From Adineta vaga (taxonomy: Eukaryota > Animalia > Rotifera), in NCBI GenBank assembly GCA_021613535.1, contig CP075492.1, forward strand, positions 5,456,001 to 5,520,000: a stretch of DNA of 64,000 nucleotides. The letters run 5' to 3'. Every line of letters begins with the position of its first letter. Within the stretch, counting starts at the first letter, position 1. The translations under genes and the position numbers were made by a program. A model generated the notes under the pieces. That model saw only the letters and a list, made by a program, of their open reading frames with translations, had not been told where the DNA came from and did no database searches. This document shows, one piece after another, positions 1 to 64,000 of the stretch.

Positions 1-140
1 ACCTTCACCAAAATTGCTATTCATTTTCATGTATTCCATTAGTTTACAATATTCTTTCTTATCATATTCATGATCTGTAGAGCTTTTCTTTTTTACATAG
101 TCATAGTATTAGATTATAAAGTTACAAATTCAATGATGTC

Positions 141-237
141 ACTAGTTCCCGGTTCGGTTTGGGTAAGCAGTTGTACCCGGGACCCGAACCGGATTTTTTT
201 ATTATGCCCGGCACCCGGCCGGTTTACAGGACTCTAG
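141..237. mobile_element. GC-rich end of a non-autonomous DNA transposon (hAT-like MITE remnant)
   Basis: GC-rich island with CCGG-rich internal inverted repeat (CCGGTTCGG 149-157 / CCGAACCGG 184-192). Ends in CAGGACTCTA, whose reverse complement TAGAGTCCTG resembles a hAT-type terminus. Partner end not seen. Confidence 0.45.
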
Positions 238-766
238 TCGAAAGTCGGTCGCACACAATTTCACTTTCGTTTGAAAGTAGCAAGCACACAAATAAAGTAA
301 GCTTTACTTTGCAGATCGTAGTTCTTTTCATGTTCTAGCTTGTAGTATATCTTATTTGCTTTGAAGAAAATATAAAGCGACGTAGAAGTGGAATAGAATA
401 GAATAGAACATTTTTTTTGTCAAGAACAGATGACAGAAGAATGCTTATAAAGAATTTCCTAAAACCAATGATTCAACTTAATATGAATTAAAAATCTAGT
501 GCTATACATTTCAGAGAGCATGAAGCTCATAAGAAGAAAAAAAAGAAGAAGAAGACTAGTTACTCGCAAGCACTCATGATGCCTTCTAGTTTTTCATCGA
601 TAGATAGTGCGAGTAAGTGAGTAGAAAGACGCTTTCTTAACACACTGATTCACATTAATGTCTTCAAGTAATTTGAAGGCAAAGGATAGTTAGCTTTGGA
701 ACAGGTAGTGGAAATGACCAGAAAAATAACAACATTTAAAAAGCCGATGCTAAATAAAACTAAGGA

Positions 767-1447
767 CAACGTAGGTAAAATTAGCACCGTATTCGAGTAT
801 TTTTTGTTAGGATTCGCCTGTAAACTTGTGCTGGTCTTCGAAAAGGTTGTGTTGGATACAGAATTGAATTCTCTTTCGAATGATGCCAATTTTAATAGGG
901 GTCACCGTCCAAAAACTGAAGTTTTCGACGAAAAACCGGTGTTTTCACCCATTTTTTGGACTTGAAACTTTTGTATTTCTTGCCCGGATTCGCTTGAGCA
1001 CTTGTGCTGTGTCTAAGAATGGATGTGTTGGATTTAGAATTTAATTCTCTATCAAATGATGTAGTTTTTGAAGAGGGTCACCGAGGGAAAAAATCATCAC
1101 ACCCACACACCCACACCCTCGCCTCCGGTAATGCCGCCTAAGTCCTACATCATTTGATAGAGAGTTAAATTCTGAATCGAACACATCCATTCTTAGACTC
1201 AGCACAAGTTCTCAAGCGAATCCGGGCAAGAAATACAAAAGTTTCAAGTCCAAAAAATGGGTGAAAACACCGGTTTTTCGTCGAAAACTTCAGTTTTTGG
1301 ACGGTGACCCCTATTAAAATTGGCATCATTCGAAAGAGAATTCAATTCTGCATCTAACACAACCTTTTAGAAGACCAGCACAAGTTTACAGGCGAATCCT
1401 GACAAAAAATACTCGAATGTGGTGCTAACTTTTCTTACCTGCTGTTG
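767..1447. mobile_element. Foldback/MITE-like element with ~295-bp terminal inverted repeats
   Basis: About 771-1064 is the near-perfect reverse complement of about 1145-1441, around an 80-bp spacer. No credible ORF and no clear target-site duplication. Confidence 0.85.
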
Positions 1448-1537
1448 AACTGTACTCTTTACGAAATAAATGTACTGAGACCTAATAGAATAATTTAATT
1501 TTGTTATGTTTGATGCGTTATGACTTTTAGAAAAAAT

Positions 1538-1559
1538 AATCCGGTCTTCAAAGGGTTAA
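1538..1559. mobile_element. Possible right end of a piggyBac-type element
   Basis: ...CCGGTCTTCAAAGGG-TTAA: AAAGGG terminus followed by a TTAA target site. Left end not found in the window. Confidence 0.3.
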
Positions 1560-3026
1560 AGAATTCCGTTATATAAATAATCCTAGAAAAAAAGTGCTCT
1601 AAAAACGTAAAGGAAAGTATTCATTCATAAATAAGAAAATCCTGTCTGTATTATTCTAATTAGTTAGTTAGTTCATCCATCATAATATACTGTGTCGATA
1701 GCTTAGAGTTCTTAACAATCAATAAACATATTTATTCCATTATTCATATGTTATTCCAAATCATTTCATATGAAATAAATGTGTATATATATATTGTATC
1801 GCATATAAGTCAGCCAGTTTGTTGATTTAGAAAGAATATCTTAAAAGAAAGAAATGTTTGGCACCAATATATACAAAAAAATTTCCGTTGTCCATATGCA
1901 CATCGATTTAGTGAATCCGTCAATATCGCTTTTAACGTATAGTATAGTATAATGATAGAATTATTGCTAGTGTATATTGCTCCTAATATATCTATCGGAA
2001 ATGAATTTCTTATATCTCGAACGGGTAGAGTAATACATGTAAATGGCCATAATGCATTATATGTATAGAAACATAAAAGATAACCATGTTATTTGGACGT
2101 ATTTTTTGTGGCCGTCTCATGTTCGTATAGACAATAATAATGATTATTCATGTCGAAACCCAAATACTAATATTCCAGCTTTTCACAATCATTTATCCCA
2201 AATTACAAAGAACACGATTTAATGAACACCCATCCATAAGATGATCTTGTTGAATAAATGTCACGTCATCTTATATTCTTCTATATATAGAATAATATAA
2301 TGATAAATTCATGATTTCACCAAGATCCATCCCATTAAAATATCAGAAATAGAAATTATACAATATCCCATATTTATACGTGCGTTTGTGATCAGTGAAT
2401 TACTATGTATGAAAAAGAAAGAATCGCAAGAGTTCAAATATATGGCTGCTGATGAATGGAAGGACAAAAAGTGGAAGATGGAGAATGTGCATATGTAATC
2501 ACTACTTACGTGAGTGACGTATTGAGACGAACGAAAAAAGAAAGTGATTGGATCATACAAGTGAGAGAGAAAAAAAACGAAGCGAAAAGTAAACAAAACT
2601 TGAATTGAATCAGAATGAATGTAACTAAGCAATAATGTTATATAACACTAAAAAAAAGATCAGAATACGTGCATAATATGTATTAGATAACAATTTAACA
2701 GAAAGCTTTATAATTATTCTCAGACTCATAAGAACTGAAACGTTAGTTTAAGCAAATGTCGTTGCCTATCAACTAGCTGTACTCATGTTACGAAAATCAA
2801 CAGTTTTAATTGAAGACTCGAATTTTGTATAGGTTTTACACATCTATTTATCCTTTCTTGTCATGATTTTTAAGAAAGGAAAACATAATAATTAACAATT
2901 TTCATAACATTATTAAACAGTCTGTGTCGATCATAGTATTAACTTTTGTCGCTCAAGAGAGGAGATTTAAGAATTCAAATGTATTAGAAAGGCACACCAC
3001 TATCAATCAGATTCTGAGGAAATAGG

Positions 3027-3186
3027 TGTTACGATCTGTGTATGCATACACTAAGATCATATCTATCTATTTTCTTTCATTCTGTCTTTACTTTTCCGTA
3101 TTCATTCTCTTTCGTGTCTATGTACTAGTCGGTTGTTTATTCTATTCGAACTTCCATATAAATAAACAAAGGACAGATCATTAACA
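3027..3186 (+). mobile_element. 5' LTR of a Ty3/gypsy-like retrotransposon
   Basis: Starts TGTTACGATCTGT and ends ACAGATCATTAACA (TG...CA with short terminal inverted repeat). Contains AATAAA at 3161. Followed by PBS-like TGGCGACCCCGCAG at 3188 and a gag-like ORF. Confidence 0.8.
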
Positions 3187-3244
3187 GTGGCGACCCCGCA
3201 GTAAATTTATAAACAATCGATTCTTTTTTAATTTACATTTAATT

Positions 3245-3664
3245 ATGACAGTGCATACACGTAATCAAAGTGAATCAAATAATGATGCTGATCCTCAACC
3301 TATTGCACAAGTTACAAATGAATCTAATCCAAATCTATTATCATTAACAAATACAAATAATGATGATAAAACAGCTACAGCTGATGGATGTTCCGCAACA
3401 GAACGTGATGAAAAACCAACATTATTAGAAGTACTTCGCCATGATGTGAAATTATTTAATGGTCAAGATGATGCTCGTCAATGGTTTAGACATATTCATT
3501 CAAAATTTTCGGAATTTAATTTAACACTTGATGAACGATTGGAAATCATTCCTTATTTTTTCGAAGATGATGTTTTCATTTGGTATACGTTGAATCAAGA
3601 CAAAATTCAATCATATGCTCATTTATGTCAATTATTTGCTCATGAATATTTCAATCTCGAATAA
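3245..3664 (+). pseudogene. Truncated retrotransposon Gag-like ORF
   Basis: MTVHTR start; capsid-like motif KLFNGQDDARQWF...ERLEIIPYFFEDDVFIWY. Lies downstream of LTR+PBS, stops early, and has no pol or 3' LTR. Confidence 0.75.
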
Positions 3665-4616
3665 ACTTCTTGTCCTGATGTCAACGCTAATATCAAACAA
3701 TCAAACCAATCTTTTTTATTACGTCCACCTGTTGTTGTTAATGAATCTATATATGATGATTTAATAAATCTTTTAGGTGATAAAGCAGTAGCAACTGCTG
3801 ATGATCATGATACACATGCTTAAATTCTTGTATACGAAATCCACGAAATCTTCGACCAGTTTTCCACAAGAAGATAATATTCCAGTTCATTGTTAATAGT
3901 ACGGCTAATTCGGCACCTTCAACATCAAGACCAAAAAAAAGTCGATATGAGTAATTCCAATAGCGGACAAATAAGTGCCAATAGGACCACATGCTACCTT
4001 TCGTATTTTGTGATGATTTTTATACTATGCCTTCTTGAAGGATGCATCCATAGTTGCGATATCACTTGCAACAGGACTATCTTTACCCTGAAATTTAAAT
4101 ATTCAATCAAATCTTTTAATCTCTTTTTTAGCACTGTCATGTTTGTGTATAAGAAAAGATACCGAATGACATCGCAATTTTGATCTTGAGACCATATATG
4201 TTCAATAGTAACAATCTATATAATATAACAGCATAGAATGATAAAAGCTTCTAAAATTATTCTTTCTTCAATATATCGACTCTGATGAATAACAAAGTCA
4301 CGACACTGTTAGTCTCAATGAGCTTAATGACTAACTTTGACAAGTGTTTCCAATCCTTATATACTACACTGTGTGTTAGAAGTACACATATTTGTCCATT
4401 TTCTTGAGTGTCTGTCTTTAGATATTGACATGAATGAAAAAAAAGAGACATCTATATATCGATAGAGATAACATTATGATGATGATGATGATAATGATTT
4501 TTGTCTATATTTCGTATTGATGCATAAGATAAAATCGACCTATTGTCTAGACATCGGTCATTTAAAAATGTTGTCCTCATCATCTCTCGTTCTTCACACG
4601 TTTGAACTTATTATCA

Positions 4617-6119
4617 ATGACGATAACAAAACATGTACATCGACGAAAGATTTGTCTACTTATTATTTCTACTCTCTTATTTTTCACTACTGTACTAGTA
4701 TTTTGGTTTTTGTTTGATCATTCACCTCGCGTTCAATATCAATTTACTTTTGTATCGAAAGCAACATCTCAAAGACGATCATGGCAAGTACAAGATTGGG
4801 TTCAACGATACAATATCACTCATCTATTTGATTGGACTTGGCATAGAACTGGTGATTATAATCGATGTCACATACCACCGAATTCTATTTCGAAATTAAT
4901 ACCACAAAAATTGAATTCAACAATTGTCGTTCATGATGTTGTTAGTTATTTTCGTTCTCATTCCGATGAAGGATGTATTGTCGATAATGCACCACATCAA
5001 CCAAATCCCGTTCCTCATCCAATACCTCGTGCTCGTAACTGGTCCGATACGTGTGCATCGATGAATATCGATCGTCACTGGATCTTATGTTATCTACCAC
5101 AATCAGAAATTGGAAAATATTTACCAACGACGACTCATCATGTAGTAGTGGCTACATTTAATGCATATGTAGACAAAGGTCATTGTAATATTGAGGTACC
5201 AGGTACAGTATTTACAGAGCATGCTACTTTTCATCCTCAAGGATGGGTCAATGCACCGTGTAGTGTTGATCCAATTACTCGTCTTCCAATGGTTAAACCA
5301 AAAAATCGATATATTGAATTAATTGATTCAATTGGAGTTTATTTACATGCACCTGGACATTTTGGACCTCAACAATTACCACGTTTATTACGTTTACTTG
5401 CCGTAGCTCCAACAACAACCAAAGTTCTCGTAGCCAAAGGTGGTGTTGCTGATCTATTGATGGATGTTCTCATTGAGCGAGATGTTGTTACACGTGATCG
5501 AATCGTTCTATTTGATAAAAAGAATCGTGATGATTATTATGCTAATATTGTTTATCGTAGCGAAAGTTGGCCATATTTATGGAATCAAAGTTATGCACAT
5601 CGACTCCATGATCGAACAGATATGCAACTTGCTCATCGTGTTCTCGTTGGTGATAATAATCATCAACAATCAATTGATAAAAAAGATCATGTTATCCTTA
5701 TAAAACGAAAAGATGGTTATGATCGATCATTGATCGAACATTCCGATGTTGCTGCATTTATGATATCTGCACTGGAAAAATCAAATCTTTCATCCAATCT
5801 ACATTTTAAAGTTTTTACTGCTCAAGGACATATGCGTGATCATATTGCTTTATTTCATCGAGCACGTATCATTGTGGGTCCTCATGGAGCTGGTATGATG
5901 AATATTTTATGGGCATCACCAAAAACATACGTCGTCGAAATTGGCTATAGTACCGGTATGACATTTCCTCAAATGTATGCTGAAATGAGTCTTCATTTGG
6001 ATCAAAACTATTGGGTTTGTAAAGGACACGGAGCTTATGGTGCTCCTATTCATATTGATATGAACGATTTTATGTATATTTTTAATCAAATTCTTCAGGA
6101 AATAAAAACGTATTCTTAG
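4617..6119 (+). CDS. Glycosyltransferase family 61 (DUF563), type II membrane protein, intronless
   Basis: N-terminal basic + TM anchor; C-terminal GT61 signature ARIIVGPHGAGMMNILWA...VVEI. First ATG at 4617. Confidence 0.8.
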   Translation: MTITKHVHRRKICLLIISTLLFFTTVLVFWFLFDHSPRVQYQFTFVSKATSQRRSWQVQDWVQRYNITHLFDWTWHRTGDYNRCHIPPNSISKLIPQKLNSTIVVHDVVSYFRSHSDEGCIVDNAPHQPNPVPHPIPRARNWSDTCASMNIDRHWILCYLPQSEIGKYLPTTTHHVVVATFNAYVDKGHCNIEVPGTVFTEHATFHPQGWVNAPCSVDPITRLPMVKPKNRYIELIDSIGVYLHAPGHFGPQQLPRLLRLLAVAPTTTKVLVAKGGVADLLMDVLIERDVVTRDRIVLFDKKNRDDYYANIVYRSESWPYLWNQSYAHRLHDRTDMQLAHRVLVGDNNHQQSIDKKDHVILIKRKDGYDRSLIEHSDVAAFMISALEKSNLSSNLHFKVFTAQGHMRDHIALFHRARIIVGPHGAGMMNILWASPKTYVVEIGYSTGMTFPQMYAEMSLHLDQNYWVCKGHGAYGAPIHIDMNDFMYIFNQILQEIKTYS

Positions 6120-6241
6120 CAAGATAAAAAGAACGATTGTGTCGCTCTATTGCCATTGGTTCGTTGATAAGATACGATTGAGTTTGATCAATTTTTCTTT
6201 CGTGTCTCATCTCATTCTCATAAATAATAGCTATACTAAAT

Positions 6242-8490
6242 ATGAATAATTCACAGAGTAGTAATAACGAAATGGATGTCGATAAAATCGGTGTTGTTGA
6301 TGAAGAAGGTGAACAACAATCAGCCAAGTAAAGATTTTATTTTATATTTATACTTTAATTATTTTTTAATATTAATTCATAGAGGTCAACTAATTGGTCT
6401 AAGTTCCTTATTTATTTGTCTTCATTTTCTGATGATGACTATAATAAAGCCTTTAGTTACTAAAACTATTCGTCTTTATCTTGACGACGTATTCGAAATC
6501 ATTTTTTCAAATGATCGTATTGTAAATAATCCAATGGATCAATTACAAGAATTTGCTAATAAATTCAATCTCAACTTTTATATTTATATTATTCAAAAAG
6601 ATGAAAGACGATTTCAGGAAATAATATCTTCAACTGTCCATGAAACTAATAATCATGTTCGTGCATTTCTTGTATTCGATCAACGTCATCAATAGTTTTA
6701 TGTATTCTCGATCAAGGATCCAAATATTGAACATGAAGTCATGTTTCGTATGGATGATATGAATAGTATGCAATTATTTCAAGAGGTTGTCTCTAATCAA
6801 TACCCTGACAGTACAGTAAATGTCGTCCAATCATCAGAATGTAAATTAAATGCATCAAATTTATGTAATTTATTACTTCAAAATGTTCAATCTCTTATTT
6901 CTTGTGTTGGATCACAACTTGATCATTTCAATAAGTTTTCCTTCGCTTCCTCCGGTGAGATATATAATTGTATTATCAAAGTGATTGAATAGTACTTTTG
7001 TTTTTCTTTATTAGCATATCAACTTGCTGAAAATGACTTTACCTCTCTAGAAACGATGAACAATGCTTTAGACAAACAATTGAACTTATTATTAAGACTA
7101 TCAGAATTAACAGCAGAAACCTTGAAAATAAATCGTATAACATCTATCTCAACAGATATTACTGAAGCAACTTCTATTGTCAGAGATACATGTAAATAAT
7201 CAATTATTTCTTCGCAGTCGATTTCTTAATTTTTTTATTTATATAGCAATAACGAATCACGATGAAAATATTCTAACTAATAATCCAGTCGACATCAGTC
7301 CAGACATACCATTAAATGGTCAACTGTCAATAACGACAGACAATGGTGAGCAAACAATACAATTACCCAAAGTACAATTATTGAATCAACCAGCACGAGT
7401 TCGTCGTCATCGTTATTTAGTAGAATTACGCGATGGTAATTGTTCCGGTATACCATTTCAATTCACGGTAAATTCATCTAAATTAATTAGATTATTAATC
7501 ATAATTCAATTATATTCTAGCTTCCAAAAGAGATCAACAATTATAAGCGAGACTTTTATCTTGGTGCGCATGTTACAACCTACGATGGAAAAGAACATGA
7601 TCAGAAAATACCGGTGTACACGGATATTTCAATTAAAGAGAATTATAATCTAAAAACGAATGATCTCGATTGTTTTGAAACTTCGAATGATCATCAAGAT
7701 AAAAATGAAACATTTGATCGGAAAACGAAAGGTGTCTTTTCAAAAATTATTTTTTCTGACCAAGAAAGTCTTCAGAAAAGGTAAAAAATATTATTTTTAA
7801 AAGAACATCTATATATTTATATACATAGTTGGACTTTCAAGACAGTTAATTTATGTCAAGACAACACAATTACGAAAACATTGATCAAAGTTAAGAAACT
7901 CAAATGGTGTCGATTCAAATTTGCAATTTATATCAAATCATCTGTTGGTCATTTTCAACAAATTTCTCCACCAGTCTATTCAGATTTGTGCCAAGAAAGT
8001 AAATGATAAGACATCATTTTCTTCTTGATCTTATATCCATGCTTTTCTTTTTAATTCAAGCTTCTAATGGTCACCCAATAGAAACGGATACGATTATTCC
8101 AGATAAACTCTGCGAAAATGGTGGACAAATGATATTCATTGCAATTGATGAAAATTTGAATAAAGATGGTATAGAATTCTTCAAGTTTTGAATACTATCT
8201 ATACATGCATTCTTTATTTCAGACGTATCTGTATCTTGTAATAATAAAGTTATCAACAAAAATAAATTCCAAATATGTGGAAAAATTCTATCGTTTGAAT
8301 CCCCGGTGCATAAGCAAGGAGAAGATAATCTTACGATCGAAGTTCGTAATTTAACCGGTGATTTTCTTGTTTCTCATCAATTGTTATATCATCAACATGG
8401 TATAGTCTCCTTTTTCTATATATTTGAACTTTGTACTATATATTTCTAGGTGATCATCCTGATCCATGCGGTGTATACAATGATGACTAA
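6242..8490 (+). pseudogene. Multi-exon divergent Rel-homology (RHD)+IPT-like gene with in-frame TAG at 6693-6695
   Basis: Exons splice in frame from ATG 6242. PKVQLLNQPARVRRHRYLVE resembles the RHD start; RFKFAIYIK...ISPPVYSD resembles the RHD end; IIPDKLCENGGQMIFI resembles IPT. ORFs 6276 and 6741 share a frame separated by one TAG. Confidence 0.55.
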
Positions 8491-9149
8491 TTCTCATATA
8501 TATTTTCTTTTTCTTTGTATACAAGCACAATTAATAAATACAACTTTTATGAAATTTTCAATTACTGATCATCTTGCGATTGAAATTGATGCACCTTTTT
8601 TCAACGATCGAGCACCATCAGATCGTTGGATTGATAATAAAGAATAGAAATGTGAACGTGCTCTCTTCTAACTTTGCAGCAAATAAGATTTGTTTTCAAC
8701 ATAGATCAAATTACTTTCGTTCTCTCAGTAGAATAACAGGTAATATAAGTTATGTATAAAAGCTGTCCGACCTTCAATATAGTCACCAATAAAGATTGAC
8801 AGATACGAGAAACAAAATTACCTCTTGTGAAATTAAAGAACGAAAGAAAAAAAAATAATAAAAGTAAGTTTGATTTATTAGCAGGTATGCAATGAATACA
8901 TGACACTGCGCTCACGTTTCCTCGTATATAACCAAAGACAAATAAACATTTTATTTCTATATAGATTGCCCTTTATCGACGTCTGACGTACTTCTTTCAA
9001 GTTTTCCTGAACATTAAAAGAAGAGAAAAAAGTTAAAAAAACTTTTGACGACACTTTAAAAAAAAATTATTCCATTCATTTCTCTTCCTTGTTTTTCCCT
9101 TCAAAGGAAAATGTGTTTAAACATGAGTTAGGATAATTTTTTCCCTTCA

Positions 9150-10927
9150 ATGTCAATCCTACCCAGACTTATTCGTCTACGAACGAAATACATTCGTTTA
9201 GAAGTCATTGCCTCGATCATATTAATCAGTCTTTTTATTAATATTTTTTCCATTCATCAATTATTTCAATGTTCATCATTAAATGAATTAAAGCCATTGA
9301 AAATACATTCGAATACAAATCCATTAAGTACTATAGAACGATCGAAAAAAGCGCTTGAAAATTTAAAAGTATTATTGAATAGTGTCGTATCTCCAACTGA
9401 TCAACCATGGATTTGGACGCCTTCAGCACAATATCCATCTGTACCATATCAACCAACATTATTATCAAATCAAAAAGTTCCCAAAGCAATTAATACGAAA
9501 TCAGCTGTACCACACGTCGTTCAAGATGAAATTAATCGTGTCTGTCAACGATTGACTAAAACAAATAGTACAAGTGGACAAATTTGGTGTAAATTATTTA
9601 CAAAATGTTATGCTGATACATTAGCAACAACTACAACTTTATTGGATGATAATACAACTTATATAATAACCGGTGATATCGATTTAATGTGGTTACGTGA
9701 TAGCAGGTAAGATTAGGAAGAGAAACAAATAATAAATGAAAAATTTCCTTTTATTCTCTAGCGCTCAAGTTCATCAATATATGACATTATCACATGATAA
9801 AGATATTCAACGTATTATAGAAGGTTTGATTCGTCGTCAAACACAATTTATATTTACTAATCCATATGCAAGTTCATTTCGTTTAACTCTTCGTCCAAAT
9901 CCACCATCGGACGATTCTCTTGAACCAGTTCATATTCTCAAAGGTCGAAATATTCATGTTGCCATGCATAATTATGAATTAGATAGTTTATGTTATCATT
10001 TACGTTTAAGTTATACTTGGTGGAAACAAACACATCGTACAGATGTTTTTGATCATCAATGGTTACTAGCAGTGTCAATGATTATTCAAATCATGATTAT
10101 TGAACAACATCATTCAGAAATTTCACCATATCATTATACAGAATTAGGCAATAATTATCAAGGTTCACGCGTTTCATATACAGGAATGACATGGAGTGCA
10201 TTTCGTCCGAGTGATGATCAGACAAAATTTGGTTATTTGATTCCAAGTAATATGATGACTACCGTTGTTTTAAAACAACTCAAAGAAATGATACAAAGTT
10301 TATATCCTGATCAAATTGAACTTTTACAACAAATATATCAATTACAAGTCGATATTTATTCAGGTATTCATACGTATGGTGTTGTTCAACATGCAAAATA
10401 TGGTCAAATCTATGCTTATGAAACTGATGGATTTTCTTCACCTCTTCTTATCGATGATGCCAATGTACCATCACTTCTTTCTGCAGCATATCTTGGTTTT
10501 AAAACACCCTACGATCCTGAAGATCAAATATTAGCAGCAACACAATCATTTGTTCTATCGAAAGAGAATCCCTTCTTTTTTTCTGGTGAATATGCTTCAG
10601 GAATCGGTAGTCAACATACTCAATCGCAATATGTTTGGCCTATGGCTATTATAATGGAAGGCTTTGCAAATCAATCACAAGTAAATCTCGATAGTGTTTG
10701 GAAAAGATTAGAAGCAAGTCATGCTGGTACATTTGCTATGCATGAAAGTTTCAATATTAACAATCCACAACAATTTAGTCGTACATGGTAGATTCTTTTT
10801 TTTTCTTTTAAATTTTCTTTCCAAAACAACATCATTTTCTAGGTTTGCATGGGTGAATTCTTTATTTGCTGAATTAGTTTTAGTACATCTGGATAAATTG
10901 GAGAATTGGTTGCAATATCGTCATTAG
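9150..10927 (+). CDS. Glycoside hydrolase family 125 (exo-alpha-1,6-mannosidase-like) with N-terminal membrane anchor; 2 introns
   Basis: Motifs ITGDIDLMWLRDS, YELDSL, WSAFRPSDD, DDANVPSLLS, GIGSQHT, MHESF and FSRTWFAWVNSLFAE. Introns about 9707-9761 and 10788-10842. Confidence 0.92.
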
Positions 10928-11073
10928 AAAAATGTTCACTAGTTATCTTTCTCTAGATGCAATCCTTTATTTCATTTACTGTGATGAAAATCAACAAGAG
11001 AATAGGACAACAGCACTAAGTCGTCAACATTGCTGCGGTCTCTCTCTCGGTCCTCAATTTTAGAACTTGATGT

Positions 11074-11902
11074 TTATCTTCCTCTAGAAACAGAAGTTAT
11101 TTTGAGATTTTTTTTAATGAAAATTTTATATTTACACTAAATACGGATCCATTTCAGCTGAATATGGATACGATTTAACTTTTCGAGCTTCAAGCATTTG
11201 ATTAATGAAATCAATTGCAATTGGACCTTCGATTGAATTGCTCCATCGTTTAACAACTCGTGACGAACAAACTTGTCTGAAGGCAGACGAAAGTTCATCA
11301 TAGTCATCGCTAAAGAAAATTATATAGGCAACAAGTCTTTGGAAAATTAGTACCTATTACCGTTTCGCTACTTGCTCACATGATTCAAATAAATTAAAAG
11401 CCGGTGGTTGTCCATGTTCTTCAATAAATATATTGATAAAATTCGACATTTCTTCTGAATCTTTTGATAAACTGCATAAATAAGCATGAAAATCATGTTT
11501 TGTCGTTCCTATTTCTGATCCACTTTTCAATTGAGATTCATGATGATGTTGTTGATGATGACGATGAAGCTTTGGACTTGTTGATAAAAATCGATTCATA
11601 TCTGGAAAGGGTACAGCAAAACGTTTCTCCCTAAGAATTGAAATCATCTTTCGTTTCAATCAAACAACAAACTTACGGTGAGAAATCTATTGTTTCAATA
11701 TTAGAAATATAAGAACATAGATGATCAATTTGACTAGACGATAAATTTTCAAGACTAAAACAATAGCAGTCTTCTATATATGTTCACTTTTCAAATGAAA
11801 AGATATTTACTTGGAACTGACAATCATTGGATAACTATGAATTGAAAAGAGTATTGCTGATAAAATAATCAATAATAAAGGTGAAAGAAAGGAAATCATC
11901 AT
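11074..11902 (-). CDS. Secreted prepropeptide (neuropeptide/prohormone-like precursor); 5 exons
   Basis: Signal peptide MMISFLSPLLLIILSAILFSIHS; KR sites (EKR, AKR, VKR); predicted C-terminus ...DPYLV-G-R-stop using the GTAAAT donor. Confidence 0.65.
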
Positions 11903-12620
11903 GCTATTAATGTCAAGGATATAATCTTCAAAGAAAAAAGAATGAAAGAATAGTACAATATTGTAGCTCTGATTATAAATACAAACTATTGAAAATCAAC
12001 AAAATATATATATTCCCGTATGTGGTCTTCTCCATTATAATTTTTTTCTTCTTCTACTATTCAATTATTCATCTTCTCCGCCTTAACAAAAGTCAGTTGT
12101 TCGTGCATAATTTTAGTTTAACGAACGTTCGTTAGAAATAGCCAAGAGAATAATTGTTTTCGATCAGTTATTGTCTTGACGTCAATCTAGGAAACTATGC
12201 TGTATATAGTTACCTGATAGAATGGATTTTTTCTTCTTACTTGCCTAGTTATATATGAATACTGTATGTAAAACATTAAATAAATGCGTTCTTTAATAAA
12301 GATAGAAATGCAGAACATATGTTCATTTCCGTTTACTAGAAAAACCCCCGTTAATATATTCAAATCGTGTCGTAAATCGGAACGTCATGCATGTTAAGAA
12401 AAGAAAGCACTTCGCTTCCTCCTACGTTCTGATGATAAATTTAAAGAAAAAAAAATTGAATAGTCATCATTATTATCTATATAGAAATCAGAGATCGTAT
12501 GTTTGTTTTTAGCATTCTTAATTAGATTTTAATAATAAATGAGTATGGAAAATAGATACGTGTCAAATAATTCTATTTTCGAAAGGTCACTTTGTTTCTT
12601 TATAAAATAAAGTAAATCAG

Positions 12621-13320
12621 TTAAGGAAGTATAGGATTAAGATCTAATAATGCATATTCATTCAATTCATTCAATGGTCGATTAATTGTTAAATATTCAT
12701 CAGCTGTTTCATCACCCATATGTGTCATTGTTTTTCCATTACCATCAAATAATTCATTTAAACCAATTTGATTATGTAGAAATGCTCGAACTTGTAATAA
12801 TGTGGGTGTATCTTTTAAACTTAAAAAACGATCATAATGCATATATCCATCTGATTTAGGTCCTAGATAATAGTTTTTAACAATAAGACCTTCAGGATCA
12901 ATATCTTGCATGGTCATCTGTTTCAATTCATTCGAATGACGATACCAAAACGATGAATCAATTTCTGGATAAGATTTTGATAATAATTCAAAGATATTAT
13001 CCCATGTAGCTAATTTAACTTCATCATCTGATGAAACTGAGAAAACAATTAATTTAAATTTTCGTTTGCCTTCTAATCGATGACGTATCCAGTCAAGGGT
13101 ATGTCCTGAATGAATTAACATCTCCAAATGAGACATATCGAGAAAATTTCGGTGTTCTATGATCAAATACCCATGAAAGACGTTTTATAGGATCATAAGA
13201 TAAACGAGAAAAATCCTCATCAGTGCAACCATGGGTTATACGACAATAAAGACCAGTCAAATCACAATTATCTGATAAAGAATTCGAACCGTTTCGAAAA
13301 GCCTGAATATATGCATTCAT
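12621..13320 (-). pseudogene. Intronless hypothetical protein gene split by a frameshift near 13150
   Basis: ORF 13093-13320 (...LSWVFDHRT) overlaps ORF 12621-13166 (RNFLDMSHLE...). One indel joins them into a ~232-aa globular-looking protein; no GT-AG intron explains the shift. Confidence 0.6.
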
Positions 13321-13881
13321 GTTATTGTTTTCTTTCTTTCTTTGACAACAAGCAATAGAGTATGATTATGATTTATTTGATTGCACGGTTACATATAGCA
13401 TTGTGTGCTGTAAGATGTCACTAATAACAAAGGAGAAAAATGATTAATAATCTGCTATAAATATATGTCAGTAATAGAGTTACCTGTCATATCCTTATTC
13501 TCATGGCTATATGAATACGATTTACATCACGGGACAGAAACAACGTCGAAATTGATCTTTTTTATTTTTTATTTTTCTTGTTTCAATTGCCATAAATGAA
13601 TTTATTGTCTATGGTTGCTTAGCAACAATCATGGACTAATCAAATCTATTGATACAATAAATATATTTTATGAATCAAAATTTAGTACTAATTTCTTTCA
13701 ATTATTTCCGAATAAACAATTATTTTTTCATTAAAATTTCAATTTATTTTTCTAGTATGACTCATATATCCTATTCCTCCATATTGTATGTAACAACTGA
13801 TATTCGTCTTGTTTTTGTTGTCTAAACTAAACTATTTTTACGATTATACAATATTATTTATAGCAATATAAAAAGAAAACT

Positions 13882-14455
13882 ATGGCTGCCGCTCAACGAA
13901 GTCTTTTGGATACAATTGCTGCTGAAGGTGTTCATGTAAAGAAAACGCTTTTTTTTTTCTTTGTCATATATTTGTTTTCTTTTAGTTCGCAATATGGTCA
14001 TCAATCATGAGTGTTGGTGGTGGTTTAGGAGAAATCTTCGTCAATCACGATGCTCGTATGCATATCGCCGGTGAACATGCTATACCAGAACTTCTTGAAG
14101 CACATAAACGATCAAAATATTTAACAAATTTAATGTTACTTGTCAGTGGTGTTTCCGGTGCGTTAGCATATCAACAAACAAAAGATAACTATTGGCTTAT
14201 TGGTTCAGGATTAATGCTCGGTAAGATTTTGAATCGATTTATTGATGCAAAAATTGACTGATGTTTTATTTAGCTGGTATTCCATATTGTGCATTAGTCG
14301 AATATCCAGTTGCTGAACAACTTAAATTTTTAACACTTGATGCTAAATCTGAAAAAGCTAAAACCTTATTAGCTTCATGGGGTGGTATTCAACTCGGTAA
14401 ACTTGCATTAGCTGTTGGCGGTGCCACAATTTTCTACTGGTTTGCTCGCCGTTAA
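13882..14455 (+). CDS. DUF1772 (anthrone oxygenase-like) small membrane protein; 2 introns
   Basis: Pattern WLIGSGLMLAGIPYCALVEYPVAEQL...LLASWGGIQLGK matches DUF1772 helices; exons join in frame. Confidence 0.65.
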
Positions 14456-14620
14456 ATTTGAGCAATCAATAGAATTTTATCTAATCTAGCAGATTGTCTC
14501 ACACTTCTCCTCTTCTTCTTTTTATATGTTACTATGTATTCGTGCCAGTTTAGATCTTTGAATAAAAATATAAACTATAGAATAAACATTGTAGATAAGA
14601 AGATAAAAAAAAATATTCAA

Positions 14621-16220
14621 ATGACGGAAGAACTTCTGATCGGTATGCATAATTTTCTTCAGCCATATTTACCACTATTAAATTCTCATAATGTTGATTA
14701 TTTAATTCGTGATCATTGGCATACTTATGTACCTGAATGGATTCGACAAGAAGAAAGAATTAATCTCTATGATTTATTTGAACAACGATATCAAGAATGT
14801 TCACCAGCGAGAAGTTTATTAGAAGAATTTATTGATGATATTATCGTATGGAGAAAGAAAATTGAACAAATAACATATACACGTGAGAAATTTCAAGAAG
14901 AAATATTACTAGAAAAAGCGTCACCAAAATCATATAAATGTATTAGTCGAACGTTTATGAGTGAAAAAAAAGAACATGAAGTAGATATTTTAGCTCCTGT
15001 TATAAATCAAATTGCTAATATTGCGAATGCGGAATCAGTAAATCTCTATTCATAAAAAGAAAAACGTACTATTTTCATATTACTCTCATTATGTTTAGAT
15101 CATTGATTATGGAAGTGGTCGTGGTTATCTTGGTGTACAAATATCTCAGGATTATAAACGAAATGTTCTTGGAATTGAATCTTGTGAAGCAACTGTTCAT
15201 AGTGGTGAACGACGAATTGAACTTTTATCAAAATATCAAAAAGAATCGACGAATGATCCACAATATAAAACAACATCAACTATTGTTACAAGTGAAACAA
15301 ATTTTGAAAATCTATTCTATCAAACCTTTCATTCTCATTCGTCATCATTTCTTCTCTGTGGTTTGCATGCATGTGGATCTTTATCTTGTTCATTGATCTA
15401 TCATTATGTTGAAAAATCAACTGTCCATGCAATTGTCAATGTAGCATGTTGTTATCATTTATTAGAAGAAAAATTCTCTCCAAATCCTTTTACTAGTAAG
15501 TAACGATATATAAAAAGACAAAAAAAAAACGATAGAAATAGAGAAAGCATTTTTTAGATCGTTGTAATGAAAATGATCCCTGTAGTTTTCCATTGAGTCG
15601 TCGATTAATTGCTGAAAGAATAAAACTAGGACGAAATGCACGAATGCTTGCAGTACAATCATTTGAAAGAAATAAAGCTGATCAAGTAAGAGAATAATAT
15701 TGAAATTAATCTTTTATTTATTTTTGTTTCTGACATAGACATTAAATGCTGGTTTATGGTATCGAGCATTGATGCAAGTTATTCTTGTAGAAATTTATGA
15801 TTTAAAATCGGGTTTAGACGATATTAAATTAGGTAAACTTAATCGTCGACCATTAACATTCGAAGAATATGTTTGGAAAGCCGTAGATAAATTGAAATTA
15901 GATAAAACAAAAGTAAGATATTATCATATTTGTTTTTTCGACATAATATTTTTGTTAACATATTATAGATAACAGCAAATATCATTGATGATTATTGGAG
16001 ACGTTATGAAACTCAACATCTTCAATTACATACATTTATTCAATTAAAAGTTTTATTTTCAAGTTTAATTGAAATGATGATTCTACTTGATCGACTTCTA
16101 TTTCTTCAAGAATCCGTCATTAACATTCCATCGGCATCATCTTATTTAGTAGCACTTTTTGATCCGATTAAATCACCACGTCGTTGGTGTTTAATTTCAA
16201 TAAAATCACAAAATTTGTAA
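14621..16220 (+). CDS. METTL25: Methyltransferase-like protein 25; multi-exon
   Basis: LLNSHNVDY...HW, MSEKKEHEV, SAM motif IDYGSGRGYLG, GLHACGSLS, VACCYHL, ILLDRL...FDPIKSPR. Confidence 0.85.
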
Positions 16221-16259
16221 AATGAACTGATTATTCATTTCTTTCAATTTCTTTTTCAG

Positions 16260-17279
16260 ATGGGTACACCACAACGTGATGTTACGGTCGATTATTCGAC
16301 AGCACAAAAAGAACTTCTAATTGAAAAACATTGTGCTTTTCTAATTGGTTATGGACAATCACATAGTACCTATCAATACGGTATAACAGATTATCTTCGT
16401 ATGAGTGGAGTCTATTGGCTTTGTACATGTCTTGATTTACTTCATGCATTGGATAGAATGGATCGTAATTTTATTCTTGATTTTATACAAAAATGTCATG
16501 ATAAAACATCCGGTGGATATTCACCTTGTCCAAATCATGATCCACACTTATTATATACATTATCAGCTGTGCAATTATTAGTTCAATTAGATCGAATGGA
16601 TTTGATTGATAAAGAAAGTTTATGTTCATATATAAAAAAATTACAGCAAGAAGATGGAAGTTTTGTTGGTGATCAATGGGGTGAAATTGATACACGATTT
16701 TCATTCTGTGCCATCGCATGTTTAAAATTAATCGATTCATTAAATGTAATCGATATCGACCGGGCAACAGATTTTATTATGAGTTGTTTAAATTTCGATG
16801 GAGGTTTTGGTTGTATACCTGGTGCAGAATCCCATGCTGGACAAATTTATTGTTGTCTAGGATTTCTATCGCTTGTACAACGTCTTGATCAATTAGATTT
16901 ATCAACAAGAAACATGTTAGCTTGGTGGTTATGCGAAAGACAATTAGAAAGATCTGGTGGATTGAATGGACGTCCGGAAAAATTACCTGATGTTTGTTAT
17001 TCTTGGTGGGTTTTAGCATCATTGAAAATTCTTGGAAAAATTCAATGGATTAATCGTGAAAAATTGAGTCAATTTATTTTAGCTGCTCAAGATGATGAAA
17101 CAGGTGGCTGTGCTGATCGACCAGGAAATATACCGGATCCATTTCATACATTATTTGGTGTTGCCGGTTTATCTTTATTGAATATATTGAATGAGAATAC
17201 AATTCAAAAAGTCAATCCTGTTCTATGCATGCCAGAATATGTGATTCAAAGACGAGGAATCGAAATGCAATTATTATAA
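16260..17279 (+). CDS. RABGGTB: Rab geranylgeranyltransferase beta subunit; single coding exon
   Basis: MGTPQRD..., YLRMSGVYW, HDPHLLYTLSAVQ, GEIDTRFSFCA, ESHAGQIYCC, GRPEKLPDVCYSWWV, DPFHTLFG. Confidence 0.97.
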   Translation: MGTPQRDVTVDYSTAQKELLIEKHCAFLIGYGQSHSTYQYGITDYLRMSGVYWLCTCLDLLHALDRMDRNFILDFIQKCHDKTSGGYSPCPNHDPHLLYTLSAVQLLVQLDRMDLIDKESLCSYIKKLQQEDGSFVGDQWGEIDTRFSFCAIACLKLIDSLNVIDIDRATDFIMSCLNFDGGFGCIPGAESHAGQIYCCLGFLSLVQRLDQLDLSTRNMLAWWLCERQLERSGGLNGRPEKLPDVCYSWWVLASLKILGKIQWINREKLSQFILAAQDDETGGCADRPGNIPDPFHTLFGVAGLSLLNILNENTIQKVNPVLCMPEYVIQRRGIEMQLL

Positions 17280-17895
17280 ACATTGATTTTAATTTCAAAT
17301 CTATTTTATTGTTTTTTTTTAAACTAGATAAAATTTCATATAGAAATCTAATCTAGAAGACATTTAACGACCTACTTCAATTGAAAATAATCCTTGATTA
17401 GTTGTACAATACCGTAAAGTCATTGTCATCACGTCTACAACATTTCTCATCATCACGTATTGGCCATGAAAGGCTTTAGATGTTGTTGACATCTCGATAT
17501 CGAAAAGAAAAAGTTATATCTACGCATTTTCAATTATCAAAGGTTAAAAGTATTAATCTATCAATTTTTCTAGGGTAATGTAGTTCGTGTATCGTTTAGT
17601 TAATCTCGATTGTAGGCCGATTTCAAACATATCAATACAGGCGCCATAGATTTCCTAACATTTCTTTCTGTCGAAGTTAGATAATCCACCGACATATAGA
17701 CATCAATACAAAGTGCATTGTCGTGACTTTTCATTTATCGATGAAGACAAAGAAGAAGAAGCGAAAAAACAACAAGACCTTCATCTGAGGAAATTGTTAA
17801 TCATATATAAATATTCGTCAAAGATGTAACTGATCGTTTGATTTGATAATTTCTCGTTTCTATTAACAATAACAATAACAAGACAAGCTTTTGTG

Positions 17896-19675
17896 ATGTT
17901 ATTCATAGTGATTGCAGCACTTTTGAGCCATGGTATCTATTCATTACCAGCAATCAATTTTACAGATAATGCTGACCAGTAGAAATGATTAAAACATTGA
18001 GCGAAGCTCTCATAGCTCCAAATGAACAACAAGCAGGTCAAGTTGATTCGAGAGGTACGATTCAAATACAAATATCAGAAATCTATATCTATCTCATTCT
18101 TTAGGATTTTACTATCCATATCCATACAATAATGTCAATTGGTATAACTTTCCTTATTTATGGCCTGCTGTAGCTGGTGGTCTTCTTGCCCCTACTGCAC
18201 CACTCGCAGGTCTTGGTGCATCATTAACAGGTTTAGGAACTGGATGTCCAACAGGTTTATGTCCAAGTGGTGCGAGCTGTTCGCAATTATCTGGTCAATG
18301 GCAATGTGGATGTGGTGTCAATGGCTGTGTTGGTAGTAAGTAATCTATTTATTTATTTATTTATTCAGTTTTATTTGATAATTGTAAATTATTAAATTTC
18401 ATTAAGAGAGAAGTTTCTTTTTCTCGAAGTTTTTCTTGAATATTTTCATTATGTTGAGAAAGATATTCTTGTGAAACTTCAGCAAAAATTTGTTGGATTT
18501 GTTCGCGTGATACATTAGGATATTGACGACTGATACCATCAATCATTCCGATTATATCAAGACTTGTATCATCGTTAGAAGTAGTTGTTGATGCGTCTTG
18601 TGCAGTTTGATCATCGCCTGTTGTTTCTTTGATCGTTGGAATTTTTAGAATAAATTCACGATGAACAGAGACAGGTAAACCTTCCGTAAGTGGATAGGGA
18701 AATATAGGTTCTTCGAATAGATGAAAATCGAGCTAGAAGACAAAGAAAACCGTAGTTTTTTCTGTATACAATAAATGTCATGTTTACTGTTCGAATTTCT
18801 TCTAATGTTTCGATTTCTTCTGGTTTCTCTTCGAGTAATGTTTCATAGAGATGACGATGTTGAAAAATAATTTGAATAACATAATCAATTACTTTTGGAT
18901 AGAGATGTGAACTGAAAGCCACTGGTTTTTTCGGCGTTTTTTCACCCATAAGAATTGAACATGAATGTATGAATGCTTCATTCAATTTTATTGGATTTGT
19001 TTTATCAGTTCGTTCGATTTGACATAACAGACCGTGAATTAATGTCAGCATACAAATCGTTTGTTTCGGTGTATAATTTGCACGAAGTAAATCACTTAGA
19101 AATGATGTATATAGATCCACTAATGATTCATCACGATATGTTTCACGTTTGAAAAATGTTTGAGAATTCACTTTAAGAATATGATCAAGAACAAATTGTT
19201 CGAGTTGAACAGGAAGTGGTGAATTTCCTTGATTATCATCAAATAATTGTTTTAATTGTTCCGTAGTTATAAGAGAATGAGTGAGAAAATCATTGATTGT
19301 TTCTAATTGAAATAGATTGATATCCGCAATAGCGACAAACATTATTTCATGTATTCAATGTGTCTGCTTACCAATACAACTTTCTTTTTCTCATTCTTCT
19401 TTTCGTTGTTGTTGTTCTTGTTTACCTAGGCAACCGATTGGAGGAGGTCGACAATATTTCTAATGTCATTTTTTTTCTTTTCTATTTTAGTTCAAAATCC
19501 TTGCGGCATCTATGGCCGATATTATTTTCCTTATTATCCTGATGCATCACGATTTATTCAATGTGATCAAACAGGTGTCTTCTGGATTCGTAAATGTGCA
19601 CCTGGTACAATCTTTGATCCTAAGATAGGTGTCTGCAATTATCCACCTGTCGTTGTCGAAACTGGCAAAAAATAA
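17896..19675 (+). CDS. Small secreted protein: Tyr/Gly-rich region, Cys-rich EGF-like segment and C-terminal chitin-binding (CBM14/peritrophin-A-like) domain; last intron 18336-19490
   Basis: Signal-like exon MLFIVIAALLSH; exon ...CPTGLCPSGASCSQLSGQWQCGCGVNGCVG ends at a phase-1 GTAAGT donor (18336). It joins in frame to the exon after TTTTAG (19490): QNPCG...RFIQC...CAPGTIFDPKIGVCNY. Confidence 0.7.
18361..19400 (-). CDS. C8orf74/CFAP119-like (flagellar C1a-32 family) protein, nested in an intron of the opposite-strand gene
   Basis: LVDLYTSFL...NYTPKQT, FSSHLYPKVIDYVIQIIFQHRHLY and PYPLTEG motifs; intron about 18731-18785. Exact start uncertain (19342 or a short upstream exon). Confidence 0.7.
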
Positions 19676-19981
19676 AGCAAAAAAATATAGAAACTCTTTG
19701 AAATGAACATTTCGCATTTTTCATATCTTTTTTTCCAATTAATACTAAAATAAAACGTAGAGTCATATAGTTAACGTCGGAACTCATCTCTGAGAATCGT
19801 ATGATTTTATTATCAAAATAAAAAGGAAAAAATAGAAACTTAATCAATTCTACCATATTCATTTTTACACGCATCTATTTGGTTTCGAATTCAATAAAAA
19901 AACAATGTAATCAATTCTTACTTGTCTTTCAATTGAATATAAAGGCATGTTATTTAGTTATTAGAAGTTTTTTTTTCAAAT

Positions 19982-21315
19982 ATGTCGCACGATCGATCTT
20001 TTTCAAATAGAAACCTACCATCTGGCGGAGTTGTCTATGTACCACCTACCTATCAACCTGAGCTATTTCCAATGAGAAATGGACATATACCGCCTTCAAA
20101 TCCTACTACTCTTCCATTAAAAAATAATCGAGTAGTACCACCAACTTATTCTCAAGATTATAATTCGTATGGACAACCGAATAATTGTAGGTATCATCTT
20201 ATTTCTGTTGAGTTGCTGATGATATTTCCTTTTTTTCTCTTACTCTTCTCAAAAAGCATATGAAAGTCCAGTATCAATTACACCAACCAAACCACTGATT
20301 CCAACATCACGAGTATATCCACAAAGACAATCGATGATGAATCCAATAAATCCATTTGTATCAGATAATAATCATTCATATAATGATTCTGAATACAACC
20401 AGCAACCAGTAAAAACGTCTTGGTGGTCGAAAGGATTATGTTTTGGTTTAACACGTCTAAGTGGTGGAATTCTATTTGGTACAATGCTATTTCTTTCTTT
20501 CGCAGCAATTGCTGGTCTTATTATATCAGTTGTTTTATATATGAAAGGCAATTAAAGTCCCTTATTCTAAACATCTAGAGTAATCAATTGTTTTCTATTT
20601 AGATAGTACCGTTGATCCACAATGGAAAATTCTTGGTATGGTCGTCAGTTCTGTGATGATAATAACAGTACTTGTCACTTTACTTATCTTTATTTATTGT
20701 TACAAAAAAGGACATATTATGTTGAATAATAATGAAAATAATCAAGGTCAACATTTTCAACAACCAAATAATTATAATCAATCACGAATACCGCCCTATG
20801 GTGGTTATGGACCAATTGAAAATGGTACACCTTCGCCAAGATCTGAAAATACGGTTCAAGTTCGAGATAAATTAACAAATACAGAAAAAACAATTTCTTC
20901 TCTACGACATCGAGATTATAAACGAGGCGTATGGCCAGGAGTGAATGCGTATGGTGGCATATCACATCGTCCAGTAGAACCACCAAGAATGGCTCATCGT
21001 ATTACACAAGCATTACCAAATGATATTGATCAATCTTTCTCTTCAAGAAGAAATCAACAATTATTCGGTGGCCGTCCAGTTGCATCACAACCAAACTATG
21101 AAATAATTGAAGAAATATATGAAACATCACGAAAACGAAAACCTGATGAATATATAGAATATATTGAATTACCTAAGCAAAGCAAACGTGAACAACCAGG
21201 TGCAATTTTACCAAAACCAAGATACGGTGATATTGTTGTCAAACATGTCAAAGTCATCGAGGAAGCAAATGATGATGGTGATGGTAGTTACAATACGGAT
21301 CATTTTTATCAATAA
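19982..21315 (+). CDS. Unknown membrane protein with two TM helices and Pro/Asn-rich disordered tails
   Basis: Three coding blocks joined by short introns; hydrophobic segments GILFGTMLFLSFAAIAGLIISVVLY and ILGMVVSSVMIITVLVTLLIFIYC. Confidence 0.65.
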
Positions 21316-21498
21316 AAAGACTAACTTATTTTTCTGCTTTCATTTAAATGTAAAAAAATAATAAATAAGTACGACATCTTTTATCCTCTCTTTTCGTTGA
21401 TTGATCAGTATACCAATAAGAGAATTCTACTTACGAAATTTTCTTTCTATCTATCTATCTGACATGGCATCATTTACATTGATTGTATATTTTGTAAG

Positions 21499-22520
21499 AT
21501 GGCGTCGAAAATTTTCACACCAACAAATCAAATCCGTTTAACAAATATTGCTACTGTTCGTTTGAAAAAAGGTGGAAAACGTTTTGAAATTGCTTGTTAT
21601 CGTAATAAAGTTATTTCATGGAGAAATAAAGAGTAAGTTACACAAAAATATATGAATTGTACCATTACTAAATTAATTAATTTTTTTTTAGAGAAAAAGA
21701 TCTTGATGAAGTTCTTCAGACGCATACTGTTTTTTCGAATGTATCCAAGGGACAGGCAGCAAAAAAAGAAGATCTTATGAGTGCATTCAATACGGAGGAT
21801 CAAACGAAAATTTGTCTTGAAGTAAAAACAAAAGAAAATATTTGTATAAAAGCTAGATACTGATATTTACTCTTCTAGATTCTAGAAAAAGGTGAATTAC
21901 AAGTATCGGATAAAGAACGAACTCAACATCTAGAAACGACATTTAAAGAAATTGCTTCTATCATCAGTGGAAAATGTGTTAATCCAGAAACGAAACGTCC
22001 GTATACAATCTCGATTATTGAACAGGCAATGAGAGATATTCATTATAGTATCAATCCAAATCGTAATGCAAAACAACAAGTAAGATTGCTTTTTATAGAC
22101 ATATATGAAATGTACGTTTAACTTAGGCATTGGATGTTATTCGTCAATTGAAACAATCAAATAATATTCCAATTCAACAAGCCCAAATGCGTGTACAACT
22201 AACAGTGCCAGGTAAGAAGAATAAAAGCTATCAATTTATTTACATTGCCATTCAATTTGTTTCTTATAGCTAAAGATGCAAAGAAATTTAAAGAAAAAGC
22301 AAGTAAATTATCAACAGCACCACACATTGATAGTGAAGAATTTCTTGGTTCATCAATGCAAATGACATGTTCTATTGATCCAGGAGTGTTTCGAGAATTG
22401 GATGATTTATTAAAAAGTGAAACACGTGGACAAGGACAATTGGAATTGTTAAGTTTAATGGATGTGGCTGAAGGTGATGAAGCTCTCAATGATTTACATG
22501 ATGAGAAATCGGATGAGTAG
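21499..22520 (+). CDS. SBDS: Ribosome maturation protein SBDS; multi-exon
   Basis: [74 protein letters not shown]. Confidence 0.97.
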
Positions 22521-22703
22521 GAGAGAAAGATTTTATTGTTATTTTATCGAAAGAAAGTTTAATCAAATAAAGTTATACCTTAACAGAAAAGAAATTCTTT
22601 ATCTTTCGAAAAAAAACAAACATGAGTCATATTTTCTCCATCATCATCATCATCCACAGAAGATGACGAGCATAAAAAGAGAAACGTTATTTCTTACAAA
22701 TAA

Positions 22704-24495
22704 ATGTTTCGACGTACAGTAACGTTCTGTTTGATAGTTATTTCTATCTATGTTTGCGCTTGTAATTCCAATTTCAAAACTTCATATTCTTCTAAAAATG
22801 ATATTCCTGAATGTTCGGCACAATTACGATCTTCATCAAAATTTCGTCTTCAAGAAAAATATGATATAATTATAATTGGAGCGGGTGCTGCTGGTAGTAT
22901 TGTCAGTAAAAAACTTGCTACTAATCTACCTAATATGAGTATCTTACTTGTTGAAGCTGGTATAGAAACAGGAAATAATGATAATGATAATATTACGAAT
23001 CCAGCTCTATGGCTTTATGTAGTACATAACAATAGTTTAGAATGGCATTTTCAAACTGCGGCTCAAACAGCATTAAATAATAGAATTATTGATCTTGGAT
23101 TTGCAAAAGGTACAGGTGGAGGTGCAATGCATAATGCTATGGGATATGTTCGAGGAGGATTGAAATGGTATGTACAAAAAGATAAAGAAATAATTGTACG
23201 TATCTACTGTATTTAGGATGGATGCTTGGGAATTAGATGAAGGTGCAACAAATTGGAATTCAGAAACATTAACACCCTATTTTGACATGGTAGAAGATAT
23301 TTTAAAAGTTGTCTATCCTGCGAATGACACACAAGGTTTAGTGGATGCTATTTTTGAAGCTTCAAAAACAGCAGGATTTCCATATAATCCATCTTACAAT
23401 CATGGTCAAGATATGCTTGGTATTGCTAATTTTGTAATGAGTATAAACGATATTGACAAGACAATGAAGCAACGTGTTAATCCGCATTATACTCGAGTTA
23501 CTTCATATCAGAAATATCTCGAAAATTCGAAACCATCCAATTTACAACTCATTACTGGTCTTCAAGCACTAGGTTTTAACTTTAGCAATGAACAAATTCC
23601 AGGTATCGATCATGTTGAACTCTATAGTGAACAACAGCAATGTAAATTTTCTGTCGCTATCAATAAAGAATTAATTCTTAGTACTGGAGCTATTAATACA
23701 CCTAAATTACTTCAACTGAGTGGTATTGGTAATGCAACTTATTTGCAATTATTAGGTATCAAAGTTATCAAAGATCTTCCAGGTGTTGGTATGAATTTTC
23801 GTGATGATGTTGTTGTAAATTTAGTTTATACAACGAATGCCGTTGAAATTGATAGTCCACCTGCTTCCTTTCTTAGTGCAGTCCTATTTGCAGTCGATAA
23901 TAGTACAGCACAAAATGTATCCTATCGAAATGGTACAGGTTCGTTGACAAATATTGAAATGTTATTTAGTACAGGAAATATGATTGGAAATTCATGGCCG
24001 ATCGATTGGCAAAATGCACTAGTTCTATCACCAAATATTCAACAATGTAAATCACGTGGTACAGTTATGATACAAAATTTAGATCCGTTGGCAGTTCCTG
24101 CCGTTGATCCTGCTTATCTTACTGTAGATACAGATTTTGATCGAGTGATCAACTCTATTCTTCTCGGTCGTGAATTACTATCACAACCGAGTTTTATGAA
24201 GTGGAATTTTCGAGAAGTTTTACCAGGTCCTGCTTATCAAACACGTGATGAACTTATCGAATGGATTCGTACCAATGCTACAACAGGTTTTCATTATATT
24301 GGAACTTGTAAGATGGGTACAGATAGATTTTCTGTTGTCAATCCACTCAATATGAAAGTTTGGGGAGTCAATGGTTTACGCATTGTTGATGCATCTGTTG
24401 CACCAGCATCATTCTCTGCCAATACACAATCATTAACTTATGCTGTAGCTGCACGAGCTGTTGATCTTATTCTATCAGAATATCAAATGAAATGA
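22704..24495 (+). CDS. Secreted GMC oxidoreductase (choline dehydrogenase/glucose oxidase family); 1 intron
   Basis: Signal peptide; YDIIIIGAGAAG FAD motif; GTGGGAMHNAM; ELILSTGAINTPKLLQLSGIG; catalytic HYIGTCKMG and SANT. Intron about 23168-23217. Confidence 0.93.
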
Positions 24496-24552
24496 AGAGG
24501 AAAAAAAAGGATTTTTATATAAATATATAAGAGTTCTTGAATAAAAAGGATT

Positions 24553-25866
24553 TTAGCACTGTTGTTCAATACTTTGTTGAGTATAATTATGGTAGGAAAT
24601 CTTTCCAGATTTTTCATCATCACAATTATCATATAATTTTGTACCTAACTTATCTAATCTACCCCACCAATTACCAACTGCATTCACATCGAATTTACCC
24701 AAATTTTCAATATTATAACGTGAGTTTCTATAAAAGTTATTGTTAGTAATATTGTTCATTGGCTTGGAGAAATTTTCAATTCGAAGACCAACATCGAATC
24801 CAAAAATAGACGAATCATGAATGGATATAGCACCTGCAATAACACCTACTGAATTGGAATTCTCTTCAAAAGGCGAAATTGAAGAACATTCAATTGAACC
24901 AGTTTCTAATTCTATTGGTCGAGAGATAGTGATCTTACTAGAAATAATCTTAAAAGTATTTCGAACATAGTCAACATATTCACCAAACATATCGATTGTT
25001 GCGTTACGTAACATTGAACGTCTAATGGTGCCAGTACCTTCTGGCACCCATAAAGTATGATAATCAATGGTAACATTCGTTAGTATTGTATCGTTCATTT
25101 CGAAATAATAACCTGGATAACCGCGCCAGTGAATAGTAACATTTCCGCCTCGACATTCGACTATTTGTGTAGTATCATATGGAGCAAGTAAATCCAACAG
25201 AATGTTTTGAAAACTATCACGAATAAATTTTATAAATCGAGTTGCAACATTGTGGTTTGATACGACTGAATTAATAAGAGTTGAATCTTGAATAACAATT
25301 GCATTTTTCGTTTTACCCGTAAAAGAATGATTATATTCTACATGATAAGAAAAATATAAGTTTAATTTAATATCGCGTCCATTCTATGCACTTACCCGCG
25401 CCCATAAAAAGTTGAGTGTTGGTAAATGTACAATACTGAGTAAGAAATTCACCAGTATTTATTTCAAGAAAATTCTGAGCAACTCGTACTGCTTGTTTAT
25501 TTCCAATAAAGTCAGCGTAAGCAATCGATGACTGAGACAGATTTGCTACCTGATAATGTACCATCCACTTCACACTATATTTCGTATTCGATCCATTAAA
25601 TACAACACGTTGACCAGCAACACCTTGTACATTACAAGATCCATTAATAAATATGCCAAAATCAATATTACCATCAAAAAAATTTTTACACCAGCTTTAA
25701 TTGTCAATGCGATACCAGTAGGAACATAAATATCAGCTATAACATTATATGGATTATTTGCTTTTGTCCATATAGTATTCTGCGAGAGAGCACCGCCTAC
25801 ATTGATTGCAGTTGTTAAACGAATTGCTAATAGAAAGTTGTAGATCAAAACACTTATGAGAAGCAT
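24553..25866 (-). CDS. Secreted right-handed parallel beta-helix protein; one intron; apparent -1 frameshift in a T-run at about 25676-25682
   Basis: NTIWTKANNPYNVIADIYVPTGIALTIKAGV and C-terminal NAVGNWWG. Adding one T restores FFDGNIDFG...KWMVH and an in-frame splice to the last exon. Confidence 0.7.
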
Positions 25867-26360
25867 TTTACTCTTTGTAACTAATACAATACTCAACGAG
25901 TGATTTATATACTCGAATATCTTCCGATGTTTTCATCACAAATAAATTAAAAATAGATAAAAAAATTATGATTTTTTATATTTATCACGAAAACTAAGGT
26001 TTTCGAATGCAAAAGAACGAGAAAATACTTTACAGGTAGCTGATCAAATGCACAATGAGTGCAATATTTTGACATCGATTTCCGATCGGAAGTAGGCTGT
26101 TTGCCGCCACTATAAAGCTTATTTTCAATTTTCAATTTAAAAATAACAAGAATGCATACGATAAGCAAATATGATATTTTGGCATGAATACTTTTATTAG
26201 ATATCAATGAATGAAAACGAATATAAATGACATATTTAGTTTCTCGATTATTAAATATTATTCAAACAAAGAAAAGAATACATGTAGTGAAAAGTATGAT
26301 TAGTAAAAGACAAAAAAAAGCTAAATATTTAATAGCAATAACTTTGAGCAAAACTACAGA

Positions 26361-26460
26361 TTATTTTAGTCCAATAAAATGTGCATTGATAATCGACGAT
26401 TGCGATAAAGCTGCTGCTTTAAATGCTAACATCCATCCAGCAGTACCTTGTATCCGAAGA
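26361..26460 (-). pseudogene. Decayed fragment of a paralog of the adjacent beta-helix gene
   Basis: Translates LRIQGTAGWMLAFKAAALSQSSIINAHFIGLK*, against the neighbour's NVQGVAG...WMVHYQVANLSQSSIAYADFIGNKQ. Confidence 0.65.
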
Positions 26461-27376
26461 TTTTTATTCAATGAATCGAAATGATGACACGTAGATACTC
26501 TTTTCCGATTTATTTAGAAACATGCATTTGCAATAAATACTTGTCTAATTTTTCTCTTCTGTTGACAATGAAGACGTGAAAATTCTCTTTTATAAATATA
26601 GTGTTGTTCATTGCCTCAGGCTTTGTATGACATATTTACTCGAGAATACCAATCATAGTCATCGAGTGCAATATTTCCAAATTCTATCCATATTATCTTT
26701 TTTGATAAAGTGCACAAAATAATGTGATTGATTGGTATGCATATATTTTGAAATAGTAATAAAATAAACATGCAAGCAATCATGAAAAAACAATGTATCT
26801 ATTATTCTTTTTAAGAAAATTAGTTGAGTGTTTTTTTTGCTCTTCAAAAAGATCGAGACTATACTTTATATTTTTGTCAAATACCAGAGAGACTTCATTG
26901 TTTATTCATAATTATGCAACTAATGTTCTCGTGATATCAATCAACAAAATGGTTGTGCTGGATTTATATTAATACTATTTCTAGATTCCTAATCTTTTGT
27001 CATATGATTCACATGAACCTGTGCTTTTTCTAAATGACATTAAGTCTCATTTCACCTGAAGAAATAAACTTTGCCTTGTTATACTATATAAAAATAAGTT
27101 TCATTCGCTTCTTATATCAAGCAATTATGAGTAACATAATGCAAATAAAATTTTAAAAAAAACACATAGTTTTATATTACCTTATTTATTTCTATATGTC
27201 ATAAGACCTTGAATAAATATAAAATCCAATACCGGAGAAAGTAAAACTTATTCTTCTCGAACTCTCATTCAGTGATGATATAAAAACAAAATTGTTGTTT
27301 AGTTTGATTCAATTCGGTTTTTTTTAAAGAAATACACATCACTACAACAAATACGATAGTCAATATGTGCAAATAG

Positions 27377-27568
27377 TTAACAACGTCGACGTAGATGTGG
27401 TCGCGGCGCCCCAAAACCAAATCCTGCTCTCATTTGATGTTGGTGATGATGATGATGGCCAGGGCCCACTGTTGGCGTTGCACTATGCGGTGGACCCCAT
27501 GATGGTCCAAAATACGTATTGTAATGTTGATATGATTGTGGACGACACTGTGACTGACTAGTACCCAT
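27377..27568 (-). CDS. 63-aa His/Pro/Gly-rich microprotein with N-myristoylation motif
   Basis: GC-richer ORF within AT-rich flanks; MGTSQS fits MGxxxS; HHHHHQH tract; ends RRRC. Confidence 0.55.
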   Translation of the reverse strand: MGTSQSQCRPQSYQHYNTYFGPSWGPPHSATPTVGPGHHHHHQHQMRAGFGFGAPRPHLRRRC

Positions 27569-28173
27569 ATGATTTGTTGAATGGTAGAATAGACATGGAA
27601 AAAGAATCTATTATATATATATATATAACTCAATAGAAGAAAAAGAAAAAAAGAAAGAAAAAGAAGAAGAAACATTCCAACGATACTTAGTTCCTCTTGT
27701 TGTTTTATTTGAGGAAAGAAAATAATAAAATACATTTAGAATAAGTTGTTTTTAGAACAACTAAAATATTTATAGATGAATTGATAAACAAGTTATCTTT
27801 TCGTTCTGGATTTTGTTCAGTCTCAAGAGATAGTCTTTTGTTAGAAATTGACATGATATCATTTGTTCCAACTCATAAAAACCTATTGATATTCATACAA
27901 AAGAAGAAGAAGAAGAAGAAGACAAAAAAGCTATTTTTGTTAATTAGAAAACATTCTTTACCGTGAAAAATAATTATTATTTGACAAAAACAGATTCTTA
28001 TCGAATTGTTCTAACATTCAACCTTTAACTATATCATTGGCATTTGACGATAAAAAATGATGTGGCATTCTTTCACGCTCGATAAAGTATAATAATTAAC
28101 CATAAATATATAAACTTCCTGAACTATTATTATTTGAATAAAATACATATTCAGATAATCAACACGAGAATTC

Positions 28174-28377
28174 AAAAAAAAATGATTGGATAGCGTGCAG
28201 GGATTCTAAGTACATGACAGAGCATCAGGCCATTCGACAGGTGAGTTGTTACACACTCCTTAGCGGATGACGACTTCCGTGTCCACCGACCTGGGTTCAT
28301 TACAGCAAACCGACGCCCATTTTGTCATCCCTCCAGTTCTCAGACGAAGTATCCCTGCTTGAATACAGGCCAATCAC
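28174..28377 (-). ncRNA. Candidate ~200-nt structured RNA carrying a copy of the 28S rRNA GTPase-associated centre (H42-H44)
   Basis: Minus strand of 28231-28293 reads CAGGTCGGTGGACACGGAAGTCGTCATCCGCTAAGGAGTGTGTAACAACTCACCTGTCGAATG, matching eukaryotic LSU H43-44. It is enclosed by nested non-rRNA stems and followed by T9. Confidence 0.75.
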
Positions 28378-28519
28378 TAAGATTTTCTACCTTTATTTCT
28401 TCTTTTTATTCTGTTATAAAATTCAAGTTGTGCAATAACATTCTTTCTATCGTCAGAAAAATCAAAAAATTAAACCAATAAAAATCCGACATAAAGTATC
28501 GTTGATAGATCTGATAAAA

Positions 28520-29484
28520 TTAAAACCAACGTGTCCGTTCCCATCCATATGATATTCTTGGTCGTTGACGATGATGATAATAATAATGGAGAAGATTCGA
28601 TGATTTACCATCATAAGTATGATTGCGTTGTATTAATGATATATCTGTATTAATACGAATAAAAGCAAGAAAATTTAAATATTTATCATTAGAATATTTC
28701 TTTCTCAATCTTGTATGACATCGATATGACATTGATAAATAACCACGATTGAAATCTTCATAGAAAAGACGATATGAATCCCAAAAACCAAAATCAGTAT
28801 CAGATCGTTTTGTTTCGAATAGACAATGACGTTCATTTGCTTCAATCTAATTAGCATTCATTTTGCTCTTTATTTTTTCCAAGTGTAATTTTACTTACTA
28901 AACCAAATAATTGATGATTTTGACCACATAAATAACGTTGACTTTGTTTATGTTGAATAAAAAACAGATTGACAGCAATTGGAAGAAATACAAAAGTACC
29001 TGAAAATTCAAATTCATATTCTGATTTCATGACCTTTATCAATTCGAGTAATGTTCTTAAGTATGTGTTGACAAGAAGATCTTGCCTCTTTATAGTCATT
29101 TGTCAAGTGTCTAAATCAATTATTCGAACTTATTAACAGTTCATTACGATCGAAAGATAAAAGTCATTGACACAATGGTGTAAATCTCTGCCAATCAATA
29201 GACTATCAATTATTTGACTTACCGTCGTTTGTCTCCTTTGTATCATGAAGATCGGTAATATGTTTCGCATGAATATAACCATCCATTGAACGCATTTGTA
29301 ATAGACATTGACTTTTAGAAATAATTTTATAAGTTGAAACAAGTTTTTCTCGTTCATCATACGTATCACGTTCATTACGTGATGGTAAATAATCGATCGA
29401 TGTCGAAGATAAAGATATAATAAATGTTAAATAGATTATTAAAACAACAAATTTTTCATACAGAATATCATATAGATCAAGCAT
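28520..29484 (-). CDS. Divergent secreted fibroblast growth factor-like protein; 3 exons
   Basis: Signal/hydrophobic N-terminus; beta-trefoil-like YKIISKSQCLLQMRSMDGYIHA, IAVNLFFIQHKQSQRYLC, HCLFETKRS...WDSYR; introns at FGF-typical positions. Confidence 0.7.
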
Positions 29485-30584
29485 GAGAGAAGACGTTACT
29501 GGTTGAAATAGAACTTTTAATACGTATATAATTATTTATGAATAAGAACGTTAAAGAAGTTTCATTCTCCGATAGAATAAATATAAACGTTTGCAAATAT
29601 GAAGAGAATTAGGACAATTAACCTTAGAAATGTTATAGAATAGAAGAAAAAAAACCAAGGAACTTGTGGATATGATTTAACAACAGAAAAGAAAGGACAG
29701 AACAAGTTAGTTTTTTTTTTCTTATAGAATATAGAAGGGTAGAATATCAACTAGAGAAAGAAAAAAAATTGGACTAAATTATGATTGATATTGGTACATT
29801 CGTACTAAGACACTTGTTATTATAAGTAATAAGATATTCTGGTAAAACTGTATTGTCAATTCGATGTATACGAACTATAGATGATGCAACAACTCTTTGA
29901 AATTCACCGGATTCTTTTGATACCACTTGTATCAGGTAAATCAAAACGAGAACCGAATGTATCACATGTTTGAATATAAGAAGAGCAAATGCTTCATCAT
30001 CTGACATACTGCTAGAATAACACATTCGACTTTAATTTGACCTTGGTTAATAATTAAACAAATTTTGTTCAAATGATTGTTGAAGATCATACGATAGTTT
30101 TATGAAGAAATTAAACTAGAATGATGCTTTTGTTTTTACTACATTCATGAGAAAAATTCTTTTTATTCTCAATTGACCCTGTGTCGATAAGGTATAAAAA
30201 GGAACTGACTGATTCAAAACTATTTTAAAGATGATAAGAACAACAAAAACCCTTACAATGTGTCATGGGATAAAGTTATACGTATTCTTTTTTAGCATCG
30301 GTAAAATTACATTCTACATCGTATAGATATATATATTTATATGCGATGGATGCATGGAAATTGTTTACTTATCAGTTATTTTTATAGGACCATTACGTTA
30401 TCAATGAATATTGGTAAAACACAGTTGAAGCACTCATAGTTTTATTAAAATCCGCTGGCAAACACATTTACTTCGACCAGAAATCTCGTGCATATAATGA
30501 TCGAGATTCGTATATGTATGTCGTAACTACCAAGCTATTTATTATGATATTCGACTGAAATTATAGAAAAAAAAAGGTATACAT

Positions 30585-31365
30585 TTAATGATTTTCATCC
30601 ACATGAAACTCAATAGTTGTTGATGGTGTGACAACTGGATTATTCAATAGAAGTCCACGAGCAATTGCACCTCGTTCAATTTTTTCCAAATCTGTTTGAT
30701 GTAAATGAATTTTTGCTCGTGTAACACGAAAATAAAAACCAATTGCAAATAAAATAAATGGACAACCAACAAGACAGAGTGTAATAAGTGCAGATATTGC
30801 TGCTGGACGAGAAAATCCACTAACCTTAATCCAGATAATAATTCCAAGTTCAATTATAAATAAAAATAAACCAAGACCCGTCGAAACAACCCAAGCTATT
30901 TCAATGTAAACATTCAATGAAGATAATGGTTTACTATTTTCATTATTGATCCACACATCACTTTGACGAATAACACTTTTTAATTCAGGTAAAATACACA
31001 TAGACATTAATAATGCAAGAAGATGTATACCAACTAGTAGACATGAAATAATTGCATAACATATTAATAAGCCATCATTTGAACTATGATCTTTATAAGA
31101 ATCTAATGATAATTCTACGATTGCCACCTTACAGATAACAAGAACAAAAAAAAAATAAGTATTCAAAAAGAAAAAAACTTACAATAGCGAATCCACTAAG
31201 TAATGCCGATGTTTCATTGACACTTTCAAGTTTAGATTTACGATAGAATAAATTTTGTAATCGTTGATCAGTTTTATTCGTTCCTAGAACAGATAGATTG
31301 ATACAATTATTTCATTGATAATAGAGTATACCTTTCGTCGATAAATACAATGAAGAATCGGACAT
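30585..31365 (-). CDS. ORAI: Orai (CRAC channel pore subunit), divergent; 3 exons
   Basis: TM1 [15 protein letters not shown], TM2 IHLLALLMSMCILP, TM3 YIEIAWVVSTGLGLFLFIIE. Confidence 0.93.
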
Positions 31366-32404
31366 GTTGTCTTCTTATCAGCCACTATACAGCATAATAG
31401 TTCTATGATAAAATTTTAAAGAAAAAAGAAACTACAAATTCATTTAAGTGATTTTTTTTTCGTCTTTCGTTTCTTTCATCGACTATCAGACGGTACACAA
31501 ATAGTTCGAACATTTTTTCATAATCGTTACTAGTAGTGATACCTAACTTTGTCGGTTCTCTCTCTCTCTCTCTCTCTCTTTCGCTGCTTTCTTTTTCATT
31601 CTGTTACATACACTTGTTCGCCATACTACTACATGTACGATATAGAAACATTTGCGCACATGTAAAATTGATTCTTTTCTTCACTAAAGTAAATTTAATA
31701 GCAAATAATTCAATGTCAATAAAATTTAAGAACAGTTCATTATTCTATTAGCAAGAAATTAGGAAATCTTTGCATATTATCATATTGCCTCAAGCGATAC
31801 TTTATTGACAAAATTGACTTATTGTCATGCAATATCTACTTTAGGTTTTGATTAAAAAGAGATTTATACTTGCGATAAGTTATTCTTTATGTCATTCAAT
31901 TCATAGAGATTATTTTATTCATCGATACAATAGTCTGTTTTCAGTCATAAATTTCATTCAACATTATGAGTTATTTCTTTCGACGAGCCAATCATAAACA
32001 AAATTTTACAGCATCATTTATTGCTAAAACACGACAATTTGTACGGCAAGGTCTTCAAGGTAGATATACAAATACAAGTATTGTTGTTTTATATTTTTCA
32101 TAAGAAATCTAAGTATACCATAGCAATAAGTTCTGCCATTTGTATGCATTCGATGATAAAAGCGAATGAAATAACAGCTATGACGTTCTTCTTTTATCTT
32201 TCTGCAGATATATTTTATGCAAACTTAGATCGGAGAGAACGATACTCGAATACGATATCATATATTTAGGAGATCTTGTACAGAGATATGACTTCTACAT
32301 TTCTTTTCAGCATGAGTTTTATTCTCGACAAGTTTGTATTCTGGAATATGTTTTATTCAGATTTTTAGATAGGAAGATCGTAGAGTATTAAGAAATAAAA
32401 GAAA

Positions 32405-33960
32405 ATGGGTGTTGCAATGGTTATTAATACACGTCTTGGTGGAAGTAAGTTAATTTGTTCAAAATAGGGTAGAATTAAAAGGAAATCCCCCTAATGAATT
32501 CTATTTGATTAGAATACATGCTAATAGACATTATAAGCAAACTATTTTTTCATGTTGATGATTAAATCGATTAATCATCGCCATCAAATAGGATGATCTT
32601 GATGACATTTGATCGAATCGCATAGATGTATGTCTTCTCTTGCATCTATTCTGATCAACGATAAATTCTTCTTTTTCTTTGCGAGAAGAGAGAGAGAGAA
32701 CGAGTTACTACATCTCGTGTCTATCTAAACGATAGAAAAGAATGATACTTTTGAAAACATCATCGATTGAGTTCATCATCATCATCATACTCATTATTTT
32801 GATTGTTGACATTCAAGATATTCATCTTCGCCTTCTTTTCTTTTCTCGTTATTATAGAGAAGCTTTTTCCGTTCAGAAAAAGAAAGCCATTAGAAATGCC
32901 GATTTGCGACAAAGACAATCATGCAGACTTTTCTTTTCTTTCGACGAAGATCAATTCATTCCAAGATATTTTCTTCTTTCCAAACAATAAGATTATTTCA
33001 GATAAAACTATCGCATTATTCATATGGATGATCGACGATGGAGGAATACTCATCGTCTGACTATTGTAAGTTCTTTCTAGTTTCTTCAATAAGAAGCTAT
33101 AGTATTAAATTTAGACATTCTTTCCTATAATATCATAAAATATATTCCCAATTGAGAAGTTTTGCATAAAATCAACTACTATATTTAGACACTGATTATG
33201 CCGAAGATGTGGTTGAAACATTAAAACGATATAAACCTCGTAGTTTGGATGAATTAGCAACTCGTACAAAGTTTAGTAAAAAAGAAATTCAATTAATTTA
33301 TCAAGGTTTTAAACAAGAATGTCCATCAGGTATGTTTTTCGAAAAGTAAAATGTCAATTGATGAAATCATCTGATTTATGATTAGGAACGGTTAATGAAG
33401 AAACATTTAAAACGATTTATGGACAATTTTTTCCTTTTGCTGATACATCAACCTATGCGCATTTAATATTTTCAACATTTGATTTACGTTCAACAAGTGT
33501 AGTAACTTTTGAAGATTTTCTTATTTGTTTATCAACATTATGTCGAGGTACAATTGAAGAACGATTAAAATGGATATTCGCCTTGTATGATACAAAGAAA
33601 TCTGGTAAATTAACAAAAGATGTAAGTCTATTTGAATCATAATATATATATATATATATATGTAAATAGTTTTCTCGATTTCTAATTTAGGATTTTCATG
33701 TGATTCTTTGTGCTGTTTATTCATTACTTGGAAATGTATCAAATCGACATTATGATCATGAAACAATTCGAGAACATACAACGAATGTCTTTCAAAAATT
33801 TGACAAATCACATCGAGGATTTCTTACCGTACAAGATTTTGTCTCATGTTGTTTAAAAGTAAGAACACTATGAAATATAAAAATAACAAAGTTTCGTTTT
33901 TTTTTTCTTTAGGATCCATTGATTATTCAATCAATCGAAACACTACGAACAACTGTGTAA
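32405..33960 (+). CDS. KChIP/neuronal calcium sensor family protein; multi-exon
   Basis: LDELATRTKFSKKEIQLIYQGFKQECPSG, FKTIYGQFFP, LSTLCRGTIEERLKWIFALYD. First exon MGVAMVINTRLGG at 32405 splices in phase. Confidence 0.88.
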
Positions 33961-34101
33961 TGTAAAAAAAATCATTCCGCTTGATAATAAATCAATAAAA
34001 TCTGATTATTTGTTTCGGTAATTATATTATCAAATGTTTAAGTATAAAAATCATTCTTCTCTATAAAAGAAAAGCAAATGCAAATATTGTCTCTAAAAAG
34101 A

Positions 34102-35095
34102 TTAACTTCTTAGTGCTTGTAAACGTTTTTCCATTTCATCTTCTTCACTATCAACATCAACTGTTGGAAGTGTAACTGTTTGACTAGCAGCAACGCTTGG
34201 TAATTGACCTACTTTTCCTAAAGAAAAAAGAAGAACACCAAATTATTCTAAAATTTAACATTGATTGTTTTATATTACCAGCAAGAATTTCATCCAATAC
34301 TCGGTTGACTTCTTCATCAGTTTCTTCTTCAAGGTCATTATTATCCATAGCTCCATCAACTGCTTCATTCATCATTTCACTCATAATACCCATCTAAATG
34401 GAGAAAAAAAAAACGTTTATCTTTCTTAAAAATTACAGTTAATTATACTGATATACTTTGATTAATTCTTTCGAAAATTGTTCTGATATACCTTGAAATT
34501 GTTCAACTTTCATTAATTCTGATAATGAATGTGCAATTTCACCACTTGTTTGCATAACACCAGTGATTTTAACATTGGCTATAAATACAAACAGAGTTGA
34601 ATAGAAAATCTTTGAATGACAAAAAATTTACTGCATTGAGTTTTGACTGCATTATCAATTGTATCGAGATTAGCTTTAGCAGCATATAAATTACTTTTAT
34701 CATGTTTAATTCTGAACGAAAATATATAATAGATTTCATTTCTAAATACACATTGTCTATTTACTTAACAACTGCTTTAGCTAATGTTCGAAGTGCATCT
34801 TTATTATTAGCCATTGCATGTTTACGAATATCATTAGACAAACGTTGAATTTCTCGATCAGATTCTGCAAAAATCACATGACATTACTATACTTTATGAG
34901 AGAGAGAGAGAGAGAGAAAAGAATCATTTACGATTAATTTGACGATCTAGTTGTCGTTTTTCTTGTCGAACTTGTGAACTGATAAATCGTGACTGGAAAG
35001 AAAAGATAAGAAAACAATATAGATCTAATCATTCAAACCTGTTCACGAGCAATTTCATAAGGTGTTCGTTTGTCTTTCTTTCCGAAGAAACTCAT
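34102..35095 (-). CDS. CHMP3: ESCRT-III subunit CHMP3/Vps24; multi-exon
   Basis: EKRQLDRQI, FSKELIKMGIMSEMM, EEETDEEVNRVLDEI, C-terminal MIM EMEKRLQALRS. Confidence 0.92.
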
Positions 35096-35353
35096 GTTAA
35101 TTGAATGAATACGATACTGTTATCTTTTTTCCTCTATTTGGTTAAATTTCGAAACCAATGAATGTTTATTCGATGACGTTGATTGTATCGCTTTATTTTA
35201 TTATCTTATCTGCAAAGAAACGAAACTGTAGTTTTTTGTTTTTATTTATTTTATATTCTCATTTGATGAATAATCTCAAGTAGAAATTACTCATTTGTAA
35301 CTTTTTCTTCCTATTTTCCTCTTTTCTCATAGTTCTAGATAAACAATTCAACT

Positions 35354-35982
35354 ATGTCAATCGATCAATTAAATTCAACTATTGGTGATACATTAGTAAC
35401 ACGTGTTACGGATAATGTTGATGTTCCAATTCGTTCTTTATATTCGAATCAACCTATTGTTTTAATCTTTCTTCGTCGTTTTGGTTGTCAATTATGTCGT
35501 TCATATGCATTGAAATTAAGTAAGGAATTACATCCAATCTTACAGAAGAATAATATTGGATTCGTTGGTATTGGTTTGGAACGATTTGGTCTAGAAGAAT
35601 TTCAAAAGGAAAAATATTTTTCCGGTGATCTCTATGTTGATCAAGGGAAAAAGGCATATCAAATACTTGGTTTACCTTATCTAGGTTGGTTGAAAGGAAT
35701 TACTGATATATTCTCTAGATCAGCAAGTGCATGGAATGAAGAAACAAAGAAGATGGGTGTAGGAGGAAATTTGAGAGGTGATGGCTTTCAATTAGGTGCT
35801 ACGTATGTTGTTGGACCAAAGGATGGAAAAGTTTGGTTAGCTCATCCTCAAAAAGATTAGTACGTAGTAAAAAACATCTTTTTTGAACGATTCAATTCTT
35901 CTCTTTGTTTAGTGGTGATCATCCATCGATTGATGAAATTATCAAAGCTCTTCGAGATAATATACCAGAATTTCGTGAATAG
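35354..35982 (+). CDS. Peroxiredoxin-like 2 (AhpC-TSA_2/FAM213; prostamide/prostaglandin F synthase-like)
   Basis: FLRRFGCQLCR CxxC motif; GVGGNLRGDGFQLGATYVV; last exon GDHPSIDEI. Confidence 0.88.
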
Positions 35983-36282
35983 ACTTTCTCTTTTATATTT
36001 TCAACTTATTTTTGACAGTTTTTATGAAATAAAGATCTAACATCATTTCTTGCTTCATTCAACGAATCGGTACGAAATAAAACTGCTTGTAGAGAAGCAA
36101 TTTATTTTCGAATAACTCAATGACGACTAATAGTACGTTAAAGAACATTCATTTATTAAAATGACTATCTTCCATTCGTGTCATTTGTTTTGACAATTCA
36201 CAGAAAAGAAAGAGTTTTTTTTTCATGACAACAGAAAAGAGACATGTATGCATGCTTGATTATCATCGATAATGAATACTGA

Positions 36283-36582
36283 TTAGTCTGTTCGATTACT
36301 CCAAACGAGCCAAAGAGCATGAATACAGCCAGGTAAAACACCAAGAATAGTAAGAAGACTAAATGGAAAGAAACGATTTTAATAGTTAAATTTATTCTCC
36401 AATGAAAAAACCCAACTTACATATTTAAAAAGAAATGTGATGTACATCCAACTTTTAATAAAGCAGCAACTGGTGGTAAGATAATTGCCAAAATTGACAG
36501 TAAGCTAAAAATAGAAAGTTGAATCAGTAGAATATAAAATTCAATCTTTATAATAAACTTACATATTACCACAAAAGCCCAT
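36283..36582 (-). CDS. Pmp3/UPF0057 (YqaE/RCI2) proteolipid, copy 1; 2 introns
   Basis: ILAIILPPVAALLKVGC...LLTILGVLPGCIHALW. Confidence 0.9.
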
Positions 36583-37659
36583 TTTGAACTTGAAGTGATT
36601 TATTAGACGATTAGAAAATCTTTTATATCTGAAAAAAAAGGACGAGAATATAATTGTCCTTGAAACACAAAAAAAAGATCGAAACTATATTCAAATATAT
36701 GCGACGATGATGACTGCACCAAATGACTATTTTTCTTCTCTTTTCTCATTCTGTCGTTCTTTCTATGTCTATAACCACATTTGGCATTAGATCAAACCCC
36801 TTTGTCCTTATATATATATATATATATATATATGCTTTCGACGAACTGTTTGATTCAATCACAATATTCGTCCATTTATCACATCGAAGTATGTTTCAGT
36901 ATCTAAAGTTAGTTACCTCGTTATGCATTAGAATAACATATTGCAATTGTGTTTCGAAGAGAAAATGACGATTCAAATCGACTGTTTCTTATTAATAAGA
37001 AAATATGGTTATGACTATAAAGGGATAGTTGCAAATGTCACACAGTGAAAAAAGTCTATTCGAAGCGCTCTTTTTCCTCACAGAACAATAAAGCAAATCT
37101 TTTTTTCTCTTTCTTCTTTCGATTAAAAAAAAAGATATCGTAGATGACGTTCTTTGCGTCGTTCATAAGAAATGCGCATGTTCTTTCTACTTTTTATCTG
37201 ACAAAGGTCAACCAGTACGCATTTTGAAGGTATAATAATGATGAATACACAAATCAGCCACTAAAAGATTTTCTTGTAGTTCGAAAAAAGTCTAACTTGA
37301 AAAATGTAGTTGTATGACTAATAACAGTAGTTTTTTTCTTTTTTATTTTGTTATATGCATCGCTAATCTTGATGAATGAATCAGTTCGATAATTAATGAA
37401 TCGGAACGACGAGAAAAAAAACCAAATATCGTCATATTCTTATTCATAGAGCACATTTAATTGTATTATAAAGATAAAGTACTTTCATAGTTGGTAAAAA
37501 AACAATTTTATTTTCATCTTTTAGGCGTAGCTCATATAAATACATATATCCTATGTACTTTTACAACATGCTACTTACCACATTTTTTTCTCTCAATTTG
37601 CTTATTAGTCTAAATCATTTTAGATAAACTAACTCTATTCGCTATTCGTTTCTATCAAT

Positions 37660-37900
37660 ATGGGTGATCTAGTTGGTAATCTTCTTTTATCAATTTTGGC
37701 TATTATTTTGCCACCAGTTGCTGCTATTATCAAAGTAAATAGATACTTTTTTTAATAAATGATTATGTACGTATATATCAAATTTCTTCTAGGTTGGATG
37801 TACAACACACTTTTGGATTAATTTATTATTAACTCTTCTTGGTTGGTTACCTGGTTGTATTCATGCTTTATGGCTTATTTGGGCAGGTACATCGGTCTAA
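37660..37900 (+). CDS. Pmp3/UPF0057 proteolipid, copy 2; 1 intron
   Basis: ILAIILPPVAAIIKVGCTTHFWINLLLTLLGWLPGCIHALW. Confidence 0.92.
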
Positions 37901-38037
37901 TCCTGTACAATTCAATGGAATAAATCATGAACTAAAAAATATTCATTTCTCTGTTATTTGTCACTTTATTATTTCATCTTGAATTCAGCAAAACATTCTT
38001 ATACATTAAAAAATTAAAGAAAAACAAACAAAACTGT

Positions 38038-38640
38038 CTAATAATATTGATCATTATAAGTTAAATTTTGTTGAGGTATTGCAGTTGATACTGCTCGCGG
38101 TAAACCAGGTGGTCGTTGCATTGCTTGTTGAGCTTGTATTTTCCATTGACTATTAAAATTTTGTCCATTTGGTGGAGCCCCTCCACGACGTTTTGTTTCC
38201 ATTCGATATTGTCCAGTGGCTGAATCACGAGTTCGTTCGATAATTTCGCCTTGTTCACCAATAAAATATCCTACTTGCATACGATCAATACCACGATCAG
38301 GATCACGTAAAGCTTTTTTCGTTTGCCAAATACCACCAGGTCCCATACGACGTTCATCTTGAGCTTGTACAATATGTGGTCGACCATCAGGTCCACGAGA
38401 AATTTGTGTAACATTCATCGAACTGATACCGAAAACTTTCACACCAGAATTGCCCGAATCTAAATTTGTAAATGAAGAAATGGCATTTGAATTCGCTCCA
38501 TTTTGTATCATATCACTCATCATTCGATTTGCTAAACCAAGAAATGAACGAAAGATATCTCCGTCATTGCTGTCATTAAAAATAGCTTTATCAACGAATG
38601 TATCGTTGTTTGAGGTATATTGTTGAATTGGATACGACAT
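38038..38640 (-). CDS. Myeloid leukemia factor-like protein, intronless
   Basis: GPDGRPHIVQ, GPGGIWQTKKALRDPDRGIDRMQVGYFIGEQGEIIERTRD fit the MLF domain. Confidence 0.8.
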   Translation of the reverse strand: MSYPIQQYTSNNDTFVDKAIFNDSNDGDIFRSFLGLANRMMSDMIQNGANSNAISSFTNLDSGNSGVKVFGISSMNVTQISRGPDGRPHIVQAQDERRMGPGGIWQTKKALRDPDRGIDRMQVGYFIGEQGEIIERTRDSATGQYRMETKRRGGAPPNGQNFNSQWKIQAQQAMQRPPGLPRAVSTAIPQQNLTYNDQYY

Positions 38641-39489
38641 TTTGAATTTTATAATACAAAATAATTTATTATTCGACGTTTGTATTCGTATTTATACGGA
38701 CCTTCGTTACGACGAAGCAAAGGATGTTTATTACTTAAATCTTTTGATGAATCAAGAATAATCGAAAGTGATTGATGATACTATTTTTTCGTATGGTTAC
38801 ACTTGAATGATTTCCATCGTGCTTTGTTGTTTTATTTTTGACGTATTTATTTCGTATTTATTGTTAAAAACGATACATATAATAGGTGAGGTGAAGGACA
38901 GAATAGAAAAGGAAGATTTTGCGCAGAACAAAAACAATACTTAAATTAATTTTTGGAAATCTTTCGAAACTCTAATTTGATTATTCAATGTCATTATCAT
39001 TGCTTTTGAATATATATTTTCTATCTCGTACGTGCAAATGAATTACAACAAACAAACAGCAGAATGACAAATGTTGATCTCATCATTTTCTTGTAAATTT
39101 CATAGCATTGATCGTTTATAATCATCCACAACTTAAAATGTACTGTGTAAAATACCTCATGTCTAAATTCTCCTTCACCCTTTCCCTTTGACATATGCAT
39201 GAAGAGAAAAAAAATGATGCATCGTTCATCTGGAACTAACACTGGTGACGCATCGACAAGTCTACCGCTCTTCATCATTTTTTTTCCTTTTCTATCGCGC
39301 GAGAACGGACGGATGAAATAATCCACGTTCGTCGTTTTTTTTCTTTCTTTTCTTTGCTACTCGTAACATCGCAGCATACACACACACACACGATACGCAC
39401 ATTTATAGACAGAAGAAGAAAAAGAAGAAAAAGGACGACGATAGAGGCACTACTAGTAAACAAAGTGTCAATTGATTTGAAAAAAAAAC

Positions 39490-42444
39490 ATGGTAACATA
39501 AGTAAATGTAATAATTTCAATTCTATTCAATTCTTTTAGCTTGTTCCGGATCGTAATCCATCAACACCCGTTTCATCTAATAGTACCAAAAAACGTTCGA
39601 CATTACCCAAACAACGGAAGTAAACATATGTCGCTTTTATTCCATGGAAAAACGAAGAATATTTCCATTCTAGATCAAAGAAAGTTCGTAGTGATTTTGA
39701 TGAAAATGAATTATCTAAAGATGGTGACAATTCTTTATCTCAATCAATTTTTGAAGAATCAACTTCATCGAAAAATCGTATATTTATATTCCGTATTTAT
39801 TCGACATCGATTCATTATTTTTTGTTCTTATAGAATTAATTGGACAGAAAATAACCGATTCTCAAATACCACGTGGAGCAATTCTTACAGATTTAAATGA
39901 GGAAGGTGAAGAAAATCTTGATGATCAACAAATTCAAGGTGATTCTTTTCAAATTAAAAAATTCAATGAACCTGAAGCTTGTGAACAAACACATCATATT
40001 ATTATTCCAAGTTATTCAGCTTGGTTCGATTATAATGCAATAAATGCTATTGAAAAACGTGCATTAATCGAATTTTTCAATGGAAAAAATCGATCAAAAA
40101 CACCAGAAATGTATATTTTAACTAGATTTTCTTGTATTTTTATTTGAGTCAAATCGTTTCTACTTATTATAGTTATATGGCATATAGAAATTTTATGATT
40201 GATACCTATCGTTTAAATCCAAATGAATATTTATCAATTACAGCATGTCGAAGAAATCTAGCTGGTGACGTTTGTGCTATCATGCGAATTCATGCATTTT
40301 TAGAGCAATGGGGTTTGATTAATTATCAAAATGATGCAGATCTTCGTCCAACACCAATGGGACCACCGTCAACATCACATTTTTCACTTCTTGGAGATAC
40401 AGCTTCAGGTTTAGCGGCAACCAAAGTAGGTGGAGAACTCGTGAATTTTTCAATGATTTTAATATTTATTTGAAATTTGAATAGAATAATTCAGCTAGTA
40501 AACAAATAGCAGATTTAAAACAAGAAGCAAAACGAGAAGAACGTGATGTAGAAAGTACATTAGGTTTAAGAACAGATCAATATAATAAAAAACTAAATTT
40601 AGTAAGTTAAAATTTCAAAAGATAAGATTCCTAATTCATGATGTATTTCTTCTTCTTCGCAGAATACTAAAATAAAAGCAAAAGATTGGTCGGATCAAGA
40701 AATCCTTCTATTACTTGAAGGTTGGTTATCTTTCACTGATCTTTTTGATTATTTCAATTTAATTTCAAATAGGTTTGGAAATGTATAAAGATGATTGGAA
40801 TAAAGTTTGTGAACATGTTGGTACTCGTACACAAGATGAATGTATTTTAAAATTTCTACAATTACCTATTGAAGATCCATATTTGGAAGGAAATGGTAGT
40901 GCATCAGGTCCACTTGCTTATCCAACCATACCATTTAGTCAAAGTGGTAATCCAGTTATGTCAACTGTTGCTTTTCTTGCTTCAGTTGTTGATCCACGTG
41001 TTGCAAGTGCTGCAGCCAAAGCTGCTCTAGAAGAATTTTCCAAAACGCATGAAACGGTTTCTTCAACAGTCGATGATACAACTAATGAAAATAATATGAC
41101 TGAATTGAATAGTAATGATACAGAAGATTCATCGAAAATAAAACAAGAAAAAGTCGATGTAAATGATACAGAAGAAAATAAAAAAATGGAAGTGAATGAA
41201 AATGAAGAAACGCAACCACTCAATAATGATGAATCAACAACAACAACAACTGCACCATCATCATCAACTATTCCAAAACCTACAACAAATATTGATCAAC
41301 AAGATCCACGCAAATTATTAGCAGCAGAAATTAATGAAAAAGATATTAAAGCAGCAGCAGCAAGTGCATTAGCAGCAGCATCAGTGAAAGCTAAAGTATG
41401 TTTGTAAAATTTAGAAAAAAAAAACTGAATTTCACAATAATTGTTTTCATTATTTCTTTTCTAAATCTTAGTATATAGCCTCAATCGAAGAACGAAAGAT
41501 TAAATCTCTAGTAGCACAAGTTGTTGAAATGCAAATAAAAAAACTTGAAATAAAATTAAAACATTTTGAAGAACTTGAATCAATTATGGATCGTGAGCGT
41601 GAAATGATTGAACTTCAACGACAACAATTATTACAGGAACGACAACAATATCAGTTTGAAAGTATCAAAGCATCTGAATATAAACATCGACAAACTTTAG
41701 AAACTTTTAATGATAAATCATCGCCTTTACCACCATCATCCAATGTTACAAATGGCAATGATAATCATATGCAAAGCGAAGAATCTATGGAATCACAACA
41801 AAGTGATGGTAGGAAATGTCTTCTAGTTCAATTTCTCATTCAATTTGATTTCTTTCTTTTTCAGGTTCACCTGCACATATGTTGTTGAGAAATGAAGGTA
41901 ATTTTTGAATCTCCTTTGCTCGCTCTATTCATGCTTTTCTTTCTCTTGGTGAAATTGCATGTTAGAAATTTAGTTTAAACACCAATTGACATATATAATG
42001 TGCTCTCTCGCTGATCAGGATATATATACAAACGAACATACAACTCTATGCTCTTAAAAACCAACATTCATTAGAGTTTAATCTAATGCTTATTTATAAT
42101 ATCTATATCTCTTTCATTTCTTTTGTCTTTCCATTGATGTTATGTTGGTTTTCTCTTCGTTTTTTATTCTGATGTTATCTGATTGGAATAAATAATACGT
42201 GAGCGAGAGAGCCCATTTATATATGTATTTTCTTATTTATCTGATATCAACAAATGTTACTATCTTCTTTTTCTTTTTTTCTTTGATGATTTTTTTTCTT
42301 TTTCCATTTTCAGGCAGTACACTAGACACATCATCTCATCCAAATGAAAAAATACCTCTCGAAGGTGCCGGTGAAAATGGTGATGATTCCAATAATCTCT
42401 CTTCACTTACAGAAAATGATACGATCAATAATAATAATTATTAA
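39490..42444 (+). CDS. SMARCC: SWI/SNF subunit SMARCC (BAF155/170, Moira)-like; multi-exon
   Basis: SWIRM ([17 protein letters not shown]...[15 protein letters not shown]), SANT ([28 protein letters not shown]), [18 protein letters not shown], and leucine zipper ([14 protein letters not shown]). Confidence 0.95.
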
Positions 42445-42705
42445 ACAAACGTTTTTTCATTGTATGATAAGTTCTTTCTCTTTCTCTCTCTCTTCAATAT
42501 CTTCTCGTTCCTTTTTTTTCAAACGGAAAACAAATGTTTCAAACTCATTCGAATGATCTATGTGTTTTTGTTCTGTTGGAATTTCATATCCTTCTCTTTT
42601 TCGTCTTTTACATTTGCTCTTTACCAATAACTTACACAAAAACATACGGAATGTCTCGAAAATCAACAAAATAATTCGATGTATTTTTGCTAGAATTAAA
42701 ACTAA

Positions 42706-43228
<523 letters not shown>

Positions 43229-43427
43229 CCGAAATATCTTTCAATATTTTCTCGAACAGTATATTTATATATATATCAGTGAGAACTTTCCACTAAAATG
43301 TATTTATTTATTAATCAGTTATTTTTCTTCTTGAAGACAGATCATGACTTTTAATCTTGCAATATATTTTAGCTTATTTTTCGCTTCGAAATAATGAAAG
43401 AATATTATAGCATAGAGACAACATCGA

Positions 43428-43808
43428 CGAATACATTCTAATACTGTTTTATTCTAATAAAATACTAATAATAAATTACAGATAAGTGATACGACAGAAA
43501 TAACTGTTACACTAATTATGCCATTTTGATATTAATCGAAAATTTTGTTGAACTAGATCTTGTCAAGCACCTCTCATGAAGACCGTATACAATCGTGAAC
43601 AAATACTGCAAATATTGATAAGTTCGAAATAGAGTTTCATTTTCAAAATGATAAGCGAAATGAAAAGAACGGATCAATATAATAAAACAAAAATTATTCA
43701 ATAAGTTAAAATCTCAAGATAAACTACGAATATATTCTAACACTGTTGTATTCTAATAAAATGCTAATAAAAAACTAAAGATAAGTGATATGACAGAAAT
43801 AGTTGTTG
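43428..43808. repeat. Diverged ~80-bp direct repeat (about 43428-43508 and 43727-43808) covering the 3' end of the neighbouring gene
   Basis: ATTCTAATACTGTTTTATTCTAATAAAATACTAATAA...GATAAGTGATACGACAGAAATA versus ATTCTAACACTGTTGTATTCTAATAAAATGCTAATAA...GATAAGTGATATGACAGAAATA. Confidence 0.7.
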
Positions 43809-44217
43809 TCGTTGTCATTGTTGCTGATGATATAACCAATGATGCTTTATCTTCAAGACATGAACCTGAAACACAACGAAGTCTTGTTGCACACACAACA
43901 CCATCTTGATGTTGACATTTTAAATCGGCAACATGATTTTTTCCATTCCACAAGCCTTTACAACGATTTTTATTAAGAAATAAATCTAATCGATTATTTC
44001 CTGATGTACCAACACCAACTTGTGTTGCACCATATCGAACAGCAAATGATGATTTTTGTTGATCTAATATCAACGGTCCATTTGGTTCACATTTTTCTGT
44101 TGGCGATGTACAATCACATGCATCAATCACATAGATTCCATTGAGATTTTCACTTGAGATTTGTGAGATGATTGTTAAAGTTATAAGAAGAAGGAAGATG
44201 ACAGTGGATTGTACCAT
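43753..44217 (-). CDS. Small Cys-rich secreted, probably GPI-anchored protein of unknown family
   Basis: Signal peptide from MVQSTVIFLLL; 8 Cys; Thr-rich spacer and hydrophobic C-terminus. Confidence 0.75.
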   Translation of the reverse strand: MVQSTVIFLLLITLTIISQISSENLNGIYVIDACDCTSPTEKCEPNGPLILDQQKSSFAVRYGATQVGVGTSGNNRLDLFLNKNRCKGLWNGKNHVADLKCQHQDGVVCATRLRCVSGSCLEDKASLVISSATMTTTTTISVISLIFSFLLAFY

Positions 44218-44791
44218 TTTGTTCAAGAATAAGAGAGAAACAAGGAAATTTATACATGAACATAAAGATGTAATTGATATTTTAAACCGATGGATTCGGT
44301 ATGCAATTGATTGATTGAATAAGAGAAGATTAGAATCTACACAAAGAAGAATTAAATTACAGTTTGTTGATAAACATTGAACATACGTAATCATATTTGA
44401 ATACTGAGAAAAGAAAAACGATGAATTAATTATAAACTGATGACATAGCATATGAATAATATTTCGTTCTCCAAGAGATTTATACCTTTCAGCTAATTAT
44501 CATTTATCTTAAGAAAAGAAATCAAAACAGAAGATGAGTGTGACATTATGTGATCATTCATTGTCTCCAATAGGTTAAAATAACAAAGTGCACTATAGTT
44601 CATAGATCGAAAATGACCTAGATGGATAGAAGTGCACGCATTCAGCGCATGATCATATTATATGGACATATAAAAAGTTAACTACATATATATATGTATT
44701 AGTTCTGTGTTGTGGTCGACTGGTCACGTTGAAATTAATTCTTATTCTTTTTTGACTTCTTCCTTCACCACTGCAAAACAAAAGTAGAACA

Positions 44792-46489
44792 ATGGCAAAT
44801 ACCACCATTTTAACTATCGCAAATTCGATTCGTCACGATACTGGTGATAATGCCTGGATGATGACATCGACAGCATTAGTTCTATTGATGACACCAGCAT
44901 TAGCTTTTTTCTACGGCGGTCTTGTTGATCGAAAGAATATTTTAAATCAATTATTTCTCTCATTTATTTGTATGGGTATTGTATTTGTACAATGGGTATT
45001 ATTTGGTTTTTCATTCGCTTTTGGTCCACCTGTTAGTCCTGGTTTTGGTTCATTTGGTTGGTCCGTATTACGATTTTCTGAAGCTGATAATGCTATTTAT
45101 AGTCCAACATATCCACTATTAACATTTGCTATTTATCAAGGTACATTTGCTATTATTACACCAGCATTAATTTCAGGTGCAATCGTTGGTCGAATGAAAC
45201 TTATTCCGTATATGATATTTATTTTTCTTTGGTCAACACTGTGTTACGATCCAATGGCACATTGGGTATGGGGTAGCAATGGATGGTTGAAACATTTAGG
45301 TACACTTGATTTTGCTGGTGGTACTGTTGTACACATTCTTTCGGGTGTTTCTGGCCTTGTTGCTGCAGTAATACTCGGTAAAAGATCTGATTATGATCCA
45401 TTAAGTACAACAGCGCATAATCTTCCATTCACCATTTTGGGCACTGGTCTTCTCTGGATAGGATGGTGTGGCTTTAATGCTGGTTCTGCTAATTCAGCTA
45501 GGTATGCGTGATACAATACAAACTCAATATATTAAATTGGTCGATTCTATTTTATTCTAGTGGTTTAGCTTCTCTTGCATTAGTTAATACGAATGCAGCT
45601 GCAGCTGCTGGTCTTCTTACATGGGTAGTCATTGATGCTATTCGTGGTCATGTATCAATATCAGGTGCTTGTGTTGGTCCTATTGTTGGTCTTGTTGCTG
45701 TAACACCAGCATGTGGTTTTATTCAACCAGGATGGGCATTATTTTTTGGTATATTTGCAACTTGTATCATTTATGGTCTTCTTCTTATCAAAAAATACAT
45801 ACACTTAGATGATACATTAGATGTAGCTATTGTTCATGGTGGAGGTACGAAGAAAACCGATTTTATTTTCTATCTGAATGAAATCTTCTATTTATTTATT
45901 TGTTTAGGTGGCATCTTGGGTGCATTCATGACAGGATTATTTTCCCAACAAGTAATGAATCCATCAGGTGGTTTTGATGGTGCTTTTTATGGTCGACCTA
46001 TTCAATTATGGTATCAAATTGTTGGTATACTTACTGCAATCGGTAAGTCAATAATTTTTTTTCTAGTGAAAACCTCACCATTGTATTGTTATTTAGCCTT
46101 CGCTGCTGTATGTACGGCTGGAATTCTCTATCCATTGGACTGGCTCATTGGTATTCGTTTAGCAAAAGAAGATGAACTTGAAGGACTTGATCTAGCCGGT
46201 ATGTTTAAATTTACTCATTATTAAATGACGAAAAGAATAATATTTTTTCTTTTTCTTCTTAGCTCATGGTGAAGGGTGGGAAGTTGTTGCATCACGTGCT
46301 GTGAGTGATTTAGTAAAGAAAGTATTAGTCAATCAGCATACAACACGAGATGAAATTCAAGAAAACGGTACTTTCGAATTACATTACACTCCTTCTGATC
46401 CAAGCAGACAATCATTTAAAGTGAATATTCCTAAACCACAGACGACATCAGATGATCTAGTTACTTCTTCAACAATCAACAATCCGTAA
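44792..46489 (+). CDS. amt: Ammonium transporter (AmtB/Amt2-Mep type), copy 1; 4 introns
   Basis: GDNAWMMTSTALVLLMTPALAFFYGG, DFAGGTVVH, HNLP...GFNAGSA, DDTLDVAIVHG; twin His and Phe gate retained. Confidence 0.96.
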
Positions 46490-46852
46490 GCATTGATAAA
46501 CAATTTAATATTCAATCTTTTCTATTTCTGTTATCTTATTAAATGACTAGAATTAATAAAATTATACATATCTTATTGAAAAATAATATATAGAAATAAA
46601 AATGAAACTTTTCTCGTGTTCACGTTATCATTATACACGATAAATGAATCTTTGATAAAGGTCATACACATATAGATGCATAATATGTACACGCGTTGAG
46701 CGACTGATAATTTCTGTGAGTTTAGATGAACTCTGAACAGAACAAAAGAATAAGAGAGTAAGAATATATTTTACCTTTTTATCATCTATTTAATCACTAT
46801 CATTCAAAGTCAGTCACTTCATTTTTCGATTTGAAAGAGAATAGATATACAA

Positions 46853-48483
46853 ATGAATTTAACGAAGACTACTACCCATGATACTGGTGATAATGCCTGG
46901 ATGATGACATCGACAGCATTAGTTCTATTGATGACACCAGCATTAGCTTTTTTCTATGGTGGTCTTGTTGATCGAAAGAATATTTTAAATCAATTATTTC
47001 TCTCATTTATTTGTATGGGAATCGTAATTGTTCAATGGGTATTATTTGGTTTTTCGTTTGCGTTTGGTCCTGGAATAAAGATTGGACTTGGATCATTCGA
47101 ATGGTTTGCATTACAATTTGGTGAATCAGATAATGTAGTCTACAGTCCAACATATCCACTATTAACATTTGCAATGTATCAAGCGACATTTGCCATCATT
47201 ACACCAGCTCTGATCTCAGGTGCAATTGTTGGTCGTATGAAACTCATTCCCTATATGTTATTTATTTTTATTTGGTCAACTATTTGTTACGATCCAATGG
47301 CTCGTTGGGTATGGAGTAGTAATGGATGGTTGAAACATTTAGGTACACTTGATTTTGCTGGTGGTACTGTTGTACATGTCCTATCAGGTGTTTCTGGTCT
47401 GGTTGCATCCATTATTCTTGGTAAACGTGCTGATTTCGATCCACGAAGTACTGCTGCTCATAATCTTCCGTTCACAATTTTGGGCACGGGACTTCTCTGG
47501 GTCGGATGGTCTGGTTTCAATGCTGGTTCAGCTAATTCAGCCGAGTATGTTTGTAGTTCGAGATGAAAATCTCTAATAATTATTTGTCCACTTCTTTTAG
47601 TGGTCTAGCTGCTTTAGCATTACTCAATACAAATGCAGCTGCAGCTGCTGGTCTTCTTACATGGGTAGTCATTGATGCTATTCGTGGTCATGTATCAATA
47701 TCAGGTGCTTGTGTTGGTCCTATTGTTGGTCTTGTTGCAGTAACACCAGCATGTGGTTTTATTCAACCAGGATGGGCACTACTATTTGGCGTGACTGCTA
47801 CATGTATTATTTATTCTCTTCTATTATTGAAGCATTACATGCGTTTTGATGACACGTTAGATGTAGCTGTTGTGCACGGTGGAGGTATGATCATTAAATA
47901 ATTGCTGTATATATATATATAGAGTTCGTTTTGTTTTGCTTAGGTGGTATTTTGGGTGCATTTATGACAGGATTATTTTCTCAACAGAAAGTTAATCCAT
48001 CGAATGCTTTTGATGGCGCATTTTATGGTCGACCTATTCAATTATGGTATCAAATTGTTGGTATACTTACTGCAATTGGTAAGAACATCAGTCTTCAATT
48101 CACAAAGTTAATGATAACAAATCTATCTTTAGTTTTTGCTGCTGTATGCACTGCTGGAATTCTTTATCCATTGGATTGGATCATTGGTATTCGTCTAGCA
48201 AAAGAAGATGAACTTGAAGGACTTGACTTAACAGGTGGGTGAAGGTTTTACTTCCAAAAAGAATCTATTGCTTTTGTTCGATTTAGCACATGGTGAATGT
48301 TGGGAAGTGGCAGCATCACGTGCTGTTGGTGATTTAGTCAAGCAGATTCTCGACGAACAAGATGTAAACAAAGAAAAGTTGGAAGATAATGGTTCTTTTG
48401 AACTCCATTATACGCCATCGGATGTGAATCGTAAATCATATACAGTTCCTGTAACAACACGACAAACAACGATTGAATGCTAA
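46853..48483 (+). CDS. amt: Ammonium transporter (AmtB/Amt2-Mep type), copy 2; 4 introns
   Basis: Same motifs and same intron positions as copy 1; tandem duplicate. Confidence 0.96.
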
Positions 48484-49619
48484 ACTGAAGATCGACTTTG
48501 GAAATAATAAATCATGTGTTAGACTTTCTCTTTATTCGATTTAGTTTTATATGTCATTGTTGTTTGTTCTTCTGATTGCATTATATAAGAAAAAAAAATT
48601 AGAATTGATGATTTCAATTCGAGATAAAAGTTTTTTTTATGACTATGTAGTTCTAAACATTTATAAATTGTAGAAATTTTTATATACAATATCTGTTGAG
48701 ATACGATACCATTTTTGAAAACGAATGTGTCATTGCAATGGATGCAGTTCAGTATAATTTTAAATAATATGCGAGATATAGTCGCTCATAACTATAGTTC
48801 GCCTACTGTTTTTCGTCATTCCGTAGATTCGGCAGAAACTATTCCAAACATGTTCAACAAGAGTTAGTTCATTTATAAGTTTTCAATTCTAGACATATTA
48901 TTATATAAAGCAAGAACTAATGTTGACTAGAAGTTTTTCATTGTCTACGTTAAAGTGTCTCGTGTATGATGATGTTAGGCAGTATAGATAATCCTATCTT
49001 GTACTGTAGATATTAAAGAATCCGACATTTAATTTACAATTAAATGTAATACTTTCTTAAACATGTGTTTTGTAGTACTTGTCGTTTCCACTAATTTGTT
49101 ATTCATACAACGAAGAGAATAACTTGACATAATTAATAACATTATGTAATCAATATTTTATTTTGATCATCTGATAATCACACAAAAGAAACGCTTTTCG
49201 AAATCTCTAACATAGTATATATCAATATCTATGCGTACTATAAATAGTTTTACGAAGTACTAATTCGACGGAAAGATAGAGTAACTATGAACTTACAAGG
49301 CTGACAGTGACAACTATCAAAACATCAGTATATTATTTAATAACTTTTTTTATTATTAGCATGTCGGCAAAATATGATAGCCAATTAAAACCTTTTTCTT
49401 TGTTTCATTGTTCATCACATAATATAAATAGTCTTTTTCATTTTACTCCATGTCTTCAACAGAAGTAACTAACATATTAAAAGAAAAAGATGAGGTGAAG
49501 CAATGACCTATAACTATAAATGAAAATTGATCATTATAATGCATGTAATATACTTTTTTGTAGAATGTACCACCACCCAAATCAATTGAAGACAAGTTCA
49601 TCAAATTACAAAATCAAAT

Positions 49620-49836
49620 CGATGAATCCGATAGGATCCTATCGGATTCCTGGTGACGGATCTATATTGGATTCCGTCAGTAAAATTTCCTTCGGAAGCT
49701 GCAAATTTTATGAGCAGTCTTAGGGCCACCTGTCAGATCCGTTTTTCGGAAACTATAGGATCCGCAACCGACAGAACCCGAAATGATTCCATCACCGAAA
49801 ATCCGATAGAATATTGTCGGATTGGTCGATCTGGGA
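49620..49836. mobile_element. Palindrome-rich MITE-like remnant
   Basis: Perfect palindrome AATCCGATAGGATCCTATCGGATT at about 49625-49648, a degenerate repeat at about 49800-49823, repeated ATCCG/CGGAT motifs, and a terminal CTGGG. Confidence 0.55.
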
Positions 49837-50370
49837 GAGAAAAACGAATACTTTAAGAAACAAATCGAAAATCACGACAAGAACATACTGAAATTAAATT
49901 TATCAAAATCGCCAAAACAAAAGATGGAAAACGACGAAAATCAACCAAATTAACTATAAGAAATATTTACAATTAGATATATTATTTTTTTTGTACTTAT
50001 GATAATTAATTGCTCAATGTGTTTTTTTCTTATGTAGAATAAATATGTGTTCTATTCTCTTGTCCACTACGACATACGACATTGATTTTGATTGCGTGTA
50101 TGTAAGATAGAAAAAGATGATGACAAAATGATACATGGTCATTCGTATCCACCTTTTTCTTCGAGGTCTATATGCATCAGGTAATTCTGATCGATTTCTA
50201 TTTCATACTATGCGTGTCCATTCATTATACATCTTGACAAAATCAAATGATAATCTCCACATATAAATATCTCTAATCGATTCAATAATGTTTATATGTG
50301 TAACATATGCTGAACAAAGATTTGCAATAACATATTGCAAAAACGTTTTTTTTTTATTTTTTTCATTTTG

Positions 50371-53300
50371 TTAACAAAAACAAGATAACAACGAAGTTTT
50401 CTTTACTATTGTTGAATGTTCAACAATATGTTTTATCTGTTGAATATCAAGTGAACGTTTCGATGATTTGAAGTACTCTTGATATTTCATTAATGTTGAC
50501 ATCACTGCATCAGCAATTGTTGATGAAATCAACCTATAATGACAGATCAATAGATTCCGTTTAGATGTATGAGAATTCTTACGATTCAGTTTTTAATCGT
50601 CGTATGAATAACATGAGAACACAATCAAATTCTAATAATTGAACTTGATTATCAATGGTTACTAATCGTGTACCAATATTTTGAATAATTAATGCTAATA
50701 CCTTTAAACTTTCACTAGAACTAAATACAACAAACGATTTTCACAAAGAAAATTTATTATTTAATATTCTTACCAAGTATTAATTAAACTTTGTAACCAT
50801 AGTAGAAATCCATAATCAAATAAAAGTGCCATGAGCATATCCTGAACTTTACTTGTTGCATGAAAGACATTGAGAATTTCCAACTAAATGAAGAAAAAAA
50901 CGATCATCGAAATCTCGTATCAACACGAAATATGAGAAACATACTTTCGTAGTATCATCACATAATGAACAATTATAGAAAGTCATTAATGTTTTAAATA
51001 CATATGCATTAGTACATAATGTATAATCAATTGAATCTTTGATACCATGTTTCAATAAATTCAAGATCCATCCACGTTCATATTTGTACTAGAAAAGATG
51101 TGAATATCAAATCTTGAGAAAATAAAGAATTAGTATACAAACATCAATGGATGCACTATGAAAAAGTTCGCCAAATAATGGAATATGAACAAGATCGATA
51201 TAGGGTTGTTTAAGAAGAAATCGTGTTATTGTTCGATACATTTTCGATTCTAAACAGTGAAAACATACCATTCTTAACTTGTACAAGAGAATGATATTTA
51301 CCCGGATGAGTAAACAAATCGACTAATTTCGATAGAAATAATGCAACAATGGGTGCTAATTTCAAATTCGATTTTTTAATACTTTGTTTTAATAATGTGA
51401 GCATGGTTAAAATTTGTTCTTTACAATAGAATCGTTCTGTAACTAAATGTTGTTCGAAACGTGCAAGACAATTGTAAACTACAGCTCGTAATAAACCACA
51501 ACGTGAACTCAATGCCATGAAGCAATAAGCTAGACAATGTTTTTCAACAAATTGTTGACATTTAACAACATTTTCTATGATTAAGCAATTACTTAGAACA
51601 TTTTATTAAACAATGAAAATTCGATCTTACCTGAACCAAGTGAATGATAGAAAACTGGTATTAAATAAGCTGGATCATAGATTTGATCACCTTCTGCATA
51701 AATACTCGGCTCAATCGTCTAAAGAAATTTCAATTATTGTTCTTACTTATCGAAAAACATACATTCCAAACTAACCCTCAATCTTCTTGTGACAGGATAG
51801 AATAAAATTGATTTCATCAGCATTCTCTCATCCAATAAACTCATTACTTGTTCTAATTTTGATGCTTGTAATAGAACACTTTTTGCATCAGTTGTTGAAC
51901 TATATAATTTCAATGCTGCTTCACCCCAAACAAATGCTGATTTCATTGAATAACCGTGTTTTTCATATGTATACATACAAGCTAATGTATGTTGATCATT
52001 TTTTGATAGAGTTGGATTATAAATCGATAATAACATCGGAAAATGTTTTGAACAATCAATACTAACAGAAGATTGATTAGCATCATAATGTGAAACAAAT
52101 AATGACAAGATATCGACAAGTAGTGAACGATTTGAAGATGAAAGTTGTTCAAGAAAATTCTTATGTTTGAGAAAATTACCAAAGAGTTTTGCTAAATGTT
52201 TCTGATCGATGGATTCTTGTGCAACAAAAAATTGAATTAACGTTTTTAAAAGACTAATAGCATTGGTAGTAAATGTTGCAAAATATTTGAGAATACGACG
52301 AATTAAATCATATAGATCAATTTGACTTTTAGTTTGAGTAAAAAGACGAATTGTACATTGTTCAAATGACACCAACCATTCATCAATATTCCTATGAGAA
52401 TAAAATAAGAAAACTCTTCGTCAATCTCGAAAATATAATCCTTACTGATGAATATCCTTGGTTGTTTCGAAAAAGGATACAGTGGTTTTGGCGATTGATT
52501 TGTAGATTATCTCTGCTGCAGGTAAAGAATCGGGAAATAATTTTAACATCAGTAATAATTGATTGGTTTGTTTGATTGGTAATTGTTCAACTGAATTATT
52601 ATTTTCTAGTAATTTCATAATCTTTTCATGTTCATTTGGATTTTGTTGACAAAAGATTCTTAATAAATCAAAAACAATCGATTCCGATGAATAATTATCA
52701 ATTAGCTTTTGTAAATAATCAATGAATAATTCGTTTTCAATTCGTTCTTCAAGATTCAAAAGGTCATGAAAGACATAAGCAAGAAGAAGTAATGAATGAT
52801 TAGATTTATTGATCAAACGATTGATTGCATCAGGATGATCATTCGATCGAAGTGCAGTGATCGTTCTAAAGACAACTTGATTTGTCAAAAAAAAAAAGAA
52901 AATTCGAATAAATCTTTCGTCTTACCGAACAATTAACTTGGCAACAAGAATTCGAGTTGATACTTGTGTATATTCTTTTCCTGTTAGTTTAAAAATTAAT
53001 TTTTGTTTTAATCGTAAAATATTCTTCCAATTTTTATTGGAAATTTTCTTCATTCGTTCAATTAATTCCATAATACATTCGATTCCTTCTTCGAGATTAT
53101 CGTCAAAGACTTGTAAACCATCGATGATTGCATCGAGAAATTTGTCATCAATTACATTTTGATTTGTTTGAATTTCTCGAATGATGATTTTCAGAATAGG
53201 AAGATTATCAGTGACAGTTTGAGAAATAATATTCAGAAATTCTGTTCGATATTCTAAAGATAAATAGTTCGAAGTAAAATAAATCAAATGATAATTATTC

Positions 53301-56300
53301 GGTTGATATTCTAAACATTTTAATAGAATTTTCGAATGTTGAAGTGATTTTCTTGTTTGATGAGTCATATTAAGTCCATTGATAAGTTGACAAAGAAATG
53401 ATACAATTGAACTTGTGTCGTCCGATGATTGAATGTGTTCAATAGCCATATCGAATAAAACTTCAAATGGACGACGAGGATCATTGAGAAGAAGAGCAAT
53501 ATTTAAACATTGAATCATTTCAGAGATCAATTTCGAAGTATCATTTTTCTATATATAAATTTATAGTAGTTCATATTTGTTGTCTCGCATCATTTACCTT
53601 TAATGAGAAGATTTTAAAAATGTTTAATTTGATTGCTAAATTGATTTGTAGATTATCCGGACCTTTTTCTAAATCGATATTGGAAAGAATGAATTTTTCA
53701 ATTTGACTTATTTCATTAATTATTATCTAAATTACAAAAAAAAACGAATAATCTTTTTTTAATTATATATTTAACATACAGTCGTTTGTTTATCCGATGT
53801 TGATAGAGTATCGAATAATTGTGAGATCTTCATATTTTTTTTATTTTTTAAATAAACTTTTCGTAAATGTTGATGAATTTTATCCGATGGACGATTGTTT
53901 TGTCCGATATAAATTTGAAATATCACATGACAAAGATACTCATCGATTTCATTCGGAATTTCTAAAAACTTGTTTTTTATTTATAAAAAAAATATTTCTA
54001 TGGAAAACGAACCTTCTTTTGCATGTTGAATTGCATCAAGTGCTGAATAGATCATCAAACTATATCTAAAAGAATGGAAAGATGAAAGAATTTTTTGTTA
54101 TCTTCTTCATACCCGCTATCTTTAATGGTTTTTTCAAGTAATGGATATGGATTTAATATGATTCTTTCGATTGTATTGGAAAGAAATTGTTCAATCTTTT
54201 CATGACTTCCTAATTTTAACCATGTATAAAACCAAATAATTAATTCATGATAATGTTGATTGATCATTGAAGAAAGTTTAATCACAATCTAGAAACGAAT
54301 TAGTTTAGAAATTCGAAAGCGAAAGGAAATATTTACTGAAGCTAAATGTTCAGACATGTTATTGAAATTTTGAAATTGTTTGCCAAGTTTTAATAATATT
54401 CGAAATGGTGTACATTCAAGTTCTTTATTCTATACAAAGAAATAACAACTTAATGGAAATTTTAGCAATCAAATTGATTACGTACATGTCGTGCCCATGT
54501 TGCATCATCGGTAGATTCTCGATAGCTCAAAATATTTTGAATACATTGAAAATAATTTTCAATGAAACTTTCCGTCATTTCATTTTTAACTAAAAGTTCT
54601 TTGAAAAATGATAATAAATTCATAATTGAATTCATCAGAAGTATATCAAGATTGATATTCATTGCTGACATAGACATAAAACATGATGAAGAATATAATT
54701 TCAAGAGATTTATATATTGACTAATCGAATGAATAATATCCGAGGTTGAATCAACAGTTTTAAGAAGATTTAATGATTCACAAAAATGATCAGGTTTTGG
54801 AATATATCGTAATATAGCTTGTTGGTAAGCTTCGAGTGTACTGATTTTATCACAAGCTAATGGAATAACGGTAATCAGATTTAAAGCTTCTTTGACTTTT
54901 TCCAAAACCAGAGAAAGAAATTTCATCGACACTAATTGAACTGTTGCATCCGAATTTTTCAAAATAACTTGGTCGAATTTAGTCATTATATCCATTGGTA
55001 ATGTTAAATTTATTAAGATATCCGTTAATTTAATCGAATCTGTTGCTGTTTGAAGAATGTCAAGCCAGGTATTCAAAGGTTTTTGTTGTTGAAGAACTTC
55101 ACAAAGGAATTCCAATGTTCCCGAAAGATTCTTGGAACGAATACTTATGTATTCATGCGCTACTAATTTAAAAAATCTATACAGGAGACAAGATTGTTTT
55201 TACGAATGTGTAAAGAAGAAATAGAATTATATTTACGGTTGAAGAAGATCAGGACATGTTGTTAAACAAGTAACAATTAAATTCGCTGCATATTCATCAG
55301 TAAGACAATGATTGGCAAGAATTATTATTACTTTAAGAATGATTGGATTCGAATTTCTGAAAGAGATAACGAATTTCAGTACGTTCTATATCTATCTCGA
55401 AGAAATTCTTACTTTGTTGTTGTTCCAAAACTTGTATCGAAGAAATTAATACCATAATTTTTCGAATTCAAGATAATCATCATAAATGTATGAATTATTC
55501 GACGAATTTCATCACGATCAGTACTATCTTCAACTTCCATCTAAATGAAATCGATTTACAATCTTATCATCATTTAACTTTCTTTCGAAATTACTTCTTC
55601 TCCTTCTTCTTCTTCTAAATCTAATGATTTTTCCACTTGATTTTTCTGCTTTTTTGTTTTAACAAAATCCTTTTGTCTTTGTTGACCAGTCCAATTATAC
55701 AATCGAATCAATGATTTCAAATTTCGATCATCAAATAAATGAATCTTATCAGTTTTTGTTACTCCAGGAATCATAATTATCTAAATTTAAATATCAATAT
55801 CAAGACTTGTTTTTCTCATTAAAGAAAATCTTATTTTACATTAGTACGAATTTCATCAAGAATAAATTGCACTGTAGTTCGAGAATCATGGACTAATCCA
55901 TAGAAAATTTCATGAAAGATATCTAGACAAAAATCAAATGAAAACTTTATTATTCGTATAAATAGATGAATACCTTGTTCTTTGATTAAATTCCGAATAG
56001 TATCAATATGTTGATAAACTAAAGGTGATAAAAAGAATTTGATCACCCAATATCGAACATCTTCTTGATCGCGAATATCTCGTCGTTTGAATAATGGTTT
56101 CCAACATGGTCGTTTGAAATCAATTAATGAAAAAATGGATCGAGCATGAAATTCATTTTGTTGAACCATGGATAGTAAAAATCGTAAGGTGATTTTTAAA
56201 TGACCTCAAATAACATATTCATACAAACAAGAACAGACAAGAAATAAATATATACTTGCTGTACTATGATTCGATAACATGAAATAGATGGTATGAACCG

Positions 56301-56839
56301 AAGTTGGTATTGATATGAACCTTTTAAAAACAGTTTCAGATAAATTGGAATGATTTTTCGAAGAAAAATATTCCATTAGTGTTGTTAAAAATCGATATAA
56401 TGTGATGTTCTAAATTAGAATTGAATGTTATTAGAAATATTCAACCTATCTTCTTCATCAAAATAGACAGGAGAAGAAATTTTGTAGAATGAAGATTAGT
56501 ATTTCTTTCTTACCTCACTTGATTTACGTTTTTCTTCTGAAATAAGTGTTACAATGTCGTCTAAATTTGATTTTAATGTTTGAAGAAGATTCTCCATCAA
56601 TTCGTCGAGCTTTTCTTGTGATGATAATTGACGTACATGTTCATTAAATTCACTTAAAGCTTAAAATTTTAAACATATTTACTGTATTCGTTATAAGTAA
56701 ATAAATCGTACTCACCTAGAAAACTACTTTCAGGATCTTTTAAGTTTTTATGAAATGTTTCAATAGGAAATTTTTCGTCCACTTTCGTTTTCTTCTCAGA
56801 ATCAACACCATTCTCTTCGATTTTACGTTTAATACCCAT
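50371..56839 (-). CDS. URB1: Nucleolar pre-ribosomal-associated protein 1 (URB1/Npa1); many exons
   Basis: N-terminal Npa1 features (DVRYWVIKFFLS, IFYGLVHD...VQFILD, PGVTKTDKIHLF) and C-terminal YDPAYLIP, FVEKHCLAYCFMALSS, ERGWILNLLKHG. 3' end approximate. Confidence 0.88.
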
Positions 56840-57614
56840 CTAGAAATAAATAGATCTCTTTAAATTATTGTTTCAAAATCGAAACGATCGATTAGTAGTA
56901 GTAGATTAGTTAGAATAGGAATGGATATCTATTGTTCTATTGGATCTATTTCTGAGCGAATAGAAAACGAGACGAAATCAAATGCATTAATAACTCGTAC
57001 AGAAGAACGAAATGATTTTAATATACATGTGAGACAATATAGAATTAATATTGTTGTCTCCTTGGCAGAATGCCTGTAGTCAAATGTCTTTTGATCAGTA
57101 TATATCAAATAACAAAGAAGTTCTATTCTATTGCGCATCAATTATGTAAATCTATATGTCGACAGATTTTCCTTAATGATTAGTGAAAGCTTTCAACAAT
57201 TCATTGAGATATATTCCTAATGAATTGAGAATTATATATGCGTACTATATGTATATTATCATTTTAATCAAAAGAAAAAATTTATCAAAATTCTTATTTA
57301 TTGTGTTTTTTTCTCGTGAGGATTAAAATAAAAAATAAAAACTAATTGAATGACTTTTCCACACATGTATTCATGCATATAGTTTTAAAAGGGTTAGTTA
57401 GAGAAGAGCAAAAAAAATAAGGTGAATTAATGAGGACATATGTATTGTTGCATATTATCATTGAGCTAACAAAACATAATGATTTTATAGAAAGTGTGTG
57501 TATGTATGATATGTAATATTCTAAACGTATATGCGAATATGATTCGGTATCTATTGTGTATATTGATGGGTAAGTGACATGAAGGATAGTATAAGTGATT
57601 TAATACAAGAAGAA

Positions 57615-58710
57615 TTAAAATGATGAAACAGCAAGTTCACTTTCGTTTGAAGGAGGAGGTGCTGCTGTCTCAGATCCAGATACTTGTTGATCAACATTTT
57701 CATCTTGTTGGGGTTGACTTTGTTCTGATGCTTGTGGTTCAATCGGTGATTGTTGTTGTTGTGGGACAGAATCAGATTGCTTTTGAAGGACTTGGGGTGC
57801 AGGTTGCATTTGTAGAGGAGCTTGCGGCGACTGTTGTTGTTGTTGTTGTTGTTGTTTTGGTCGAGGAATATCTTCACCAAGGATTGAACGTGAAATATTA
57901 TATGCTGGTTGAGGTGGTAAATCATCTTGTAATGCTTCTTTTGTACGATTCATGTATTGATTACGTAATGATAATAAATTACTTCCACCATCGTTACTTG
58001 TCTGTCGTTGTACCTGTTTTTGTGGTTGTGGTTGTGGTTGACGATTCATCATTTGTGGTCGATTAAAATCATCGGATAATGATCCGGTTTTAAATCGATC
58101 ACGTATGGATCCAAGATCGGCATGAGCCATTTGAATATGTGGTGGAGCGATGGCTTGTTGAATATTATTCAATGGATTACCCATTAATTGTTGCATTTGT
58201 AAAAATTCCACACTATTCACAGGTGGTTCATGAGTTTTAGGTAATGCTGAATAAGTCATTGAATGTGAAGTAAACGAACGAGTTGTTGTTGTTTGATTTG
58301 AACTAGGATGTGATGCATAACTCGAATTTGAATAATGTCGGGATGATGTTGATCGCGATCTTGGTTGACGTGATTGAGGAGTAGTCGGTGTAGCAAATTT
58401 GTTCATGAGATTCTAAACGAAATAAATTTTTAGAAAAAAAGAAAATCAGATATGATAATTCACATGAAAACATACCTTAATTCCCACTGGACGTGATGAT
58501 TCATCGTCATATTGTTGACTTCGTTGAACGGCCGTTTGACGTTGAGCTGAATAATATTCTAAATTCAAAATATGACCAAGAAGATCGTTGGTGAGTAAAT
58601 TCAATGAAAAACAAAATATACCTTGTTCGTCTTGTCGTTGTCGTTCAACTTCCGGTCGACTACGTCCCTGTTGAGATTGTTGTCCTCCACTTAAATTAGC
58701 TGCCGTGCGA

Positions 58711-58741
<31 letters not shown>

Positions 58742-59680
58742 GATAGGATGAAGATAGTGGTGATGAAACTTGTTGTACAGTAACACGACGTTGCTGTTCA
58801 GAAGAAGAATTTTGTTCTTGTTGTCTTTGAATTTGTTGTTGACGTAATAATTGTTGATGTTGCTCTTGAAATCAAATAAAGGAACAAGGTTATAGATATT
58901 CTATCATCACTTCCTATCAATTTCATTATGTACGAGAGATTGCACACAAGGTTAATAATGACAAATAGATATAAAGAGAAAAAAAACCGACAGAACATAC
59001 CAGGTGTCAATTGACTATAGTATTGTTGTAAATAATCTTGATGTCGTTGAGGTGAAATTGAATGAGATTGTTGAGGAGAACCAGTCGAGACAGGACGAAC
59101 CGATACACGTTGTGCCTAAATTCGAATATGAAAAAAAAAAGTAGGCTTGAATGTTTTGATATACCTGCACATGATAATCCGGACTATGCGATGGACTTTC
59201 TGTCCATAAATCAACATTATGATGTGTATATTGAGCAGCACCTGGTGTTTGATAGACAACTGCTGGACCTGTTGAATGTCCGGATTGTTGACGAGAATCA
59301 AATTGAAAATGATGTTGTTGTGGTGATACTTGTGTTCGTTGTGGTGTACTTTGTAATTGATATGAATCTTGACTACCAAGTACTCGTACACTTGCACGAA
59401 CTTGAGGTGGCGGTGATGATGCTGATTGATAATGTTGTTGCGTTATACTCTTATTAAATCCACCTGTTGATTGATACGATTGTGGTATTTGATATGACTC
59501 ATTTAATCGAATTTGTTGATTTGATGAGCGTGAAACAGGATAACTCGAATAAGTTGGTGAACCGTATGAAGGTCCAGCTGATGAAGTATGATTTTGATAC
59601 GATTGTGATGTAGTAGCATTACTACTATTGAAATAATATTGATTATCTCCACTTGTACTACCGTAATAATTTGTGCTCAT
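57615..59680 (-). CDS. Gln/Ser/Tyr-rich low-complexity protein of unknown function; multi-exon
   Basis: Long open exons with poly-Q (CAA)n tracts separated by short GT-AG introns; no recognisable folded domain. Confidence 0.7.
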
Positions 59681-60278
59681 CGTAATATAATATCAAAGAT
59701 TAGAAGAAAATAATGAAGAATAAATAAATAAGTGTACTCGAAAGTCGTTGGACTTCTCTTACCCACAAAAAAGTGTTTTTTTGTGCTCTATCGTTTTTCT
59801 TCTTCGTTAGTAGGATTTTTCTCTTCTACTTCTCCTCCTCTTTCCCTGCTAAATTCTGTTTCTATGTATCTATAGTAGAGTATCGTCGTTGCTACACAAA
59901 CCCAAAGAATATTGACCAAAAAGCAGATATATATTATATGTATATTTCTTCTCCATATGTGGGTGTTTTTTTCCTAGGATCGAAGCAAAAAAGCAAAGAG
60001 CACATAGATATATATATATATATGTACAGAAGAGAAAACAACGATTACTAAAAGAAAGAAAAATATGGAACAAAAACATCTTAGGACAAACATTCTCTTA
60101 TATATATATATATATATATCCATCCATCGACAAATATCTTTTTCCTATGAATTACTGAAAGAAATGGTATGAATAGAGCAAGAAGAAAAAGAAGAATAAG
60201 AAGAAGCACATTGTTGATGATTAGCACGAATGTCTCCAAGCTGTGGGACTTATGACCTCGTTATCATTAGTCCTGTGG

Positions 60279-60783
60279 TTAAGATTTGTAAACACGTAAT
60301 GTTCGTTTAATCGTTTCACGACAAATAGGACATCTAGTTAATAATTTCGCACAGTTCAAACATGAGACAATATGACCACATTCAATAAATGCACAATTAG
60401 CAGGAGCATCTAAACATACTTTACAAGCATCTTCAGTACTCAAATCTGCCGATGTGTCATCCGATGACAAAGGCAGAGCAGATGCTCCTTTTTCGTTATA
60501 GGTCACTGAGGATGATTCTAGACAGAATAGGCCATAATTTATAATTAATTATTTCAAAGGGAATAATCATCATACTTGAACTATCATCAAATGTTCTATC
60601 TTTTCCATTTTTATTTGAATTTGTTCCTATTCCTAATGATGTTTGCCGATTGGATTGAAGATATTGAAATTTTTTAACTAATTCCTCCATGGATAATTGT
60701 TTAGCCATTGATACAAACTCGTCAATTTCCTCTTTTATAAGACTTTTTTTTACTTTGTTTTTGTTGGTGATTCTCTTCAACAA
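60279..60783 (-). CDS. C-terminal RING-HC (IAP/RNF34-type) E3 ligase-like small protein
   Basis: CKVCLDAPANCAFIECGHIVSCLNCAKLLTRCPICR. The two ORFs join through a ~58-nt phase-1 intron (GTATGA...CTAG). Start uncertain. Confidence 0.8.
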
Positions 60784-61026
60784 AATAAAAAAAAAGAAAT
60801 AAGATTAGAAAACGAATAATTCTGTGATTCTTTATATGTCTAAGAAATTTTTTCAACATCGCGGAATGAATGACTCAAAAAACTAACATATCTGATAAGC
60901 TGACTATTACATCATTATAAGAACAAAACAAAATTCAGCTGCTCATGGAGACGAGCAGAAAGAATTGTATGAATGGTATAGAATATATTTGTATGTCAAT
61001 TTAGGTTTTTTTTCTCAAAAGCTTTT

Positions 61027-61057
<31 letters not shown>

Positions 61058-61166
61058 AAAAGAAAATCTTTCTTTTTTGTTTCTGTTTGTACATGTGTCG
61101 ATGCATTTCTATTTCAATAATTTTTAATAGTTGAAAGTTTGTTTTCATCCCAAAAAACGAAAAAAA

Positions 61167-62325
61167 ATGAGACGAAGCCGAACTGATCGAATATTTCTTT
61201 CTTTGATTATGTTATTAATAATCTATATTGGTTGGTATATTTTCAATGGAACTCGTCGACCTGTACGTGATTCAGTTGAAGAACAAGCTTATTTACATGC
61301 TGTTAGTGGATCATTACCATTGATACATAATGCGAAATTATGTTCAGGACGTGATATTGATTTGTTATTTGTTATTATTTCTGCAGGTTCACATTTTCTT
61401 GAACGACAAGCTGTTCGAGAAACATGGGGATCCATGACCAATGCATTCAATGTACGTTCTCAACGTTTATTTGTTGTTGGTTATCAATATGGTAGTAATC
61501 TTTATAATGATCTATTAAATGAAGCTGAGCATGAAAAAGATATTCTTTATTTAACTGAAGAGGATACTTTAATGACACAAAAAGAACTACATGCATATCG
61601 TTGGTTAGATAAATATTGTCCAAATGCAACATTTACATTTAAAACAGAAGATGATTTGTTGGTGAATACAATTTTATTACATGAACTTGTTGCTGAATTA
61701 AAACATAAACCTGAAATCGTTCAAAATCGATCTTTATATAATATTTCATTGAATCCACTTTTTCTTGCTCGTAATAATCCAGATGTACATACGTTTCTTT
61801 TCGGTTGGGCATTTGAACCTGGTAAACCACAACGAAATACAACTATGGGTCAATATTATGTTAGTTTTAAAGAATATTCAAAAGAATTATATCCACGTTA
61901 CTGTTCTGGTTAGTTTTACTTTGATTTCTATGAAAGAAAAAAGAAGAAGTTTTCGTTTGTCTTACTTAGGTTTTGGTTATCTGATGGATCTAGAAACACG
62001 AAGATTATTGGCAGAACAAGGTTTAAAATATGAACATCCATTTCGTTTTTCAGATATTTTTATCACGGGAATTTTACCTGAACGATCAGATTTTTTTTGT
62101 GATATTCTTCCATTTACTTATACGCAAGGTACAACAGAACAATGTATAAATAATATTAAACGAAATAATTTAAAGGACATAACAGTATCAACACCACCAC
62201 TTCTTGTTTGTTCAACAGGTCGTCATACAGCACAGAATACATTTTCAGATTATTATCGCATTTGGACAGTCTTAAAATATGTCTATGGTGATCGAATACA
62301 TGGAAATAAACGTAATAAAGCTTAA
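61167..62325 (+). CDS. Beta-1,3-galactosyltransferase-like (GT31), type II membrane; 1 intron
   Basis: RQAVRETWG, FKTEDD (DxD-type), YPRYCSG|FGYLM, SDIFITG. Confidence 0.9.
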
Positions 62326-62494
62326 AAACAGAGACACGAAGTAAATGTTTTTTTTTCGCAGTCTATTCAATTGTTTTTAGATGGTTATATTTATTTTTCA
62401 TTCGTATTATATGTAGATAAACAAATATAGAAAGTTTCATTTGTTGTGGAAAAATAATCAAAAAAAAAGAAATATTTTATTACGAAAAAGTATC

Positions 62495-64000
62495 TCATTC
62501 ATCTGAAGATAATTGTAGTTTGAAAATATAAATTAGGATAGTAATCAAAAAAGTAAAATTAATAAAGTTTGATGAACTTCTATTAATAGGTGTTGTTGTA
62601 GTTGGTGGAACAGCCGTTGTTACCTCACTTAATGAACTGCATGGAGCAATTGTAATATCATCAATTGCAACAGCTAGTGGAGTTGGTCGTCGTTGATATA
62701 TTCGAAAATAAACTGATTCTTTACAAGCAGTCGATGGAAAAGACGTTGTAACTATTCGCCATCCACGACTATCATCTAATTCAACTGACCAAAGATTTGT
62801 ATTAGTACAATCTAAAGTTAACATTTGTAATTTAGTATTTTGTTCGTCTGGTTCGACATTTGTCGAATTAACAAAATAAGCAAATCGAATACACATATCA
62901 GCATTTGTTTCAATCAATCGTGTTTTTATTTGTCCATGAATGAGTGTTGATGGTGTATCTCGAGAACGTGCCCAATAAAGAAACCAATCACCACTTATTC
63001 CAGAAGAATATTTTGGACCGAGTCCTTCATTACGAATTCGATCTGGTGTTACAAGAGAACTATTAATGACAGTTTGTGGTGAAAGATATATATAATCATT
63101 TTGAATACCACATGATGGATCATAATCCGAATCAAAATCACATGCAAAATTTAGATAAGAATCTCCACGAAAATACTTTTGTTGATATCCACATGATCTT
63201 ATATCAAGCGAATCAATTGCAAATGAACTATTTACTTTAGTTCCTGAATCCATACGAAATAGAAGAGAATAATTTCCTATTGGTAATGATGCATATGCCC
63301 ATGACCTAATTTTAAAAGAGAATGATTTAGATTATTTTATTTGAAATACTGTTATTTACCATCGTTGATTGAAATAAGTATAATTCACTGGATTAATTGG
63401 CCAAACTTGCATGAGAGATTGACCATTCGTTTGATCCCATGCTAATACTGTCAGTTTACTAGTATGAAATGCTGTTCCAAATCTGTAATATTGAAAACTA
63501 AGACAAAATGTAGGATCATCTCTTGTAAAGTTAAATACACGTGTATTTAAATAACCAGCAGCACCCGATTTCAATGAATCGGAATTATTTAACCAGAGAT
63601 AATGACCTAGAAAATGAATGCGAAAATTAATTAGTTTTAAAAAGTTTTTTGTTGTTGTTAAAAGACCTGTTTGATCTCCAATGGAATAATCTGCTGGTGG
63701 TGCTTGTATTGTATAATTTTGAGCTTGTTGTGCTTGAATAATTGACCAACTATAGGAATAATTCGAAAGTGAAATAAATTCAGGACATAAAGTTTTATCG
63801 AAATCACATTGAAAAACTTTTATTTCTGGTGTCCATTTTGAATCTGGACATAATGAAATAGATATATCATCAAGATCTATCGATTGTGTAACATTACGAT
63901 ATGACATGAAGGGAATAAATTGACTCGCATATGGTGTTTCCAAAGTAAAAGTAAACCATTTTGTATTATCTCCTTCGACTCCAACTCGACCTGTTTGCAA
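62495..64000 (-). CDS. MAM-domain repeat cell-surface protein (3' part; likely GPI-anchored)
   Basis: Repeated CDFD..., FCLSFQYY / CIRFAYF and AIDDITIAPC motifs; Thr-rich stalk and hydrophobic tail. Continues beyond the window. Confidence 0.88.

Follow-up and report, generated by a model that had tools for sequence, protein, structure and literature searches.

The base of the ribosomal stalk recruits and activates translational GTPases and, by way of the P-stalk, activates GCN2 and docks ribosome-inactivating toxins. To our knowledge, it has been thought to be present only inside the ribosome. The locus described here raises the question of what an RNA whose tip resembles helices H42-H44 of large subunit (LSU) rRNA is doing in a gene-poor spacer of the bdelloid rotifer Adineta vaga, on contig C3 and hence outside the rDNA arrays, which lie on C1 and C4. 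The window analysed is the whole stretch of 64,000 nucleotides from which the element was reported, C3:5456001-5520000 of the A. vaga assembly (100.8 Mb, 6 contigs), this assembly also being the genome searched. We consider it probable that the locus is a conserved, single-copy, bdelloid-specific RNA gene of ~200 nt carrying an rRNA-derived stalk-base domain, and that the free RNA would assemble stalk-base proteins off the ribosome.

The sequence, strand and coordinates of the unit (28377-28174, minus) are as given in the original prediction. The RNA is predicted to start at G28377 or one position earlier, at the conserved purine 28378, and to finish inside the T-run. Coordinates of the individual features are collected in Table 1.

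Table 1. Features of the predicted RNA gene, in window coordinates, with the evidence or observation attached to each.
Feature	Position	Strand	Basis or observation
Upstream promoter box (predicted) GTTATTGCACAACTTGAA, 18 nt, -62 to -45 from G28377	28422..28439	(-)	Indel-free in orthologues with upstream sequence
A/T-rich, TATA-like box AATAAAAAG, -33 to -25	28402..28410	(-)	Conserved position in all orthologues
Predicted RNA, ~200 nt	28174..28377	(-)	Conserved block against A. ricciae; invariant G-U pairs
Stem 1, 5' strand; pairs with 28182-28189	28370..28377	(-)	92% of cells paired
Stem 2, 5' strand; pairs with 28197-28204	28351..28358	(-)	3 compensatory double-change pairs
Invariant 30-nt block: 6-nt bulge, stem 3, 10-nt internal loop AACTGGAGGG	28326..28355	(-)	Same in 8/8 orthologues
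Stem 4, 5' strand; pairs with 28214-28219	28323..28328	(-)	1 compensatory A-U to G-C change, A. ricciae
H42-equivalent helix, 5' strand; pairs with 28220-28233	28302..28318	(-)	9 bp, UUU bulge, 5 bp
H43/H44-equivalent core (GTPase-associated centre plus closing helix)	28237..28294	(-)	Rfam LSU match; covariation
T9 run, Pol III-type terminator (predicted)	28174..28182	(-)	T5-T9 at the same place in 8/8 orthologues

The apical ~100 nt of the unit is the part that resembles eukaryotic LSU rRNA H42-H44. The Rfam eukaryotic LSU model (RF02543) matches 28306-28229 of the minus strand over model positions 1228-1305, which correspond to the top of H42, H43 and H44, with a score of 61.1 bits and an E-value of 1.3e-13 (the gathering score is 50; the match was recovered in E-value mode, being missed by the filters in gathering-threshold mode). 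The fold is canonical save for one mismatched closing pair. Compared with the 28S copies of A. vaga itself, in the C1 and C4 arrays, the 62-nt core is 89% identical, with 7 differences; the initial recognition of the apex as H43-H44 is thus borne out both by the model and by the host's own rRNA. The 107-nt apical domain as a whole has 71 family-invariant positions, of which 58 agree with the host 28S. The nucleotides of the loops and junction are kept as in rRNA and drift is confined to the stems, where it is accompanied by compensation: the inner stem of H43 covaries between C-G, U-G and U-A, and in the most distant orthologue (L044) a G-C pair of H44 has become A-U. Such retention of rRNA-like loops and junctions on drifted stems reads as the signature of selection on the folded domain.

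The H42-equivalent helix was originally said to be kept in pairing and not in sequence, and double compensatory changes at 6 of the 9 lower pairs (97% of cells paired) are in agreement with this. Its proposed architecture, 7+4 bp with a bulge on the 3' side, gives way to one of 9 bp, a 3-nt bulge on the 5' side and 5 bp. In this register the upper 5 bp come from the Rfam alignment and the lower 9 bp were paired by eye, and both are backed by the covariation counts and by RNAalifold. The 3-nt bulge is absent from rRNA, and in 7 of 8 sequences two pyrimidines stand mismatched at the first pair of the H43/H44 closing helix; either of these departures could alter protein recognition.

Several observations bear on the relationship of the unit to the host's rDNA. 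All 29 of the 28S copies fetched from C1 and C4 (L002-L030) read T in CCGTTAAGG, at the H43/H44 junction, where the unit has C, as does the Rfam eukaryotic LSU consensus, and because of this difference the unit is not a recent copy of the host's own rDNA. Homology is limited to H42-H44: the flanks of the unit, compared with the host rDNA and 28S, score no better than shuffles, and the alignment of the 5' arm of the rod with 28S sequence ~100 nt upstream of H42 (AGAACTGG...GGATG.ACAAAA) has a z of about 1.6, which is not significant. The LSU model is matched at positions 1228-1305 only, and collinear 28S flanks, a location within an rDNA unit and neutral decay, as would mark an rDNA fragment, were not found. 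The lack of collinearity with the host 28S, the shuffle-level scores of the flanks and the covariation of the outer stems in relatives (see below) together uphold the earlier view that this is not passive rDNA debris. The rDNA units themselves are mostly spaced at ~10.4 kb, with several gaps of 11-26 kb among L002-L030 that suggest insertions in some units.

Used as a query, the whole unit has one match in the A. vaga assembly, the rDNA arrays being matched by the 62-nt core only. Each flank searched alone is likewise unique in that genome, as are the element-specific H43 pattern and the 30-nt rod block, even with 3 mismatches allowed. A 28S-derived SINE-like element had been put forward as an alternative, and it is contradicted by this single copy, found with the whole element, with either flank and with both element-specific patterns. 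The upstream neighbours on the same strand are an Orai gene, of which one exon (30585-31166) matches NCBI protein I4U23_012381 with 100% identity, and a gene of 229 amino acids; downstream lie a gene of 95 amino acids and one for a GMC oxidoreductase. As regards target-site duplications, promoter and RNA are bracketed only by a low-complexity direct repeat of 14 nt (12 of 14 identical; 28166-28179 and 28456-28469), which A. ricciae does not share and which probably arose by chance. In A. ricciae, a 376-aa gene with FAF1 and PARP domains is found between the Orai and 229-aa genes (L034:10727-13866, compared with window 28484-30584). Its trace in A. vaga amounts to 60 aligned nt, 29888-29832, and the gene seems to have been lost from A. 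vaga or to have badly decayed there.

The gene order around the unit is kept at the A. ricciae loci anchored on Orai, with the unit at L034:15468-15667 and L035:15649-15848 (L036 is an identical sequence taken from a different assembly). The block conserved between A. vaga and A. ricciae corresponds to window 28443-28177 and is 85-86% identical, as against 72-82% for the neighbouring genes; the remainder of the spacer is not alignable. The A. steineri locus, reached with the first exon of the GMC oxidoreductase as a protein query, has the unit at L063:18571-18369, adjoining the GMC/SBDS block. The unit is accordingly syntenic in three species, A. vaga, A. ricciae and A. steineri. A scan of metagenomes with a 19-mer from the rod yielded four further copies (L043, L045, L046 and L044), which represent three further bdelloid lineages. 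One other match (L042), on a GC-rich contig, was rejected as due to chance.

The most distant of these orthologues, L044, has neither synteny with the window nor any other similarity to it. Its neighbours are other genes, the upstream one lying on the opposite strand. The product of one of them, a DAG kinase, is ~60% identical to both the Rotaria and the Adineta proteins, and its named best matches are all bdelloid. This distance and the absence of synteny together point to an RNA that spans a deep bdelloid divergence and has moved between contexts as a unit. Also on this contig are genes for a protein of 814 aa with FG-GAP repeats and for one with a phage tail collar domain (L044:13-2457 and L044:8362-8988), both of which we take to be typical candidates for horizontally acquired genes. 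The unit was absent from the Rotaria loci reached by way of Orai, DAG kinase or GMC oxidoreductase, as well as from the A. steineri Orai locus and one Logan contig; since none of these is syntenic with the window, the absences carry little weight. A scan of viral contigs for the unit returned nothing.

Outside the apical domain, the 5' and 3' ends of the RNA pair into a rod of four stems (8, 8, 6 and 6 bp) with invariant internal loops. The rod is without similarity to rDNA, and its four stems are those listed in the original prediction. The terminal pair of stem 1 varies between G-U, G-C and A-U, and in A. ricciae that stem is interrupted midway by a 2x2 U/U loop; the double changes in stem 2 are C-G to U-A, A-U to G-C and G-C to A-U. 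Among the parts of the unit not derived from rRNA, the 30-nt rod block (28355-28326) is conserved best; it presumably constitutes a binding site.

The structure was assessed quantitatively on an alignment of 8 sequences (an earlier count employed 7), with a model of 57 pairs that combines the four rod stems of the earlier note, the Rfam pairing of the core and the 9/bulge/5 register of H42. Standard pairs fill 95.4% of the pair cells, and 14 pairs have changed on both sides; none of 500 column shuffles matched these figures. For comparison, sliding the 3' partners by 1-3 columns yields 37-45% paired cells and 0-3 double changes. Compensation is spread over the terminal pair of stem 1, stem 2 (3 pairs), stem 4 (1), lower H42 (6 of 9), the inner stem of H43 and H44, so that the outer stems prove to be conserved and to covary in relatives. 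RNAalifold, run blind, recovers the same rod and the same H42, H43 and H44, with 61 pairs of which 14 are compensatory. The invariant G-U pairs work on the minus strand only, as had been remarked for the single sequence, and identify minus as the RNA strand. Single-sequence statistics are modest, the whole fold having a z of -1.5 and the pairing of flank to flank one of -2.6 (matched by 11 of 1000 shuffles). It is from the comparison of orthologues that the structure draws its real support.

Upstream of the RNA, 95 nt align across species free of gaps, with the box GTWATTGCACMAYWTSRA at a fixed place (Table 1) and a purine at -1. The A/T-rich motif takes the form AATAA(A/G) or ATATAAG in the orthologues. 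At the other end, the nine T (28182-28174) that give the predicted RNA the U9 end noted at the outset have counterparts of five to nine T directly after stem 1 in all orthologues. Both A. vaga 7SL genes are preceded by the upstream box: the gene on C3 has it at an identical distance, and the one on C6 has a degenerate version. Of 10 exact matches to the box in the A. vaga genome, 7 are followed ~62 nt later by a small unit ending in a T-run: the present element, 7SL, two Y-RNA-like genes, a hairpin RNA in a Y-like cluster and two unassigned units of ~185 and ~230 nt. Matches with one mismatch add three more Y-like genes.

The A. vaga genes for U6, RNase MRP and RNase P employ another proximal element (TATTCACCGTT...) together with a TATATAAG box whose geometry is that of the unit's A/T box. 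In L047-L055 (seven U6 genes, RNase MRP and RNase P), which are type-3 genes, the shared sequences are TATTCACCGTTYTTTTTCT at about -65 to -47 and AATATATAAG at about -32 to -23. The small RNA genes of A. vaga with upstream promoters therefore fall into two separate promoter classes. Since the unit's box differs from the proximal element of the U6, RNase MRP and RNase P genes, its assignment to Pol III rests on the analogy with 7SL and the Y-like genes. By that analogy the unit appears to belong to a recognisable Pol III promoter class of A. vaga, comprising 7SL, Y-like and several unassigned RNAs, and is very probably transcribed by RNA polymerase III. The initial suggestion of Pol III is strengthened by a positionally fixed box held in common with 7SL and Y-like genes and by the T5-T9 run of every orthologue. 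Two sequencing runs whose RNA label is a guess (X11 and X14) contain 0.55-0.58 of the sampled 31-mers of 28100-28460 (361 nt), figures that may be compared with the ~0.53 expected of a contig with the transcript only and the 0.71-1.0 of DNA runs; these shares suggest possible expression of the unit. The conservation, covariation and flanking signals mark the locus as a structured RNA gene under selection, equipped with an upstream promoter and an oligo-T end of its own.

The box also marks other small RNA genes. The Y-RNA-like genes, of 90-140 nt, lie at C5:865594, C6:12958107, C1:15358411, C1:15371702 and C1:4605730 (L071, L074, L087, L088 and L079, respectively). They begin AGGTCCGAAA and finish with GACCTTC and a T-run, each ~62 nt downstream of the shared box, and none of the five was reached by Rfam at an E-value of 0.1. 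Unassigned box-led units occur at C3:4802303 (L066), C6:7334459 (L073) and C3:12806507 (L070); one unit of this kind, ~185 nt long, ends in a GGCCTCCGGCC hairpin and T6, and another, of ~230 nt, has ends of the form GGTCGG...CCGACCC followed by T6. The hairpin RNA, of ~45 nt, is found inside a cluster at C3:12.80 Mb that contains many copies of the box, with a sub-threshold Rfam Y_RNA match nearby. Finally, at C1:921475 (L076) a box with one mismatch precedes a ~140-nt unit with a tRNA-like T-arm (GGGTTCAAATCCCAC) and T8; this may be a gene of the tRNA-Sec type whose promoter lies upstream.

What, then, might the RNA do? Isolated H42-H44 fragments of rRNA fold alone and bind uL11 and the uL10/P0-P1/P2 complex, and the same site is used in pre-60S particles by Mrt4, a nuclear placeholder. 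The unit retains what a stalk-base RNP would call for, namely the H42-H44 fold with its loop and junction nucleotides. Because the isolated fragments bind these proteins, and Mrt4 the same site, the RNA should likewise load stalk proteins off the ribosome: by analogy, the free RNA would take up uL11, uL10/P0-P1/P2 or Mrt4 and so form a stalk particle outside the ribosome. Its role could be to buffer stalk proteins, to keep them in store or to hand them over during 60S maturation, or it could titrate factors that dock on the stalk, among them GTPases, GCN2 and stalk-docking toxins. The invariant loops of the rod would probably bind further partners. A coarse, exon-wise count gave no obvious extra uL10 or uL11 paralogue as a dedicated partner. 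More tentatively, and as a possibility in which we place limited confidence, the product may be a free 'mini-stalk' particle, in which a Pol III RNA displaying the GTPase-associated centre with uL11 and the P0-P1/P2 pentamer (or Mrt4) acts in trans, tuning translation factors, GCN2 signalling or stalk-docking toxins or keeping stalk proteins in reserve, for example in desiccation and recovery.

Among other explanations, one accepts a real Pol III RNA and gives its tip a role that does not run through stalk proteins: direct binding of GTPases, the soaking up of a toxin, small molecule, modifying enzyme or guide snoRNA, or simple service as a stable structural module. The rRNA-like loop and junction nucleotides would fit any ligand of the natural site, and the invariant rod block points to additional partners. 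Against this, uL11 and uL10 are abundant and bind isolated H42-H44 tightly, and would be hard to exclude from such an RNA; furthermore, the rod has no antisense match above chance to the host's own 28S, 18S or 5.8S rRNA. We regard this explanation as rather unlikely.

A question of origin, compatible with the stalk-base reading, is whether the gene arose as a 7SL duplicate in which an rDNA fragment took the place of the S domain, the rod then being a reduced remnant of the Alu domain and helix 5 that may still bind SRP9/14. The unit and the 7SL gene on C3 have promoter box and spacing in common, and both RNAs are rods ending in two apical hairpins; the box, however, is also used by Y-like and other genes and hence is not specific to 7SL. 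The 5' arm resembles nt 20-40 of 7SL, with CTGTA followed by 13 of 15 identical positions, a borderline likeness equalled by 18 of 500 shuffles, while no such likeness is seen in the 3' arm and the second 7SL copy does not give a significant match. Moreover, no match to the SRP family (RF00017) was obtained in 27700-28900 at E-values up to 10, whereas the two true 7SL genes score 207-220 bits. An origin of this kind is, on balance, unlikely.

Very unlikely, in our estimation, is a cis-acting element in the 3' or 5' UTR of a neighbouring mRNA, mimicking the rRNA site for autoregulation of stalk proteins in the manner of bacterial L10 leaders. The unit does lie, in Adineta, 100-280 nt downstream of the same-strand 229-aa gene. 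But no ribosomal protein genes are among its neighbours in the window, the neighbours in L044 are different, with the upstream one on the other strand, and the promoter box at fixed distance and the conserved T-run argue for an independent unit. Lastly, rDNA that is inert, whether captured as filler DNA or left as a pseudogene, or else a SINE derived from 28S, would account for the 89% identity of the core with the host 28S and for the weak flanking repeat, yet is hardly credible for a single-copy unit that is syntenic in three species, is more conserved than its neighbours, has compensatory changes in every variable helix and in A. ricciae lacks that repeat.

To return to the stalk-base reading, full-text searches of the literature found no description of such an RNA. 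Should the 'mini-stalk' proposal prove right, the gene would be the first of its kind in eukaryotes, a free-standing RNA gene derived by exaptation from a functional rRNA domain. A separately transcribed, conserved copy would mean that cells can present the stalk base off the ribosome and, if so, have a new means of regulating or protecting translation; it would also reveal a new route by which ncRNA genes originate, in which an rRNA domain is exapted and placed under a Pol III promoter. A by-product of the analysis is the definition of a promoter box common to one class of A. vaga Pol III genes.

The unit can be compared with several known systems. With rRNA-derived SINEs (SINE28, PMC4994717; the 5S-derived SINE3) it shares rRNA-derived sequence and Pol III-type signals, but those are dispersed, multi-copy retroposons without structural selection, and the unit is one syntenic copy with covariation. 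Like Y RNA and stem-bulge RNA it is small, with paired 5' and 3' ends, a U-tail and, in A. vaga, the same promoter class; unlike them it lacks a Ro-binding helix of the GGUCCGA type, is twice as long and has an rRNA-derived apex. The resemblance to 7SL/SRP RNA extends to the upstream box and its spacing, the oligo-T end, the rod with two apical hairpins and a weak similarity in the 5' arm, but the unit has no covariance-model match, is ~100 nt shorter and carries an rRNA-like apex instead of helices 6 and 8.

In its principle of action, the unit would parallel the leaders of bacterial and archaeal ribosomal-protein genes (L10 leader, RF00557), which are likewise non-ribosomal RNAs reproducing the rRNA site of the stalk-base proteins. 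Leaders of the L10 type are cis-acting segments of the rplJL mRNA, rRNA-like by structure rather than by descent; the unit, in contrast, is predicted to be a eukaryotic RNA gene that stands alone and acts in trans, its sequence being truly of rRNA descent and its neighbours encoding no ribosomal proteins. In structure, the closest relative is LSU rRNA H42-H44 (RF02543) itself, with which the unit has in common the three-way architecture, the loops and junction, and a long H42, of 14 bp in the unit and 13 bp in rRNA. It differs in that its H42 and H43 stems have been rewritten with compensation and the outermost pair closing H43/H44 has been lost, and in being a single-copy locus elsewhere in the genome, with a promoter and terminator of its own, that bears the domain on a non-rRNA rod.
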